DNA from: Gemmatimonadota bacterium
GTDB lineage: Bacteria > Gemmatimonadota > Gemmatimonadetes > Gemmatimonadales > Gemmatimonadaceae
DNA: 64,000 nucleotides
Assembly: GCA_020161135.1 (NCBI GenBank)
Contig: JAIUOB010000006.1
Location: 35,968 to 99,967 of the forward strand
Direction: 5' to 3'
The translations under genes were made by a program, and so were the position numbers. Of this stretch, positions 1 to 64,000 are shown piece after piece. Positions within the stretch are counted from its first letter, which is position 1; every line of letters starts with the position of its first letter. The notes below the pieces were generated by a model. The model saw only the letters and a program-made list of their open reading frames with translations. It was not told where the DNA came from and made no database searches.

Positions 1-186
1 CTCGTCGGTCGTGAGGGCGAGACGCTTGGCGGGTTGGGCCGCCTGGGTGGGCGGGGTCGCAGGGGGCGTGCCCTGGGCCGCGAGCGCGCCGAACGCGAGC
101 GTGGAGGCCAGTGTGGCCGCAACGGTGAGGGCGGTGCGCGCGGCGCGAGGCTGCGGGAGCCGCGGGGGCGACGGAGGGACGGACAT
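1..186 (-). CDS. 5' part of an exported protein of unknown family (runs off left edge)
   Basis: Not in ORF track. Manual translation from ATG at 186: MSVPPSPPRLPQPRAARTALTVAATLASTLAFGALAAQGTPPATPPTQAAQPAKRLALTTDE, open to position 1, with a signal-peptide-like segment ending ALAAQ. Confidence 0.6.
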   Translation of the reverse strand, partial: MSVPPSPPRLPQPRAARTALTVAATLASTLAFGALAAQGTPPATPPTQAAQPAKRLALTTDE

Positions 187-443
187 CAGGGCGCCAGGTG
201 GGAGGTCGGCGGCGCGCCACGGCACTTGGCGCGCACGCTGCGAAAGTGCGACCGGGGTGGACGGGACACCAGCCCCAACGTTCCAACGTCGCGCGGACGT
301 CTGGCGTTGGATCGGCGGGGGGCGCATAGTCGTGGGCCGCTGGCCACACCAGCCGGATCGACCTGTTTTCGCCCGTCCCCTCCCTCCCTGCTGGACCGCT
401 GCGCTGCAGGACACGCGCCCCTCTCCCCGTCCGGAGCTCCGCC

Positions 444-1409
444 ATGCGTTCGCGCTTCACCCCTCGTGTGCTCACGCTCGCGGCCGTGCTGGTGGCCGCC
501 AGCTCGTCGCTGACGTCGTCGTTGTCCGCGCAGCAGCCGGGCGGTCCGCCGCGCGATCCGCGCAGCATGGGCGGCGGCAACTGCGCCCAGAATCCCTACA
601 ACTGCGCGGATGCGCCGAATCCCCTCCCCGCCCCCAACACGGTGTGGATGGAGGAGATGACGTGGATGGACGTGCGGGACGCGATCAAGAACGGCAAGAC
701 GACGGTGATCGTGACCACCGGCGGCATGGAGCCCAACGGCCCGTGGCTCGTGACCGGCAAGCACAACTACGTGCTCCACGCCAACTGTGAGGCCATCGCG
801 CGCAAGCTCGGCAACGCGCTGTGCGCGCCGATCGTGAAGTTCGTGCCCGAGGGGCGCATCGATCCGCCGTCGAGCCACATGACGAGCCCCGGCACGATCA
901 GCATGCGGGAGGAGACGTTCCGCGCGCTGCTCATGGACATCGGCATGAGCCTCAAGCAGCACGGCTTCCAGAACATCATCTACATCGGCGACAGCGGCGG
1001 CAACCAGGCCGGCCAGCGGTGGGTGGCCGACTCGCTCACGAAGATCTGGAAGGGCGCGCCGGTCGTCGCCCACGTGCAGGAGTACTACGACTACGCGAGC
1101 GTGTCGGAGTACATGAAGACCAAGGGGATGACCGAGGGCGCCTCGGACAACCTGCACGACGACATCGCGATCACGCTCAACATGTGGATGGACGATCCGA
1201 AGAGCGTGCGCTTCGAGGAGCGCGTGAAGGCCGGCAAGGCGACCATCAACGGCGTGTCGATCGCGGACAAGAAGAAGAACGCCGAATGGGGCAAGCAGAT
1301 CATCGAGTTCCGCGCCACGAAGACCATTGAAGCGATCAACAAGGCGATCGCGAACAAGGGGACGCTGCCTGCGCCGGCCGGGCGCGGGCGCGGGGGCCCG
1401 GGCCTCTGA
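444..1409 (+). CDS. Exported creatininase-family (creatinine amidohydrolase fold) protein
   Basis: Signal peptide, then EEMTWMDVRDAIKNGKTTVIVTTGGMEPNG and GDSGGN, matching the creatininase family layout. Confidence 0.8.
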   Translation: MRSRFTPRVLTLAAVLVAASSSLTSSLSAQQPGGPPRDPRSMGGGNCAQNPYNCADAPNPLPAPNTVWMEEMTWMDVRDAIKNGKTTVIVTTGGMEPNGPWLVTGKHNYVLHANCEAIARKLGNALCAPIVKFVPEGRIDPPSSHMTSPGTISMREETFRALLMDIGMSLKQHGFQNIIYIGDSGGNQAGQRWVADSLTKIWKGAPVVAHVQEYYDYASVSEYMKTKGMTEGASDNLHDDIAITLNMWMDDPKSVRFEERVKAGKATINGVSIADKKKNAEWGKQIIEFRATKTIEAINKAIANKGTLPAPAGRGRGGPGL

Positions 1410-1416
1410 CGGTCCT

Positions 1417-1458
1417 GACGCGGCGGTGCGTCGCCGAATGGCAACGCACCGCCGCGTC
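1417..1458. terminator. GC-rich hairpin between convergent genes
   Basis: Perfect 15-bp inverted repeat GACGCGGCGGTGCGT (1417-1431) / ACGCACCGCCGCGTC (1444-1458); no U-tract. Confidence 0.55.
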
Positions 1459-1476
1459 GCGCGTCGTCACGTCGCG

Positions 1477-2826
1477 CTACTTCAGCGTCGCGCGCGAAAT
1501 CTTCGTCGAGAGCCCCGAGCGCTCCGCGAGGTACACGACGCCGCCCGGCCCGAAGCCCAGGATCGCCTTGCCCTGCGGCACCAGCACACGGTCGACGGCC
1601 TCGCCCTTCGCATTGAGCACGTCGTAGACCTCACCCGCCGGCTGCGGCTTGGTGGGAATGGTACGGACCCAGATGTTGCCGTCCTGATCGGCGCGCGCGC
1701 TGCCGGCAAAGAACGGCGGCTGGTAGTCCGGCAGCTCACTGGCCGGCACCACGCTCATCTTGGGCGCCATGACCTGCGGCGCACGCACCGGGCCGCCGGC
1801 CCCACCGCCGCCCGCCGCTGACACCTCGAAGCGCATCATGACCTGCGGCGCGGCTGGAGCCGCTCCCGCTGCGGAGCCGCCCATCATGGTCTGGAAGCCC
1901 TGCTGAAGCGCCTGACCACCCGACGCGCCCGCCGCGAACTGCTTCTCGAAGATCTTCGACACCGAGTCCACGAGCTGCGTCTTCTCCTCGTCGCTCAGGC
2001 GCTTCCAGTCGAACGCCACCTTGGGCGAGCTGCGGACCTGCTTGTCGGGGCTCACCCAGTCGACGTGATAGTCGCGACCACGGATGATCGCGACATCGCC
2101 GCTCGACGTGACCACCCACTCGTCCACCGTCGGCAACGGATTCACCTCGATGGAGATGGACATCTTGCCGTCGACCATCTGCATGTTGGTGTTCGTCTTC
2201 GGGATCTTCGTGAAGCCCACGGTGTCCACCACGCGGCTCTGCAGGTTCACGCGGATGATCGGCAGCGACTCCGGCGGGGTGATCTGCGGCGCCGAGTTCC
2301 CCGATCCACCCGTGGCGCGCATCTGCACACCGGGATTGCCGCGATACACCAGGTGCCCATTGCTGTAGTAGGCCCCGAGTCCGCTGGCCAGCATGTTGGC
2401 ATCCTGTGCGCGCGGCACCGACATCACGCGCCCCACCTTGCCCTGCGGGTCAATGACGAGCATGGAGAGCGACGCCGGGTCGATGAAGAGCGTCGAGTCG
2501 CCGCGATAGGCCACAAGGCTGCCGGGGCGCGGGCCATACGCATTTGCGGTGCTGGTCGTCGAGTCGGCCACGACGGCGAGGATCTTCATCGTCGAGTCGA
2601 CGAGCACCACCCGCCGGCTCGAGGCATCGTTGATGAGGAGGCGTCCGCCGGGAAGGGCGCGCACGTTCGACACCATGCCGAGCGAGTCGCTGGTGGTGGC
2701 GGTGATGGCACCCAGCTGCCGGATGGCGGGACGGGCCTGCGCCGCGAGTGCCGTCGGGAGCGAGGCGCCCAGCGCGAGGCCGAGTGACAGCAGCGTGCGT
2801 GAGGAGGTGCGTGCGTGAGCGGTCAT
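1477..2826 (-). CDS. Exported hypothetical protein, probable beta-propeller, downstream of the TBDR
   Basis: Signal peptide (ALGASLPTALAAQ), beta-strand-rich repeats (GRLLINDASSRRVVLVD, GNIWVRT, GVVYLAE), Gly/Met-rich insert. Start chosen at ATG 2826; ORF track extends to 2853. Confidence 0.7.
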   Translation of the reverse strand: MTAHARTSSRTLLSLGLALGASLPTALAAQARPAIRQLGAITATTSDSLGMVSNVRALPGGRLLINDASSRRVVLVDSTMKILAVVADSTTSTANAYGPRPGSLVAYRGDSTLFIDPASLSMLVIDPQGKVGRVMSVPRAQDANMLASGLGAYYSNGHLVYRGNPGVQMRATGGSGNSAPQITPPESLPIIRVNLQSRVVDTVGFTKIPKTNTNMQMVDGKMSISIEVNPLPTVDEWVVTSSGDVAIIRGRDYHVDWVSPDKQVRSSPKVAFDWKRLSDEEKTQLVDSVSKIFEKQFAAGASGGQALQQGFQTMMGGSAAGAAPAAPQVMMRFEVSAAGGGGAGGPVRAPQVMAPKMSVVPASELPDYQPPFFAGSARADQDGNIWVRTIPTKPQPAGEVYDVLNAKGEAVDRVLVPQGKAILGFGPGGVVYLAERSGLSTKISRATLK

Positions 2827-2940
2827 GGGGAGAGGTGCTATCGGTGAGAACACGACGGGACGTGGAGGAGTGAACAGGCGTGGTGCTGGTGATGCGAGGA
2901 TGGTGCGTCGCCGAAGCGAGCGCGACGCGACCGCGATGAC

Positions 2941-5900
2941 TCAGCGCATGATGACGGTCTGCGTGCCGCCGCCGCCCATGATCATCTGGCTGCCACCCAT
3001 CTGCGGGAAGGCGCCCCCGCCGCCACCGGCCGTGCCCGACCGGATCGACTTGAGGTAGCGATCATCGAGCGCCGTGCTGAGGAACGGCGGCAGCTTCCGG
3101 TACTGCTCGGCCGTGAGCAGCTTGCGCACGGCCGGCGCATAGGCGCGCAGCATGTCGATGCTTGCCTCGCGTGCGCGGACGTACTTGTCGTACACGCGGT
3201 CGTGGTCGAAGACATCCGGGAGCGTCGCGTACTCCTTGGCCAGCGGCGCCCAGATGGAGTCGAGCCGCACAGTGTACCGGCGGTTCATCGTCGCAAGGCT
3301 GTCCGCCTGGTCGCCCGTGAGCTTGAGCGTGTCCTGGTCACGCAGCAGCGTGGCGAGCGGATTCGGCACGCCGCCGGTGCCGAACTGCGCCTTGATCATC
3401 GCCTCCGGCGCCTTGGTGCCCTGCGTCCGGCGTCCGCGGTCGAGCGACTGCGTGAGCAACTGCCGCTCGCGCGTGGGGCCGATGTCATAGCGCAGCGCGG
3501 CCGTGATGGTGACCGGCGTGCGGAACTGCTGGAACTGCGGGTTGGTGGCGCCGAAGCGCTGGTTCACTTCGTACTTGTAGCGCTTGGTGACCGGATCGAA
3601 GCCGCGCACATACAGCAGCGTCTGGTCGAGGAACTGCTGCTGCCCCCAGCCGCGCAGGTTCTTCTCGCCGTTGATGAGCAGGTCGGCCGCGCCCAGTGGA
3701 TTGCTCACCGTGAACGACAGGTTGGCGCGCTGCGGGAGGCGCAGCTTGAGCGGGTTGAAGGAGAAGCCCAGGCTGGCGAACGACTGCCACGGCCCCTGGC
3801 AACTGTTGCGCGCGGCCAGCGCGCCCACCTGTCGCTGCAGGCAACTGCGCGCCACCCGTGAGCCGTCGCGCAGCAGCGCGCCCATGCCACTGGCCAGCGC
3901 CGGGTCGATCGACGACATGCCCGGCCCGTACACGTACGCGCGATCGTTGGCGTAGCCGTCGCCATTGATGTCCGCGCCGACGCCCGGCGTGAACGGAGTG
4001 CCCGAGCGATACTGGCCGAACCAGTTGAGGCGGATGACGTCGAACGCGTTCCACGAGAAGCCGTAGGCGATCTGGTGCCGCGAGTCGAAGCTCGAGCGCG
4101 ACCAATCGACCGCGTGCGGATCGCCGGCGGTGCTCTGGAAGCCGCGGAACTGTTCGCGCACGTTGCCGTACGTGTAGGCCGCGTTCCACGAGATGTTGGA
4201 CGAGAACGTCATGGGCGCGATGCGCGCGCTGAACTGCATGCTGCGCGAGCGCAGGTCGCTGCGCTGCTCGGTGACGCGCTGGAACTGCGACACCTGCCGC
4301 CCGTCGGCCGCCGCGATGCCGCCAGTGGCCGGCACGATGCTCGTCGGGGCCACGTACACCGGGCGCCCACCCTCACCGTCGAGCGTGAAGCGCGCCGTGC
4401 CCGCGAAGTTGCGGTCGACGAAGCTCGCCTGGTTGAGGTTGACCGAGTACGTCGCGTCGAACGAGGCATTGAGCCGGTTGCGCAGGATCGCACCGCTCCA
4501 GTTGAGGTTCGACCGGATGCTGCGTGGCGGCGCATAGTCCTTCGCGAACAGCGTCACGTTGGGCGCGCTGTTCGAGAACACCGTGCCCGTGGTGCCGTCG
4601 GCGCAGCGCGTCGGGATGCGGCTCGGGTCCACATACGCGCTCCAGTCGGGCACCGGCACCGCGGCACCGATGCAGGTGAGCTGCTGGATGCCACTCGCAA
4701 GCCCGGTGTTGTCGATCGCACCGCCGATGAGCGTCACCTGCGGTGTGTTCTGGAAGACGCCCACGCCGCCCCGCACCACCGCGCGTGGCCCGCGGAATGC
4801 ACCGGCAAAGGCGCCGATCTGTGGCGCGGTGCCGTACTGCCAGGAGAAGCCGGCGCGCGGACTCACGAACAGGCCACTCGGCACGTGGTCGTTGCGCACG
4901 CCCAGGCGTTGCTCCACCTCGGCATTGTAGAGGGGACGGTCGAGGAAGCGCGCGGCGTCGACGCGCACGCCGTACTGGAACTGCAGGCGATCGGTGCGGC
5001 GATACGAATCGCCCAGCGACACCGCGCCGATGACCTGCCCCGTCGAGCGCTCGCGCGGCGACAACGTTCGCGTGAACGACACCGGCACGCCGGCCTGCAG
5101 GTCGGCGAGGGAGTTGTAGTTGAAGGTGCCGAGGCGGTTGACGGTCTGGTCCTGCGTGGCCGACTCGGAGCGCACTTCGGTGGCCAGCTTGAGGCGATGC
5201 TTGTTGTTGCCGCTGAACCACGACAGCGTGTTGAGCGCCTGCATGGACAGGTTCGACTGCGTGGTGTTGAGGAACTGGTTGCCGCCAAACGACAGCATCT
5301 GCAGCCCCGAACTGCCATCGGCGAAGGTGGAGTTCACGCGCACGCGGCCGCCCGGCAGGTCGAGCGCCGGGTCGCCTTCCCCCTGCTGCCCTCCCACGCT
5401 CACGTTCGTCTCGGCCAGCACGCCGATGCCGCGGAGCATGAAGTAGCCGCTGTGGCGCCCCTGCACGCCGCCCCCCAGGTTCGTGCGTGAGGCGGCGGTG
5501 GTCGCGAGCGACGTCGTGAGGGGCGTGGCCGGGTTCTGCTTCTGCCAGTTGCCGTTGAACGTCAGGTTGTACGCCGACCCGCTCGTGCTGCTCGGCGGCG
5601 CGAAGTCGATCGCCCCGAGTACCGAGCCATTGTCGGCCAGCCGGCTGCCCGGCAGCCCGCCCACCGTCGTCGGCACGCGACTGGTGCCGAGGATGCCCAG
5701 CAGACGCTGCACCGAGTCGACGGCGACGCCGCTCGCCTGCAGCCCCGTCGGTGAGGTGTTGAGGAGCGTCTGCAGGTCGCTGCTGCGACGGCCCAACTGG
5801 TACGAGATGGCGTAGAACGCCTTGTCGAAGATGAGCGGGCCGGAGACCGCGCCACCGAGCGAGCCGTTCGCGTACGTCTGCCCCTGCGCGCGCGCGGCCG

Positions 5901-6690
5901 CGTCGGTCCACTGCAACTGCGGCGCGTCGCCCACCATGCTGAGGTTGCGCAGGCTGAAGTTGCTGCCGGAGCGCGTGCGCAGGTTGAACTGTCCGCCGGA
6001 GAAGCCGCCCCGCGACACATCGTACGGGCTGGTCGCGAGTCCACTGGAGACGCCGGCATCACGCGGCAGCCCCGCGCCACCGAAGTTCATGCCGTTGAGC
6101 GTCGTCTGGTTCTGGTCGGCGCCCAGCCCGAACACCGAGTAGCCGTTGGGGCCACCGTCCTGTCCCGGCACGAGCTGCACGCCGGGCAGCGTCGCGGCCA
6201 TCGCGGCCAGGTCGTTCATCTGGTCCGGGGGCAGCGCCGGATTGTTCGGCGGCAGCAACCGCTCGGTGCCACTGATGTCCTGCGACGCCTCACCGCGCGA
6301 GACCTTCTGTCGCTCGGCCGTGACCTGCATGGCGTCGAGCACCGTGCCGACCTTGGTGAGCTTCGCATCGGCGAGCAGGAACTCCTCGTCGGCGGTGCGC
6401 TTCACCTCGAAGCGCTTCTGCGCATAGCCGAGGGCGTTGAAGGTCACCATGTAGTCGCCATCGCCGTTCGGAAACGTGACGGTGAAGCGTCCCTGGCGAT
6501 CGGTCCGCGCGGTGCGGTTCACATTGCCCGAGATGGACGTGACGATGATGGACACGTTCTCGAGCGGTTCATTCTCGGCGCCGGTCACGCGTCCGCGGAT
6601 CACATCGACCTGTTGGGCGAGGGCGGGCGGCGCAACGGCGAGCAGGAGGGCCGCGAGGAGGCTCGCGGCGAAGGCAAAGCGACGGGACAC
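2941..6690 (-). CDS. TonB-dependent-receptor-like outer-membrane protein with N-terminal carboxypeptidase-regulatory-like domain and C-terminal helical extension
   Basis: Signal peptide; IRGRVTGAENEPLENVSI...TDRQGRFTV (CarboxypepD_reg-like); plug-like GLGADQNQTTLNG and YDVSRGGFSGGQFNLRTRSGSN; long alternating beta strands. Confidence 0.8.
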   Translation of the reverse strand: MSRRFAFAASLLAALLLAVAPPALAQQVDVIRGRVTGAENEPLENVSIIVTSISGNVNRTARTDRQGRFTVTFPNGDGDYMVTFNALGYAQKRFEVKRTADEEFLLADAKLTKVGTVLDAMQVTAERQKVSRGEASQDISGTERLLPPNNPALPPDQMNDLAAMAATLPGVQLVPGQDGGPNGYSVFGLGADQNQTTLNGMNFGGAGLPRDAGVSSGLATSPYDVSRGGFSGGQFNLRTRSGSNFSLRNLSMVGDAPQLQWTDAAARAQGQTYANGSLGGAVSGPLIFDKAFYAISYQLGRRSSDLQTLLNTSPTGLQASGVAVDSVQRLLGILGTSRVPTTVGGLPGSRLADNGSVLGAIDFAPPSSTSGSAYNLTFNGNWQKQNPATPLTTSLATTAASRTNLGGGVQGRHSGYFMLRGIGVLAETNVSVGGQQGEGDPALDLPGGRVRVNSTFADGSSGLQMLSFGGNQFLNTTQSNLSMQALNTLSWFSGNNKHRLKLATEVRSESATQDQTVNRLGTFNYNSLADLQAGVPVSFTRTLSPRERSTGQVIGAVSLGDSYRRTDRLQFQYGVRVDAARFLDRPLYNAEVEQRLGVRNDHVPSGLFVSPRAGFSWQYGTAPQIGAFAGAFRGPRAVVRGGVGVFQNTPQVTLIGGAIDNTGLASGIQQLTCIGAAVPVPDWSAYVDPSRIPTRCADGTTGTVFSNSAPNVTLFAKDYAPPRSIRSNLNWSGAILRNRLNASFDATYSVNLNQASFVDRNFAGTARFTLDGEGGRPVYVAPTSIVPATGGIAAADGRQVSQFQRVTEQRSDLRSRSMQFSARIAPMTFSSNISWNAAYTYGNVREQFRGFQSTAGDPHAVDWSRSSFDSRHQIAYGFSWNAFDVIRLNWFGQYRSGTPFTPGVGADINGDGYANDRAYVYGPGMSSIDPALASGMGALLRDGSRVARSCLQRQVGALAARNSCQGPWQSFASLGFSFNPLKLRLPQRANLSFTVSNPLGAADLLINGEKNLRGWGQQQFLDQTLLYVRGFDPVTKRYKYEVNQRFGATNPQFQQFRTPVTITAALRYDIGPTRERQLLTQSLDRGRRTQGTKAPEAMIKAQFGTGGVPNPLATLLRDQDTLKLTGDQADSLATMNRRYTVRLDSIWAPLAKEYATLPDVFDHDRVYDKYVRAREASIDMLRAYAPAVRKLLTAEQYRKLPPFLSTALDDRYLKSIRSGTAGGGGGAFPQMGGSQMIMGGGGTQTVIMR

Positions 6691-6799
6691 GTCGGGGAGC
6701 GGTCAGGGTGGAGGGTCGGTGCGCCAGACCCAGCGGCGTACGCGGACTGCCAGACACCCGTTTCGACACAGGGGCGCGTGCGGGAGTTTCCTCGCCCCG

Positions 6800-7729
6800 C
6801 TAGAACTCCCCGATCATCCCGATCTCGGTCTCCAGACGCTGGCCGAAGCGTTCGAGCACGGCGTGCTGCGCGTGGGCGATGAGCGCGCGGACGTCGGCAG
6901 CGGTCGCGTTGCCCAGATTCACGAGGATGTTGGCGTGGATGTGCGAGATCTGCGCATCGCCGATGCGGAAACCCTTGAGCCCGCACTGGTCGATGAGCCG
7001 TCCCGCGCCCACGCCCTCGATCTTCTTGAACACCGACCCGGCGCTGGGATGCACCTGCAACCACGGATGCCGCGCCCCGCGCCACGCGAGGTTCTCCTGC
7101 AGGATGCGGTGCAGCACGGCCGGGTCTTCGCGTGTCAGGCGGAAGCGTGCCGCCAGCACGATGTCACGGCGATGATGGAAGACCGTGTCGTCGTAGCCGA
7201 ACTGGATGTAGTCGGCGTCGACGGTGCGGCGCGTGCCGTCTTCCGCGAGGATGTCGCAGTCGGCGAACACCTCGGCGATGAACATGGTGCGGGCGCGTTC
7301 CGGTGCTGGCGACAGGAAGTGCAGGTTCTGCCACAGCGCCCCGCCGATGGTGCTCGGGATGCCGATGTAGTGCTCGAGTCCCGACCAGCCCGCGCGCACC
7401 GTCTCCAGCACGAGGTCCTGCACGATCGCGCCGCTCTCCGTCCACAGCGTGCCGTCGTCGTGCAGCGTGTGCGTCGTGGCGCCGTTGCGGATCACGAGCC
7501 CGCGAAAGCCCTTGTCGCCCACGAGGATGTTGGCGCCCGTGCCGAGCACGAACCACGGTATGCCGGCGGTGCGCGCGGCGGTGACGGCGGCGGCGAGGTC
7601 ATCGGCGCTGGCGGCCTCGTACAGCCAGTCGGCCGGCCCCCCGATGCGGAAGGTGGTGTAGGGGGCGAGGGGCGCGTGGGCGCGGAGGCGCGACGCGTCG
7701 AGGGCGGAGAGGGAAGGCGGTAGCGACAT
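6800..7729 (-). CDS. murB: UDP-N-acetylenolpyruvoylglucosamine reductase
   Basis: YTTFRIGGPAD, LGTGANILVGD, GIPSTIGGA, PSAGSVFK, ISHIHANILVN, LETEI motifs; ATG at 7729. Confidence 0.93.
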   Translation of the reverse strand: MSLPPSLSALDASRLRAHAPLAPYTTFRIGGPADWLYEAASADDLAAAVTAARTAGIPWFVLGTGANILVGDKGFRGLVIRNGATTHTLHDDGTLWTESGAIVQDLVLETVRAGWSGLEHYIGIPSTIGGALWQNLHFLSPAPERARTMFIAEVFADCDILAEDGTRRTVDADYIQFGYDDTVFHHRRDIVLAARFRLTREDPAVLHRILQENLAWRGARHPWLQVHPSAGSVFKKIEGVGAGRLIDQCGLKGFRIGDAQISHIHANILVNLGNATAADVRALIAHAQHAVLERFGQRLETEIGMIGEF

Positions 7730-7868
7730 GAGGGCGCCTGCAATGTACGCGCGACGGGACGACGTGACCAACCGACGCCGCCACGTCGCGTGGGCACGAT
7801 GCACACGTTGGACGGCCACGCGCACACAGCGTAAGCTGGACCCAGTCACCCACCACCTCTCGGATTCC

Positions 7869-8738
7869 ATGGCCACGCCCGACGCCCCCACCCTCCCCAC
7901 CCCCGTCGTCTCCGCCGACTGGCTGGCGGCGCATCTCGACCATCCGCGTGTGCGGGTGCTCGATGCCAGTTGGTACCTGCCCACGATGGGGCGCGACGTG
8001 CACGCCGAGTACGCGGCGCGGCACATCCCGGGCGCGGTGTTCGCGGACCTGGGCGTGCTGAGCGACGAGACCGCGCCATTTCCGCACACGCTGCTCGATG
8101 CCGAACGCTTCGCGGCGCGCATGGGGGCACTGGGGGTGGGCAACGACGACGCGGTCGTCGTCTACGACAGCTCCGGACAGAACTTCAGCGCACCACGCAC
8201 ATGGTGGATGCTGCGCACGATGGGACACACCAATGTCGCGGTGCTCGACGGCGGGTTGCCACACTGGATCGCGAGCGGCCACGCGATCACCGACGAGGTG
8301 CGCCCCGTCGTGGCGACCACGTTCACGGCCACGCGGGACAGCGCGCGTGTGCGTGACCTCGCGGCGATGCGCGCGTTGATCGCCGCAGGCACGGGGCAGG
8401 TGGCCGACGCCCGCTCACCGGGCCGCTTCCAGGCCACCGAACCCGAACCGCGCGCGGGGGTGCGCGGCGGGCACATGCCGGGTGCCGCCAACGTGCACTA
8501 CGCGACCCTGGTGCAGGGCGACGGCACACTGCGCTCCCGCGAGGAGCTGCTGGAGCTGTTCGCGCGGGCCGGGATCGATCCGTCGAAGCCGGTGGTGGCG
8601 AGCTGCGGCACCGGCGTGACGGCGTGCGCCGTCGTGCTCGCGCTCGAGGCCGTGGGGGCCACCGAGACCGCGGTGTACGACGGCAGCTGGACCGAATGGG
8701 GGAGCCAGCCGGACACACCGGTGGCGACGGGCGCGTAG
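7869..8738 (+). CDS. sseA: 3-mercaptopyruvate/thiosulfate sulfurtransferase (tandem rhodanese)
   Basis: VLDASWYLP, HIPGAVF, VLDGGLP, GHMPGA, active-site SCGTGVTAC, YDGSWTEW. Confidence 0.9.
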   Translation: MATPDAPTLPTPVVSADWLAAHLDHPRVRVLDASWYLPTMGRDVHAEYAARHIPGAVFADLGVLSDETAPFPHTLLDAERFAARMGALGVGNDDAVVVYDSSGQNFSAPRTWWMLRTMGHTNVAVLDGGLPHWIASGHAITDEVRPVVATTFTATRDSARVRDLAAMRALIAAGTGQVADARSPGRFQATEPEPRAGVRGGHMPGAANVHYATLVQGDGTLRSREELLELFARAGIDPSKPVVASCGTGVTACAVVLALEAVGATETAVYDGSWTEWGSQPDTPVATGA

Positions 8739-8857
8739 TCCGCAGGTCCGTGGATCGCGGGCCGCCGCGGCGCGGGACCTTCGCGCTGGCGATCCCGGTA
8801 CGAGGCATGACATCCTTCGCATCCGGCGCACCGTGCCGGTTCCCCCGACGACTTCGC

Positions 8858-10261
8858 ATGACTGCGCTCTTCCGTGCCCTCGCGGCAACTCTGTTCACGA
8901 CGCTCGTTGCCTTCCCGCTGCACGCGCAGTCGCGCGTCGAGCTCGAGAAGGTGCTGCGCCGCAAGGTGCTCGCGAACGGCCTCGAGGTCATCGTCGTCGA
9001 GAATCACGGCGTGCCCATCGCCACGCTCGAGATCAACGTGCGCAACGGCGCCTTCACGCAGACGCCGGAGTACGCCGGGCTCGCGCACATGTACGAGCAC
9101 ATGTTCTTCAAGGCCAACAAGGCGCTCCCGGATGCCGAGGCTTTCACGGAGCGCGCGGGCGAGCTGGGCGCGGTGTTCAACGGCACGACGCAGGAAGAAC
9201 GCGTCAACTACTACCTCACGCTGCCGGCGGACTCGGTGGCGGGCGGCCTCAAGTTCCTCGCGGACGCGCTCATCAGTCCGCTCTTCCGCGACGACGAGCT
9301 GGCGCAGGAGAAGGAGGTCGTGCTGGGCGAGTACGACCGCAACGAGGCGCAGCCGGGCTTCCAGTTCCAGCAGAAGGCCAATGAGCTGCTGTACCCCGGG
9401 CAGTTCAGCCGCAAGAACACCATCGGCGACCGCACGGTGCTGAAGAACGTGACGGCGGCGCAGATGCGCACGATCCAGCGCAAGTACTACGTGCCCAACA
9501 ACTGCGCACTCATCGTGACCGGCGACGTGAACCCGGACAGCATCTTCGCGCTGGCCGAGCGCGTGCTGGGCGCGTGGCCGCGCGGCGAGGATCCGTTCAA
9601 GGCCGATCCCATCCCGCCCATCCCGCCGCTCACCGGCAACAAGGCCAACATCAGCGAGGAGCCGATCAACGCGGTGGCGGTGCTGGTGCAGTGGCAGGGG
9701 CCGAGTGTGGGGAAGGACCCCGGCGCGACCTTCGCCGCCGATGTCTTCAGTGATGTGCTGAACACGCCGGGGTCGACGTTCCAGAAGAATCTCGTGGACA
9801 GCGGGCTGTGGCAGGGCATCGGCGTGAACTACTACACGCTCAACCAGGTGGGACCCATCTCCATCTCGGGGCAGACGACGCCGGACAAGTATCGCGCGGC
9901 GATGGCCGCGCTCGAACGCGAAATCGCCCGCTTCACCGATCCCACGTACATCTCGGCGGCCGAGCTCGAGGCCACGAAGGCGCAGCGTGCCGTGTCGAGC
10001 GCCTTCGGCATCGAGAAGGCGTCGGAGATCGCGCACACGATCGGCTTCTGGTGGAGCGTGGCCAGCCTCGACTACTTCATGAGCTACACCGACCGCATGG
10101 CGCAGCAGCGCATCGCCGACCTCATGCGCTACACGTCGACGTACATCGCCGGCAAGCCGCGGGTCACCAGCGTGCTGCTGTCGAGTGAAGCGCGCCGCGC
10201 GATCGGCCTCACCGAGGCGGAGCTCCTCACGCCCACCACCAAGGCGGGGATTCGCCCGTGA
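8858..10261 (+). CDS. M16 (pitrilysin-like) zinc peptidase, catalytic subunit, exported
   Basis: Signal peptide; inverted zinc motif HMYEH; LANGLEVIV; NGTTQEERVNYY. Confidence 0.88.
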   Translation: MTALFRALAATLFTTLVAFPLHAQSRVELEKVLRRKVLANGLEVIVVENHGVPIATLEINVRNGAFTQTPEYAGLAHMYEHMFFKANKALPDAEAFTERAGELGAVFNGTTQEERVNYYLTLPADSVAGGLKFLADALISPLFRDDELAQEKEVVLGEYDRNEAQPGFQFQQKANELLYPGQFSRKNTIGDRTVLKNVTAAQMRTIQRKYYVPNNCALIVTGDVNPDSIFALAERVLGAWPRGEDPFKADPIPPIPPLTGNKANISEEPINAVAVLVQWQGPSVGKDPGATFAADVFSDVLNTPGSTFQKNLVDSGLWQGIGVNYYTLNQVGPISISGQTTPDKYRAAMAALEREIARFTDPTYISAAELEATKAQRAVSSAFGIEKASEIAHTIGFWWSVASLDYFMSYTDRMAQQRIADLMRYTSTYIAGKPRVTSVLLSSEARRAIGLTEAELLTPTTKAGIRP

Positions 10262-11661
10262 GTCGCGTCCTCCGGCGAACACTTGCCGCGCTGCTGCTCG
10301 CAGCGCCCCTCGCGAGCGCGCCGCGCGCGCTCGATGCGCAGGCCACGCGCACGCCGCCGCGCGCGCCGGCGCGCCCGGCCACGACGCCGGCGGCCGAACC
10401 CCCGTCGCCGGTGGTGATGGGCGACGACTCGCTCACGATGAAGTTCACGGTGAGCGGCATCCCGGTCATCATGCGCCGCGTGACCGCCAACAACGTCGTC
10501 GCGGCCAACCTCTATCTGCTGGGTGGCAATCGGCAGCTCACGCCGGAGACGGCCGGCACCGAACTGCTGCTGCTCGAGACGAGTGAGCGCGGCACGGCGA
10601 AGTACCCGCGCGATGTGCTGCGCGCCAAGATGGCGCGGCTGGGCAGCGCGATCGGTGTGGGCGCGAGCGTGGACTGGACCACCATCGGCCTGCGCGCCAC
10701 CACCACGGGCTTCGACAGCACGTGGGCCATCCTCGCCGATCGCATCATGGCACCGCGGCTCGATGCCGCCGACGTCGACCTCGTGAAGGAGCAGTTCGTG
10801 CAGGCGGTGAGCCAGCGCACCGACAGTCCCGATGCGCTGCTCGACCATCTGGCCGACAGCATCGCGTTCACGGGCCATCCCTACGCGCTCGAACCGGCGG
10901 GCACCGAGGCGTCGCTTGCGCGCCTCACGGTGGCCGACCTCAAGCGCTACCACAGCGAGCAGATGGTGACGTCGCGCATGGTGCTCGTCGTGGTGGGGAA
11001 CGTCACGCGCGCCAAGGTGGAGGCGCTCGTGCGCACCACCCTCGGGCGTCTGCCACGTGGCAGCTACACCTGGACGCCACCGGCGGCCCCCGCCGAGCGG
11101 CCCGGCGCGCATGTCATCGCCCAGCGGTCGCTCCCCACGAACTACCTGCAGGGCTGGTTCATCGGCCCGGCCGCCACCAGCAAGGACTACGCCGCGCTGC
11201 GCCTCGCCTGTGCGGTGCTGTCGGGGCGGCTGTTCGGTGAGGTGCGCCAACGCCGCAACCTGTCGTACTCGGTCAATGCGCCGTTCGAGGAGCGCGCGTT
11301 CGGTGTGGGCGGTCTCTACGTGACCACCACCCAGCCCGACGAAGTGCTTGCCATCATGCAGCAGCAGATCCGCGCGCTGCAGGACGGCACCATCACCGAC
11401 GACGGCCTCGAGAAGCTGGTGCAGCAGTTCATCGTCACCTACTTCCTGGACAACGAGACCAACGCCGACCAGGCCAACATGCTGGCGCGGGCGGAGCTGT
11501 ATCAGGGCGACTTCCGCCGGGCCGCGCGCTTCGTGGACGAGCTCCGCGCGGTGACCCCCACCGACATCCAGCGGGCGGCCCGCACGTACATGACGCGAGT
11601 GCGCTGGGCCTACGTGGGCGACCCGAAGCGGGTCACGCCGGCGCGCCTCGCGCGCTTCTGA
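10258..11661 (+). CDS. M16 peptidase family, non-catalytic partner subunit
   Basis: M16 fold (SGRLFGEVRQRRNLSYSV) but no HxxEH; 4-bp overlap with the upstream M16 gene. Confidence 0.82.
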   Translation: MSRVLRRTLAALLLAAPLASAPRALDAQATRTPPRAPARPATTPAAEPPSPVVMGDDSLTMKFTVSGIPVIMRRVTANNVVAANLYLLGGNRQLTPETAGTELLLLETSERGTAKYPRDVLRAKMARLGSAIGVGASVDWTTIGLRATTTGFDSTWAILADRIMAPRLDAADVDLVKEQFVQAVSQRTDSPDALLDHLADSIAFTGHPYALEPAGTEASLARLTVADLKRYHSEQMVTSRMVLVVVGNVTRAKVEALVRTTLGRLPRGSYTWTPPAAPAERPGAHVIAQRSLPTNYLQGWFIGPAATSKDYAALRLACAVLSGRLFGEVRQRRNLSYSVNAPFEERAFGVGGLYVTTTQPDEVLAIMQQQIRALQDGTITDDGLEKLVQQFIVTYFLDNETNADQANMLARAELYQGDFRRAARFVDELRAVTPTDIQRAARTYMTRVRWAYVGDPKRVTPARLARF

Positions 11662-11775
11662 GCGGCGGGGAGGCCCCGCGGTGTCTCGACGGGGCCCGGT
11701 GCGCGGGCTATATCAAGGGATGCGATGCCGCATGCGCGGTGTCGCCCCCTCCACGGCCCTTCCGCACGCCCCGCC

Positions 11776-13290
11776 ATGTCCGATTCCGTCTCGCGCCGCG
11801 ACTTCGTCGGCACCAGCGCCACGCTCGCCATGGGCGCGATGATCGTCCCGCGCCACGTCCTCGGCGGTACCGGGTACCGCGCGCCGAGCGCGAAGCTCAA
11901 CATCGCCTGCGTCGGCATCGGCGGCATGGGGATGAACAACATGGCGCAGATGCTCGACGAGAACATCGTCGCGGTCTGCGATGTCGACATGGCGTTCGTC
12001 GAGCGCGGCCTCGACGGCCGGCTCAAGCCGCGGCAGGGCGAGCCGACGCCGCGCAACGTCATGCTGGGCGACGCCTACAAGAAGGCAGCCAAGTACACCG
12101 ACTTCCGCGTGATGCTCGAGCGGCAGAAGGATATCGAGGCGGTCATGGTCGCGACCCCCGATCACCTGCATGCGCCCATCGCGCTGGCCGCGATGCAGCT
12201 CGGCAAGCACGTGTACGTGCAGAAGCCGCTCGCGTACTCGGTGCACGAGACGCGCCTGCTGGCGAAGGCCGCGGCGGCGAACCCCAAGCTCGCCACGCAG
12301 ATGGGCAACCAGGGGCATTCGGGCGAAGGCACGCACCGCGTGCGCGAGATCATTGCCGCCGGCGTGCTCGGCAAGATCCACGAAGTGCATGTGTGGACCG
12401 ATCGCCCGGTGCGGTACTGGGCGCAGGGCATTCCGCGGCCGCGCGCGGCCAACGCGCAGGTGCCGGCGGCCAACCCGCGTCCGCAGTGGAACATGGGCAC
12501 GGTGGACAACGCGGTACGCGCGGCGATGCAGGCCAACGACACCACGCCCCCGCCGGGGATGAACTGGGACCTGTTCCTCGGCCCCGCGCCGGAGATTCAG
12601 TATCACCCCGCCTACCATCCGTTCGCGTGGCGTGGCTGGATCGACTTCGGTGTCGGCTCGATCGGCGACATGGGCGCGCATCTCATGGACGCGCCGTTCA
12701 TCTCGCTCGACCTCGACTACCCGAGCGCCATCACCGCGTCGTCGAGCCCGTGGGGTGGTGGCAACCAGACGCCCGCGTCATACCCGATGGCGACGTTCGT
12801 GCAGTTCGAGTATCCCGCCAAGGGGAAGCGTGGTCCCGTCAAGCTGTACTGGTACGACGGTGGCCTCATGCCGCCGCGCCCGGAGCTGCTCCCCGACGAT
12901 CAGCCGATGGCCAACCCCGGCAGCGATGGCGGCGGTGGCGTGTTCATCGGCGAGAAGGGGATCTTGTTCTACGAGACGTACGGCAACAAGCCGCGCATCT
13001 ACCCCGAGTCGGTGGCGAAGAAGGCGGAAGAGGTGCCCAAGACGCTCCCGCGCATCACCGTGCCGCACGAGGTGAACTGGATCCAGGCCGCGAAGGGCGA
13101 GGCGCAGGCCAGCTCACCGTTCAGTTACGCAGCGCCGCTCACCGAGTCGATGCTGCTGGGCATTGCCGCGCTGCGCGCGGGGCAGGGGCGCAAGGTGCGC
13201 TACGACGGGGCGAACATGACGTTCACCAACGCGTCGGATGCGAACCAGTACCTGACGCGCGTCTACCGCAGCGGCTGGGAGTTGCGCTGA
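11776..13290 (+). CDS. Tat-exported Gfo/Idh/MocA-family oxidoreductase
   Basis: SRRDF twin-arginine motif, NIACVGIGGMG, ATPDHLH, HVYVQKP, TQMGNQ, GDMGAH. Confidence 0.9.
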   Translation: MSDSVSRRDFVGTSATLAMGAMIVPRHVLGGTGYRAPSAKLNIACVGIGGMGMNNMAQMLDENIVAVCDVDMAFVERGLDGRLKPRQGEPTPRNVMLGDAYKKAAKYTDFRVMLERQKDIEAVMVATPDHLHAPIALAAMQLGKHVYVQKPLAYSVHETRLLAKAAAANPKLATQMGNQGHSGEGTHRVREIIAAGVLGKIHEVHVWTDRPVRYWAQGIPRPRAANAQVPAANPRPQWNMGTVDNAVRAAMQANDTTPPPGMNWDLFLGPAPEIQYHPAYHPFAWRGWIDFGVGSIGDMGAHLMDAPFISLDLDYPSAITASSSPWGGGNQTPASYPMATFVQFEYPAKGKRGPVKLYWYDGGLMPPRPELLPDDQPMANPGSDGGGGVFIGEKGILFYETYGNKPRIYPESVAKKAEEVPKTLPRITVPHEVNWIQAAKGEAQASSPFSYAAPLTESMLLGIAALRAGQGRKVRYDGANMTFTNASDANQYLTRVYRSGWELR

Positions 13291-14894
13291 GCGTCTGACT
13301 CCGCGACCAGGCCGGCCTCGATGCGCGCCAGGCGCGCATCGATGGCGGCCAGCGTGCGGGAAAGCTCGGGCGACGTGACGGGCGCGTTCACCGCAACGCT
13401 CGCCACGCGCACCGGCGCCGTGACCACCCGTCGCACCTCCGAGGGCGCGGCGTCATCGCGCCCGATGATCCAGCGTGACGGCAGGCGGAACGCCAGTACC
13501 CGCAGGATGCGCTCGGGGACGCCACCGCGGAACGGACTGCGGGCCAACAGCACGAGCCCCATGCCGAGACAGACGAGCCCTGAGAACAGCATGAGCACAC
13601 CGGGCAGGCTGGTCTGGTAGGTGCTGGGGCCGATCTGGCGGCGCGTCTGCAGCGCCCCCCAGATGAGCACCGGTCCGATCACGAGCTGCAGCACCCCCAT
13701 GCGCATCGTGCGCCGTCGGCGGGCGACGATCTCGGGCGTGGCGCGGAGCTGCGCACGACGCGCCTCGCGTTCGGCGAGCACCATCGCGATGCCATCGCGA
13801 ATCGACGACGGCGTGAAACCATCGTGTCGCAGGCGGGTCGCTTCGGCGCGGGTCTGCAGGACGCGTCCGAGGAACACCGACGCCAGCAGCGTCACCGGCA
13901 GGGCCGCATCGAGGGTGCTCGCGCGGCTCGCCACGGTCGAACCGATCACGAGCGACGAGAGCATCATGAACAGCCCGATGATGCCGAGCGTCTCGAGTTC
14001 CGTTGCGAAGAGTCGCACGGGCAGCGCCACGTCGGGTGCGGCCACCTGTGCAGCCTCGAGGGCTTCGATGAGCGCTTCGGCCGACGCAAAACGGTCGGTG
14101 CGGTCCTTGGCGATGCAGCGGTCGACGATCGCGCAGAGGGTGTCCGGGAGATCGGGGCGCCGCGCAGCCAGCGATGGCGGTGCTTCCGTGAGCTGCCGCA
14201 CGAGGATGCGCTGGACGCTCTCGCCGCCGAACGCGATCTCGCCGGTGAGCGCAAAGAACGCGGTCAGGCCCAGGGCGTAGAGGTCGCTACGGCCGTCGAC
14301 GGCATCGCCGGTCGCCTGCTCGGGACTCATGTACTCGGGCGTGCCAACGACTTCGCCGACGCGTGTCATGCCGTCATGCGCCGCCGGTGCGTCGCCGATG
14401 GGGCGCGCCACGCCGAAATCCATGAGCAGCGCACGACCTGTCGCGCGCTCGATCATGATGTTGTCCGGCTTGAGGTCGCGGTGCACCACCCCGCGACCGT
14501 GCGCGTACGCGAGCGCGTAGGCGATGTCCTGCAGCAGGCGCACCGCGTCACGGACCGTCATGGGACCGGTGCGACGGATGCGATCGGTGAGACTCTCGCC
14601 CTCGACGAAGCTCATGACGAAGGCGAGGGCATGATCCTGCTCCTCGACCGCGTACACCGCGACGATGTTGGGGTGCGAGAACCCCGCCGCCAGGCGCACC
14701 TCCCGCAGGAACCGCTCCCGAAGGACGGCGTCGTCGGCCAGCTCGGCGGGCAGCTCCTTTACGGCGACGAGGCGGTCGAGGCGCACGTCGCGGGCGAGGT
14801 ACACCGCGCCCATGCCGCCGCGTCCGAGCAGGCGTTCGATGCGGTAGCGACCCTGCAGGCGCTGGCTGAGTGCAGTGGCGGCGGCGTCGGTCAT
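13263..14894 (-). CDS. Hanks-type Ser/Thr protein kinase with C-terminal transmembrane segments
   Basis: GRGGMGAVY, VAVK, HRDLKPDN, DFG, GTPEYMSPE, DLYALG; hydrophobic stretches in the C-terminal half. Confidence 0.92.
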   Translation of the reverse strand: MTDAAATALSQRLQGRYRIERLLGRGGMGAVYLARDVRLDRLVAVKELPAELADDAVLRERFLREVRLAAGFSHPNIVAVYAVEEQDHALAFVMSFVEGESLTDRIRRTGPMTVRDAVRLLQDIAYALAYAHGRGVVHRDLKPDNIMIERATGRALLMDFGVARPIGDAPAAHDGMTRVGEVVGTPEYMSPEQATGDAVDGRSDLYALGLTAFFALTGEIAFGGESVQRILVRQLTEAPPSLAARRPDLPDTLCAIVDRCIAKDRTDRFASAEALIEALEAAQVAAPDVALPVRLFATELETLGIIGLFMMLSSLVIGSTVASRASTLDAALPVTLLASVFLGRVLQTRAEATRLRHDGFTPSSIRDGIAMVLAEREARRAQLRATPEIVARRRRTMRMGVLQLVIGPVLIWGALQTRRQIGPSTYQTSLPGVLMLFSGLVCLGMGLVLLARSPFRGGVPERILRVLAFRLPSRWIIGRDDAAPSEVRRVVTAPVRVASVAVNAPVTSPELSRTLAAIDARLARIEAGLVAESDAQRNSQPLR

Positions 14895-14959
14895 GCGTCG
14901 AGTATACTGCCCGGACACGCGGCGCACCCGGCGCCGGCCCTCCGCCTTCCCGCTCTCGC

Positions 14960-15826
14960 ATGTCCCAGCCCGCATCGCACGACGCGACCGCGCCCCGCAC
15001 GGCCATCACGGCACCCGACGGCGCCTCGGCCCGCGTCTACCACGACGGCGCGCACGTGGCCAGTTGGATGCCCGCCGGCGGTACCGAGCAACTGTTCGTC
15101 AGCGCCAACGCGCGCTACGGCGCGGGACAGGCGATGCGTGGCGGCGTGCCCATCTGCTGGCCCCAGTTCGGGCCGTTCGGCGCATTGCCGCAACATGGAT
15201 TCGCGCGCGTGTCGCGCTGGACGCTGCGCGACACGGCCGTGGGGGACGCCCACGCCGACGCCACCTTCGTGCTCGAGGACAGTGCCGCCACGCGTGCGGT
15301 GTGGCCGCATCGCTTTCACGTGGCGTACACGGTGCGCATCGGCGGCGCGATGCTGACGATGACGCTCACCGTGCACAATCCCGGCGAGGCGCCGTTCACG
15401 TTCACCGGCGCGCTGCATCCGTACCTCCGCGTGCCCGATGCCTTCGGCATGCAGGTGGTGGGGCTCGCCGGCACGCGCCGGCGCGACGCGCTGGCCGACG
15501 GGCGCGAGGACGACGAGACAGCCGCGTCGGTGGAGATTCACGGACCGATCGACCGCATCTACTACGGCGCGGCGCAGCCGCTCCTGATGGAGCCCCGCCC
15601 CGACGCACACGCGGCCGCGACCACCCGTCTGCGCATCGAGATGGAGGGCTTCCACGACGCGGTCGTGTGGAACCCCGGTGCCGCCGGCACGGCCGCGCGC
15701 GCCGACTTCGTGCCCGGCGACGAGCACCACATGCTGTGCGTCGAGGCGGCGATGGTGCGGCACCCCGTCACGCTGGCGCCGGGCGCCTCGTGGACTGGTG
15801 TGCAGCGCGTGCAGGCGGTGGGGTAA
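14960..15826 (+). CDS. D-hexose-6-phosphate mutarotase (aldose 1-epimerase family, YeaD-like)
   Basis: GAHVASW, RGGVPICWPQFG, HGFAR, GALHPY, DAVVWNP, MLCVEA. Confidence 0.88.
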   Translation: MSQPASHDATAPRTAITAPDGASARVYHDGAHVASWMPAGGTEQLFVSANARYGAGQAMRGGVPICWPQFGPFGALPQHGFARVSRWTLRDTAVGDAHADATFVLEDSAATRAVWPHRFHVAYTVRIGGAMLTMTLTVHNPGEAPFTFTGALHPYLRVPDAFGMQVVGLAGTRRRDALADGREDDETAASVEIHGPIDRIYYGAAQPLLMEPRPDAHAAATTRLRIEMEGFHDAVVWNPGAAGTAARADFVPGDEHHMLCVEAAMVRHPVTLAPGASWTGVQRVQAVG

Positions 15827-15853
15827 GGCGCGCCGCGGTCAACCCGTCACGCG

Positions 15854-16930
15854 TCAGGGTAGCCGCAGCACTGCGTGGTGAATGCGGGTGCGCTTCCAGG
15901 TGTACGTCACATGCACCGTGCCGTCCGCCGCCTCGATGACCGCGGGATAGGAGTACTCCCCGGGCGCACGCTCCAGCGTCGCGACGGTCGTCCAGGCAAC
16001 ACCGTCCGCCGAGGTGGCGACGACCAGCGGCGTACGCCCTTCGGTCACGGGATTGTACACCAGCACATGGCGGCCGCTGCGCAGCGTGACGGCGTCGAAG
16101 CCGGCGTTGGGGTTGGGAAGCGAGGTGGGCGCGAGCGCGCTCCATGTCCGGCCGCCGTCGCGACTCCACGTGTCGTAGATGCGCCCCGGGCCGCGCGTGC
16201 GCACCAGCGCCTGCACGCGTCCGTCGCGGTGCACGAGGAGCGCGGGCTGGATCGCATCGACGTCGCGCACCGCCGGTGGCGGCGCGCTGAACTGCCAGGT
16301 GCGCCCCGCGTCGCGTGACCACTCGAAGTGGACCCGCCACGCATTGGCGGAGTCGGGCGCCTCGGTGCTGCTGCCGCTGAGCAGCGTGCCGTCCGACAGC
16401 CGCACCGGCTTGTTCTTGATGGGGCCGAGTACACCATCCGGCAGGCGTTCGGCCGCCGACCAGGTGCGGCCGCCGTCGGTGCTGACGCGGCGGAGCCCCC
16501 ACCACTCGCGCGGGTTGGGTCCTGCCTTGTAGTACAGCACAAGGCGTGCGCCGCCCGTCGCATCGAGCACGGGGTTCCACGTGGGCACGCGCGTGCCGTC
16601 GGGCTGCACGCCATGCGCGACCTCCACCGGTGGCGACCAGCGTCCGTTCTCGAAGCGCGACAGCCAGATGCCCACGTCGCGCGCGCTCTCGTACGCCCCG
16701 CCGAACCACGCCACCACCAGCGTCCCGCCAACCTCCACGATGGTCGACGCGTGCACGGAGGGGACCGGCGATCCGTCGCTGGGCCAGTCCCGCGCCACGA
16801 GGCGCGCGGTGTCAGCGGCGGTGCGGTCTGCGCGCACGGTGTGTGCGGCCGGCGCGACGGGCCGCAGCGCCAGCGTCGGCGTCGCGACCAGCGCAACGAT
16901 GCCGCCCAGTCGCACCCACGACGACGCCAT
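15854..16930 (-). CDS. Exported BNR/Asp-box exo-alpha-sialidase-family protein
   Basis: HASTIVE, WFGG, WNPVL, GPIKNKP, Asp-boxes STDGGRTW / SRDAGRTW / SRDGGRTW, YSYPAVI. Confidence 0.85.
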   Translation of the reverse strand: MASSWVRLGGIVALVATPTLALRPVAPAAHTVRADRTAADTARLVARDWPSDGSPVPSVHASTIVEVGGTLVVAWFGGAYESARDVGIWLSRFENGRWSPPVEVAHGVQPDGTRVPTWNPVLDATGGARLVLYYKAGPNPREWWGLRRVSTDGGRTWSAAERLPDGVLGPIKNKPVRLSDGTLLSGSSTEAPDSANAWRVHFEWSRDAGRTWQFSAPPPAVRDVDAIQPALLVHRDGRVQALVRTRGPGRIYDTWSRDGGRTWSALAPTSLPNPNAGFDAVTLRSGRHVLVYNPVTEGRTPLVVATSADGVAWTTVATLERAPGEYSYPAVIEAADGTVHVTYTWKRTRIHHAVLRLP

Positions 16931-16951
16931 GCGCCCGTGTCGCGAGATCAC

Positions 16952-18613
16952 CTACGGACGAATGCTGTTCGGCGACGGCTTGCGCGGCAGCGGCGCCGCA
17001 CGGTTGGCCGCGTGCCAGACGAACGACGCGATCACCGCCGCGTTGAGCTGCATGTCCGGCGCCTGCAGCCGCTCGTAGGTGTCCATGTTCGAGTGATGCG
17101 TCCGCGTGCCGTACTCGATCTCGTCCTGGATGAATTGGAAGCCGGGAATGCCCACGCCGTCGAAGGCGAGGTGGTCGGTGCCGCCGGTGTTGTTCAGCGT
17201 CACGGTCTTCACGCCCTTGTCGGCAAACGGCTGCATCCACGCGCTGAAGATGGGGGCGACGGCCGAGTTGCCCTGCAGGTACACGCCGCGAATGGCGCCC
17301 GTGCCGTTGTCGAGGTTGAAGTAGCCGCTGATGCGCTTCCCTTCCTCGGTCAGCGAGTCACGCGTCCCGAGATGCTGCCGCACGTACGCACGCGACCCCA
17401 GCAGCCCCTGTTCCTCGCCGGTCCACAAGGCAATGCGAATGGTGCGCTTGGGCTTGAGCCCTGCGGCCTGCAGCACCCGCACCGCTTCGAGCATCGCGGC
17501 CGAGCCGGCGGCGTTGTCGGTGGCGCCGGTGCCGGCGTGCCACGAGTCGAAGTGCGCGCCCAGCATCACCACTTCGTTCTTGAGTTGCGGGTCGGTGCCG
17601 GGAATCTCGGCCAGGATGTTGAACGACCCCAGGTCGCCGTCGTGGAACGTGTTGCGCACCTCGAGTTCCATCTCGACCGGCACGCCCTTCTCGATGGTGC
17701 GGAGGATGCGTCCGTAGTGCTCGATGGCCACCGCGATGAGCGGCGTGCCGAAGGGCGTCTTCGGGTCGCGCGACTGGCCGTTGTTGGTGAACACCGTGCC
17801 GCCGTCGCCACGCCCGGGCTCGAGCACAGCGGCCACCTTCTCGTCCTGGATGAACGCCATGCGTCGCGCGGCCACCGCGGCGTTGGCGCGCAACGCGTCC
17901 TGCTGGCGCACGGCGGCGCTGTCGGCGGCGGTGCGCGGTGCCGACTGTCGCGGCCCCGTGGCGGCCGGTTGCGGCATGGGCGCGTTGGCCAGCGTCTCGA
18001 GGCTCGCGTCACTCCGCCGCGCGGCCAGCGGCTCGAAACGCGCCGGCACCTCTCGCATGGGCGCGAGCATGACGATCTTGCCGGCCAGCTTCCCCTTGTA
18101 GTTCGCGAAGTCGGCGTCGCTGTCGATCTTCACATAGACCACCTGGCTCTTCACCAACCCCGTCGTGCCGGGCGTCCAGGCTTGCGGGTACCCGATGATC
18201 GGGAACGGCACCGGGGCGGTGACCTGCGCATAGAACTTCTCGTTCGTCCAGCCGCGTCCGAAGTTCGGCCACGCCTCGATGCGCGGGTCCGAGAGCCCCC
18301 ACTGCCGGAGCCGGTCGACGGTGAAGTCCGCCGCGCGGCGCGTCGTGGGCGAGCCGGTGAGACGCGGGCCGTGCACGTCGGTGAGCCACGACAGCAGCGT
18401 CATGACCTGCGAGTGCTCGAACGCCTCGCGGCGGATCTTCTCGACCGCGGCGCGGTCGACGGGCTCGCCCTGCGCGGCCAGCACGCTCGCGTCGAGGCTG
18501 ATGGCGGCGAGTGCGGCCAGGGTGCATGCCGCCGCGAACTGCCGCGTGACGTGACGACGCGACGGGCGCAGGCTGGCGAGGAGTGTCGAGGGGAGGCGCG
18601 ACAGCGTGGACAT
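16952..18613 (-). CDS. Exported M28-family metallopeptidase (carboxypeptidase Q-like)
   Basis: GPRLTGS, GAHFDSW, ATDNAAG, WTGEEQGLLGS, NLDNG, GTDH, THHSNMD. Confidence 0.88.
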   Translation of the reverse strand: MSTLSRLPSTLLASLRPSRRHVTRQFAAACTLAALAAISLDASVLAAQGEPVDRAAVEKIRREAFEHSQVMTLLSWLTDVHGPRLTGSPTTRRAADFTVDRLRQWGLSDPRIEAWPNFGRGWTNEKFYAQVTAPVPFPIIGYPQAWTPGTTGLVKSQVVYVKIDSDADFANYKGKLAGKIVMLAPMREVPARFEPLAARRSDASLETLANAPMPQPAATGPRQSAPRTAADSAAVRQQDALRANAAVAARRMAFIQDEKVAAVLEPGRGDGGTVFTNNGQSRDPKTPFGTPLIAVAIEHYGRILRTIEKGVPVEMELEVRNTFHDGDLGSFNILAEIPGTDPQLKNEVVMLGAHFDSWHAGTGATDNAAGSAAMLEAVRVLQAAGLKPKRTIRIALWTGEEQGLLGSRAYVRQHLGTRDSLTEEGKRISGYFNLDNGTGAIRGVYLQGNSAVAPIFSAWMQPFADKGVKTVTLNNTGGTDHLAFDGVGIPGFQFIQDEIEYGTRTHHSNMDTYERLQAPDMQLNAAVIASFVWHAANRAAPLPRKPSPNSIRP

Positions 18614-18670
18614 GCGCGGTGGTGGGCGAAGGTGGGAGGCGCGCCAGTCGCGCCCCACCCTGAAGATGCC

Positions 18671-19300
18671 CTACCGCGCGCGTGCCGCCAGCACGCGTCG
18701 CACGTCGTCGAGTGTGCCGCCCGTCGCCCGCAGCGCCACCAGTGCGTGATAGACCAGGTCGGCCACCTCCTCGGCCGCGCGCGCCGCATCGCCGTCCACG
18801 CAGGCCGTCGCCAGCTCCACCGCCTCCTCGCCCAGCTTCTTGAGCCGCAGGTTGCGGTCGGCCAGCAGGCGCTGTGTGTGACTCGGCGGTGTGTCCCCGT
18901 GACCGGTCGTGGCCTGCCGCTGCGCGATGGTGGCGTCCACCGCGCCGATGGCGTCGGCCGCCAGCGCCGCCTCGCCGAAGCAGCTCGTCGCGCCGGTGTG
19001 GCACGCAGGCCCCGCGGGGGCGATGCGCGCCAGGACCGCGTCGCCGTCGCAATCGGTGGCGAGCGAGACCACGCGTTGCACATTGCCGCTGGTGGCGCCC
19101 TTGTGCCACAGGCCGCGCGACCGGCTGCGGTAGTGCATCTCGCCTGTGCGCAGCGTGTACTCGAGCGCCTCGCGGTCGGCGTGCGCCACCATGAGCACCG
19201 CGCCGCTCTGCGCATCCTGCGCGACGACGGTGACGAGTCCGCCGCCCTTGGTGAAGTCGAGTGCGTCGAGATCGAGTGCGGGCACTGACAGTCCGGTCAT
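18671..19300 (-). CDS. hisIE: Bifunctional phosphoribosyl-AMP cyclohydrolase / phosphoribosyl-ATP pyrophosphatase
   Basis: [27 protein letters not shown], then KKLGEEAVE and EVADLVYH. Confidence 0.93.
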
Positions 19301-20094
19301 GTGTGGCTCTCCGGCTCCACGAGATGCGCGCGCGTGGCGCGCGCCACGCCGGCGTTCGTGGCAATGAGGTCGCCGCCGAACGCCGTCGCGCGTCCACGCC
19401 AGTCGGTGAAGACGCCGCCCGCCTCGGTGATGAGCGGCTGGATCGCCGCGGCGTCCCACGGATTCACGATGTCGTCCACCATCACCTCCGCACGCCCGGT
19501 GGCCACGAGCAGATAGCCGTAGCAATCGCCCCACGTGCGCGCGACGTTGGCGTCTGCGGCCAGCGCCTGCCAACGTGCACGACGCGCAGGGCGGTCGGGG
19601 AAGCGCTCATCGGTGATGAGCACCGTGGCGTGTGCGAGCGACGACGCACGCGACACCTGCGCGCGACTGCCGTTCCACCAGCACCCTTCGCCGGGGGCCG
19701 CCGCGACCAGTTCGCCCACGGCCGGATAGCACGCGGCGCCGGCCAGCACGGTCTCCCCCTCGCAGCACGCGATGAGCGTGCCCCACAGTGGCACGCCGCG
19801 CACGAACGCCTTGGTGCCGTCGATGGGGTCGAGGATCCATCGACGCGGCGCGTCGCCGCGCTCGAGCCCGAACTCCTCGCCCATGATGCCGTCGTGCGGG
19901 AAGCGCTGCGCGATCCACGCGCGCGCCTCCTGTTCGGCCGTGCGATCGGCAATGGTCACGGGTGACCCGTCGCCCTTGATGTCCACGTCGAACGTCTGGC
20001 GATACCAGCGCATCGCGACCCCCGCCGCCAGTTCGGCCACTTCGGCGGCCGCCTGCAGCAACGTGGCCGGTGCGGCCGTCGTGCGCGCGCTCAT
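19297..20094 (-). CDS. hisN: Histidinol-phosphatase, inositol monophosphatase family
   Basis: [37 protein letters not shown]; located inside the his operon. Confidence 0.85.
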
Positions 20095-20864
20095 GCGGCC
20101 ACCGCCGTCTGTCGCACGGGCAACCCCGCCTGCTGCATGACGCGCTTGAGCGCCGACACCGTGGTCACGCCGTCGTGCAGGATGCCGGCCACGAGCACCG
20201 CGTCGGCGCCGCCCTGCTGCACGGCCTCCACGAGGTGCGCCGCCGTCCCCGCACCGCCGCTCGCAATCACGGGCACCGGCACTGCCTCGGCCACCGCGCG
20301 CGTGAGCGCGAGGTCGTACCCGGTGCGCGCACCATCGCGATCGATGCTGGTGAGCAGGATCTCGCCGGCGCCGCGCGCGACGCACTCCTGCGCCCACGCC
20401 ACCGCCTCGAGCGGCGTCTCCTCGCGCCCGCCCTTCACCCACACGGTGTACACGCCCTGCGCGTTGCGCTTCGCATCGATGCTGGCCACCACGCATTGCG
20501 CGCCGAAGCGATCGGCCGCCGCCGTGAGCACCGCGGGGTCGGACACCGCGGCCGAGTTGAGCGACACCTTGTCGGCGCCGGCCCGCAAGGCGCGCGCGAC
20601 GTCGTCGGCGGTGCGCACACCGCCGCCGATCGTGAGCGGCACGAACAGCCGCTCCGCCGTGCGGCGCGCCACGTCGAGCAGCGTCGCGCGCTCCTCGGCG
20701 CTGGCCGAAATGTCGAGGAAGGTGATCTCGTCGGCGCCGGCAGCCTCGTAGTGGGCGGCCAGCGCGACGGGATCACCCACGTCGCGCAGCCCCACGAAGT
20801 TGACGCCCTTCACCACACGCCCGCCCTTCACGTCGAGGCAGACGATGACCCGTCGCGTGAGCAT
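20091..20864 (-). CDS. hisF: Imidazole glycerol phosphate synthase cyclase subunit
   Basis: RVIVCLDV...[37 protein letters not shown]. Confidence 0.96.
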
Positions 20865-21407
20865 TCAGCCGGTCACCTCGAGACGCACCGCGCCCTTGGT
20901 GCTGAACACCGCGCCGGTCTCCTCGAGCGCCTGCCGCAGGCAGAACCCCAGGGCCTTGAACGCCGCCTCGATGATGTGATGCCGGTCTTCGCCGCGCAGC
21001 ACGCGCACATGCAACGTGGCCTTCGCGTTGTCGGCGAAGGAGCGGAAGAAGTGCTCGTACAGCCCCGAGGGGAGCGGCCCGCGGTAGAACGGCCGGCCGC
21101 CGAGGTCGAGCACCACCTGGACGAGTGCGTCGTCCATGGGCACGGTGCGCTCGCCGTAGCGTGCGCAGGTGGCCGGCGCGTGCGAAGCGAACGCCTGCCC
21201 CAGCGCGATGGCCACGTCCTCGATGAGGTGATGGCGCAGGTCGCCGCGCGCGCTGATGTCGAACGCCACGCCGCTGTAACGCGAGAGCGCGACCAGCATG
21301 TGGTCGAGGAACGGCTCGGTGGTGGCGATGGCCGGCTGCGCGCCGGCACTCGCGCCCAGCGCGATGCGGATCTGCGTCTCCTTCGATTCCCGCTGCACGA
21401 CGGTCAT
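20865..21407 (-). CDS. hisB: Imidazoleglycerol-phosphate dehydratase (monofunctional)
   Basis: RESKETQI, FLDHML, HHLIEDVAI, PMDDAL, HHIIEAAFKA. Confidence 0.93.
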   Translation of the reverse strand: MTVVQRESKETQIRIALGASAGAQPAIATTEPFLDHMLVALSRYSGVAFDISARGDLRHHLIEDVAIALGQAFASHAPATCARYGERTVPMDDALVQVVLDLGGRPFYRGPLPSGLYEHFFRSFADNAKATLHVRVLRGEDRHHIIEAAFKALGFCLRQALEETGAVFSTKGAVRLEVTG

Positions 21408-22117
21408 GCGCTGAACTCCTCCACGAGATGGCGCGCGTCGAGCGCACCGGTGTACAGGGCCATGCCGAGCACGGCGCCCGCCAGACCGCGATGTTCGAGC
21501 GCGCGCAGGTCGTCGACGCTGCTCACGCCCCCCGACGCCAGCACGGGCCAGGCGCTCGCCTCGGCCACGCGCTCCATGAGCCAGAGGTCGGTGCCCTGCA
21601 TCTGCCCTTCCTTGTGCACCGCCGTCACGAGCACGCCCGCCAGCGGCAGTGCCGAGAGCGAGGCGACGAAATCCGTCACGTCCAGCGTCGAGGTCTCGGC
21701 CCACCCCTTGGTGACGACCCGCTCCCCGCGCACATCCGCCGCGATGATGAGCTGGCCGGGATAGCGCGCCGCCATCGTCTCTCGCCACCCTTCGTCCTCG
21801 ACGGCGCGCGTGCCCACCACCACCCACGAGGCACCCTCGTCGAGGAGTTGCACGATGCGGGCCTCGTCGCGCACGCCGCCGCCCACCTGCACCGGCACCG
21901 GGCTCTCGCGCAGCAGGTCGCGCACCACGTCGTCGTTGTCGCCACGGCCGGTGGCCGCATCGAGGTCGACGATGTGCAACCGGCCGAAGCCGGCGCGCAC
22001 CCACTCGCGCGCCACGGCGAGCGGGTCGTCGAGACGGACGCGCTCGTCGGCGTAGTCGCCGCCCACCAGTTGCACCACATGGCCACCGCGCAGGTCGATG
22101 GCGGGAATCGCGATCAT
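21404..22117 (-). CDS. hisA: ProFAR isomerase
   Basis: IPAIDLRGGHVVQL, LHIVDLDAA, QVGGGVR, ASGGVSS, GMALY. Confidence 0.93.
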   Translation of the reverse strand: MIAIPAIDLRGGHVVQLVGGDYADERVRLDDPLAVAREWVRAGFGRLHIVDLDAATGRGDNDDVVRDLLRESPVPVQVGGGVRDEARIVQLLDEGASWVVVGTRAVEDEGWRETMAARYPGQLIIAADVRGERVVTKGWAETSTLDVTDFVASLSALPLAGVLVTAVHKEGQMQGTDLWLMERVAEASAWPVLASGGVSSVDDLRALEHRGLAGAVLGMALYTGALDARHLVEEFSA

Positions 22118-22767
22118 GCGCTCCTCCGGAGCGTCGAAGCCAGGTCGAGAAACGCGCGCACGAACGCCAGTCCCGGCGCACTCGACTTCTCAGGGTGAAA
22201 CTGGGTGCCCACCACGTTGCCGCGCCGCACGGCGGCGGGGAAGCGATCCCCGTCGTGTTCGCTCCACGCGGTCACGAACGCCATGCCCGCGTCCGTGGGA
22301 CGCGCGACATAGCTGTTGGCATAGTACGCCACATCGAGCGCACTCGCCGCGAGCAGCACGTCGGTGGCATCGTCCACGGTGTTCCAGCCGATCTGCGGCA
22401 CGCGCACTGCGCGCAGCTTCTCGACGCGGCCGGGCACGACGCCCAGCCCTGCACCGGGTCCTTCATCGCTGCCGTCGAACAGCAGCTGCATCCCCAGGCA
22501 GATGCCGAGTGTCGGCAGGCCGCCGTGCAAGGCGTCGCGCATCGCCTCGAGGCCACCGGCAAGACGCTCGGCCGCCGGTGCGAACGCTCCGACACCCGGC
22601 AGCACGAGAGCGTCGGTGTCCTGCACGGCACGGGCGGCGTCCGTCTCGACGTGCACGGTGCCGCCACCCGCCTCGAGTGCCTTGACCAGCGAGTGCAAGT
22701 TGCCGGCGCCGTAGTCGAACACCGTCACGCGCAGCGCGCCCGTGGCGCGCAGACTCTCCGCGCTCAT
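22114..22767 (-). CDS. hisH: Imidazole glycerol phosphate synthase glutamine amidotransferase subunit
   Basis: DYGAGNL, LPGVGAF, LGICLGMQ, VPQIGWN, QFHPEKS. Confidence 0.94.
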   Translation of the reverse strand: MSAESLRATGALRVTVFDYGAGNLHSLVKALEAGGGTVHVETDAARAVQDTDALVLPGVGAFAPAAERLAGGLEAMRDALHGGLPTLGICLGMQLLFDGSDEGPGAGLGVVPGRVEKLRAVRVPQIGWNTVDDATDVLLAASALDVAYYANSYVARPTDAGMAFVTAWSEHDGDRFPAAVRRGNVVGTQFHPEKSSAPGLAFVRAFLDLASTLRRSA

Positions 22768-23828
22768 CGGGTCACCTCCGCCGTCGCCGCATCGAACGCC
22801 GCGAGAAACTGCTCCATGAGCGGCCACGGCCCCACGCTCACACGCAGGGTGTCACCCACATGCGGCAGCGCCTCGAACGGACGCGCCGCGACACCGCGTG
22901 CCCGCAACGCCTGTCCCACCGCCACCGCCTGCGCGACCGGCACACAGACAAAGTTGGCCGCGCTGTCGAGCGGCGCGTACCCGCGTGCGCGCAGCGCGTC
23001 GGCCAGTCGGTCGCGGTTGGTCACCGCCAGCGCGGCGTGATCGGCCACCCACGTCGCGTCCTCACGCAGCGCCGCCAGCGCGACCGTCTCGGCCATCGCG
23101 TTCAGCTTGTATGGCCCGCGCGACTTCTCGACGTCGCGCACCAGCGCCGGATGCCCGATGCCATAACCCACACGCAACCCCGCGAGACCGAACGCCTTCG
23201 ACATGGTGCGAATGACGAGCACGTTCTCGTGCTCCAGCGCCAGTCGCGCCGACGACACCCCGGCGAACTCCGCGTAGGCCTCGTCGATGAACACCACCCC
23301 CGGCGCCTCGCGCACGGCGCGTTCGAGCGTGGCGCGCGCCACCAGGGCGCCGGTGGGATTGTTGGGTGAGCAGAGGTAGAGGATGCGTGGCCGTGTGGCC
23401 AGCAACGCATCGAGGTCGGGCTGCTGGTCCGCACGTTCCGTGATCCCCGCGTACGCGAGACCGTTCATCTGCGCGAAGATGGGGATCATTGCGAACGAAG
23501 GCTCCGAGCTCGCCACGAGACTCCCGGGCTCGCCGAACGCGCGCATCGCGCTGTCGAGGATGTCATCGGAGCCGCAGCCGGTCACCAGATAGTCGGCCGG
23601 CACCCCCACGTATGCCGCGAGCGCGTCCTTGAGCTCCGCGCTGTACAGCGACGGGTAACGCGTCACGCGCGAGACCGGCAGGGCGCGCCAGGTGCGCTCC
23701 GCCGCTGGTGGCATCCCCCACAGGTTCGTGTTGTCCGTCAGGTCGAGCGCCACCGGTGCGCGCTTGGGGTCGTACAGCGGCACGCCGTCGTACAGCGCGC
23801 GCGCGAAGGCCAGTCGATCGCTGCTCAT
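22764..23828 (-). CDS. hisC: Histidinol-phosphate aminotransferase
   Basis: GSDDIL, CSPNNPTG, IDEAY, RTMSKAFGLAGLRVGY. Confidence 0.93.
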   Translation of the reverse strand: MSSDRLAFARALYDGVPLYDPKRAPVALDLTDNTNLWGMPPAAERTWRALPVSRVTRYPSLYSAELKDALAAYVGVPADYLVTGCGSDDILDSAMRAFGEPGSLVASSEPSFAMIPIFAQMNGLAYAGITERADQQPDLDALLATRPRILYLCSPNNPTGALVARATLERAVREAPGVVFIDEAYAEFAGVSSARLALEHENVLVIRTMSKAFGLAGLRVGYGIGHPALVRDVEKSRGPYKLNAMAETVALAALREDATWVADHAALAVTNRDRLADALRARGYAPLDSAANFVCVPVAQAVAVGQALRARGVAARPFEALPHVGDTLRVSVGPWPLMEQFLAAFDAATAEVTR

Positions 23829-25171
23829 GTCGCCACCTCGCGTGATACAGGGGTCTGCCAGGCGCGCGCCGCCGCGGCGTGGGCCGGCAGCCCTTCGGCG
23901 TCGGCGAACGTGCCCACGCTGTCCGCCAGCCGCGCGGCGGCGTCGGGCGTCACCTCCTGCCACGTCGTCCAGCGCACGAAGTCGAGCGTCGACAGCCCCG
24001 AGTAGCTGCGCGCCGCGCCTGCCGTGGGCAGCACATGATTGGCGCCCGTCATGTAGTCGCCGAACGCCACGCTGCTCGACGCCCCCACGAACACGGTGCC
24101 CGCACAGCGCAGCGCGGCCAGCGCGTCGGAGCGCGCATCATCACGAACCACCAGCAGCAGGTGCTCTGCGGCCCACGCGTTCGCGAAGGCGATGGCGTCG
24201 GCGCACGACGGCACGCGCACGATGCCACCGCGCGCGGCCAGCGCCGCGCGCGCGATGTCGGCGCGGGGCGCGGCGTCCAGCAGCGCGGCCAGCGCGGTCT
24301 CCACCTGCGCCGCCAGTGCCGTGCACGCGCCCGCATCGTCCGCGAGCACGCACACCACGGCCGCGTCCGGGTCGTGCTCCGCCTGCGCCAGCATCTCGCG
24401 GGCGATCACCTGGGCGTCGGCCGTCGCGTCCCCCAGCACCAATAGCTCGCTCGGCCCGGCCGGCGCGTCGATCGCGACGTGTGCGACCAGTTGCACCTTG
24501 GCCTCGGCCACCCACGCGTTCCCCGGCCCCACGATGCGATCGACGCGCGGCACACTCTCGGTGCCCAGGGCCATGGCGGCAATGGCGCCTGCACCGCCAA
24601 CGGCAAACACGCGATCGACGCCAGCCAGCGCGGCCGCCGCGAGCACCACATCGCTGGGCAGGCCGTCCGGGCCCGGCGGCGAACAGACGATCACTTCGCT
24701 CACGCCGGCAACGCGCGCGGGAATCGCGCCCATGAGCAGCGAGCTCGGATACGCGGCGCGTCCGCCGGGCGCGTACACCCCCACGCGCTGCAGCGGGTCG
24801 GGGCGACGCCCCACCGTGATGCCGGGTTCGGGCGTGCACACCGTCGCCTGCGGACGAAAGGCCTCGTGCACCGCCGCGATGTTGCGCGCAGCACGCTCGA
24901 GCGCCGCACGCACGGGGGCGTCGAGACGCGTGAGCGCCGCGTCCCACGCGGCGCGGGGCACTTCGAGCGAGGTCAGGGTGGCGCCGTCGAACGTGCGCGC
25001 GAACTGCCGCAGCGCGGCGTCACCGTCGGTGCGCACCGCCTCGATGAGTTCGGCCGTGCGGGCGCGTACGCCCGGATCGGTCGTGGACTGTCGATCGTCG
25101 AGCGCGCGACGCGCTGACGCATCGAGCGCGGACAGCGGGCCACGGGCCCGCAACGCGACGGGCTGACTCAT
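23825..25171 (-). CDS. hisD: Histidinol dehydrogenase
   Basis: GVYAPGGRAAYPSS, IVGPGNAWV, IDAPAGPSE, QAEHD, AAEHL, GDYMTGANHVLPT, EGLPAHA. Confidence 0.96.
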   Translation of the reverse strand: MSQPVALRARGPLSALDASARRALDDRQSTTDPGVRARTAELIEAVRTDGDAALRQFARTFDGATLTSLEVPRAAWDAALTRLDAPVRAALERAARNIAAVHEAFRPQATVCTPEPGITVGRRPDPLQRVGVYAPGGRAAYPSSLLMGAIPARVAGVSEVIVCSPPGPDGLPSDVVLAAAALAGVDRVFAVGGAGAIAAMALGTESVPRVDRIVGPGNAWVAEAKVQLVAHVAIDAPAGPSELLVLGDATADAQVIAREMLAQAEHDPDAAVVCVLADDAGACTALAAQVETALAALLDAAPRADIARAALAARGGIVRVPSCADAIAFANAWAAEHLLLVVRDDARSDALAALRCAGTVFVGASSSVAFGDYMTGANHVLPTAGAARSYSGLSTLDFVRWTTWQEVTPDAAARLADSVGTFADAEGLPAHAAAARAWQTPVSREVAT

Positions 25172-26058
25172 GGCACCAACCGCTCGATGCGCGTCACGAG
25201 AATCCCCTCGGCGCCCACCGCGCGCAGCTGCGAGATGGTGCGGTAGATCGTGTCGGCGCCCACCACCGCGTGCACCGCCACGAAGCCGCCGCCGTTGGCG
25301 ATGTCGATGACCGTCGGGCCATTGAGCCCGGGCAGCACGCCACGCACCGCGTCGAGCGCCGCCTTCGGGACGTTGGCCATGAGGTAGCGCTGGCCGCGCG
25401 CGCGAATGACGCTCGCCAACGCAATCACGAGGTCGTCGAGCGCGCGTCCGCGTTCGCCCGCATCGGGCGGCGGAAACCCCTCGGCCGTGATGAGCCGCGC
25501 CGTCGAACGGAGCACCGTCTCGACCTCGCGCAGCCCGTTCACCCGCAGCGTCGACCCCGTGCTGGTGAGGTCGACGACCACGTCCGCGATGCCGAGGTGC
25601 GGTGCGATCTCGGCCGCCCCCGACACTGGCACCACGTCGACCGGCAGCCCCTGCGCCTCGAAGAAGCGGCGGGTCACGCCCGGAAACACTGTCGCCACCC
25701 GCACCGGCCGGCCGGCCGTCGCCGCGCTGGCCCGCATGTCGTCGAGGGTGCGGATCCCCGCGTCCTCCCGCGCCGCCACCACCAGCCGGCAGCGCCCGAA
25801 CCCGAGGTCGAGGTGGGTCGTGAGGGGGCGGCCGGACTCGTTCACGAGGTCCCAGCCGGTCACCCCCACGTCGGCGGCGCCGTCGGCCACGAACTCGGGG
25901 ATGTCCTGGGCGCGGACGAAGATGGCCTCGAACTCCCCGCCCAGGGAGGCGGACAGGGCCCGTTCACCGGACGACCGGACTTCGAGGCCGGCGTCGGTGA
26001 ACAGTTCGCGGGTGTCTTCGGCCAGACGCCCCTTGTTGGGGAGGGCGATGCGGAGCAT
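25168..26058 (-). CDS. hisG: ATP phosphoribosyltransferase, long form
   Basis: IALPNKGRL, RAQDIP, DVGVTGWD, DLTSTGSTLRVNGL, C-terminal domain (LPGLNGPTV...GAEGILV). Confidence 0.95.
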   Translation of the reverse strand: MLRIALPNKGRLAEDTRELFTDAGLEVRSSGERALSASLGGEFEAIFVRAQDIPEFVADGAADVGVTGWDLVNESGRPLTTHLDLGFGRCRLVVAAREDAGIRTLDDMRASAATAGRPVRVATVFPGVTRRFFEAQGLPVDVVPVSGAAEIAPHLGIADVVVDLTSTGSTLRVNGLREVETVLRSTARLITAEGFPPPDAGERGRALDDLVIALASVIRARGQRYLMANVPKAALDAVRGVLPGLNGPTVIDIANGGGFVAVHAVVGADTIYRTISQLRAVGAEGILVTRIERLVP

Positions 26059-26100
26059 GACGACAGGGGGTGCGGGCGGCCGGGGCCGCCATGGGACAAC

Positions 26101-26130
26101 AAAAAAGGCCCGTCCGGAGTGGACGGGCCT
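26101..26130 (-). terminator. Intrinsic terminator of the his leader (attenuator)
   Basis: mRNA reads AGGCCCGUCC-ACUCC-GGACGGGCCU-UUUUU: a 10-bp stem whose last U begins a run of six U, 42 nt before the hisG ATG. Confidence 0.9.
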
Positions 26131-26169
26131 GGGAGCGAGCGGCGATGTCAGGTCAGCGCGAGGCGCTGG

Positions 26170-26253
26170 TCACCATGGCATGCACGCACCGCCCCGACCC
26201 GTCGGGCCGTGGCCATGATGCGTGTGATGGTGGCGCGTCTGCGTGCTGAGCAT
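26170..26253 (-). CDS. hisL: His-rich attenuator leader peptide, 27 aa, MLSTQTRHHHTHHGHGPTGRGGACMPW
   Basis: Manual translation from ATG 26253 to TGA 26170; six His codons within eight; lies between the promoter and the terminator preceding hisG. Confidence 0.85.
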   Translation of the reverse strand: MLSTQTRHHHTHHGHGPTGRGGACMPW

Positions 26254-26262
26254 GAGCCGCTG

Positions 26263-26291
26263 AGGCTAGCCGGAACCGGACAGGGCGTCAA
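26263..26291 (-). promoter_or_regulatory. Sigma70-type promoter of the his leader/operon
   Basis: TTGACG (26291-26286), 17-nt spacer, TAGCCT (26268-26263); 9 nt separate the -10 from the leader ATG. Confidence 0.65.
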
Positions 26292-26328
26292 GGGCGTTTT
26301 CCCTGAGAGCCCTTGGCGCTGCCGGGGC

Positions 26329-26346
26329 TTGTGAATAAGTTCACGA
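26329..26346. promoter_or_regulatory. Palindromic transcription-factor site (Rex-like or CRP/FNR-like)
   Basis: TTGTGAA-TAAG-TTCACGA: 13/14 to Rex consensus TTGTGAA-N4-TTCACAA and 9/10 to CRP TGTGA-N6-TCACA; AT-rich patch in a GC-rich divergent intergenic region. Confidence 0.55.
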
Positions 26347-26438
26347 AGTCCGCAGGGCCCTGCGGATGGGGGCGCCCCGACTGGGGGCCTCAGGCAGCAC
26401 AGGAAATTTCCGATCTAGGCTCTGGAGGCCTGACAAAC

Positions 26439-26939
26439 ATGCGGTTTCTCGGCTTTGCGGTGGTGACCGGCGCGGCGGTTCTGCTCGGCGCGTGCGGTGG
26501 TGGGGAGAAGGCCCCTGAGGCGGACACGACGCAGCCCTCGGCGGCGGCGGCGGCTCCGGCTCCTGAGGCGGCTCCGGCGGCGGCCGGTGCGGCGGCCATC
26601 ACGGGCACGACGCACGAAGTGAAGATGGTCGGTGACGCGCAGGGCTATCGTTTCGAGCCCGCCGAGATCACGATCAAGGCCGGCGACGGCATCAAGTTCA
26701 CGATGGTCAGCGGCGGCCCGCACAACGTGGCGTTCGACCCGGCCACGATCCCGGCCGCGGCGAAGTCGGTCCTCCTGGCCAACATGCCGGAGCAGGCGGG
26801 CGAGCTGTCGGGCAAGATGCTCCTCAACGCCAACGAGTCGTACACGATCTCGTTCGCGGGCGTCCCGGCTGGCACGTACGATTTCCACTGCACGCCGCAC
26901 CTCGCGATGAACATGAAGGGCAAGGTCACGGTCCAGTAA
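26439..26939 (+). CDS. Plastocyanin/azurin-family blue-copper lipoprotein
   Basis: Lipobox LLGAC, Ala/Pro linker, type-1 Cu ligands HNVAF and YDFHCTPHLAMNM; GGAGG RBS. Confidence 0.9.
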   Translation: MRFLGFAVVTGAAVLLGACGGGEKAPEADTTQPSAAAAAPAPEAAPAAAGAAAITGTTHEVKMVGDAQGYRFEPAEITIKAGDGIKFTMVSGGPHNVAFDPATIPAAAKSVLLANMPEQAGELSGKMLLNANESYTISFAGVPAGTYDFHCTPHLAMNMKGKVTVQ

Positions 26940-26961
26940 GCGGACCGCGTTCCAACGCACG

Positions 26962-26993
26962 ACGGGGGCCGGCGCACACGCGCCGGCCCCCGT
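26962..26993 (+). terminator. Terminator-like hairpin after the cupredoxin gene
   Basis: 14-bp perfect stem ACGGGGGCCGGCGC / GCGCCGGCCCCCGT, loop ACAC, followed by TTGCTT. Confidence 0.7.
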
Positions 26994-27029
26994 TTGCTTC
27001 CGTGCGGGCCGCTGCCTAACCTGCCTCGC

Positions 27030-27464
27030 ATGTGGGCCGACACTCTCCTGACGCTCGAACGCGGACACCTGCAGCGCCTGCTGCTGTGGGCCGCCGCCAG
27101 CGTCGTCATCGGCACCGCACTGCTCGCCCTGCTCGCGGCACGTCGCTCGGCCGCGCCGCTGCTGCGGCACTTCGCCATCCAGTGCATCGCCTGGGGGCTG
27201 GTCGACGCCGCCATCGTGGGCTGGGCCTGGCGTGGGCTCGCCTATCGCGACTTCGCCGGCGTGCAGAAGCTGCTCAACATCCTCTGGCTGAACGTCGGCC
27301 TCGACGCGGGGTACGCCGCCGTCGGCATCACCATCGCGCTGCTCGGCTGGCGCTGGGGCGCACGACTTGGCGCCGTCGGCGCCGGGGTGGGCGTCGTGCT
27401 GCAGGGTCTCGTCCTCGCCCTGCTCGACCTGCGCCTCATTGCGCTCGTGGGTCCGCTGCGCTGA
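27030..27464 (+). CDS. Hypothetical four-TM membrane protein
   Basis: Four hydrophobic segments; WGLVDAAI and LWLNVGLDAGY look like conserved motifs; family not assigned. Confidence 0.7.
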   Translation: MWADTLLTLERGHLQRLLLWAAASVVIGTALLALLAARRSAAPLLRHFAIQCIAWGLVDAAIVGWAWRGLAYRDFAGVQKLLNILWLNVGLDAGYAAVGITIALLGWRWGARLGAVGAGVGVVLQGLVLALLDLRLIALVGPLR

Positions 27465-27523
27465 TCGTCCCGTCGGCTGCCTCGATTCGCATCGCATCGT
27501 CTCACCGCTCTCGCTGACCGATC

Positions 27524-28033
27524 ATGGAACCCGTCATCCCCGATCTCCGCGACACACCGCGCGCCGAAGCCTACGAGCGACTCGCCGAGATGCAGGCGCT
27601 GCTGCTCGAGGGCAGCGACGACGTCATCGCCGGCATGGCCACGACCGCCACGCTGCTGCATCACGCGTTCGGGCATCTGTGGACCGGCTTCTATCGCGTG
27701 GTGGTGCCCGACACCCTGCTCCGTGTCGGCCCGTACCAGGGGTCGCTCGGCTGCCAGGAAATCCGCTTCGGCCGCGGCGTCTGCGGCACCGCCGCGGCCG
27801 AGCGACGCACGGTCGTGGTCCCCGACGTGCACGCGTTCCCGGGACACATCGCGTGCGATGCGCGCTCGCGCAGCGAGATCGTCGTGCCGGTGTTCGACGC
27901 GCACGGCGCCCTGCTGGCCGTCCTCGACATCGACTCCCCGGAGCCCGCCGCGTTCGGCGACGACGATGAGGCCGGGCTCGCGCGTCTGGTGGCTTGGTTC
28001 GCCCGCACGACGTATGTTCCCGTCCCTGCCTGA
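27524..28033 (+). CDS. msrC: GAF-domain free methionine-(R)-sulfoxide reductase-like protein
   Basis: WTGFY, GPYQGSLGC, GRGVCG, HIACDARSRSEIVVP, VLDIDS. Confidence 0.82.
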   Translation: MEPVIPDLRDTPRAEAYERLAEMQALLLEGSDDVIAGMATTATLLHHAFGHLWTGFYRVVVPDTLLRVGPYQGSLGCQEIRFGRGVCGTAAAERRTVVVPDVHAFPGHIACDARSRSEIVVPVFDAHGALLAVLDIDSPEPAAFGDDDEAGLARLVAWFARTTYVPVPA

Positions 28034-28063
28034 CCCCTCTGCGCGAGACGCACGGCCCATGCC

Positions 28064-28660
28064 ATGACCGGCTACTCCGATCGCATCAATCACGCGTTCG
28101 CTTTCGCGGCCAAGCACCACGACCAGCAGGTGCGCAAGGGGACGCGACTGCCCTATCTCACGCACCCCGCCAACGTCGCGATCATCCTGACGCGCTACGG
28201 GTGCGCCGAGGAGGTCGTGGTGGCCGGCATCCTGCACGACGTGGTCGAGGACTGCGTGCGCGAGGGGATGACACGTCCGATGCTCGAGGAGCGCATCGGA
28301 CGCAAGTTCGGCGAGGACGTGCTCGGGACGGTGCTCGCGGTCACGCAGCGGCGCGTCGACGACGACGGCCTCGAGTTCTCGGCCGACGAGCGCAAGGCCG
28401 ACTACCTCGCGCGCCTCGCGCAGGCCAGCGACGCCGCGCGGTGGGTGTGCGCCGCCGACAAGGTGCACAACGCCAACGCCATCCTCTCCGACCTGCGGCG
28501 GACGTCGTTCCCCGAGACCGTCTGGGGACGTTTCTCCGCCGGCCGTGACGGCACGGTGCAGTGGTACCGGCGTGTCGCGGACACGCTGCGTGCGATCGGC
28601 TTCACCGCGCCGATCGTCGACGAACTCGACGCCGCCGCGCGCGAGCTCGAGTCAGCCTGA
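28064..28660 (+). CDS. Stand-alone HD-domain protein, RelA/SpoT hydrolase-like (Mesh1/small alarmone hydrolase type)
   Basis: AAKHHDQQVRKGTRLPYLTHP, AGILHDVVED, ADKVHN; no synthetase domain. Confidence 0.8.
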   Translation: MTGYSDRINHAFAFAAKHHDQQVRKGTRLPYLTHPANVAIILTRYGCAEEVVVAGILHDVVEDCVREGMTRPMLEERIGRKFGEDVLGTVLAVTQRRVDDDGLEFSADERKADYLARLAQASDAARWVCAADKVHNANAILSDLRRTSFPETVWGRFSAGRDGTVQWYRRVADTLRAIGFTAPIVDELDAAARELESA

Positions 28661-28712
28661 CATCGGGGAGCGGTGCGGCTCCCCAGTCCCGCATCTTCCA
28701 GGAGATTGTCCG

Positions 28713-30725
28713 ATGCTGTTGCCTCTCGTGAGTGCGTCCCTGTTGCACACCATGGCGGTGTGGCAGCCCCCGACGCGCACGGTGCGTCTCGAAGTGAGCC
28801 CGGCCGATCCGGTCGTGATGGCCGAGGACACGCTGCGTCTGCGGGCGCGCGTCGTCGACGCCAGTGGACAGGCCGTGAGCGGCGCGCAGGTGCGCTTCGT
28901 GGCCGCCGGGGGACGTTTCGAGGGCACCGTCGAACCCGATGGCCTCGTGCGCAGCGGCTCGACCGGCACGCTGCCGGTCACCGTCGTGGCGCAGATTCCC
29001 GGGCAGCCCGCCCTGCAGCAGCGCGTCGAGGTGCGCATGGTGCCGGGTCCGGCCGCGAGCATCACCCTGGCCGCCGCGCCCACGCGCCTGGTGGGTGGGC
29101 AGCGCCTCGCGCTCCTGCCCCGCGTGCGCAGCGCCGCCGGTGATGTGCGCGACGATCGCGTGACGTGGCGCAGCAGCAACCCCGCGGTCGCCGCGGTCGA
29201 CGCCGACGGCCTGGTGGAGGCGCGCGCGGTCGGGCGCGCCGTGCTCACCGGCACGGCCGGCAAGGCGACGGTCACGCACGCCGTGCAGGTGGTCGCGTCG
29301 CGCGTGGGCGCGTTCAGCATCACCCCCACCGCGCGCGACGCGAAGACGGGTGACGTGATCCGTTTCACCGTGAACGCGAAGGATGCCGCGGGCAAGCCGC
29401 TCACCGGCGTGTCGCCCAGTTGGAGCTTCAGCCCCGGGCAGGGCGTCATCGACAGCGACGGCGCATTCACGGGCTACGAGGGTGGCACGTACGTCGTCAC
29501 CGCGACGCTGGGCACGCAGAGCGCCCAGAGCATCATCCGGCTCACGCCGCGTGACGTGCGCCGACCGGCCACCGTGGTGGGGCGCCTGCCGCGCACCGGC
29601 TTCACCACCGAGGAAGTGTGGCTGCACCCGTCGCGTGAGATCGCCTACCTGGGCACCGGCTCCGGCGGCGATCGCATGTACACCATCGACATCACCGACA
29701 AGGCCAAGCCGGTGGTGACCGACAGCATCGTCGAGAACACGCGGCGCGTGAACGACATCATGACGTCGCCCGACGGCAAGCACCTCGTGTTCACGCGCGA
29801 AGGGGCGAGCGATCGCAAGAACGGCATCGTCATCGCCTCGCTCGAGGATCCGCTGCACCCGAAGAAGTGCGCCGACTTCACCGAGGGGCTCACCGGCGGC
29901 GTGCACAGCACGTTCGTGTACCGGCAGGAGAAGTACGGCACGCACATCTACCTCACGAATGACGGCACGGGCGCCATTCACGTCATCGACTGGAACGACC
30001 CGTGCAAGCCGAAGACGGCGGCCGTGTGGAAGACGCCGCGCCCCGACGCCGGCCGCTCGCTGCACGACATCGATGTGCAGGATGGGCTCGCGTACCTCAG
30101 CTACTGGAACGACGGCCTGGTCATCCTCGACATCGGCAACGGCATCAAGGGCGGCTCGCCCAGCAACCCGCAGGTCGTGTCGCAATACAAGTACGACCTC
30201 AACGATCTCTACCGGCAGGTCGAAGCGGCCGGCGGCCCCGGCTTCATCCGCGGCACGCATACCGCGTGGCGTCACAAGAACTACGTGTTCATCGCCGACG
30301 AAGTGTTCCCGTCGTCGCCGGTGAAGGGCGCGAAGGACGCGTCGGCCGGCCGCGCGTATGGTCGCCTGCAGGTGATCGACGTGAGTGACATCAGCGCGCC
30401 GCGCAGCGTGGCCTTCTACGAGCCCGAGTACGGCGGTGTGCACAACGTGTGGGTGGCCGGCGACACGCTGTACATGGGTGCCTACAACGCCGGCTTCCGC
30501 GCCTTCGACATCAGCGGCGAGTTGCGCGGCGACCTGCGCGCGCAGCAGCGCGAGATGGTGCACGTCAACACCGCCGACATGGACGGCTTCGTGAAGAATG
30601 CCGCCATGACGTGGGGCGTGGTGGTGCGCAACGGCCTCGCGTACGTGAACGACATGTACAACGGCCTCTGGATCGTGCGCATGGAGCCCAAGCCCGATCC
30701 GAAGAAGGCCACCATCGTCCCGTGA
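28713..30725 (+). CDS. Exported protein with Ig-like (Big) domains and an LVIVD-repeat beta-propeller
   Basis: VTWRSSNPAVAAVDADGLVEA (Ig-like); LHDIDVQDGLAYLSYWNDGLVILDI and VHNVWVAGDTLYMGAYNAGFRAFDI (LVIVD-like). Confidence 0.8.
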   Translation: MLLPLVSASLLHTMAVWQPPTRTVRLEVSPADPVVMAEDTLRLRARVVDASGQAVSGAQVRFVAAGGRFEGTVEPDGLVRSGSTGTLPVTVVAQIPGQPALQQRVEVRMVPGPAASITLAAAPTRLVGGQRLALLPRVRSAAGDVRDDRVTWRSSNPAVAAVDADGLVEARAVGRAVLTGTAGKATVTHAVQVVASRVGAFSITPTARDAKTGDVIRFTVNAKDAAGKPLTGVSPSWSFSPGQGVIDSDGAFTGYEGGTYVVTATLGTQSAQSIIRLTPRDVRRPATVVGRLPRTGFTTEEVWLHPSREIAYLGTGSGGDRMYTIDITDKAKPVVTDSIVENTRRVNDIMTSPDGKHLVFTREGASDRKNGIVIASLEDPLHPKKCADFTEGLTGGVHSTFVYRQEKYGTHIYLTNDGTGAIHVIDWNDPCKPKTAAVWKTPRPDAGRSLHDIDVQDGLAYLSYWNDGLVILDIGNGIKGGSPSNPQVVSQYKYDLNDLYRQVEAAGGPGFIRGTHTAWRHKNYVFIADEVFPSSPVKGAKDASAGRAYGRLQVIDVSDISAPRSVAFYEPEYGGVHNVWVAGDTLYMGAYNAGFRAFDISGELRGDLRAQQREMVHVNTADMDGFVKNAAMTWGVVVRNGLAYVNDMYNGLWIVRMEPKPDPKKATIVP

Positions 30726-31888
30726 CGCGCGCGCTGGTGTTCCGGAGCCTGCGGGCGGTGGCGCTGGGTGTCGCCACCGCCACCGCACTCCCTGCACAGA
30801 ACCCGACCACCACGTACACCGCGCTCGTCGCGAGTGAATCGGTCGATCGCGTCGCCGTGGTCGCGTTCGGGCCGCAGGGCGCGCGCGTCGTGCGCCAGCA
30901 CGAGGTGGGCGTCATGCTCGCCGACCCCGACGGCCCGCACGGCGTAGCCGTCGACCCGGCCGGGCGCTTCTACTACGTGACGACCGCACACGGCACCCCG
31001 TATGGCGTGCTGTGGAAGTTCGATGCGCGCACCAACGCGTACGCCGGGCAGGTCATGCTCGGCAACTTTCCCGCCACGGCGCAGGTGAGTCCCGACGGGT
31101 CGAAGGTCGTCGTGGTGAACTTCAACCTGCACGGCGACATGGTGGCCAGCGACGTGAGCGTCGTGCGCACCGACAGCGTGGCACCGCTGCAGGAGATCGC
31201 GCGCATCACCACCTGCGCCATGCCGCACGGCTCGCGCATCGACCGCACCGGCACGCGGCACTACAGCGCGTGCATGATGGACGACATGCTCGTCGAGATC
31301 GACCTCGACGGCCTGCAGGTGGCGCGGCACTTCCGGCTCACGAAGGGCGCCGAGCAGGGGATGCCCGGGGCGCCGCCCGTGCGCGGCGCGAACGCGCATG
31401 CCGGCCACGACATGAGTGGCCACGGCATGACGCAACCTGCCGCCGGCAGCACCACCTGCTCGCCGACGTGGGCGCAGCCCAGCCCGGACGGACGTACCGT
31501 GTGGGCGGCGTGCAACGGCACGAGCGACCTCGTCGAGATCGACGTCGCGTCGTGGACCCTGCGCCGCCGCATACCCGCAGGCAACGGGGTGTACAACCTC
31601 GCTGTGACGCGTGACGGTGCGCTGCTGGTGGCCACCAACAAGCGCGGACAGAGCGTGTCGCTTATCGACACGAAGAGCGGGGCCACGCTGGCCACGCTCC
31701 CCACCCAGCGCCGCGTCGTGCACGGCGTCGCCATCACGCACGACGACCGCTACGCGTTCATCTCCGTCGAGGGCGTCGGCAGCGAACCCGGCACCGTGGA
31801 GATCATCGACCTCGTCGCGCGAAAGACCGTGGCGCGTGTCGATGTCGGCCAGCAGGCCGGCGGCATCGACGTCCTGCCGCCGGGGTGA
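30722..31888 (+). CDS. Exported YVTN/YncE-like beta-propeller with His/Met-rich insert
   Basis: GTG overlaps the upstream TGA; repeats GPHGVAVDPAG, SPDGSKVVV, SPDGRTVWAA, AVTRDG, VHGVAITHDD. Confidence 0.8.
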   Translation: MTRALVFRSLRAVALGVATATALPAQNPTTTYTALVASESVDRVAVVAFGPQGARVVRQHEVGVMLADPDGPHGVAVDPAGRFYYVTTAHGTPYGVLWKFDARTNAYAGQVMLGNFPATAQVSPDGSKVVVVNFNLHGDMVASDVSVVRTDSVAPLQEIARITTCAMPHGSRIDRTGTRHYSACMMDDMLVEIDLDGLQVARHFRLTKGAEQGMPGAPPVRGANAHAGHDMSGHGMTQPAAGSTTCSPTWAQPSPDGRTVWAACNGTSDLVEIDVASWTLRRRIPAGNGVYNLAVTRDGALLVATNKRGQSVSLIDTKSGATLATLPTQRRVVHGVAITHDDRYAFISVEGVGSEPGTVEIIDLVARKTVARVDVGQQAGGIDVLPPG

Positions 31889-31927
31889 GTCGCGGGCGGC
31901 GCGGCCACAGGCGCGCCCGCCGAGGCG

Positions 31928-33157
31928 TCACGCCGTCGCGTACGTCCGCGTCACGTAGTCGTCGAGGATGCCGAGGAACTCCGCGACGATCGCGTCCCCC
32001 TTGAGCGTCGTGAGCAGCTTGCCGTCCACGTACACCGGCGCCTTGGGCTCCTCGAACGTGCCCGGCAGCGAGATGCCGATGTTCGCATGCTTGCTCTCGC
32101 CCGGCCCGTTCACGACGCACCCCATCACCGCGACCTTCATGTCCACCACGCCGGGCCGTGTGGCGCGCCACACGGGCATCTGCTCGCGCAGGTAGCCCTG
32201 GATGTCCTCCGCCATGTGCTGGAAGAACGTGCTCGTCGTGCGGCCGCATCCGGGGCACGCCGTCACCTGCGGTGCGAACGACCGGAGTCCCAGCGACTGC
32301 AGGATCTGCTGCGCCACGAACACTTCCTCGCGCCGGTCGCCATTGGGCTTCGGCGTGAGCGACACGCGAATCGTGTCGCCGAGCCCCTCGCTCAGCAGAA
32401 TGGACAGCGCGGCGGTGGAGGCGATGACCCCCTTGTTGCCCATCCCCGCCTCGGTGAGGCCGAGGTGCAGCGGATAGTCGCAGCGCGCGGCCAGCAGGCG
32501 ATAGCACGCCACGAGGTCCTGCACCACCGAGATCTTCGCGCTCACGATGATGCGATCGTGCGGCAGCCCCACCTCCTCGGCCAGCGCCGCACTGCGCAGC
32601 GCACTCTCCAGCATCGCGTCCATGTAGACGTCCTTCGCGTCACGCGGCTCGGCGGCGCGCGCATTGGCGTCCATCATGTCCGTGAGCAGCGCCTGGTCGA
32701 GCGACCCCCAGTTCACGCCGATGCGCACGGGCTTGCCATGATCGATGGCCGCCTGGATGATCCTCGTGAAGTTCGTGTCGCGGTGCTTCGTGCCGACGTT
32801 GCCGGGGTTGATGCGGTACTTGTCGAGTGCCGCCGCCGCTGCCGGATACTTCGTGAGCAGCAGGTGGCCGTTGTAGTGGAAGTCGCCGATGAGCGGCACG
32901 TCGAGTCCGCGATCGGTCAGCCGCTGGCGGATCTCCGGGACCGCCTGGGCGGCCTCGTCGTTGTTGACGGTGATGCGCACCTTCTGCGACCCCGCCTCGT
33001 ACAGGGCGGCGACCTGATCGGCGGTCGCGGCGGCGTCGGCCGTATCGGTGTTCGTCATCGACTGCACGACAATGGGCGACGACGAGCCGACGGCGACGTC
33101 GCGCACCCGCACGGTCACGGTGGGGCGGCGTGCACCGAAGGCGGCAACTGGCTTCAC
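31928..33157 (-). CDS. ispG: (E)-4-hydroxy-3-methylbut-2-enyl-diphosphate synthase
   Basis: [69 protein letters not shown]. Confidence 0.96.
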
Positions 33158-33228
33158 GGGAACGACCTCGGGTTGGACAGGGTAGCTCAAGCTAGCGGGT
33201 CCCCCGCGAACACCCCAAGTTCCGCCGC

Positions 33229-33702
33229 ATGGACGACACCACGACACCGATGGCGGAACCCCCCTCACCCGACGACCCCGCGCCCGAGCGTGCCGAGGTC
33301 GCCGCACCGACACCACCCCGCCGGGGATTCTTCCGCCGGCACTGGCTGGGCACCACGCTCACGACGCTGCTCGGCCTGCCGGTCCTCGTCCTCACGGTGT
33401 GGACGGTCGTCGCACTGTCATGGAGCTATTCCACCGGCAAGCGTGCCGGCTACGTGCAGAAGATGTCCCGCAAGGGATGGCTGTGCAAAACGTGGGAAGG
33501 CACGCTCTACACCGACATCGCCCGCGGCTTTCGGGCCGACAGCTTCGTCTTCACGGTCCGCAGCGACTCGCTCGCCCACGCTATCGAGGCACTCAGCGGC
33601 AAGCGCGTCGCGGTCGACTACCAGCAGCACATCGGCGTCCCCACGTCGTGCTTCGGTGACACCGAGTACTTCGTCGTGGGCGTGCGCGCGCTGACCGAAT
33701 AG
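33229..33702 (+). CDS. Conserved-looking hypothetical single-TM protein
   Basis: One TM segment then [25 protein letters not shown] and CFGDTEYFV. Confidence 0.72.
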
Positions 33703-33746
33703 GGCGGCGCCGAAGCGATTTCCCCTTCACCGACATCGAGGTTCGT

Positions 33747-34298
33747 ATGCATCGTATGCGCCAGTTGGCCGTCACCCTCGCGGCGACCGCCTCCCTTGCC
33801 ACCTTCACCACGCTCGCCTCCGCGCAGGAGGCCAAGGTCGTCCGCTTCGGCGTGAGCGGCGGGCTCTCCCTCCCCATGGGCGATCTGGGCAAGAGCACCG
33901 ACGCCGGCTACGTGATCGCCGGCCACCTCTGGGCCAAGCCCAACGCCACGAAGGCGCTCAGCTTCCGCGGTGACGTGAGCTTCGACCAGTGGAACTTCTC
34001 CAATGGCGCGGACGCCTCCTGGAAGGCGCTCGGCTTCATCGCGAACGGCATCTTCGAGGTGCCCACGGCCTCCGGCAAGACCACGCAGCCGTACCTGCTC
34101 GCCGGTGTCGGCCTCTTCTCGCAGCGCTACACGCTGCTCAATCGCAACTACGACGACTCCGACGTGGCCATCCAGGCCGGCGGTGGCCTGACCTTCCGCC
34201 TGTCCGGCTTCGACACCTTCGTCGAGGCGAAGGTCGTCAACGTCTTCGCGACCCAGAGCAGCACCTGGGTGCCGATCACCTTCGGGGTCCGCTTCTAG
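33747..34298 (+). CDS. Outer-membrane beta-barrel protein (8-stranded OmpA/OmpW-like)
   Basis: Signal peptide ending ASAQ, alternating beta strands, QPYLLAGVG, C-terminal TFGVRF. Confidence 0.8.
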   Translation: MHRMRQLAVTLAATASLATFTTLASAQEAKVVRFGVSGGLSLPMGDLGKSTDAGYVIAGHLWAKPNATKALSFRGDVSFDQWNFSNGADASWKALGFIANGIFEVPTASGKTTQPYLLAGVGLFSQRYTLLNRNYDDSDVAIQAGGGLTFRLSGFDTFVEAKVVNVFATQSSTWVPITFGVRF

Positions 34299-34341
34299 AC
34301 CCGGCCTTCGCACGCACGGCCCAGCAGGGCCTGCAGGCAGG

Positions 34342-34382
34342 GAGCGCGCGCGCCACGGTGTCCTCACGTGGCGCGCGCGTTC
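34342..34382 (+). terminator. Hairpin after the OMP gene
   Basis: 16-bp stem GAGCGCGCGCGCCACG / CGTGGCGCGCGCGTTC (one G-U), 9-nt loop. Confidence 0.5.
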
Positions 34383-34393
34383 ATCTTTCGGCC

Positions 34394-35695
34394 ATGGCCG
34401 ATCCCATCGTGATTGTCGGTGCTGGTGTGGCCGGACTGTGTGCGGCCCGCACCCTCGAGCGCGCCGGCCGTTCGGTGCTCCTCCTCGACGCGGCGCCCGA
34501 GCCCGGTGGCCGTGTGCGCAGCACCGTCGTCGACGGCTTCACCCTCGACCACGGCTTCCAGGTCCTGTTCACGGCGTATCCGACACTCGGACGCTTCCTC
34601 GACCTGCCGGCGCTCGCGCCGCGTCGCTTCCTGCCCGCCGCCCGCATCGCGCGCGACGGCCGCGTCAGCTTCGTGGGCGACATCCGTCGCGACCCGACGC
34701 TGCTCCCCGAGCTGCTGCGCGCACCCGCGGTCGGCGTGGTCGATGCGCTGCGCCTCTTCGCGCTCCAGCGCGCGGCGCAGCGCGGCACCATCGACGAAGT
34801 CTTCGCCTCCAGCGTCGCGCGACGCGGCGCCCGCGATTTCCTGGCCGAGCGTGGCTTCTCCGACGACACCATCGCCGGTCTCTTCGCGCCGTTCTACGGA
34901 GGCATCCTGCTCGATCGCTCCCTCGCGACCAGCGCCGCCGTGCTGCTCTTCACCTTCCGTATGCTGGCCGAGGGGGACACCGTGGTGCCGTCAGCGGGGA
35001 TGGGCGCGCTGTCGCGGCAGATCGCGAGTGGGTTGCGCCCCGGCACGCTGCGTTGCGGCGTGCGGGTCGCGTCGCTCGTCGTGCAGGAGGGCGCCGTGTG
35101 CGGCGTGCGGCTCGACGACGGCTCGGTGCTCGACGCGGCGCACGTGGTGCTCGCCACGGACGCCCCCACGGCCGCGACGCTCGCCGCCACCGCGGGCATC
35201 GACGCGGGCCCCGTGCCCGACGCGCGCGGGTGCACGACGGTCTACTTCACGGCGCGGCGCACCCCCGTGCCCGGCCGCGCGCTGTGGCTGAATGCCGCGG
35301 CCGACGCGACGATCAGCCACGCCGTCACCATGACCGACGTGGCGCCCAGTTATGCGCCCGCCGGCCGCGCGCTCATCGCGGCCACCGCCGTGGGTGACGC
35401 CGCCGATCTCGACGACAGCACCCTCGAGACCCGCGCCCGACGCGAGCTGCTGCAGATGGGGCGGCTCAGCGACACGGAGGCCGGCCTCGAACGGCTCGCC
35501 ATCTGGCGCATCCCCTTCGCGCAGGCCGCGCAGCCCCCGGGCTTCGCGGAACACCGCCCCTCGGTGGCGTGTGGTATCCCAGGGCTCTGGCGCGCGAGCG
35601 AGGTGCTGCACAGCAGCTCGCTCGAAGGCGCCGCGCGCGGCGCGCTGGCCGCGGCGGAGGCCCTGCTCACTCTCCCCAACCAGGACCCTACATGA
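34394..35695 (+). CDS. FAD-dependent oxidoreductase (amine oxidase / phytoene desaturase-like superfamily)
   Basis: IVGAGVAGL dinucleotide-binding motif, GGRVRS, FTLDHGFQVLFTAYP, SSLEGAARG. Confidence 0.85.
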   Translation: MADPIVIVGAGVAGLCAARTLERAGRSVLLLDAAPEPGGRVRSTVVDGFTLDHGFQVLFTAYPTLGRFLDLPALAPRRFLPAARIARDGRVSFVGDIRRDPTLLPELLRAPAVGVVDALRLFALQRAAQRGTIDEVFASSVARRGARDFLAERGFSDDTIAGLFAPFYGGILLDRSLATSAAVLLFTFRMLAEGDTVVPSAGMGALSRQIASGLRPGTLRCGVRVASLVVQEGAVCGVRLDDGSVLDAAHVVLATDAPTAATLAATAGIDAGPVPDARGCTTVYFTARRTPVPGRALWLNAAADATISHAVTMTDVAPSYAPAGRALIAATAVGDAADLDDSTLETRARRELLQMGRLSDTEAGLERLAIWRIPFAQAAQPPGFAEHRPSVACGIPGLWRASEVLHSSSLEGAARGALAAAEALLTLPNQDPT

Positions 35696-36294
35696 CTTCC
35701 CCTTTCCCGGCGCCGCGCCGAGCGCGGACGATCGCGCTCGCGGTCGCCCTCGTGGGCGCGGCCGGCGTGCTGACACCGGTGGGGGCGCAGACGCTCGGCG
35801 CCCAGACCGGCAACGCGCCGTCCGAAGCCCGGCAGGTCATTTCCATCAATCCGTTCCTCCCCATCCTGGGCTACTTCCAGGGGGAGTACGAGCGGCGCCT
35901 CGACGACAACGTCGCGTTCGCGATTGCCGGCTCGTACATGCGCTTTGACGACTACTACACGAACGTCGACGCCAAGGTGCGCCTTTATCCGCAGGAACGC
36001 GGCCTGCACGGGGTGGGCGTGGCCGCCGGGCTGGGGTACGGCATCGTGCGGCGCCGCAACACCTACTACTGCGATCCCATCGAGTTCTCGTGCGAGGACA
36101 CGCAGAAGCGGACGGTGTCCGCCCCCACCTTCTCGGTGGAGGCGCACTACCAGTGGCTGCTGGGGGCGCGACGGGCCACGGCCGTGGCGGTGGGCGGCGG
36201 CGTGAAGCGTTACTTTATCGGCGACCGCGATGCCAACGGCATCGAGCGGATCCTGCCGACGATGCGCCTCACCATCGGCTATGCCTTCCGGTAG
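35692..36294 (+). CDS. Hypothetical exported, probably outer-membrane beta-barrel protein
   Basis: Signal peptide, ISINP then alternating strands, ends IGYAFR. Confidence 0.65.
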   Translation: MTSPFPAPRRARTIALAVALVGAAGVLTPVGAQTLGAQTGNAPSEARQVISINPFLPILGYFQGEYERRLDDNVAFAIAGSYMRFDDYYTNVDAKVRLYPQERGLHGVGVAAGLGYGIVRRRNTYYCDPIEFSCEDTQKRTVSAPTFSVEAHYQWLLGARRATAVAVGGGVKRYFIGDRDANGIERILPTMRLTIGYAFR

Positions 36295-38110
36295 CACCCT
36301 GCGCGCCGCGCACCGATGCGCGGCGTTCCTGTTCGCCCTCGCCCTGCTGCACCCCGCCCGCCTGGACGCCCAGGCGGCGCCGCGTGTTGGCCGCATCGTG
36401 GCGCTGGCCATCAGCCCCACCTTCCCCGATGTCGTCGCAGTCGAGCGCCGCGTCGCCGCCGACGCGCAGGAGCTCGAACTCCGGCGCCTCTCCGCCGCAG
36501 GCAGCACGCCGGTGCGACGCACGCCGGCACTCCTGGCCACACCGCTGGTGCCCGCGGGGTCGCACGACCCGCCGGTGCGGCGCTACAGTGGGGATCTCGA
36601 TTGGCGTCCCGTCGTGGGGGGCGATGCGCACTGGTTCGCCTACGTCAGCGGTGAGCCCGACGGGCTCCACGTGCGCATCAACTACGTCCAGGGCGACGGC
36701 ACCCTCGGCATGACGACGCCGCTCGCGTTGCCGGGTGACCCGCGCTCGTCGGCGCCACGCTGGTCCCCCGATGGCCGTCATCTCACCTTCGTCTCCGACA
36801 GCGGCACCCTCGTCATCGCCGCCGATGTCGATCGCCTGCTTCGGGGCGATGCGCTGCCGCCGCAACTCACGCGGGTCACCGCGGCCGGTGTCGCGGTGCG
36901 AGCGCCGGCCTGGTCACCGCGCGGCGGCTTCATCGCATTCGAAAGTGAACGCACGGTGCGTGGTGCCCTGCGTCATGTCATCGACGTCGTCGCCGTCGAT
37001 CGCATCACCGGGACCCCGCTGGGCATTCCGGTCACCGTCGCCGCGCTGGTCACCGAGAACGCCTTCCGCCCTTCGTGGAGCCCCGACGATGCGTTCGTGG
37101 CCTTCTACGTCGATCAGGGCAGTGGCGACGATGTCACGCCGGGCATCGGGGTGGCGGAGCTGCTGCGCGACGCCAACACCGGCGCGCTCATCGGCGGTGA
37201 GGTGAAGCAGGGACGCCGCTCGCGTCGGCTTGCGGAAGCGGTGCAGGCGAACGAGTCGCGCGGCCCGCTCTGGACGCGCTTCGAGGGCGAAGCCATCAGC
37301 GGCGGACGCCGTCCGTTGCCGGGGCTCGTGTTCGCCGCGCACGATCCCGCGCGTGGACAGCCGGTCTCCTTCGTCACGCTCGAGCGATGGCTCGACAATC
37401 GCACCGCCGCCGAGGTGAGCACCGAGCTCTCGGCGCCATGGGACAGCCGCGAGCACACGGCGCTCTCCATCGTCGAGGGCGCGCAGCGACTGCGCATCGC
37501 CTACGCCGTGCCACAGCCCACCGGCGACGTCCTGCGCACGCGCGAACTGCTGGCGGAGTGGGCCATCGCAGGTGTGCCCATCGATGATGCGTCTCCGCGT
37601 CGTGTCGCGGAGACGCCGTCCGCCGCCGCCGCCGACCGCGCGACGTCACCGGAACGCGGCAACACACGCAATGCGCGCAGCACCAACGCCGACACCGCCC
37701 GCGACCCCGGCAGCGACGACCGTGCCGTGGCGGTGCGCAGTGCCGCAGGCCGCGGGCGCTCGTTCGGGGGCCACCTCGTCGACCTCTTCCCTGCCTACAT
37801 GCAGATGCGGCAGGGGCGTCCGCTCAGTGCATTCCTCGTGCTCGGCGCGGGGGCGGCGGCGGGGCTGTACATGGCTACCGGCATGAACTTCCCCGAAGGC
37901 AAGAGTCGCCCCTGGGCGTTCGAGATCGACTCGACGAACACCAATGCGATCGTCGGCCTCGCGGCGGGATCCACCGTGTGGCTGCTGGGTCAGCTCGACG
38001 GATGGCGCGTCGATCGCCAACGCGCGCGCGTGGGCTTCTCCATGGCACCGGTCGTGCAGCCGGGACGTGGCATGGGCGCCGTGGCGCACCTGCGCATCGC
38101 CTATCGCTGA
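36281..38110 (+). CDS. Exported PD40/TolB-like repeat protein with C-terminal hydrophobic segments
   Basis: Signal peptide ending LDAQ; PRWSPDG, PAWSPRG, PSWSPDD repeats; two hydrophobic helices near the C-terminus. Start uncertain. Confidence 0.65.
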   Translation: MPSGSTLRAAHRCAAFLFALALLHPARLDAQAAPRVGRIVALAISPTFPDVVAVERRVAADAQELELRRLSAAGSTPVRRTPALLATPLVPAGSHDPPVRRYSGDLDWRPVVGGDAHWFAYVSGEPDGLHVRINYVQGDGTLGMTTPLALPGDPRSSAPRWSPDGRHLTFVSDSGTLVIAADVDRLLRGDALPPQLTRVTAAGVAVRAPAWSPRGGFIAFESERTVRGALRHVIDVVAVDRITGTPLGIPVTVAALVTENAFRPSWSPDDAFVAFYVDQGSGDDVTPGIGVAELLRDANTGALIGGEVKQGRRSRRLAEAVQANESRGPLWTRFEGEAISGGRRPLPGLVFAAHDPARGQPVSFVTLERWLDNRTAAEVSTELSAPWDSREHTALSIVEGAQRLRIAYAVPQPTGDVLRTRELLAEWAIAGVPIDDASPRRVAETPSAAAADRATSPERGNTRNARSTNADTARDPGSDDRAVAVRSAAGRGRSFGGHLVDLFPAYMQMRQGRPLSAFLVLGAGAAAGLYMATGMNFPEGKSRPWAFEIDSTNTNAIVGLAAGSTVWLLGQLDGWRVDRQRARVGFSMAPVVQPGRGMGAVAHLRIAYR

Positions 38111-38113
38111 ATG

Positions 38114-38147
38114 ACGAACGCCGACGCGCAGGCGCGTCGGCGTTCGT
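38114..38147. terminator. Hairpin between convergent genes
   Basis: ACGAACGCCGACGCGC / GCGCGTCGGCGTTCGT, 16-bp perfect inverted repeat. Confidence 0.6.
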
Positions 38148-38192
38148 GCGGGGCCGCCAGGCGGCCCCGCGACATCATGACCGCAGAACCGG

Positions 38193-38813
38193 TCAGCGCG
38201 AGCCGAACGACCGCGCCGTGCTCGCCTGCAGCTCCAGCACCCGCGACGCCAGCACGTCCACTTCGCTCGCCGTGAGCGTCCGCGCTGCGCCGTTCGGCGA
38301 CTTCAGCGTGAACGTGCCCGCCTCGTCCAGCGTCAGCGAACGCGTCTCGCTGCGACCATCGGCGTACGTCGTGACCGCCGTCACCATGCTCGCGCCGGCC
38401 GGCTGCGTCAGCGTCGTACGACGCGTGAACGTGCCGTCGACCTTCTCCTCGAGCAGCATCGTCTTGCCTTCGGCCGAGCGCGTCATCGTCTGCGTGACCG
38501 TGGTGTTGCCACGCGCCAGCACCTTGGTCTTCGTCTCGGGGCCCGACGCCGACGACAGCGCCGGCTTGCCCGTCCAGAACTCCATCGAGTTGAGGATCAC
38601 CACGTCGATGAGGCCGGCCACGCTGTACACCGGAAGCAGCACGCCCGTGGCGAGGAAGAACAGCTCCTGCATCCACTTGTCGTTCGAGAAGCTCTTGTTG
38701 TAGTTGTAGAGCTTCTTGGTCAGGGCGAAGCTGCCGAAGCACGCCGTGTTCGACGCGAGGGTGGTCAGCGTGAGGCCGGCGACAACGGCGTTACGGAAGG
38801 ACACTCGGCGCAC
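38193..38813 (-). CDS. DUF3332-like exported/lipoprotein
   Basis: GTG 38813 with AGGAG RBS; TACFGSFALTKKLYNYN...KWMQELFF...LIDVVILNSMEFWTGKP recalls DUF3332. It is the C-terminal part of the ORF-track frame 38193..39824. Confidence 0.7.
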   Translation of the reverse strand: MRRVSFRNAVVAGLTLTTLASNTACFGSFALTKKLYNYNKSFSNDKWMQELFFLATGVLLPVYSVAGLIDVVILNSMEFWTGKPALSSASGPETKTKVLARGNTTVTQTMTRSAEGKTMLLEEKVDGTFTRRTTLTQPAGASMVTAVTTYADGRSETRSLTLDEAGTFTLKSPNGAARTLTASEVDVLASRVLELQASTARSFGSR

Positions 38814-38914
38814 TGGGCATCTCCTGGGATGGGGTCGGTGCACGACGTATCGGTGTCGTGCAAGCAGGTCCTGCGTGTCGTACCTCGCGAAACTCGCATA
38901 CCCGACCGCGCGCG

Positions 38915-39643
38915 TCAATCCACGCGGCGCATCTGCTGCAACACCGGCCAGACGGCGTCGAGCGTGGTGACGGTGATGCGTGCACCAGCAGCCGTGAGTC
39001 GTTCGGCGGACATCAGCTCGGCATAGCCGATGGTGAACATCCCCGCGGCCGTCGCGGCCTGCACACCCAACGCGCTGTCCTCGACCACGACCGTGCGCGC
39101 GGGGACGAGTCGCATCGTGTGCGCGGCGTGCAGGAACACATCCGGTGCGGGCTTCGGCTGGCCGATGTCCGCGCTCGAGAAGCGTCGCCCTGCGAAGCGC
39201 GCAGCGAGGCCGGTGGCGCCCAGCGTCACGTCCATCTTCGCCTGCTCGCCATTCGACGCCACACCGTACGGAATGCCGGCGGCGTCGAGCGCGTCGAGCA
39301 GCGCCACGATGCCGGGCACGGGGCGGACATCGCGCGCCAGCGCCGCACGCGAGGCCGCATGGAAGCGCGGCAGCAGATCGTCGGGGGGCGCATGGCCCAT
39401 GCGCTCGGCGACGATCGCCAGGCACCGCGCCATCGAGTTGCCCATGTACGTCGCCAGCGACTCCTCGGTGGTCGTCGGCAGCCCGATCTCGGTCAGCAGC
39501 GACGCCCACACTCCGTTGCTGATGCGCTCGCTGTCCACCAGCACGCCATCGCAATCGAACAGCACACCGTCGAGTCCGCCGCCGGCGAACGCGTGCGCGA
39601 CCGCGCGCGCAGACACCGGCGACGCGGAGGCGTGCGGCGTCAC
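38915..39643 (-). CDS. HAD-IA family hydrolase
   Basis: LFDCDGVLVDSE, GVASNG, KPAPDVF, VVEDSALGVQAA. Confidence 0.9.
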   Translation of the reverse strand: MTPHASASPVSARAVAHAFAGGGLDGVLFDCDGVLVDSERISNGVWASLLTEIGLPTTTEESLATYMGNSMARCLAIVAERMGHAPPDDLLPRFHAASRAALARDVRPVPGIVALLDALDAAGIPYGVASNGEQAKMDVTLGATGLAARFAGRRFSSADIGQPKPAPDVFLHAAHTMRLVPARTVVVEDSALGVQAATAAGMFTIGYAELMSAERLTAAGARITVTTLDAVWPVLQQMRRVD

Positions 39644-41064
39644 GCCGATGCGGACGCCGCGGTGAGCGCCTCCCGTGCCTGCGCGAGCTGCGCAGCCACC
39701 GCGTTCGGGCCCGTGCCCCCGGCAATGTCACGCGCCGCCAGCGACGCCTCGGCGGCCAGTGCATCCCGCGCGTCCGCGCCGAAGAGCGCATGCGCCGACG
39801 CGAAGGCCGACGCCGGCAAGGCATCCATCTCGATGCCGGCTTCCTCTGCCTGCCGCACCAGCGATCCCACGGCGCCGTGTGCTTCCCGGAAGGTCGCGCC
39901 CTTCTTGACCAGGTAATCGGCCAGGTCGGTCGCCATCATCGCGCTCGACACGGCGGCGCGCATGCGCGCGCGGTCGAAGCGCAACTCCGCCACTGCGCCC
40001 GCCATCGCCGGCAGCACGAGGTGCAGCAGGTCGACGGCGTTGAACAGCGCACGCTTGTCGTCCTGCAGGTCCTTGCTGTAACCGCTCGGCAGCCCCTTGA
40101 TCGTGCCCAGCAGCGAGACCAGATCGCCCAGCACACGGGCGCCGCTCCCGCGCGCCAGCTCGAACACGTCGGGATTGCGCTTCTGCGGCATCATGCTGCT
40201 GCCGGTCGAGAAGCCATCGCCGAAGCGCACGAAGCCGAACTCCCCCGAGCCGTAGATGATGAGATCCTCGGCCAGGCGCGAGCAGTGCACCGCGGTCATC
40301 GTGCAGGTGAAGAGCGTCTCCGCCACGAAGTCGCGGTCGCCCGTCGCATCGATGCTGTTCTGCGAGATCGCGGCGAAGCCGAGCTCCTCCTGCAGCAGCG
40401 TGCGCGGCACCGCGAACGCCGACCCGGCAATCGCGCCCGAACCCAGCGGCAGCGTGGCCGCGCCACGGGAGGCATTGGCGAGGCGCGTGCGGTCACGCTC
40501 GAGCGGCCAGAAGTGGGCCAGCAGCGCATGTGCGCCACTCACCGGCTGCGCCCGCTGCAGGTGCGTGTACGCCGGCAGGATCGCGTCCGTGAGCGTCTCG
40601 GCCTGTGAGAGCAGCGCCTCCTGCAGCGTGCGGATGGCCGCGTCGAGATCACGACAGGCGGCCATCGTCCACAGCCGCGACGCGGTCGCCACCTGGTCGT
40701 TGCGCGAGCGGCCGGTGTGCAGCTTCGACGCCACCGACCCCGCCTCCTCGTGCAGCAGGCGGTCGATCATGGTGTGGATGTCTTCGTCGGTGGGCTGCGG
40801 CTGCGCGCCGTCGGCGATGCGCTGCCCCACCCGCGCGAGCCCCGCACGCAACGCCCCGCTCTCCTCGCGGGTCAGCACCCCCGCTTCGCCCAGCGCACGC
40901 GCCCACGCCTGGGACAGGCGGATGTCGTGCGGCCACAGGCGGAAGTCCGTTCCGATGGACCGGTTGATGGCGTCGAGCAGCGGCGATGGACCGCCGGCGA
41001 AGCGGCCGCCCCACAGCTTGTGGGACGCGGCGGAGGGCGTGGAGGATGCGGAAGAGTCGGTCAC
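39640..41064 (-). CDS. argH: Argininosuccinate lyase
   Basis: KLWGGRF, EDIHT, HTGRSRNDQ, YTHLQRAQP, STGSSMMPQKRNPD. Confidence 0.96.
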   Translation of the reverse strand: MTDSSASSTPSAASHKLWGGRFAGGPSPLLDAINRSIGTDFRLWPHDIRLSQAWARALGEAGVLTREESGALRAGLARVGQRIADGAQPQPTDEDIHTMIDRLLHEEAGSVASKLHTGRSRNDQVATASRLWTMAACRDLDAAIRTLQEALLSQAETLTDAILPAYTHLQRAQPVSGAHALLAHFWPLERDRTRLANASRGAATLPLGSGAIAGSAFAVPRTLLQEELGFAAISQNSIDATGDRDFVAETLFTCTMTAVHCSRLAEDLIIYGSGEFGFVRFGDGFSTGSSMMPQKRNPDVFELARGSGARVLGDLVSLLGTIKGLPSGYSKDLQDDKRALFNAVDLLHLVLPAMAGAVAELRFDRARMRAAVSSAMMATDLADYLVKKGATFREAHGAVGSLVRQAEEAGIEMDALPASAFASAHALFGADARDALAAEASLAARDIAGGTGPNAVAAQLAQAREALTAASASA

Positions 41065-41149
41065 GGCGTGCGAAGGAAAGGGCAGGTTGGGCGGCGCGAA
41101 AGATACATGACGCCCTCGGGGAGCGGCGCACGGCGTACGCGGCGTGGCG

Positions 41150-41611
41150 TCATCGCCGCAGGTACGCGCGCAGCTTCTTCAGCACGCGCTCGCGCCCGCT
41201 CGTCGTGCGGCAGATGATCAGCACCGTGTCGTCACCGGCAATCGTGCCGGCCACGTCGCCCCATTCGAGCTGATCGAGCGCCTCCGCCACCGGCTGCGCC
41301 CCGGACTTCATGGTGCGGGCGATGACCAGCACCTGCACCCCCTCGACGCTCACGAGCAGCTCGGGGAGGATGCGTTCCAGCCGCGCCAGCGCGTCATCCC
41401 CCAGCGCATGGTCCGGGGAGCTGTACCGCGCGCGCCCCTGCCCGTCGGGAATGCGCGCCAGCCGCAGTTCGCGCAGGTCGCGCGACAGGGTGCTCTGGGT
41501 CACGTCCCAGCCGCGCCGCACGAGCTGTCGTCGGAGCTCCTCCTGGCTCGCCACGGCGTGGGCCGAGACGATCTCGCGAATGACCTGATGGCGTTCCTGC
41601 TTGTCGGACAC
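41150..41611 (-). CDS. argR: Arginine repressor
   Basis: SQEEL, VTQSTLSRDLREL, GAQPVAEALD, GTIAGDDTVLII. Confidence 0.95.
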   Translation of the reverse strand: MSDKQERHQVIREIVSAHAVASQEELRRQLVRRGWDVTQSTLSRDLRELRLARIPDGQGRARYSSPDHALGDDALARLERILPELLVSVEGVQVLVIARTMKSGAQPVAEALDQLEWGDVAGTIAGDDTVLIICRTTSGRERVLKKLRAYLRR

Positions 41612-41669
41612 GACGGCTCCTGGGGGCGCCGCACCGGGTCACGATCGGGTGACACGGGGGCGCCGTCGA

Positions 41670-41713
41670 TTGACAGGGGAGGGTATGCAAAATTATGCAT
41701 TAATTGTGCATAC
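41670..41713. promoter_or_regulatory. ARG-box-like operator with a -35 hexamer in the argR/argC divergent region
   Basis: TTGACA at 41670-41675; AT-rich near-palindrome GTATGCAAAATTATGCATTAATTGTGCATAC (41683-41713) containing TGCAA-N4-ATGCA and an overlapping TGCAT...TGCA. Confidence 0.7.
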
Positions 41714-41726
41714 TCACCCGTCTTCC

Positions 41727-42743
41727 ATGCAAGCCACCACCGCCCCCGCGTTTCGCGTCGGCGTGCTCGGCGCCAGCGGCTACTCCGGCCGCGAGCTCTG
41801 CGCGCTCATTGCCGGCCATCCGCAGCTCACGCTCGCCTTCGCCACCGCCAACACGCAGCGTGGCACCACGCTGCGCGTGCGCGCGGGGCTCGCGGTGCAC
41901 GACATCCCGCTCATCGCCCCCGAGGAGGCCGACCTCGCCGGCGTCGATCTCGTCTTCGCGGCGCTGCCGCACGGCGCGAGCGCCGAATGGGTGGCCCGGG
42001 CGCTCGCGGCCGGCACGCGCGTGGTCGACCTGTCGAGCGACCTGCGCCCCGGACACGGCGGCGCGGCGCACGCGCTCCCGGCCGGTGTGCCGCTGGATGC
42101 GCCGTATGGACTCCCCGAACTCTTCCGCGCGCCCGTGCGCGGTGCGCGCGTCGTCGCCAACCCCGGCTGCTACGCCACCAGCATCCTCGTCGCACTCGCC
42201 CCGCTCGCGCGCGCCGGGCTCATCGCCCCGGGCGGCACCGTGAGCATCGCCAGCGCCAGCGGCGTGAGCGGCGCCGGCGCGTCGCCCAAGCTCGAGCTGC
42301 TGTTCGCGGAGGTGGCCGAGGACTTCCGCGCGTACGGCGTGGGCAACAGCCACCGGCACCTGCACGAGATGCGCGCCGCGCTCGGCACGCTCGGGGCCGA
42401 CTGCGACCTGCTCTTCACCCCGCACCTGCTGCCGGCAACGCGCGGCATCCTCAGCACCATCACCGTGCCGCTCACCCGGCCCGTCGACGATGCGCTCGCG
42501 CCGTTCCGCGCAGCCTACGCCGACGAGCCGTTCGTCGAGCTCACCACGCAGCTCCCGGCGCTCGCCGAGGTGCAGCACCGCAATGTCGTGCGCATCGGCG
42601 CGGTGGTGCCCACCGGCATGCGCTCGCCCACGCTGCTGGTGTTCAGCGCCATCGACAACCTGGTGAAGGGCGCGGCGGGGCAGGCGGTGCAGAACGCCAA
42701 CCTCATGCTCGGCCTGTCCGAGACTGCGGGGTTGCCGCAGTGA
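41727..42743 (+). CDS. argC: N-acetyl-gamma-glutamyl-phosphate reductase
   Basis: GASGYSG, ALPHG, VDLSSDLR, YGLPE, ANPGCYAT, SGVSGAG, DNLVKGAAGQAVQN. Confidence 0.95.
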   Translation: MQATTAPAFRVGVLGASGYSGRELCALIAGHPQLTLAFATANTQRGTTLRVRAGLAVHDIPLIAPEEADLAGVDLVFAALPHGASAEWVARALAAGTRVVDLSSDLRPGHGGAAHALPAGVPLDAPYGLPELFRAPVRGARVVANPGCYATSILVALAPLARAGLIAPGGTVSIASASGVSGAGASPKLELLFAEVAEDFRAYGVGNSHRHLHEMRAALGTLGADCDLLFTPHLLPATRGILSTITVPLTRPVDDALAPFRAAYADEPFVELTTQLPALAEVQHRNVVRIGAVVPTGMRSPTLLVFSAIDNLVKGAAGQAVQNANLMLGLSETAGLPQ

Positions 42744-43558
42744 GCGAGGCATCGCCGCCGGCCGCCGGCCTGATCGTCGTCAAGCTCGGGGGCCGCACGC
42801 AGTCCGACGTCGCGTTGCCGGCCACGCTCGCCGCGCTCTGGCGCGCGCGGCCGGGGCAGGTGGTCCTCGTGCACGGCGGCGGCGACCAGGTGAGCGCGCT
42901 GCAGAAGCTGCGCGGCGAGGAGCCGGTGTTCATCGGCGGCCGCCGCGTCACCACCGATGTCGCCCTCGAACTCGTGCGCATGGTGCTCTCTGGGCTCGCC
43001 AACAAGCAGCTCGTGTCGGCGCTCGTCGCCACGGGCGCGCCGGCGGTGGGCATCTCCGGTGAGGACGCCGGCCTGTTGCGCGCGTCCCCCATCGATCAGG
43101 CCACCTTCGGCTGGTCGGGGACGCCGGGCGCGGTGGATCCGCGCGTCGTGCACACGCTCCTCGCCGGCGGCTTTCTGCCGGTCATCTCGCCGGTGGCCGC
43201 GCGCGAGGACGCGTCGCTGAGCGGCGCCTACAACGTGAACGGCGACGATGCCGCGGCCGCGATCGCTGCCGCCCTCGGTGCCGACGAACTGTTCCTCCTG
43301 GCCGACGTGCCCGGTGTGCTCGACGCCGACAAGGCGCGCATTCCGACGCTCACCCTCGACGACGCGCGCGCCCTCGTGGCCAGCGGCGTCGCCGGCGGTG
43401 GCATGGCGGCCAAGCTCGACGCCGGCGCGGTCGCGCTGGCGGGCGGTGTGTCCCGGGTGCGGATCGGTGATCTCGCCGCACTCACTGTCCCCGCTGCGGG
43501 GACCGCGATTGTCGCGCGCGCAGACGCGGCAGCCGTTCTCACCAGGCAGGTACCATGA
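42740..43558 (+). CDS. argB: Acetylglutamate kinase
   Basis: VVKLGG, VHGGG, RRVT, NVNGDDAA, ADVPGVL, GGMAAK; GTG overlaps the argC stop. Confidence 0.9.
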   Translation: MSEASPPAAGLIVVKLGGRTQSDVALPATLAALWRARPGQVVLVHGGGDQVSALQKLRGEEPVFIGGRRVTTDVALELVRMVLSGLANKQLVSALVATGAPAVGISGEDAGLLRASPIDQATFGWSGTPGAVDPRVVHTLLAGGFLPVISPVAAREDASLSGAYNVNGDDAAAAIAAALGADELFLLADVPGVLDADKARIPTLTLDDARALVASGVAGGGMAAKLDAGAVALAGGVSRVRIGDLAALTVPAAGTAIVARADAAAVLTRQVP

Positions 43559-44790
43559 CGTCCACGCTCAGCTCGTCCGTCGCTCCGACCGCCTACACGC
43601 CCCCCGTGGCGTCGGCGGCCGACACGCCGTTGCCCGCCATCCTGGGCACCTACAAGCGACAGGCCCCGCTGTTCGTCCGAGGTGAGGGCGTCTACCTGTT
43701 CGATGACGCCGGCACGCGCTATCTCGATTTCGTGGCCGGCATCGCCGTCACGTCGCTCGGCCACGGCGACGCGGGCGTGCACCAGGCCATGCAGGAGGCG
43801 ATGGCCAACGGCCTGCTGCACACGTCGAACCTGTATCGCACCGCGCCGGGCGAGCAGCTCGCGCAGTGGCTGGTCGATCACTCGTTCGCGAGCAGCGTCT
43901 TCTTCTGCAACTCGGGTGGCGAGGCCAACGAGGGCGCGTTCAAGTTCGCGCGGCGTTGGGCCAAGGGCACCGGTCAGGCGGCGAAGCACGAGATCATCGC
44001 CGTGCGCGGCTCGTTCCACGGGCGGCTGCCCGGCACGCTCGCCGCCACCGATCGCCCGGCGTATCGCCTGCCGTTCCGGCCGCTCATGGGGGGCGTGCGC
44101 ATCGTCGAGCGCGACCTCACCGAGCTCGCGGCGGTGCTGAATCCCGAAACGGCGGCGGCCGTCATCGTCGAGCCCATCCAGGGTGAGGGGGGTGTGCGTG
44201 TGCTCGACCCCGACTTCCTGCGCGGGGTGCGGCGGCTCACGCAGGAGCGCGACGTGCTCCTCATCCTCGACGAGATCCAGTGCGGACTCGGGCGCACCGG
44301 CCACCTGTTCGCGCACGAAGCAGTGGGCATCGTCCCTGACATGCTCACCATCGCGAAGCCCATCGCGAACGGCCTGCCCATGGGCGCGGTGCTCGTCACC
44401 GAGCGCGTCGCGCGCGCGATGCAGCCCGGCGATCACGGCACGACCTTCGGCGGCGGACCGCTGCTGGCGCACGTCGCGCACCACGTCGTGCAGCGGCTCG
44501 CCGATCCCGCGCTGCTGCAGCACGTGCGGGAGACGGGCGCCTGGTTCGGCGCGCAGCTCGAGGCCATCGGTGCGCGCACCGGCGCGGTGCGCGCCGTGCG
44601 CGGTACGGGACTCATGTGGGGCATGGATGTCCACGAGCCGGCGGCGGCGGTCATCGCGCGCGCCTTCGCGCGGGGCCTCCTCCTCGTGAGCGCTGGCGAG
44701 CACACGCTGCGCTTCCTGCCGCCGCTCGTCATCACCCGCGAGCAACTCGCCGACGGACTCGCGATCCTCGAGGACGCGCTCAAGGGCTGA
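43555..44790 (+). CDS. argD: Acetylornithine aminotransferase
   Basis: YLDFVAGIAV, FCNSGGEANEGA, SFHGR, EPIQGEGG, DEIQCGLGRTG, AKPIANG, HGTTFGG. Confidence 0.92.
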   Translation: MTSTLSSSVAPTAYTPPVASAADTPLPAILGTYKRQAPLFVRGEGVYLFDDAGTRYLDFVAGIAVTSLGHGDAGVHQAMQEAMANGLLHTSNLYRTAPGEQLAQWLVDHSFASSVFFCNSGGEANEGAFKFARRWAKGTGQAAKHEIIAVRGSFHGRLPGTLAATDRPAYRLPFRPLMGGVRIVERDLTELAAVLNPETAAAVIVEPIQGEGGVRVLDPDFLRGVRRLTQERDVLLILDEIQCGLGRTGHLFAHEAVGIVPDMLTIAKPIANGLPMGAVLVTERVARAMQPGDHGTTFGGGPLLAHVAHHVVQRLADPALLQHVRETGAWFGAQLEAIGARTGAVRAVRGTGLMWGMDVHEPAAAVIARAFARGLLLVSAGEHTLRFLPPLVITREQLADGLAILEDALKG

Positions 44791-44821
44791 GCACGCGCGT
44801 CGCCGGCACACCGGCCGAGCC

Positions 44822-44867
44822 CGCGCGATCACGTCGGCGAGAAAAATCCCGCCGACGTGATCGCGCG
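44822..44867 (+). terminator. Hairpin after argD
   Basis: 18-bp perfect stem CGCGCGATCACGTCGGCG / CGCCGACGTGATCGCGCG, loop AGAAAAATCC. Confidence 0.6.
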
Positions 44868-45093
44868 CGCATTGCACGTCCGCCCATTCGGCGCAATATT
44901 GTCCGCGCCTTCACGAGCCTCCGTGAACGGTGCGGAACCGCGCATGCGGTGCGAATCGCGTGCACATCCGCGCACCACACCAGCCCGCACGGCGTGAACA
45001 CCGGCGGAGTGGCCCTGTCCTGGCGCGTCGATCCGGCGGCGCGCTCGAGGCCGGACGGGGCCGCCGGTGACAGCGCATCGACTACGTTTGGGC

Positions 45094-46776
45094 ATGCGCT
45101 CTCTCCGCCGCCCGCACCTCGCGCGCCCCCGTGCGCCGCGCCTGTCCACCGCTGTCGCGCTCGTCGCGTGTGCGGTCGCGCTCGCCCCGTCGTTCACCGC
45201 GCGTGATCTCGCCGCGCAGCCCCGTCGCGCACCGGCCGCACGCACCGCCGCGCCCATCGTCGCGCCGCCCACGCCCACGCTGGTGGTGCAGCTCACCGTC
45301 GACCAGCTGCGCCCCGACTATCTCGATCGCTATCGCGACCAGCTCACCGGCGGACTTGGGCGCCTGCTGCGCCAAGGCGCATTCCTCACCAACGCCTGGC
45401 ACGACCACGCCACCACGGAAACCGCACCGGGCCACGCGACGCTCTGGTCCGGGCGCTACCCGGCGCACACCGGCGTCGTGCTCAATGAAATCGGCGTCGC
45501 CGATCCGCAGGCACCGCTGCTCTTCGGCCGCGGCGGCGGGGCATCGCCGTACCGCTTCCGCGGGTCGGCGTTCTTCGACTGGGTGCGCACGCGCGATCAG
45601 TTCAGCCGTGCGCTCTCCGTCTCGCGCAAGGACCGTGGCGCGATCCTCCCCCTCGGCCGCGCCAAGCAGCAGGTGTACTGGTACGCCCTCGATGGCCGCT
45701 TCACCACCAGCCGCTACTACGCCGACACCGTCCCCACGTGGGTGCAGCGCTTCAACGCGCGCAACCTGACCGCCAAGTGGCTGGGGGCGACGTGGACGCC
45801 GCTCCTCGCCGCGAACGCCTACACCGAGAAGGACTCGGTGCCGGTCGAAAGCCAGGGGAAGGACTTCACCTTCCCGCACACCCTCGAGGCCGACCAGCGC
45901 ACGGGCACCTACAACCTCACCGAGTTCCCGTGGATGGACGATCTCACCGTCGAGTTCGCACTCGACGGCGTGAACGCGCTCGACCTCGGCAAGGGCCCCA
46001 CGATCGACGTGCTCTCCGTGTCCCTCTCCACCACCGATGCCATCGGGCATCGCTACGGACCGGCTTCGACGGAGCTGCACGACCAGGTGCTGCGCGTCGA
46101 CCGCGCGCTCGGCCGCCTCATCGATTCGCTGTACAAGCTGCGGGACTCCACGCGCATCGTCTTCGCCCTCAGCTCCGATCACGGGGTCTCGCCATTCCCC
46201 GAGCTCACGTTCCCGGGTACCGATCCCAATCGCGGTCGCGTCGACCCGCGCGGCGTCATGGATGCGGCACGCAGCGCGCTCGCCGCGCGCGGCGTCGAGG
46301 GCGACGCACTGCTGCTCCAGAGCGGGATCGTCTCGCTCGACCGGCGTCGCCTCGCCGCGCGCGGCGTCAACGCCGACAGTGTCGTCACCGCGCTCCGCAC
46401 CGCCCTGCTGGCACTCCCCGGCATGGCCCGCGTCGATCGCGTGGGCACGCTCGCCATGAACGCCGCCCGCGGTGACAAGATCGCGCGCCGCTGGCTCCAC
46501 GCCGTGCCCTCCGACCTGCAGGCCGAGCTCACGCTCACCTTCAAGGAGGGCTACTACTGGTTCACCACGCGCTACGCCACGCACGGCTCGCCGCACGATC
46601 TCGACGCGCACATCCCCATCCTGTTCATGGGGCCGGCCATCAAGCCGGGGCGCTACGATGCCATGGTACGCTCCGTCGACATCGCGCCGACGCTCGCGGC
46701 CATCGTCGGCGTCGACCCCATCGAGCCGGTCGATGGCAAGGTGCTCACCATGCTCCTCCGCCCCGGCGTGCGCTGA
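45094..46776 (+). CDS. Exported alkaline-phosphatase-superfamily enzyme (PafA/NPP type, Thr nucleophile)
   Basis: VDQLRPDY, TETAPGHAT, STTDAIGH, SSDHG, THGSP. Confidence 0.88.
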   Translation: MRSLRRPHLARPRAPRLSTAVALVACAVALAPSFTARDLAAQPRRAPAARTAAPIVAPPTPTLVVQLTVDQLRPDYLDRYRDQLTGGLGRLLRQGAFLTNAWHDHATTETAPGHATLWSGRYPAHTGVVLNEIGVADPQAPLLFGRGGGASPYRFRGSAFFDWVRTRDQFSRALSVSRKDRGAILPLGRAKQQVYWYALDGRFTTSRYYADTVPTWVQRFNARNLTAKWLGATWTPLLAANAYTEKDSVPVESQGKDFTFPHTLEADQRTGTYNLTEFPWMDDLTVEFALDGVNALDLGKGPTIDVLSVSLSTTDAIGHRYGPASTELHDQVLRVDRALGRLIDSLYKLRDSTRIVFALSSDHGVSPFPELTFPGTDPNRGRVDPRGVMDAARSALAARGVEGDALLLQSGIVSLDRRRLAARGVNADSVVTALRTALLALPGMARVDRVGTLAMNAARGDKIARRWLHAVPSDLQAELTLTFKEGYYWFTTRYATHGSPHDLDAHIPILFMGPAIKPGRYDAMVRSVDIAPTLAAIVGVDPIEPVDGKVLTMLLRPGVR

Positions 46777-46778
46777 CC

Positions 46779-47378
46779 GTGAGTGACCAGTCGATCGCCC
46801 GCGCGTTCGACGAGTTGCGCTTCGGGGCGGAGCGCACGCTCAACCTGCGCGCCCTGCAGCCCACGGCCCTCCAGGCCACCGCGCACACCGAGCAGTGGCT
46901 GCGCGAGCTGCAGGTGCGCGGGGTCGAGGAGGCGCTCGTGATCACGGGGCGCGGCAACAACAGCGCCGAGGGCTATTCGCCGGTCCGCGAAGCCATCGTG
47001 CGGCTCCTCCCGTCGCTGCGCCGCCGCAACGTCATCGCGGGGTACGCCGAGCACACGCCGGGGTCGTTCGTCGTCACCTTTGCGCCGGTGCGTGCGCTGT
47101 TCGAGACGCCGCGCCGCCGCCGCGAGCGGCCCACGCCCGCGGTCCCGCAGCCGGCGTCGCTGCTCGGCCTCGACGAGGAGACGCGACGCGGGCTGCGCGA
47201 CCTCGCCGAGCTCTCCCTCGCGGTGCTCGGCATCAAGGGGCCGACGCGCGCGCAGCTCGAAGACGAAATGCAGCGCCACTTCATGGTGCTCTCCGCCGCG
47301 CTCCCGGAAAGCGGCGATCGCGAGGCACTGCTCCAGCAGGCCGTCTTCCGCGCCGTCGAGGAGTACGAGGGGGCGTAA
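46779..47378 (+). CDS. Smr-like domain protein with C-terminal helical region
   Basis: LNLRA...A...WL...G.EEALVITGRGNNS...GSFVV resembles the Smr pattern LDLHG...IIHGKG.HS...G...V, but divergent. Confidence 0.6.
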   Translation: MSDQSIARAFDELRFGAERTLNLRALQPTALQATAHTEQWLRELQVRGVEEALVITGRGNNSAEGYSPVREAIVRLLPSLRRRNVIAGYAEHTPGSFVVTFAPVRALFETPRRRRERPTPAVPQPASLLGLDEETRRGLRDLAELSLAVLGIKGPTRAQLEDEMQRHFMVLSAALPESGDREALLQQAVFRAVEEYEGA

Positions 47379-47496
47379 GCGCAGCGGCCATGCCGCAGCA
47401 CGGCGCCGTAGGTTGTGCAGCACTCTTGCGCCCGCCGTCGCCGCTCCGCACCGTGCGGGATCGTCCCATCCCGTCCGCACACTCCGGAGCCTGCTC

Positions 47497-49695
47497 GTGG
47501 CTGCTGACCACGGTTGTTCGTCCCTCGCGCGTCGGTCCACGCGTGTGGCAACGCGCCACATCGGACCACGCGGCGCGCTGCTGATCACGGCCATCGCGTG
47601 GCATGCGGCGCAGGTCGTGCGCCCCGCGCCCCTTGTCGCCCAGGGCGCGCTGCCGGGCTACGCCCCCGCGTCCGCCACCTCTCAGCGCGCCGCCGAGTCC
47701 CGCGCCATTGCCGCGCCGCAGCCGGCCCGCGCCAAGACACGTTCGGCCGCGCTGTCGCGCGAGCCGCACGTGGCGGGTACACCGGCGCAGAAGCGCACTG
47801 CCGACTACGTCATTGCCCAGATGCAGGCTCTCGGGCTCGAGACCGAGCTGCGGCGTTACGACGTCTGGCTCCCCCATGCCACCAGCGTGCGCGTCGTGCG
47901 CCTCAACGGCCGCGACTCCACGGTGCTCGACCTGCGCGAACCCGGCATCGCCGGCGACCCGGCCACGCTCCTGCCGCAGTACCCGACGGTGAACGGCTCC
48001 AGCGGCGCCGGCACGGGCACCGGCGATCTCGTCTTCGTGAACTTCGGCCTCATCGAGGACTATGCGGTCCTCGACTCCATGGGCATCTCGGTGCGCGGCA
48101 AGGTTGTGCTGGCGCGCTACGGCCGCAGCTTCCGCGGCATCAAGGCGCGCGAAGCCGAGAAGCGCGGGGCGGTGGGAGTACTCATCTATACCGACCCGCT
48201 CGACGACGGCTTCGTGCAGGGTGATGTCTACCCCGAGGGGCCCATGCGTCCCGCGCGCAGTGTGCAGCGGGGGAGTGTCTTCAACGGCCGCGGCGATCCG
48301 CTCACCCCCGGCTACCCCAGCACGCAGGGCCAGCCGCGTCTCGACCTCGCCAGCGCCAGTGCGCTGCCCCGCATTCCGGTGGTGCCCATCAGCGCGGCCA
48401 ACGCGCAGATCCTGCTGGGCGACCTGCGCGGCGCCGACATCCCGCGCGGCTGGCAGGGCGGGCTCGCGCTGCGCTACCACGTGGGACCGGGCCCGGTGAA
48501 GGTGCGCGTCACCGTCACCTCCGACGCCGCCACCCGTGGCACGAAGCCCATCTACAACACGCTCGGCTATCTGCGCGGCAGCGACTACCCCGACGAGTTC
48601 GTCTACATCGGCGCACACCGCGATGCGTGGGGGCCCGGCGCCGCCGACAACATCAGCGGTACGGTGAGCGTCCTCGAAGCCGCGTCGGCGCTGGCCGAAC
48701 TCGCGCGCAGCGGCACGCGCCCCAAGCGCACCATCGTCTTCGCCACGTGGGATGCGGAGGAGTGGGGCCTCATGGGCAGCACCGAACACGTCGAGGACGA
48801 CTCGCTGCGACTGTTGCGTGGTGCAGTCGCGTACCTGAACCAGGATGTCGCGGCGCAGGGGGCGCAGTTCGGTGGTGGTGGCTCCCCATCGCTGCGGGCG
48901 GCTCTGCGTGACATCACGCGGCAGGTGCAGGACCCCAAGACCGGTCGCACCGTGTATGAGGCGTGGCGCCTCGCCACCGGCACCCGCGCGGACACGCTCG
49001 AGCCGCCCATGGGTGATCCGGGCGGCGGCAGCGACTACGAGGGCTTCTACCACCACCTCGGCATTCCGAGTGCGGAGTGGGGCTTCGGGGGTCCCGCCGG
49101 CACCTATCACTCGGCCTACGACACGCACGCCTGGATGGAACGGTTCGGCGACCCCGGCTTTGCCTATCACGCCACGGCCGGACGCATCGGCGCGGCGCTC
49201 GCGCTGCGGCTCGCCAACGCCGACATCCTGCCGTACGACTACGTCGAGTACGCGCGCACGATGCGCCGCTTCGTCACGCCCATCGAGCGCGGCCTGACGC
49301 AGAAGGGGTGGAGCACCGCGGCGGCCGCGCCACTCCTGGCCGCCATCGGCACCATGGAGCAGGCTGCGGCGGCGTTCACGCAGGCGCGCGACGCCGCGTT
49401 GGCCGGCGGCACGCTCCCACGCACGACGCGCGACGCCACGAATGCGGCGCTGCTGCGGGTCGAGCGCGGCTTCGCGCGGCCGAGTGGCCTCAAGAGCCGC
49501 CCGTGGTATCGCTCGCTGGTGTATGCGTCGGATGTCGACAACGGGTACTCGGTCATGACCTTCCCGGGCATCGGCGAGGCGCTGCGCTACGGCACCCAGG
49601 CCGATGTGCAGGCCGAGATCGCCGATCTCGCCGCACGATTCACCGCGGCGGCGCAGGCGCTGGACGCCGCGCGCGCTGCGCTCGCCTCCCGCTGA
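47497..49695 (+). CDS. M28 glutamate-carboxypeptidase-II-like peptidase (PA and TfR-dimerisation domains)
   Basis: PHVAGT, FVNFGLIED, RYGRSFRGIK, SVQRGSV, IGAHRDAW, DNISG, WDAEEWGLMGSTE, LNQD, YHSAYD, SGLKSRPWYR. Start approximate. Confidence 0.88.
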   Translation: MAADHGCSSLARRSTRVATRHIGPRGALLITAIAWHAAQVVRPAPLVAQGALPGYAPASATSQRAAESRAIAAPQPARAKTRSAALSREPHVAGTPAQKRTADYVIAQMQALGLETELRRYDVWLPHATSVRVVRLNGRDSTVLDLREPGIAGDPATLLPQYPTVNGSSGAGTGTGDLVFVNFGLIEDYAVLDSMGISVRGKVVLARYGRSFRGIKAREAEKRGAVGVLIYTDPLDDGFVQGDVYPEGPMRPARSVQRGSVFNGRGDPLTPGYPSTQGQPRLDLASASALPRIPVVPISAANAQILLGDLRGADIPRGWQGGLALRYHVGPGPVKVRVTVTSDAATRGTKPIYNTLGYLRGSDYPDEFVYIGAHRDAWGPGAADNISGTVSVLEAASALAELARSGTRPKRTIVFATWDAEEWGLMGSTEHVEDDSLRLLRGAVAYLNQDVAAQGAQFGGGGSPSLRAALRDITRQVQDPKTGRTVYEAWRLATGTRADTLEPPMGDPGGGSDYEGFYHHLGIPSAEWGFGGPAGTYHSAYDTHAWMERFGDPGFAYHATAGRIGAALALRLANADILPYDYVEYARTMRRFVTPIERGLTQKGWSTAAAAPLLAAIGTMEQAAAAFTQARDAALAGGTLPRTTRDATNAALLRVERGFARPSGLKSRPWYRSLVYASDVDNGYSVMTFPGIGEALRYGTQADVQAEIADLAARFTAAAQALDAARAALASR

Positions 49696-49697
49696 CC

Positions 49698-50030
49698 ATG
49701 CCAGACAACAGCATCGAGTACCTCACGCCGCGCGAGGTGGCCGCGCGTCTCGCGAGCGACACGCCGCCACGCATCATCGACGTGCGCGAGGTGTGGGAGT
49801 ATGACATCGCGCATCTCCCCAACAGCACGCTCGTGCCTTTGTCGACGCTGCCGGGCGTCGCCGACGGCCTCGATCGGGACGTCACGTACGCGCTGCTGTG
49901 CCATCACGGCATGCGCAGCGAGATGGCCGCGCGGTGGATGGCGCAGCACGGCTTCACGCGCCTCATCAACATCGACGGGGGAATCGACGCCTGGAGTGAC
50001 GACGTCGACCCCTCGCTGCCGCGCTATTGA
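49698..50030 (+). CDS. Single-domain rhodanese
   Basis: IIDVREVWEY, LCHHGMRS, IDGGIDAW. Confidence 0.88.
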   Translation: MPDNSIEYLTPREVAARLASDTPPRIIDVREVWEYDIAHLPNSTLVPLSTLPGVADGLDRDVTYALLCHHGMRSEMAARWMAQHGFTRLINIDGGIDAWSDDVDPSLPRY

Positions 50031-51016
50031 GCCTCGCGATGGTCACCGCCGCTGCGGTTGCCGCGAGCGCGGCGGCGGTGGGCATGAGCGCCGTCGTGTG
50101 GCGCGCGCGGCAGCGTCGCCGCTTCGAGCAGGCACACGCGGCCCGGCGCGCGCTCGACGCGCAGGGCAACGTGATCGGCGCGGGCCAGATCGCGTGGCCC
50201 GCGCCGCGCCCTGAGGCGCCGGCCGCGCTGCTGCTCCACGGCTTCAACGACACGCCGCAGTCCATGGCGTATCTCGCCGCCCGGTTGCACACAGCGGGGT
50301 ACGCGGTGCTGGTGCCGCAGCTTCCCGGTCACGGCGTCTCGCTCGCGCGCATGGCGCGCGAGGCCCGCGTGGCGGCGTGGCAACGCACGGTGCGCGAGGC
50401 CTGCGCGGCGCTGCAGGAACGGCACACCCGCGTGTTCGTCTGCGGCCAGAGCATGGGTGGTGCGCTGGCCATCGTGGAGTCGGTCGCGTCGCGCACGGGC
50501 GCGCCGCGTGACATCGCCGCGCTCGCCCTGCTCGCACCGTACATCGGCATGACCACCGCGCTGCAGTGGCGCACGCTCGCGGCCACGCTGCTGCAGTGGC
50601 TGCTGCCGTACCACACCAGCACCGGCGGTGAGCGGTCGATTCACGATGCCGTCGCGCGGGCCGAAGCGTTGGGCCCGGGGGTCGTCACGGCGCGCATGTT
50701 GCGCGGGCTGCGCCACATCGCGCGCGCGGCGGAGCGGGTGTTGCCGCAGCTCATGGTCCCCACGCTCTATCTCCAATCGCGCGAAGACAATCGCATCGCG
50801 GTGTCCGTTGCCGAGCGGGCCTTCGCGGCCATTGGCGCACCTGACAAGCGACAGCAGTGGCTGGCTGGTTGTGGCCATATCCTGTCGGCCGACTTCTGCC
50901 GCGACACCGTGGCTGACGCCGTCATCGCGTGGTTCAACGCGCATGGTGGAGGCGCGGACAGCGTGGTGGCGCCCACATCCGCGGCCGCCGCTGGCGCCCC
51001 CCCGACACGGGGCTAG
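50027..51016 (+). CDS. Alpha/beta hydrolase (carboxylesterase-like) with N-terminal membrane anchor
   Basis: LLLHGF, LPGHG, nucleophile elbow GQSMGG, QSRED, CGHILS. Confidence 0.82.
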   Translation: MSLAMVTAAAVAASAAAVGMSAVVWRARQRRRFEQAHAARRALDAQGNVIGAGQIAWPAPRPEAPAALLLHGFNDTPQSMAYLAARLHTAGYAVLVPQLPGHGVSLARMAREARVAAWQRTVREACAALQERHTRVFVCGQSMGGALAIVESVASRTGAPRDIAALALLAPYIGMTTALQWRTLAATLLQWLLPYHTSTGGERSIHDAVARAEALGPGVVTARMLRGLRHIARAAERVLPQLMVPTLYLQSREDNRIAVSVAERAFAAIGAPDKRQQWLAGCGHILSADFCRDTVADAVIAWFNAHGGGADSVVAPTSAAAAGAPPTRG

Positions 51017-51088
51017 CTTTCCTGAGTCGCTCGGGTCCCGCGCATGGCGCGCGGGCTGGCGACGTACGGACCTCCTGGAGTCATCTGC

Positions 51089-51874
51089 ATGCCCGAGTTC
51101 GGAAGCTGGGGAACCGACTGGTGGAAGCCGGTCGTGTTCGTGCTCGTTGCCGGCCACCTCACCAACATCTGCGTCACGCTCTTCCTCCACCGCTCGCAGA
51201 CGCATCGCGGGGTGGTCTTCCATCAGCTCGTCGAGCTGCCCATGCGCGTGTGGCTGTGGCTCACCACCGCCATCCGCACCAAGGAGTGGGTCGCCTGCCA
51301 TCGCAAGCACCACGCCTTCGCCGACCGTGAAGGCGATCCGCACAGCCCGCTCGTCGAAGGGCTGCGCAACATCCTGCTCAAGGGCGCCTTCTACTATCGC
51401 AAGGCCGTGCGGCAGCCCGGTGTGCTCGAGAAGTACGGCAAGGGCACGCCCGACGACTTCCTCGAGCGGCACCTCCTCGACCGTCGCTCCAGCCTCGGCA
51501 TCCTCTTCATGCTCGGCATCGACATCTGGCTCTTCGGCTGGTTCGCCGGGCCGCTGGTGTGGGGCGTGCAGATGATCTGGATTCCCTTCTGGGCGGCCGG
51601 CGTCATCAACGGCATCGGTCACGCGCTCGGGTACCGCAACCACGACGTGAAGGATGAAAGCCGCAACATCTCGCCGATCGGCATCATCATCGCCGGCGAG
51701 GAGCTGCACAACAACCATCACGCCGATCCGCACAGCGCGAAGTTCGCGCACCGCTGGTTCGAGTTCGACATCGGCTGGATGTACATCAAGCTCCTGTCGC
51801 TCTTCGGCCTCGCCCAGGTGAAGTACGCGCGCGTGGGCGCGCACGAGCGCATCGCGGAGACGGTGGATGGCTGA
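51089..51874 (+). CDS. Membrane fatty-acid desaturase (delta-9-like)
   Basis: His boxes HRSQTH, HRKHH, HNNHH; WFEFDIGW; GGAG RBS. Confidence 0.9.
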   Translation: MPEFGSWGTDWWKPVVFVLVAGHLTNICVTLFLHRSQTHRGVVFHQLVELPMRVWLWLTTAIRTKEWVACHRKHHAFADREGDPHSPLVEGLRNILLKGAFYYRKAVRQPGVLEKYGKGTPDDFLERHLLDRRSSLGILFMLGIDIWLFGWFAGPLVWGVQMIWIPFWAAGVINGIGHALGYRNHDVKDESRNISPIGIIIAGEELHNNHHADPHSAKFAHRWFEFDIGWMYIKLLSLFGLAQVKYARVGAHERIAETVDG

Positions 51875-52145
51875 CATCACCTGCTCGCGCTGCGGCCAGA
51901 CGCGTGAGGGCTTCGAGCGCCCGCCCTTTCCCGGCGCCATCGGCGCGCGCATCGTCGGCGAGATCTGCAAGACCTGCTGGGGCGACTGGCTCAAGCAGCA
52001 GACGATGTTGATCAATCACTACGGGCTCAACGTCATGGACCCCCAGGCGCGCACCTTCCTCACCCGCAACATGGAGGCCTTCCTGTTCAAGGCCGGCCAG
52101 GGCGAGGATGTGGACACCACCAAGCAGGGTACGATCAACTGGTGA
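51867..52145 (+). CDS. yggX: YggX-family oxidative-damage protection / Fe(II)-trafficking protein, four-Cys variant
   Basis: PFPGAIGARI...W..W.KQQTMLINH..L...DP.AR.FL...M..FLF matches the YggX pattern. Confidence 0.82.
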   Translation: MADITCSRCGQTREGFERPPFPGAIGARIVGEICKTCWGDWLKQQTMLINHYGLNVMDPQARTFLTRNMEAFLFKAGQGEDVDTTKQGTINW

Positions 52146-52163
52146 CCTGAGCGCACCTCCCCG

Positions 52164-52210
52164 AACGAGACAGGCCGCGCTGCATCGCATGCAGCGCGGC
52201 CTGTCTCGTT
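52164..52210. terminator. Long perfect hairpin between convergent genes
   Basis: 22-bp perfect stem AACGAGACAGGCCGCGCTGCAT / ATGCAGCGCGGCCTGTCTCGTT, loop CGC. Confidence 0.7.
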
Positions 52211-52229
52211 GTGTGACGCCCGTGGCGTC

Positions 52230-52439
52230 TCAGTTCACGCCCGCGATGTACCGGGCCAGACGCCCGCAGCTCGTACACTTGAGCGTGACGTGCGAGTTGG
52301 GTGGCGGCGGATGCGACACAGGGTCGCGGTCGATGTGCCCGGAGCATGACGGGCAGCTGAGCGGGAGACCCGTGCGGTCGGCGGCAATCAAATGCAGCGC
52401 CTGTGCCGGGTTGTAGGTATTGGGTCGTGGCTTACGCAT
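52230..52439 (-). CDS. 69-aa CxxC/CxxC zinc-ribbon-like microprotein
   Basis: AGGAGG RBS 7 nt before ATG 52439; CPSC and CTSCG. Confidence 0.7.
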   Translation of the reverse strand: MRKPRPNTYNPAQALHLIAADRTGLPLSCPSCSGHIDRDPVSHPPPPNSHVTLKCTSCGRLARYIAGVN

Positions 52440-52592
52440 CCTGCAGCCTCCTAGCGCGAAGTGCGCCAGCCGGGAGCCATCCGGCCGACTGGGCATAACC
52501 TACTCAAGCCAGTCCCGCATTTGCAGCACGCTCCGTACAAATGCGTACAAAAGCGGTGCGTCAGGTAACCTGCAAACCGCATTTCAGCGGGT

Positions 52593-53591
52593 TCAGTCCC
52601 ACGACTCCGGTCGGCGCCACAGCCGCCGACCGAGACGCCAAGACCGCTTCGCGGAGACTTCCGCACTGCTGCCGGCCGGGAAAAGCTCGGGGTCGGACAG
52701 CTCGTCCATCATGTCCGTGGCCTTGGCCGATGCCTCGTCGGCCCAGTGCACGATCTCGGCTTCCGCGGTCATCGGCTGCACCGGACTGCCGAACTCGAGC
52801 GCCCCATGGTGCGACAGGATGAAGTGCAGCATCTCGTCGCGCTGCGCGGTGGTCAGGGACAGGCCGCTCGCGTTGAGCGTGCGGTCGAACATGAGCGCGC
52901 CCAGCGTGACATGACCCAGCAGCATCCCGGTCGGCGTGTGCGAGAAGCCTTCGGGGGCGATGCCGTAGGCCTCCACCTTGCCGATGTCGTGCAGCATGGC
53001 GCCTGCCACCGCGAGGTCGGCGTTGGCCTTGCGCACTGTCTTCGCGATGTGCTTGGCAATGCTGGTCACCTCGAACACATGCAACAGCAGCCCGCCCAGT
53101 TGCGCGTGATGCCCGTTCACCGCACCCGGCGTGCGCTCGAAGCGCGCGCGAAACGCCTCGTCGGCGAAGAACAGGTCCACCACCGCGCGCACCGTCGGTG
53201 AGGCAATGCCCGTGCGCAGCTTGTCGAAGGCATCCCACACCTGGTCGACCTTGGCGTCGATGCGCGGCAGGAAGCCGGACGGATCGACCGACTCCGGCGG
53301 AAGCGCCCGCACCGGCCCGCCCAGCTGCAACTGGCGCTTGCTGCGTCCTTCGTCGCCGAACTGCGTGATCTCGCCGGTGACGTGCACCACGCGCCCCTTG
53401 TCGGCGCCCGCACACCAGTCGAGTCGCTCCGACCAGATGGGCGCCGTGTCGATCGTCCCCGACGCATTCCCCAAGGTCAGCACGATGAACGGAGCGCCGG
53501 CCCGGGTGCTCTTCTCAGCACGTTCCTTCACGAGGAACTCGTCGTCCACCCGGTCTCCGGGCGCAGCAGCACGCAAGTCGAATCGGCTCAT
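52593..53591 (-). CDS. yhaM: OB-fold + HD-domain 3'-5' exoribonuclease, YhaM/Cbf1-like
   Basis: N-terminal OB (LTLGNASGTIDT.IW), HHAQLGGLLLH, MLHDIGKV, LGHVTLG, HFILSHHGALEFGSP, EAEIVHWADEASAK. Confidence 0.82.
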   Translation of the reverse strand: MSRFDLRAAAPGDRVDDEFLVKERAEKSTRAGAPFIVLTLGNASGTIDTAPIWSERLDWCAGADKGRVVHVTGEITQFGDEGRSKRQLQLGGPVRALPPESVDPSGFLPRIDAKVDQVWDAFDKLRTGIASPTVRAVVDLFFADEAFRARFERTPGAVNGHHAQLGGLLLHVFEVTSIAKHIAKTVRKANADLAVAGAMLHDIGKVEAYGIAPEGFSHTPTGMLLGHVTLGALMFDRTLNASGLSLTTAQRDEMLHFILSHHGALEFGSPVQPMTAEAEIVHWADEASAKATDMMDELSDPELFPAGSSAEVSAKRSWRLGRRLWRRPESWD

Positions 53592-53702
53592 GCCGCAAAC
53601 TCGCCCGGTCCGGACGACGACGGAAGCCGGGAGCGACGTGCCCTTGCGCGCGGCCGTCGGTTCGGAGAGGCTTCGATGGCAGCCCCGACACTTCCGCACG
53701 CC

Positions 53703-54227
53703 ATGGCCACGACAACGCACCCCGAATCCCACGCCGACACGTCCCACCCCCTCCCCGAGGCGCACGCGCCCGAGGTGGACGACCGTCAGCTTGCCGCCCT
53801 CAGGCTCTGGATCATCATGTCCCGGGCCCACACCGCCATCGCCAACCACGCCTCGGCTGACATCGCGCGGCAGGGGCTCACGCTGGCGGAGTTCGGGATC
53901 CTCGAGGCGCTGTACCACCGCGGCCCCATGCTGCTGGGCGAGGTGCAGCGGCGCATTCTCGTCTCGAGCGGCGGCATCACCTTCCTGGTCGATCGCCTGA
54001 CCGCCAAGGGGCTCGTCGAGCGGCGCACCTGCGAAAGCGACCGGCGCGCCCGCTATGCCGCCCTCACCCCCAAGGGCGAGGCGCTGGTCGCGGAGATCTT
54101 CCCGGCCCACGCGGATACGCTCACCCGCGCCATGGGCGCCCTCACCGTCGAAGAGCAGCAGACGGTCACCACGCTGCTCCGGCGCATGGGTCTGGCCGCC
54201 GCCGCCCTCCCGCTGGCCGACGGCTGA
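53703..54227 (+). CDS. MarR-family transcriptional regulator (MhqR-like)
   Basis: LTLAEFGILEALYHRGP, VSSGGITFLVDRL..KGLVER, DRR....LTPKG. Alternative start 53676. Confidence 0.9.
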   Translation: MATTTHPESHADTSHPLPEAHAPEVDDRQLAALRLWIIMSRAHTAIANHASADIARQGLTLAEFGILEALYHRGPMLLGEVQRRILVSSGGITFLVDRLTAKGLVERRTCESDRRARYAALTPKGEALVAEIFPAHADTLTRAMGALTVEEQQTVTTLLRRMGLAAAALPLADG

Positions 54228-54270
54228 CCTGCCCGGGCGGCCAAGCTTGCCCGGGTAGTTTCCTCAGTAC

Positions 54271-54317
54271 TTGACAAACTCCTTAGGGCTGCCCATATTA
54301 CTCAGCAGTGAGCAATA
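54271..54317 (+). promoter_or_regulatory. yceI promoter with overlapping palindromic operator
   Basis: TTGACA (54271-54276), 17 nt, CATATT (54294-54299); palindrome TATTACTCA-GCAG-TGAGCAATA (54296-54317, one mismatch). Confidence 0.65.
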
Positions 54318-54352
54318 GCTCAGCCAACCAAAAACCTCTGAGGAACCGTCAT

Positions 54353-54883
54353 ATGCAGTGGGCCTTCGATACCGCGCACAGCCAGATCCAGTTCGCCGTG
54401 AAGCACATGGGCATCTCCACCGTCCGCGGCACCTTCCAGGCCTTCACGGGCGGCTTCGAGGAGGAGAACGGCGTGGTGAAGTCGCTCACCGTCGACATCG
54501 ACATGGCGTCGCTCACCACGCAGAACGAGCAGCGTGACGGGCACCTCCGGAGCCCCGACTTCTTCGACGTCGCGCAGTTTCCCAAGGCAAGCTTCGAGCT
54601 CACCTCGTTCGATCGCACCGGCGACGAGGTCGTGGCCAGCGGCAACCTCACCATCCGTGGCCAGACGCGCCCCGTGTCGCTCAAGGGCGAGATCGGTGGC
54701 CCGGCCAAGGATCCCTGGGGCAACGAGAAGGTCTCGGCCGTGCTCGAGACCAAGATCTCGCGCAAGGACTGGGGGCTCGTGTGGAACGTCGCACTCGAGG
54801 CGGGCGGCGTGCTCGTCAGCGACGACGTGAAGCTGCACATCGACGTGCAGGCGGCCCCGGTCGCGGCGCCCGCCGCCGTCTGA
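54353..54883 (+). CDS. yceI: YceI-family polyisoprenoid-binding protein
   Basis: W.FDTAHSQIQFAVKHMGISTVRG.F, RDGHLRSPDFFD, NLTIRG, KDPWG, ISRKDWG. Confidence 0.92.
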   Translation: MQWAFDTAHSQIQFAVKHMGISTVRGTFQAFTGGFEEENGVVKSLTVDIDMASLTTQNEQRDGHLRSPDFFDVAQFPKASFELTSFDRTGDEVVASGNLTIRGQTRPVSLKGEIGGPAKDPWGNEKVSAVLETKISRKDWGLVWNVALEAGGVLVSDDVKLHIDVQAAPVAAPAAV

Positions 54884-54893
54884 CGCCTCGCAC

Positions 54894-54935
54894 GTAGCGC
54901 ACAACGCATAACGCGTAGCGCGTAACGCGTAACGC
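54894..54935. repeat. Six tandem imperfect heptamers
   Basis: GTAGCGC ACAACGC ATAACGC GTAGCGC GTAACGC GTAACGC, between convergent genes. Confidence 0.8.
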
Positions 54936-54960
54936 GCGCGACACCAAGCGGCGACGTGCC

Positions 54961-55179
54961 CTACCCCGCGTAGAGCACGTCGCCGTCGTCGTCGAGCCCC
55001 AACTCCTGGTGTGCGCCGCACACGCCGCACACCAGGAGCACATGCCACACCTCGCCCAGCTCGTCGCGCAGCGCCGGCGTCGCTTCACGCACGGTCAGCT
55101 TGCGCCACGTGTACTCCTGGCACGACACGCACGCATGCGCGCGCGCGATGCGCTCGGCGCGCTCCCGGGAAATTGCCAC
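54961..55179 (-). CDS. 72-aa CxxC/CxxC microprotein
   Basis: CVSC and CGVCG about 30 aa apart, acidic C-terminus; fills the gap downstream of the SPFH gene. Confidence 0.65.
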   Translation of the reverse strand: MAISRERAERIARAHACVSCQEYTWRKLTVREATPALRDELGEVWHVLLVCGVCGAHQELGLDDDGDVLYAG

Positions 55180-55218
55180 GATGTCGGTGAAATGGTCGCG
55201 TGAAGGCGGCGCGGCGCG

Positions 55219-56313
55219 TCAGCCGTCGCTGCGGTCCTTCGTGGCCGGCGCCGCCAACGGGCGCGGCGCACCGGGATAGCCGAGCGACGGCGCCTGCGGC
55301 GCACGCGGCAATGCCGGCGGGGCGTTCTCCGTACCCGCCGCCGCACGCGAGGTCGCCGAGAGCACTTCGCGCAGACCGCCCAGCGCGCCCATCACGCCAC
55401 TCGCTTCGGCCGGCAGGAAGATGGTCGTGCCCTTCCCCTGCGTGATCTGCGGCAGCGCGTCGAGATACTTCTGCCCCAGCAGGTACATGCCGGCCTGCCC
55501 GTCGGGCAGCGCTGCCGCCACCCGCGCAATCGCCGACGCCTCGGCCTCCGCCAACGCCAGCCGCGCCTCCGCCTGACCCTGCGCGCGCAGGATGGCCGCC
55601 TCGCGCTCGCCCTCCGCCTTGCGCACCTGCGCCTCGCGCTGGCCCTCGCTCTCGAGAATCGCGGCGCGCTTGCTCGCCTCGGCATTCGTGACCGCGGCGC
55701 GGCGCTCACGCTCGGCGCGCATCACCAGCTCCATGCTCTGCTGGATGTCGCGCGGTGGTTCGATGCTCTGCAGCTCGACGCGCGTCACGTCGACGCCCCA
55801 GCCGATCGACGCCTCCTCGACGACTTCGCGCATGCGCTGGTTGATGACGTCGCGGCTGCCGAGCGTCTGATCGAGTTCCATCTCGCCCACGATGTTGCGC
55901 AGCGTGGTGCGCGTGAGCGTCTCGAGCGCGTACGGCAGGTTCTGGATGCTGTACGTGGCCTTCTGCGGATCGGCGATGCGGTAGTACAGCACCGCATCGA
56001 TGTCGATGGTCACGTTGTCCTTCGTGATGACCGGCTGGCTCGGGAAGTTGAGCACCTGCTCGCGCAGGTCGATGCGCGAGGTCGAGCCCTGGATCATCTT
56101 CTGGTTGCCCAGCGGATCGGTCTCGAGGTAGCGCACGTCGATGGGACGTGGGCGCTCGATGAAGGGCACCAGCAGGTTGAGCCCCGATCGCGCAATGCGA
56201 TCGAACCGCCCCAGTCGTTCAATGACCATGACCTCGGCCTGGCCGATGATGCGGACCGAGGCAGCGATGAGGCCGAGCAGGAGGACAGCGGCGACACCGA
56301 GGGCGATGAGCAT
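55219..56313 (-). CDS. SPFH/Band 7 (QmcA/paraslipin-like) membrane protein
   Basis: N-terminal TM, VIERLGRF, IDLREQV, QPVITKDNVTI.IDAV, RNIVGEMELDQTL, WGVDVTRVE, coiled coil. Confidence 0.92.
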   Translation of the reverse strand: MLIALGVAAVLLLGLIAASVRIIGQAEVMVIERLGRFDRIARSGLNLLVPFIERPRPIDVRYLETDPLGNQKMIQGSTSRIDLREQVLNFPSQPVITKDNVTIDIDAVLYYRIADPQKATYSIQNLPYALETLTRTTLRNIVGEMELDQTLGSRDVINQRMREVVEEASIGWGVDVTRVELQSIEPPRDIQQSMELVMRAERERRAAVTNAEASKRAAILESEGQREAQVRKAEGEREAAILRAQGQAEARLALAEAEASAIARVAAALPDGQAGMYLLGQKYLDALPQITQGKGTTIFLPAEASGVMGALGGLREVLSATSRAAAGTENAPPALPRAPQAPSLGYPGAPRPLAAPATKDRSDG

Positions 56314-56330
56314 TGGACGGGGGGCTCAGG

Positions 56331-57431
56331 TCATGGTTGCCAATCCGCGATGAACAGGTTGGTCTCACCGGGCTTCGCGTCGTGGCGATTGCTGGCCCAG
56401 ATGAGCTTCTTGCCGTCGGGACTGAACATCGGGAATCCGTCGAAGTCGTCGTGCGTCGTGATCTGCTCGAGCCCCGTGCCATCCAGCTTCACGGTGAACA
56501 GGTCGAAGTTGCGACTGCGCGGATTCTTGTGGTTACTGGAGAAGATGATGCGCGTGCCGTCCGGGGTCCACGACGGACCGAAATTCGCGCCGCCGAGCTT
56601 GGTGATCTGCCGCTGGTCGCTGCCGTCGGCGTTCATCACGAACAGCTCCATGCGGTTGGGCCGGATCATGCGCTTCGCGAGCAGGTCCTGATAGGCCTTG
56701 AGCTCCTGCGGATTGTCGTAGTGCCAGGCGCGGTAGACGATCTTGGTGCCGTCCGGGCTCCACCACGGGCCGCCATCGTAGCCCGGCGTGGTCGTGAGGC
56801 GCTTCACGTCGGTGCCGTCGACATTCATGGTATAGATGTCGAGGTCGCCGTCCTTGAGGCTCGTGAAGACGATGCGCTTGCCGTCGGGCGAGAGCACCCC
56901 TTCGGCGGTGTACACGCCGTAGTTGGTCAGGCGCTTGAGGTTCTTGCCGTCGCGATCGACGGTGTAGATGTCGTAGGGGTCGATGCCCCACACGTAGCCG
57001 GCGCTCGGATCGAGCTTGGGCGGGCAGGCCGTGTCGGCGTGGTGCGTGGCGGCGAAGAACAGCCGGTTGCCACCCGGCAGGAACCATCCGCAGGTGGTCT
57101 TTCCGCCCACCGAGACCTTGGTGAGCCCGCTGCCGTCGGCGCGCATGACGTACTGCTGGTCGCAGCTCCGGCCGTCGCGCGTGCTCTGGAAGGTGATCCA
57201 CTTGCCGTCGGCGCTCCAATACGCCTCGGCGTTCTCCCCGCCGTTCGTGATCTGGCGGATGTTCGTCAGGTGGCCTTCACCGGGGTCGGCCGCGACGGCC
57301 ATGCGCAAGGCGGATCCCGGCGAGGCACCCCCCGCTGTGGCGGTCGAGGAACGGCTGCAGGCAGCAGCGAGGGTGGCGGCGCCGAGCAGTGCGAGCGCGG
57401 AACCGAGCTGGGCAGGGGAGGGAAATCGCAT
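56331..57431 (-). CDS. PD40/TolB-like repeat lipoprotein
   Basis: Lipobox LAAAC; repeats WSADGK, LSPDGK, WSPDGT, WTPDG, FSPDGK. Confidence 0.88.
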   Translation of the reverse strand: MRFPSPAQLGSALALLGAATLAAACSRSSTATAGGASPGSALRMAVAADPGEGHLTNIRQITNGGENAEAYWSADGKWITFQSTRDGRSCDQQYVMRADGSGLTKVSVGGKTTCGWFLPGGNRLFFAATHHADTACPPKLDPSAGYVWGIDPYDIYTVDRDGKNLKRLTNYGVYTAEGVLSPDGKRIVFTSLKDGDLDIYTMNVDGTDVKRLTTTPGYDGGPWWSPDGTKIVYRAWHYDNPQELKAYQDLLAKRMIRPNRMELFVMNADGSDQRQITKLGGANFGPSWTPDGTRIIFSSNHKNPRSRNFDLFTVKLDGTGLEQITTHDDFDGFPMFSPDGKKLIWASNRHDAKPGETNLFIADWQP

Positions 57432-57546
57432 GGGCCGAACCGTATAACCGGTCCGGCCCATGTGCCACTCGGGAAATTACGGGGGGCGTGTCAGGCAAAT
57501 CCCCCCGTGCGCATCTGAAAGGGCGCGTTCGGTCGCGCCCAGTGCG

Positions 57547-59160
57547 TCAGTTGTTCGTGGGGGGACGGCGGGCCACACCCGGCTTGGACACCGGCTCGGC
57601 CGCGCCGGCCACGAACAGGTCCCGCTGCGACGTGCCCTTCTTCATGAGCTCCATGGCACGACGGAGCTGGTTGTCGTCCTTGAGGCTGCGGCGGCGCACC
57701 AGCGTATCGCCAAAGGCGATCTTGGCCACCCGCTCCTCGATGGCGCGGTCGACATCGGAGGCGCCGGCATCCCAGAGGGCGCGGTCGATCTTGACCGTGT
57801 CGGCCACGAGGCGCTGGTACACCTCTTCACGCCACGCCGGGTTCATCGTGAAGTCGGGGCGCACCTTCCCCTTCTGCTGCTCGGCCACCGCCGCGACGTG
57901 CGCGAAGTACTTGCCGAATACGGGCAGCAGCGCGCGACGCAGCGCCTGCTCGGCGCTCGTGAGCGTGTCCGGCGCGACGATCACGTCGGGCGTGATGGCA
58001 CCGCCGCCGTACAGCGTGCGGCCGCTGGCCGACTTGTACGTCGGGCGCGCCTTGCGCACCGAATCGGTCTCCATGCTGTCGGGCTGGACCTCGAGGAACT
58101 GTCCGTCCGCGGTCAGCTTGCGCTCCTTCTGGATGCTGCGTCCCGACGGCGTGTACCACTTGCCGGTCGTGATCTTGAGGGCGTAGCCGCCGTCGAGGTT
58201 GTACACGCTCTGCACGAGCCCCTTGCCGAAGCTCGTCGTGCCCAGCACCAGCGCGCGGTCGTAGTCCTGCAGCGCACCGGCGACGATCTCCGACGCCGAG
58301 GCCGAGCCGCCGTCCACCAGCACGATGAGCGGCACGTCGGGCGCGAGCGGATCCTGCTGCGCCACGAAGCGCTGGAACTCGCCGCGGCCGCGCACTGAGA
58401 GCAGCTCCTTCCCCTTCGGCAGGAAGAGGTTGGACATCGAGAACGCTTCGTCGAGGATGCCGCCCGGGTTGCCGCGCAGGTCGATGATGACGCCCTTCGC
58501 GCCACGCTTGGTCAGCGCGAGCACCGAATTGGCGATGTCCTCGGTGGTCTGCTCGGAGAAGCGCGTCAGCGGCACGTAGCCGGTGCGGTCGTCCAGCATC
58601 ATGCTGAACGGCACGGCCGGCACGTGGATCTCAGCGCGCTTGAAGTTGAGCTTGACCGGCTGCGCCACACCCACGCGCAGGAACTGCACCGTGACCGGCG
58701 TGCCGATGGGCCCGAGCAGCTTGTTCTGCACCTGCTGCGTGTTGAAGCCGCGGGCGTTGGTCGTGTCGATGATGAAGATCTTGTCCCCTTCGAGCACGCC
58801 GCCCTGCTCGGCCGGCGAGTTGGGGAAGACCTTGTTGACCGTGACGTAGTCGCCGACCTTCGAGATCTCCATGCCGATGCCGGCATAGCGCCCGTTGGTG
58901 TTGCGCGAGAACTCTTCGAGCTGCTTGGGGGTGAAGAGCTCCGTGTACGGGTCGTTGAGCTCCTTCACGAGCCCGCGCGCCGCCTTTTCGTAGAGCTGCT
59001 GCGCGTCGAGCGTGTCGACGTAGCGCAGCGCCACGAACGTGAGCACCTGGTCGAGGAGTTGAGCGCCGCCGCGCGTCGCGCGGGCCTGCAGGGCAAAGCC
59101 CGAGGCAAGGAGCGGGACGCAGGCGATGGCCGCCAGGGCGGCCTTGCGGGTGCGGGTCAT
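57547..59160 (-). CDS. ctpA: S41A carboxyl-terminal processing protease with PDZ domain
   Basis: LNDPYT, YAGIGME, PNSPAEQ (PDZ), IDLRGNPGG, SASASEIVAGALQD, SFGKGLVQ, WYTPSGRSIQ. Confidence 0.92.
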   Translation of the reverse strand: MTRTRKAALAAIACVPLLASGFALQARATRGGAQLLDQVLTFVALRYVDTLDAQQLYEKAARGLVKELNDPYTELFTPKQLEEFSRNTNGRYAGIGMEISKVGDYVTVNKVFPNSPAEQGGVLEGDKIFIIDTTNARGFNTQQVQNKLLGPIGTPVTVQFLRVGVAQPVKLNFKRAEIHVPAVPFSMMLDDRTGYVPLTRFSEQTTEDIANSVLALTKRGAKGVIIDLRGNPGGILDEAFSMSNLFLPKGKELLSVRGRGEFQRFVAQQDPLAPDVPLIVLVDGGSASASEIVAGALQDYDRALVLGTTSFGKGLVQSVYNLDGGYALKITTGKWYTPSGRSIQKERKLTADGQFLEVQPDSMETDSVRKARPTYKSASGRTLYGGGAITPDVIVAPDTLTSAEQALRRALLPVFGKYFAHVAAVAEQQKGKVRPDFTMNPAWREEVYQRLVADTVKIDRALWDAGASDVDRAIEERVAKIAFGDTLVRRRSLKDDNQLRRAMELMKKGTSQRDLFVAGAAEPVSKPGVARRPPTNN

Positions 59161-59237
59161 GCAGTTCTCGCGAAGGGAAGGACCGGGAAAGGTACCTCAG
59201 ACTACGTACGCGGGGGATGACCCGCTGTTCCCGCTGA

Positions 59238-60095
59238 CTACGCCTCGTCCCGGGGGCGGGAGCCGAGGACGTAGTCCACATGCCACTGGCGGTCGTACTG
59301 GCGCATGCCGATGTCACGCACGAGCCCCGCACTGAGCAACATCTCGTGGGCCGGCTGCAGCACCCGCTGCAGGTGGGACGGATAGCGCTGGGTGAGCGGC
59401 AACTGCTCGGCCAACCGCTCAAGGGGCACCCGCCAGGACAGGCGGCCGTCGGCCCGGGCCACCTCGAGGATGCGGTACAAGCGGCGGGCCACCGGCGACG
59501 ACAGTGCGTGGTAGCGCGAGGCCGACAGCGTGACGGTGTGCCGGGCGGCCAGGTTGGCGCGGAGGGTGGTGCTGAGGGTGACGCGGGCGTCGCCCGGTTC
59601 GCCGGCGGCCAGGTTGCCGAACAGGTGGAGCTGCTCGCGGTCAGCCACCCGGCGCCGCTGCACGGCCACGGCGCTCAGCACGGTGAAGCTGCAGTCGGCG
59701 TGCGCGGTGGCTGCCGACCAGTAGGCTCCCACCGACTCGAGCGTGGTGCGTTCGAGTCGGCTGAGTGCGGCGCGCAACTGTTCGTAGGTGCGCCCATCGG
59801 CCCGCCGTCCCATGGAGCGCAGGAACGCATGCAACGTGAAGCTCACGATGCCATCGGCCGGGCTCCCCGCCTCGTGGTAGCGGTGCAGCAGCTCGACGTA
59901 GACGTCCTGATCGAAGGTGCCGGGCAGGCGATCGCCGGGCGCGGGGATCACGCGCCAGCGCCCGCCATTCTCGGTCGTGAACGAGACGGGGGCGTCGTCG
60001 GCGGAGTCGGAGAGCCGGAAGAGCGGCAGCTCCTCGAGGGCGCGATCGAGGACGATGCCGCGCATGGCGGGACGCCTGCGGGCGGCGAGGGTCAT
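59238..60095 (-). CDS. Plasmid-type replication initiator protein A-like (RPA/RepA) protein
   Basis: ELPLFRLS, LPGTFDQDVYVELL, FTLHAFLRSMG...GRTYEQLRAALSRL..T, ARRLYRIL recall the replication initiator A family. Start uncertain (60065/60095/60107). Confidence 0.65.
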   Translation of the reverse strand: MTLAARRRPAMRGIVLDRALEELPLFRLSDSADDAPVSFTTENGGRWRVIPAPGDRLPGTFDQDVYVELLHRYHEAGSPADGIVSFTLHAFLRSMGRRADGRTYEQLRAALSRLERTTLESVGAYWSAATAHADCSFTVLSAVAVQRRRVADREQLHLFGNLAAGEPGDARVTLSTTLRANLAARHTVTLSASRYHALSSPVARRLYRILEVARADGRLSWRVPLERLAEQLPLTQRYPSHLQRVLQPAHEMLLSAGLVRDIGMRQYDRQWHVDYVLGSRPRDEA

Positions 60096-60132
60096 GGTCG
60101 TGGACAATACTGACCGACCGCCGAGCGTGACG

Positions 60133-60504
60133 CTAGATACCCAGCGCCTTCTCCCACGTGTCGGCCTTGAAGCCGAGGAGGATGGTGGAGCCGGTGTCGA
60201 GCAGCGGACGCTTGATGAGGTTGGTCTGCGCGAGGAGCATGCGCTTGGCCTTCCGGGCGTCGATGCCCTGCTGCTCCTTGGGCGGGAGCTCCTTGAAGGT
60301 GGTCGAATTGCGGTTGAAGACGTTCTCCCACCCCGCGCGCGCGAACCAGTCGTCGACGACCTTCGGGTCGAGCGGTTCGCGGCGATAGTCGAAGAACTCG
60401 TACGTCACGTGGTGCGCATCGAGCCACTGCATGGCCTTGCGCACCATGTCGCAGGACTTGAAGCCGTAGAGGCGGACCTGCGTGGCTGCTGTGGTCTTCT
60501 TCAT
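60133..60504 (-). CDS. ArsC/Spx/MgsR (YffB-like) family protein
   Basis: LYGFKSCDMVRKA..WL, NRNSTTFKEL, LIKRPLL, LLGF. Confidence 0.88.
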   Translation of the reverse strand: MKKTTAATQVRLYGFKSCDMVRKAMQWLDAHHVTYEFFDYRREPLDPKVVDDWFARAGWENVFNRNSTTFKELPPKEQQGIDARKAKRMLLAQTNLIKRPLLDTGSTILLGFKADTWEKALGI

Positions 60505-60537
60505 GATGTGGTTGTCTATGATCGTGGCGATCGCGCG

Positions 60538-62007
60538 TTACGCGCTGGTTGGATGATTGCGGCTTGTCAACCAGTGTTGATACTCACTCGGTCGAAGTGC
60601 GTAACGGGCTAGCAGTTCAGGGCGCAGTGCACGCAGATCGCTGAGTGCCTGGTCTACGAAGGCACTCCGGTCGGCATCCGGTATGCGTTGATCGCGTGCG
60701 CGTGTCTCCATCTCATCGCGCGTGCCCGGTGCACCAGACAGCACGATCTCGCGCACGACCACTCGGAGTTGGTTGCGGTAGTTGAGTCGAATCGGGTCAG
60801 GGTCTCCCATGGCCTCCCTGAGCACCTTGAACTGTGCGCAGGAGCGCTGATAGGCCCAGACGAACACGTCGCGCAGGAGCGCGATATCGGCTTGCTCATA
60901 CACACCGAGCACTCCTTCGGTGTACAGAGATTCCGGTACATCGATGAAAGACAGTGGGCACAGGTTTGCGCGAACGAGCGGGATGTTGGCCGCCAGTCGA
61001 GACGTTCGCTTGTTTACGTCGATGAAGGGCTGCAAGTATGGCAGATGGACCATCGCAAAGAACGCTTGTTCAATCGGATCGGGTATTGCTGCCGCCTTGA
61101 CGAGGAGTGTTTCGAACAGTTCTTCGACGACCTGCGGAATTGCGGGCGGTGTATAGGTGGAGCTGCCAACGACAACGGCGCGTCGCCGGAGTGCGCCCTC
61201 GTCGTCCTTCTGTTCGAGCAGGTTTTCCGACAACAGCGCGTGCAGCGTGAGGATCGTCGTGCGATTGAAATCGATGTCTGCCGCAGACTCGACGAGAAAC
61301 TCGATAGCGGCCTTGTGGTTCAGGATGATCTGTCGGTCGCGATCGCTTGCTCCTTCCGGTGTGCGACCTTGTTCGAGCAGTTCCTTCGTGTCGATGCGGC
61401 TGTACTGCAATCCTTCGAGTCGACTCGAACCATATGAGAGATCGATGACCAGCCGTCCCATGATGTCACGCGCGTACGTGCCGGCTGGCTGGTCGGCCGC
61501 CGATGTGCGTCCGAGTCCGACCAACTGTTCGCGTGTGGTGGCCGGTACGTACCACGAGGCACCTGGCTCATAGTTTCTGAGCAGCGTCGCGTTGTAGCCC
61601 ACGAGCGCGCGCTCTGCGCGTGGCTTCAACAACTGCGCGCGAAGGCGCGTCGCTGCCGGCGTTAGCGGGATGCCATCGACGTGTGTGGGGGGCGCGTCGG
61701 TACGCGCCGGTTCGCCGGTACTTGCATTCGAGTGTGCAGGGAGATCCTTCGGCGTTGGCGCAGCAACCCGGATGTAGCGGAGCGGTCGCTTGCTGCCCGG
61801 CACGACGGCGATTGCGTTTTGCTGGAGCAGTTCGGCAATGCGTGCGCTGACAGCGCTGTATGAGATCGCGTCGCCAGTCAGCTCCTGGAATCGTTGGCCG
61901 ACCTGTTCTCGCGTTCTTGGCTCGATAGGGTCGATCGCGCTAAGAACCAACGACTTCTCAGCTGATGTCTCGGCTTTTGCTCGTTTACCTCCCTTCTTTT
62001 TGATCAT
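60538..62007 (-). CDS. Fic-domain protein with N-terminal putative winged-helix; lower-GC, probably horizontally acquired
   Basis: GGAGG RBS before ATG 62007; SSRLEG inhibitory-type motif; ILNHKAA; LHALL; variant Fic motif YLQPFIDVNKRTSR; many A/T-ending codons. Confidence 0.85.
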   Translation of the reverse strand: MIKKKGGKRAKAETSAEKSLVLSAIDPIEPRTREQVGQRFQELTGDAISYSAVSARIAELLQQNAIAVVPGSKRPLRYIRVAAPTPKDLPAHSNASTGEPARTDAPPTHVDGIPLTPAATRLRAQLLKPRAERALVGYNATLLRNYEPGASWYVPATTREQLVGLGRTSAADQPAGTYARDIMGRLVIDLSYGSSRLEGLQYSRIDTKELLEQGRTPEGASDRDRQIILNHKAAIEFLVESAADIDFNRTTILTLHALLSENLLEQKDDEGALRRRAVVVGSSTYTPPAIPQVVEELFETLLVKAAAIPDPIEQAFFAMVHLPYLQPFIDVNKRTSRLAANIPLVRANLCPLSFIDVPESLYTEGVLGVYEQADIALLRDVFVWAYQRSCAQFKVLREAMGDPDPIRLNYRNQLRVVVREIVLSGAPGTRDEMETRARDQRIPDADRSAFVDQALSDLRALRPELLARYALRPSEYQHWLTSRNHPTSA

Positions 62008-62150
62008 ATTTCCTCCATGTGTAATTGTTATTGTAAATAAATTCGTTGTCAATGCTAGTTTTGCTTAAAATACACGTATTTTTACCAATTTCTCTAGTAT
62101 AGTGCGCATTTTCTCAATTACCGCCAATATTGGCAATAACTACCGTGAGA
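62008..62150. promoter_or_regulatory. AT-rich upstream region of the Fic gene with two palindromes
   Basis: Markedly AT-rich; AAAATAC-AC-GTATTTT (62067-62082); TTAccGCCAATATTGGCaaTAA (62118-62139); minus-strand TTGACA, TACAAT and TATACT hexamers present. Confidence 0.5.
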
Positions 62151-62200
62151 ACGGCGATCACCGCACACGGAGGACCGCAGAAGGCCGAAGAAGCGAGCCA

Positions 62201-62917
62201 TCACAGCAGCACGGCGTCGAGCGCGCGCTCGGACACCTGGCCGTCGGTCGCGCTCACGTGGTACGCCGTCGCGCCCGCGCGTGTCGCGACCACACGGGCC
62301 ACGTCGGTCCCCTCGAACAGGATACCGGCATCGTTGTCACAGGCGTAGCCGGCCTTCATGCGGCCGCTGCCGATGAGCTGGTGATACAACGGACGACGCC
62401 CGGGCTCGGCGTCGTAATGCGGCGAGTGGCTCCCCGGCAGGAAGCCCAACCCCTGCACGATGGAGAGCGCCTTGGGGCGCGAGTCGGTCGTGCCCTCCTC
62501 GAACCAGCAGAGCGATCCCGCGCTCGCGCCGCCCAGCACGATGCCGCGCTCCCACGCCTCACGCAGCACGACGTCCACCCCCTGCGCCTTCCAGATGGCC
62601 TGCTGGTTGAGCGTGTTCCCCCCGCTCGCGACGATCGCGTCCATCGACAGCAGCACCTCGTCGAAGCCGCGAGTCTGCGACAGGCTCTCGATGAACATCT
62701 TCTGCACGAACGGCGCGACGTCGAGCGGTTCGCACGCGCGATAGAAGCCCACGATGGCGTCCGGGTGATCGCCGACGGCCGTGGGCAGATAGCAGATGCG
62801 CGGCCGCACCTTGCCGGTGAGCTGCGCCATGTAGGCGAGGAAGGTGGTGTTGTAGCCGCCGCCGGCGATGAGGATGCGGCGGGTGGGCTGGGGGGACGGC
62901 GTGTTGCTGGTGGTCAT
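62201..62917 (-). CDS. pepE: Peptidase E (S51 dipeptidase family)
   Basis: ICYLPTA, SGGNTLN, GGASAGSLCWF, GLGFLPGS.SPHY. Confidence 0.85.
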   Translation of the reverse strand: MTTSNTPSPQPTRRILIAGGGYNTTFLAYMAQLTGKVRPRICYLPTAVGDHPDAIVGFYRACEPLDVAPFVQKMFIESLSQTRGFDEVLLSMDAIVASGGNTLNQQAIWKAQGVDVVLREAWERGIVLGGASAGSLCWFEEGTTDSRPKALSIVQGLGFLPGSHSPHYDAEPGRRPLYHQLIGSGRMKAGYACDNDAGILFEGTDVARVVATRAGATAYHVSATDGQVSERALDAVLL

Positions 62918-62954
62918 GGTGACGTGCGTCGGATGGGGCTGGATGTCCTTGGGG

Positions 62955-63107
62955 TGGTCGTGAGCCGTGGGCTCTGAGGTGGCGGGCCGTGGGCCTGGAG
63001 CCGTGGGCCGGGAGTCGTTTCGTGGCGAAGAGCACACCATCCCTGACTCCCGGCTCACGGCCCACGGCCCCCGGCTTCCCCCCTCACACGCTCACGGCCC
63101 ACGACCA
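62955..63107. repeat. Imperfect inverted-repeat element built of GCCGTG(G/A)-type heptamers
   Basis: Left arm 62955-63016 (TGGTCGTGAGCCGTGGG...CCGTGGGCCGGGAGTC), 28-nt spacer, right arm 63045-63107 (GACTCCCGGCTCACGG...CTCACGGCCCACGACCA). Confidence 0.7.
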
Positions 63108-63121
63108 GTCCGCAGCGCCGT

Positions 63122-64000
63122 TCACTGCAGTATCTGCTTCGCGAACGTCTCCGCATCGATGTTCGCGCCGCACACAACGAGCCCCACCCGCTGCCCGGCC
63201 AGCCGCTCGCGCAGCGGATACAGCAGCGCCGCGAGCGCGGCCGCGCCCGCGGGCTCGACCACCAGCTTCGCGCTGCGGAAGGTCATGCGCATGGCATCGC
63301 GAATCTGGTCGTCGCTCACCAGCACCACCTCGTCGGCAAAGTGGCGGTTGAGGGCCAGCGAGTAGGGTTCGCAGCGCGGCGCGCCCAGTGAATCGGCGAT
63401 GGTGCGTACGGCATCGATGGATTCCGGCACGCCCGAGCGGAACGAGCGCGCCATCGTGTCGGCGCCCTCGGGTTCGATGACATATACGCGTGTGTCGGGC
63501 GACAATTGCTTCACCGCGCACGCCACTCCACTCGAGAGGCCGCCACCACCGGCGGCCACGAGCACCGCATCGAGCTCGCTGCCGGCCGCGCGCACCTGCT
63601 CGATGAACTCGAGCCCCACCGTCGCGGTGCCCAGCGACGTGCGCGGCCCTTCATATGGATGGACGAACGTGCGCCCCTGCTCGGCCGCGATCTCGCGCAC
63701 CCGGTCGAAGGCCGTGTGCACCGTGTCCACCAGCTCCACCGTGGCGCCCAGCTCGCGACACACCTGCACGCGAAAGGCGTTGGCCGTGCGCGGCATGACC
63801 ACATGCGCCGTGGTGCCCAGCGTGCGGGCCGAGTAGGCGAGCGAGATGGCGTGGTTGCCGGCGGACACCGCCACCACGCCGCGCGCGAGGGTGTCGGCGT
63901 CGAGCGCCAGCATGACCGTGAGCGCGCCGCGCGGCTTGAATGAGCCCGTGCGCTGGAAGAGCTCCTCCTTGAGCCACACCGTGGTGCCCGGCGCGAGGCG
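63122..64000 (-). CDS. PLP-dependent threonine/serine dehydratase family enzyme (5' end beyond window)
   Basis: LKEELFQRTGSFKPRGA, VSAGNHA, HPYEG, AGGGGLSSG, VVEPAGAA, CGANID. Confidence 0.9.
   Translation of the reverse strand, partial: RLAPGTTVWLKEELFQRTGSFKPRGALTVMLALDADTLARGVVAVSAGNHAISLAYSARTLGTTAHVVMPRTANAFRVQVCRELGATVELVDTVHTAFDRVREIAAEQGRTFVHPYEGPRTSLGTATVGLEFIEQVRAAGSELDAVLVAAGGGGLSSGVACAVKQLSPDTRVYVIEPEGADTMARSFRSGVPESIDAVRTIADSLGAPRCEPYSLALNRHFADEVVLVSDDQIRDAMRMTFRSAKLVVEPAGAAALAALLYPLRERLAGQRVGLVVCGANIDAETFAKQILQ

Follow-up and report, generated by a model that had tools for sequence, protein, structure and literature searches.

The region upstream of hisG in the Gemmatimonadota genome studied here very probably constitutes a histidine-responsive, ribosome-mediated transcription attenuator of the nine-gene hisGDCHABFN-IE operon. 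Judging from its sequence, this attenuator very probably combines the classical logic with membership of a new family, and it appears to be leaderless. The preliminary description of this locus had proposed a ribosome-stalling histidine attenuator preceding hisG, in a genome thought to belong to Gemmatimonadota. The first of these proposals is supported by the folds obtained with masked ribosome footprints, by the conservation of the His codons, by compensatory changes and by complementarity tests, and the second was correct, the closest hisG loci found by comparison carrying the name Gemmatimonas sp.

All the coordinates given here are those of the window, i.e., the whole 64-kb stretch of DNA analyzed, and all the features of the locus are located on the minus strand. 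The promoter consists of a -35 box, TTGACG (26291-26286), read directly from the sequence, and a -10 box of the TANNNT type, TAGCCT (26268-26263), which are separated by a 17-nt spacer; the -10 box lies 9 nt 5' of the leader ATG. This promoter was not flagged by the consensus promoter scan because TAGCCT matches TATAAT weakly. The leader ORF (26253-26170, with its ATG at 26253) comprises 27 codons plus TGA (MLSTQTRHHHTHHGHGPTGRGGACMPW). Its codons 8-15 (HHHTHHGH, 26232-26209), which include the six regulatory His codons, form segment 1, which is paired with segment 2 when the full-length leader is folded. Directly 3' of the last His codon is a small hairpin, CGGCCC-GAC-GGGUCG (26209-26195, -8.9 kcal/mol), which in the predicted structures masks the antiterminator strand and imitates the arms of the terminator. 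Segment 2, composed of GACGGGUC and GGGGCGGUGCGUGCAUGCCAUGGUG (26203-26171), corresponds to the 3' portion of the leader ORF, and segment 3 (26153-26122), delimited from the predicted list of pairs, consists of a variable stretch and the terminator 5' arm GGCCCGUC. The intrinsic terminator (26130-26100, -21.6 kcal/mol) has a 10-bp stem including eight G-C pairs (26130-26121 with 26115-26106), a 5-nt loop (ACUCC) and a T6 tract giving the U-run (26105-26100), and it is the only terminator-like site between positions 25000 and 27500. The promoter, the 27-codon ORF and the 10-bp terminator with its U-run are all situated exactly where the preliminary description had located them. The first gene of the operon, hisG, encoding the long-form ATP phosphoribosyltransferase (26058-25168; TIGR00070, E 1e-62, and TIGR03455), starts at 26058, 39 nt 3' of the terminator. 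It is followed by hisD, hisC, hisH, hisA, hisB, hisF, hisN, and hisIE (25171-18671), which were identified from NCBIfam matches, the starts of hisB, hisN, and hisIE being approximate. The leader short ORF and the terminator are both absent from the present annotation.

Other genomes also carry the element. Using a covariance model, strong copies were detected in 77 of the 301 Gemmatimonadota genomes sampled, 80 of the 201 Myxococcia genomes and 18 of the 121 genomes belonging to the phylum labelled Eisenbacteria. Wherever it was found, there was exactly one strong copy per genome, and across these three phylum-level groups it occurs only upstream of hisG. The hisG tree places the Myxococcota and the genomes labelled Eisenbacteria inside the diversity of Gemmatimonadota. 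The element forms a widespread family present in at least two phyla and probably in three. Known families did not account for it: no match was obtained in Rfam at the gathering thresholds in the whole window, RF00514 and the T-box RF00230 included, and at E values up to 10 no RF00514, T-box, riboswitch or other cis-regulatory family was found between positions 25900 and 26500. At this relaxed threshold the locus gave only matches to sRNA families, which were driven by the terminator and were attributed to chance. The literature on Gemmatimonadota or Myxococcus in combination with attenuators, leader peptides or leaderless transcripts yielded nothing relevant, and no publication describing the element was found.

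In the genome under study, a second match to the covariance model (contig C2:682855-683003, 32 bits) was rejected as a second leader because it lacks His codons; it consists of the terminator only, with a near-identical stem, located 3' of a 60-aa membrane ORF. We also scanned the whole genome for short ORFs rich in one of the rarer amino acids and located 5' of a perfect-stem terminator, a strict procedure which may miss real cases. The present leader was the sole His-rich match and the sole match with a -10 box at a leaderless distance, and the WW- and T-rich matches were not convincing, since they lie at the ends of genes or precede unrelated ones. His-richness was rejected as a stand-alone statistic, since the six-frame translation of the genome contains 175 windows with at least five His in eight residues, and such windows are not rare in a GC-rich genome.

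The regions upstream of related hisG genes contain a His-rich short ORF (at least four His in eight codons) in 104 of 110 cases, at a distance of 146-256 nt from hisG. In the 81 distinct leaders used for the codon and covariation analyses, five positions out of the six aligned ones hold His in 73-78 leaders and the sixth in 61, and the His codons vary by synonymous change alone, exchanges between CAC and CAT being frequent. The leader stop codon occurs at one aligned position in 51 of the 81 leaders and is spelled TGA (28 leaders), TAA (13) or TAG (10). The peptide motif HHHxHHxHGPTGRG is conserved, and the residues at the N and C termini are free to vary. The non-synonymous changes observed after the His codons (Pro to Leu or His, and Gly to Asp) retain the pairing of the small hairpin, which indicates that selection in this region acts on the RNA and not on the peptide. 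The interrupted run and the long tail beyond it, which had been listed among the weak points of the proposal, are indeed present, but they are conserved features of the design and not defects: the arrangement HHHxHHxH recurs among the homologs and the tail corresponds to segment 2.

The compensatory changes anticipated in relatives were found in both the protector hairpin and the terminator. In the protector helix (columns 34-41 with 79-87), they affect seven of the eight pairs, whereas the terminator stem is near-invariant in the 81 leaders, G-C pairs being replaced by A-U at the two outer pairs, and the U-run is kept throughout. The small hairpin (columns 52-56 with 61-65) is paired in most leaders, with exchanges between GU, GC, and AU. 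When the protector, the small hairpin and the terminator are considered together as the OFF structure, 88.8% of the cells are paired, as compared with 29-44% in the slid controls; 16 pairs are changed on both sides, in 93 cells as against 29 in the shuffles, and none of 500 shuffles reached any of these measures. The antiterminator core (columns 58-72 with 138-153) is paired in 80% of cases, a figure which drops to 34-53% with a slid partner. Its column-wise covariation is weak because the core is near-invariant and segment 3 aligns poorly, and an alignment-free duplex test was therefore used instead. For segment 2 paired with segment 3 of the same leader, the duplex energy amounts to -22.46 kcal/mol, compared with -18.80 ± 0.35 with permuted partners (0/20000), and for the His region paired with segment 2 of the same leader to -20.18 kcal/mol, compared with -17.83 ± 0.28 (0/20000). 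Both results stand when the analysis is confined to 27 representatives less than 50% identical in the variable region, 0-1 of 20000 permutations being as good. The mutually exclusive 1:2 and 2:3 complementarities are thus specific to each sequence across the homologs.

The leader fold is more stable than 200 of 200 shuffled sequences (z = -3.85). Segment 2 is predicted to pair either with segment 1, forming the protector (-33.1 kcal/mol), or with segment 3, forming the antiterminator (-48.6 kcal/mol). The strands CAUCAUGGC (26220-26212) and GCCAUGGUG (26179-26171), put forward as the protector, occur at these positions and a protector does exist, but the predicted fold adopts a slightly different register, which includes the pairing of CACCAU with AUGGUG among others. 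The antiterminator proposed between GACGGGUC (26203-26196) and GGCCCGUC (26129-26122) was found to be the core of the predicted one. A second antiterminator helix suggested between 26193-26187 and 26147-26141 is, however, absent from the predicted fold, in which 26193-26187 pairs with 26139-26133.

The effects of a ribosome were examined by masking its footprint and folding 80 leaders at equilibrium. Since the minimum-energy fold of full-length transcripts keeps the terminator under every mask, transcripts cut after the terminator 5' arm were used for the switch test; in the full-length fold, the terminator is present in 79 of the 80 homologous leaders. With a footprint on a His codon, the antiterminator core formed in 78 of the 80 cut leaders, whereas it formed in none of them with a footprint placed four codons beyond the last His. 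The predicted alternative folds are therefore those expected from the logic of a stalled ribosome: a ribosome located on the regulatory codons favours the antiterminator, and one that has moved past them does not. The core was still predicted in 45 of the 80 cut leaders with no ribosome and in 48 with a ribosome at the stop codon, this genome being one of them. As these two states are not cleanly OFF at equilibrium, the OFF state must rest on kinetics or on steric effects, with the local hairpin and the protector forming first. A ribosome stalled at the last His codon would moreover overlap part of the antiterminator strand. The same masking applied as a positive control to hisL of E. coli K-12 recovered the capture of the terminator arm by the known antiterminator, which switched only when the A site was on His codons 8-13 or Gln codon 5; there, unlike here, the free and stop-codon states were cleanly OFF.

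From these data we infer that the leader is translated and responds to histidine, and that its folding follows a kinetic order which may be outlined as follows. Needing no Shine-Dalgarno sequence, the ribosome would enter the nascent RNA at its 5' end. When charged tRNA-His is in short supply, it would stall on a His codon, the productive codons presumably being 8-13, and would occupy segment 1 together with the 5' arm of the small hairpin, leaving segment 2 (26203-26171) free. Once segment 3 emerges, segments 2 and 3 would zip together through their variable parts and the helix would extend into GACGGGUC/GGCCCGUC, capturing the terminator 5' arm, so that the polymerase would read through into hisG. 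When histidine is plentiful, the ribosome would proceed through segment 2 to the stop codon, and the small hairpin would close behind it, hiding GACGGGUC. Segment 2 would then be either covered by the ribosome or, after its departure, paired again with the His region; the terminator (26130-26106 plus the U-run) would form, and transcription would end 39 nt 5' of hisG.

The lack of a visible Shine-Dalgarno sequence had also been noted as a weakness, and it would be explained by a promoter geometry which is itself conserved. The combination of TTGACN, a 16-18 nt spacer and TANNNT recurs in 84 of the 95 distinct upstream regions, and in 81 of the 84 promoters found, the -10 box is separated from the start codon by 5-11 nt (mode 7). 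This short distance leaves no room for a Shine-Dalgarno sequence and implies that the mRNA is leaderless or nearly so, transcription probably starting at the leader ATG or within a few bases of it. Leaderless initiation may even be integral to the switch, although we put this forward tentatively and find it somewhat less probable than the contrary: the only entry site for the pioneer ribosome would be the 5'-terminal AUG at the moment of its emergence from the polymerase, so that translation would be kept in step with transcription and the pause hairpin and Shine-Dalgarno sequence of the enterobacterial systems could be dispensed with, and the promoter, leader and hisG would then make up a self-contained cassette moved between phyla.

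Other explanations can be proposed for a terminator and a His-rich short ORF located at this position. The attenuator might be real and yet have a protein, tRNA-His or a small molecule as its sensor, in the style of HutP, a T-box or a riboswitch, or it might depend on the action of Rho on an untranslated leader, the His codons being secondary. The fact that the equilibrium folds give no clean OFF state for the free RNA or for a ribosome at the stop codon leaves room for another factor of this kind, and the near-invariant blocks GGCCCG, CGGGUC, GGCCCGUCC, and GGACGGGCC could in principle mark a binding site. The invariance of these four blocks is nevertheless explained by the need for each of them to pair with two partners, and the searches at E up to 10 mentioned above revealed no T-box, riboswitch or other cis-regulatory match. 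An in-frame ATG, six positions varying between CAC and CAT only, a stop codon conserved in position but spelled in three ways, and a leaderless geometry are features of translation, none of which is predicted by a binding site, and we consider a sensor other than the ribosome to be improbable.

It seems even less probable that the product of the short ORF is a small His-rich protein with a function of its own, such as metal binding, and that this ORF has its own terminator and merely adjoins hisG, the his operon being transcribed from a separate promoter. Metal binding is possible for His-rich peptides and the motif is conserved, but beyond the His codons the conservation follows RNA pairing rather than amino acid identity, and the terminal residues are free to vary. 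The ORF occurs solely upstream of hisG, once per genome, in three phylum-level groups, and the 39 nt between the terminator and hisG leave scant space for a separate hisG promoter. Control might also be exerted on the translation of hisG instead of, or besides, transcription termination, given that the leaderless sensory short ORFs of mycobacteria unmask a ribosome-binding site (10.1101/834739). The GC-rich 10-bp hairpin with its U6 tract, which is located 39 nt 5' of the hisG ATG, clear of the hisG start region, and the conservation of the U-run in the 81 leaders argue against this mechanism, to which we attach as little likelihood as to a small protein. Ribosome-mediated transcription attenuation in response to histidine is therefore the reading we retain.

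Control of the his operon by leader-peptide attenuation is textbook knowledge. Like hisL of E. coli and Salmonella (Rfam His_leader, RF00514), the present element has a short ORF with clustered His codons, a terminator before hisG and alternative pairings of the 1:2, 2:3, and 3:4 types, and masking a footprint at the His codons flips both to the antiterminator. The two show no homology in sequence or structure, with no match even at E up to 10. Instead of the 16 codons and seven consecutive His of hisL, the present leader has 27 codons and an interrupted HHHxHHxH; it lacks a Shine-Dalgarno sequence, its promoter geometry implying a leaderless start, and it contains a small hairpin imitating the terminator arms, while the OFF state predicted for its free RNA is less clean. 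RF00514 has been reported to be essentially gammaproteobacterial (PMC3766115, PMC9413887). In Firmicutes, his attenuators have been predicted in the Bacillus cereus group, Peptostreptococcaceae and Erysipelotrichales (PMC9413887), and a His leader has been described before hisS/hisZ in bacilli (PMC2965389); neither of the latter two papers mentions Gemmatimonadota or Myxococcota (PMC9413887, PMC2965389). As with the present leader, comparative genomics led to their discovery and they lie outside Rfam; they represent independent leader-peptide attenuators beyond the Proteobacteria, but they belong to other phyla and, judging from the descriptions given in these papers, are unrelated in sequence (PMC9413887, PMC2965389). 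In mycobacteria, poly-cysteine short ORFs serve as leaderless attenuators (Canestrari et al., 10.1101/834739): a sensory short ORF is translated from a leaderless mRNA, as the promoter geometry suggests for the present leader, and ribosome stalling on the codons of the amino acid of the pathway remodels the downstream RNA. The structure regulated here is, however, an intrinsic terminator with a U-run 39 nt 5' of the hisG ATG, and both the amino acid and the phylum differ. The histidine T-box leaders (RF00230) of the his genes of Lactococcus lactis and Corynebacterium glutamicum likewise sense the charging of tRNA-His at the RNA level and choose between a terminator and an antiterminator. Uncharged tRNA is bound by the T-box itself, and translation plays no part, whereas the in-frame His codons of the present leader point to the ribosome as the sensor.

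The documented range of his leader-peptide attenuation comprises Gammaproteobacteria and a few predicted cases in Firmicutes. The element described here would achieve the same logic with an unrelated sequence, in the form of a single-copy family present in many of the genomes sampled from the class Gemmatimonadetes, and also in the large-genome Myxococcia. The Myxococcia include genetically tractable myxobacteria such as Corallococcus. In Gemmatimonadota, it would be the first concrete regulatory RNA for amino acid biosynthesis. The family is a ready candidate for Rfam, which would improve the annotation of the short ORF and the terminator, and it provides a test case as to whether a leaderless start can substitute for the pause-and-release synchronisation of the classical attenuators. 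It also offers an example of a regulatory leader which appears to have travelled between phyla, by horizontal transfer, together with its gene.

The hisG gene (TIGR00070, E 1e-62), which starts at 26058 on the minus strand, heads an operon consisting of hisG, hisD, hisC, hisH, hisA, hisB, hisF, hisN, and hisIE and extending to approximately 18671. In the upstream sequence of the same strand, a -35 box (TTGACG, 26291–26286) and a -10 box (TAGCCT, 26268–26263) can be read, separated by a 17-nt spacer. The -10 box lies 9 nt before the ATG (26253) of a leader ORF (26253–26170) encoding MLSTQTRHHHTHHGHGPTGRGGACMPW and ending with TGA, and the terminator AGGCCCGTCC-ACTCC-GGACGGGCCT followed by TTTTTT (26130–26100) is the sole terminator-like site within 25000–27500. 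The leader RNA was predicted to fold with an energy of -83.6 kcal/mol (z = -3.85), beating 200 of 200 dinucleotide shuffles. No Rfam family matched any part of the window at gathering scores, or the his leader locus at E values up to 10. The coordinates in the preliminary description all proved exact when checked on the minus-strand sequence, and its guess that the DNA comes from a Gemmatimonadota was right: the nearest named-genome hisG loci are those of a Gemmatimonas sp. and of Gemmatimonadaceae MAGs, the proteins being 75–83% identical.

Of 95 distinct upstream regions, 84 contain TTGACN and TANNNT boxes with a 16–18-nt spacer, and the end of the -10 box is 5–11 nt (mode 7) from the start codon in 81 of these 84 promoters. 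At this distance a Shine-Dalgarno sequence has no room, and transcription likely starts at or just before the leader AUG. The Myxococcota copies show the same promoter geometry, with a GTG start. No recognisable Shine-Dalgarno sequence was detected upstream of the hisG ATG in the source Gemmatimonas genome (26040–26062) or in most of the relatives whose hisG upstream regions were aligned.

Between the his promoter and a divergent plastocyanin-like lipoprotein gene (26439–26939, plus strand, TIGR02656), there is an inverted repeat, GTGAA-CTTA-TTCAC (26328–26346), adjoined by the GC-rich palindrome CCGCAGGGCCCTGCGG (26350–26365). Several distant relatives (L068, L074, L076, L083, L102, and L107) keep the two as TTGTGAAnnTATTCACAA, and the repeat fits the Rex operator consensus, TTGTGAAnnnnTTCACAA.

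Conservation was first judged from 25 relatives (members of the same genus plus two genomes from another family): the alignment of their hisG upstream regions retains the promoter boxes, the ATG a few bases past the -10 box, the His block, GGCCCGACGGGTCGGGG, and the terminator. A His-rich short ORF (at least 4 His per 8 codons) is present 146–256 nt 5' of hisG in 104 of 110 loci, including five from Myxococcota (Pyxidicoccus, Corallococcus, and Hyalangium) and two from the three genomes labelled Candidatus Eisenbacteria, namely the two whose contig contains the full leader. The motif HHHHAHHR.GP.G and a GGCCCGTCC...GGACGGGCC terminator are common to the Myxococcota and Eisenbacteria-labelled leaders. 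When 81 distinct leaders were aligned, codons 8, 9, 10, 12, and 15 proved to encode His in 73–78 leaders and codon 13 in 61; CAC and CAT are freely exchanged at these positions (at codon 10, CAT in 45 and CAC in 30), and a stop codon occupies one aligned position in 51 leaders (TGA in 28, TAA in 13, and TAG in 10). Past the His block, the codons show non-synonymous changes (Pro to Leu or His, Gly to Asp) which preserve the hairpin. This pattern of exchanges, together with the shared position of the stop, shows selection at the codon level on the His codons and reading frame, and at the RNA level on the remainder of the leader. At locus L068, in a Gemmatimonadales MAG, the promoter, hairpin, and terminator are retained and the leader ORF carries only three His codons (MSALGYHHARHGRGPSGRG...); this attenuator may be decaying or may have been retuned. 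L021 and L064 carry a variant leader, in which about 40 nt are inserted past the His block and the tail differs (MRPRALQTHHQHHRHHPAARAAGTER).

In the consensus and per-sequence folds, the OFF structure comprises three elements: a long protector helix pairing the His region with the 3' part of the leader ORF (-33.1 kcal/mol in the source genome), a small hairpin, GGCCC-GAC-GGGUC, at its tip (-8.9 kcal/mol), and the terminator (-21.6 kcal/mol). In the 81-leader alignment, 88.8% of the cells at the OFF pairs are paired vs 29–44% with slid partners, two-sided changes at 16 OFF pairs amount to 93 cells vs 29 ± 6 in shuffles, and none of 500 shuffles attained any of the five measures. The terminator stem is near-invariant, its two outer pairs showing exchanges from G-C to A-U. 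When transcripts were ended after the 5' arm of the terminator, the ON fold was a single long helix (-48.6 kcal/mol in the source genome), in which GACGGGUC and the rest of segment 2 (26203–26171) pair with segment 3 (26153–26122), taking in GGCCCGUC of the terminator arm. In the invariant core of this antiterminator, 80% of the cells are paired vs 34–53% with slid partners, and column-wise covariation is small. Because segment 3 aligns poorly, duplex energies were compared without any alignment, the partners being permuted among homologues. Segment 2 gave -22.46 kcal/mol with its own segment 3 vs -18.80 ± 0.35 with permuted ones, and the His region gave -20.18 kcal/mol with its own segment 2 vs -17.83 ± 0.28 with permuted ones (0 of 20000 permutations in both cases). 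Both results stand among 27 representatives less than 50% identical in the variable region (0 and 1 of 20000). Segment 2 is thus under selection for two alternative pairings, which is the signature of a switch.

The effect of a stalled ribosome was modeled by making the nucleotides from -15 to +12 around the A site unpairable in transcripts ended after the 5' arm of the terminator. With the mask on a His codon, the antiterminator core formed in 78 of 80 leaders (73 of 80 when no more than two of the His codons were allowed to fail), vs none of the 80 with the mask four codons beyond the last His. In these folds, codons 8–13 are the productive stall sites, because a ribosome stalled at the final His codon would itself occlude some of the antiterminator strand. 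In the positive control, hisL of E. coli K-12, the terminator arm joined the known antiterminator only with the A site on His codons 8–13 or Gln codon 5. Full-length folds contained the terminator in 79 of 80 leaders and the protector in 64, and, whatever part is masked, the best fold of the full-length RNA always has the terminator. At equilibrium, the core still formed in 45 of 80 leaders when no ribosome was placed, and in 48 of 80 when one sat on the stop codon, the source genome being among them; under this model, the OFF state must be kinetic. The protector and small hairpin would form well ahead of the synthesis of segment 3, which would have no partner to zip onto because a ribosome at the stop codon would cover most of segment 2, and the 3' arm of the terminator would emerge a few nucleotides after the 5' arm.

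A covariance model built from the 81-leader alignment with the OFF structure matched 77 of 301 Gemmatimonadota genomes (13 of the 14 other members of the genus, the greater part of the family, and parts of three further families), 80 of 201 in the class Myxococcia, mainly those of 9–13 Mb, and 18 of 121 in the phylum of an Eisenbacteria-labelled genome, with exactly one copy in nearly every matching genome. The hisG proteins of L086, L090, L091, L097, and L110 (Myxococcota) and L073, L080, and L100 (Eisenbacteria-labelled), with the homologous leader attached, are 67–72% identical to the Gemmatimonas protein. In a quick hisG tree, with sampling biased towards the query, very long outgroup branches, and weak rooting, the five Myxococcota fall in a single clade (support 100) inside the Gemmatimonadota diversity, where the Eisenbacteria-labelled sequences lie as well. 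This nesting, with the leaders attached, suggests joint transfer of the leader and hisG from one phylum to another. L026 and L029, from other families of the same order, have a hisG of a different type (only 37–38% identical), yet each has a His-rich short ORF (MRSGLRHHVHHHHPLTGRG and MTRTSSHRHHHGHSVHGG) behind a TTGAC-type promoter; the hairpin differs (GC-rich GCCGGCC...GGCCGGC), and its U-run is evident at one locus and broken at the other. These leaders possibly belong to a second, diverged family.

The source genome gave one strong match to the model (127 bits) and a weak one (contig C2:682855-683003, L112), which was rejected as a leader since it covers only a terminator; its near-identical stem, GGCCCGTCC-CCTGGT-GACGGGCC, lies 3' of an unannotated hydrophobic ORF of 60 aa (MPFFSYPANADWLLPILKLPLTLISLIFQGILAVGPIGQIAIIAIVIALFSRNIMGPARA) and 5' of a serine/threonine-kinase-like gene. 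His-rich windows are common when this GC-rich genome is translated in six frames, 175 of them having at least 5 His in 8. Even so, in a scan for short ORFs enriched in a single rarer amino acid and lying 5' of a terminator, the leader before hisG was the only His match and the only one with a -10 box at a leaderless distance; none of the other matches lies upstream of a biosynthetic gene.

The leader shares the logic of the enterobacterial hisL attenuator and is not a member of the hisL family RF00514, to which it gave no match at E values up to 10. Histidine attenuators have been published in gammaproteobacteria (PMC3766115), predicted in three Firmicutes lineages (PMC9413887), and described before hisS/hisZ in bacilli (PMC2965389), and none was found in a survey of Actinobacteria (PMC1262725). 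The leaderless short ORFs sensing cysteine in mycobacteria act instead on a ribosome-binding site (10.1101/834739). A full-text search for attenuators or leader peptides in Gemmatimonadota or Myxococcus yielded nothing relevant, although subscription journals were mostly outside its scope and absence is thus unproven. The conserved His codons and compensatory pair changes in related hisG upstream regions, the dual pairing, and the masked folds (78/80 vs 0/80) bear out the histidine attenuator put forward in the preliminary description. The element before hisG is very probably a true and conserved histidine attenuator that works by the classical logic; its RNA family is absent from Rfam, apparently leaderless, and spread over no fewer than two phyla, probably three. 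As the mechanism is of a textbook class, the surprise is moderate; what gives the finding its value is that the family is new, together with its range, its apparently leaderless design, and its apparent co-transfer with hisG.
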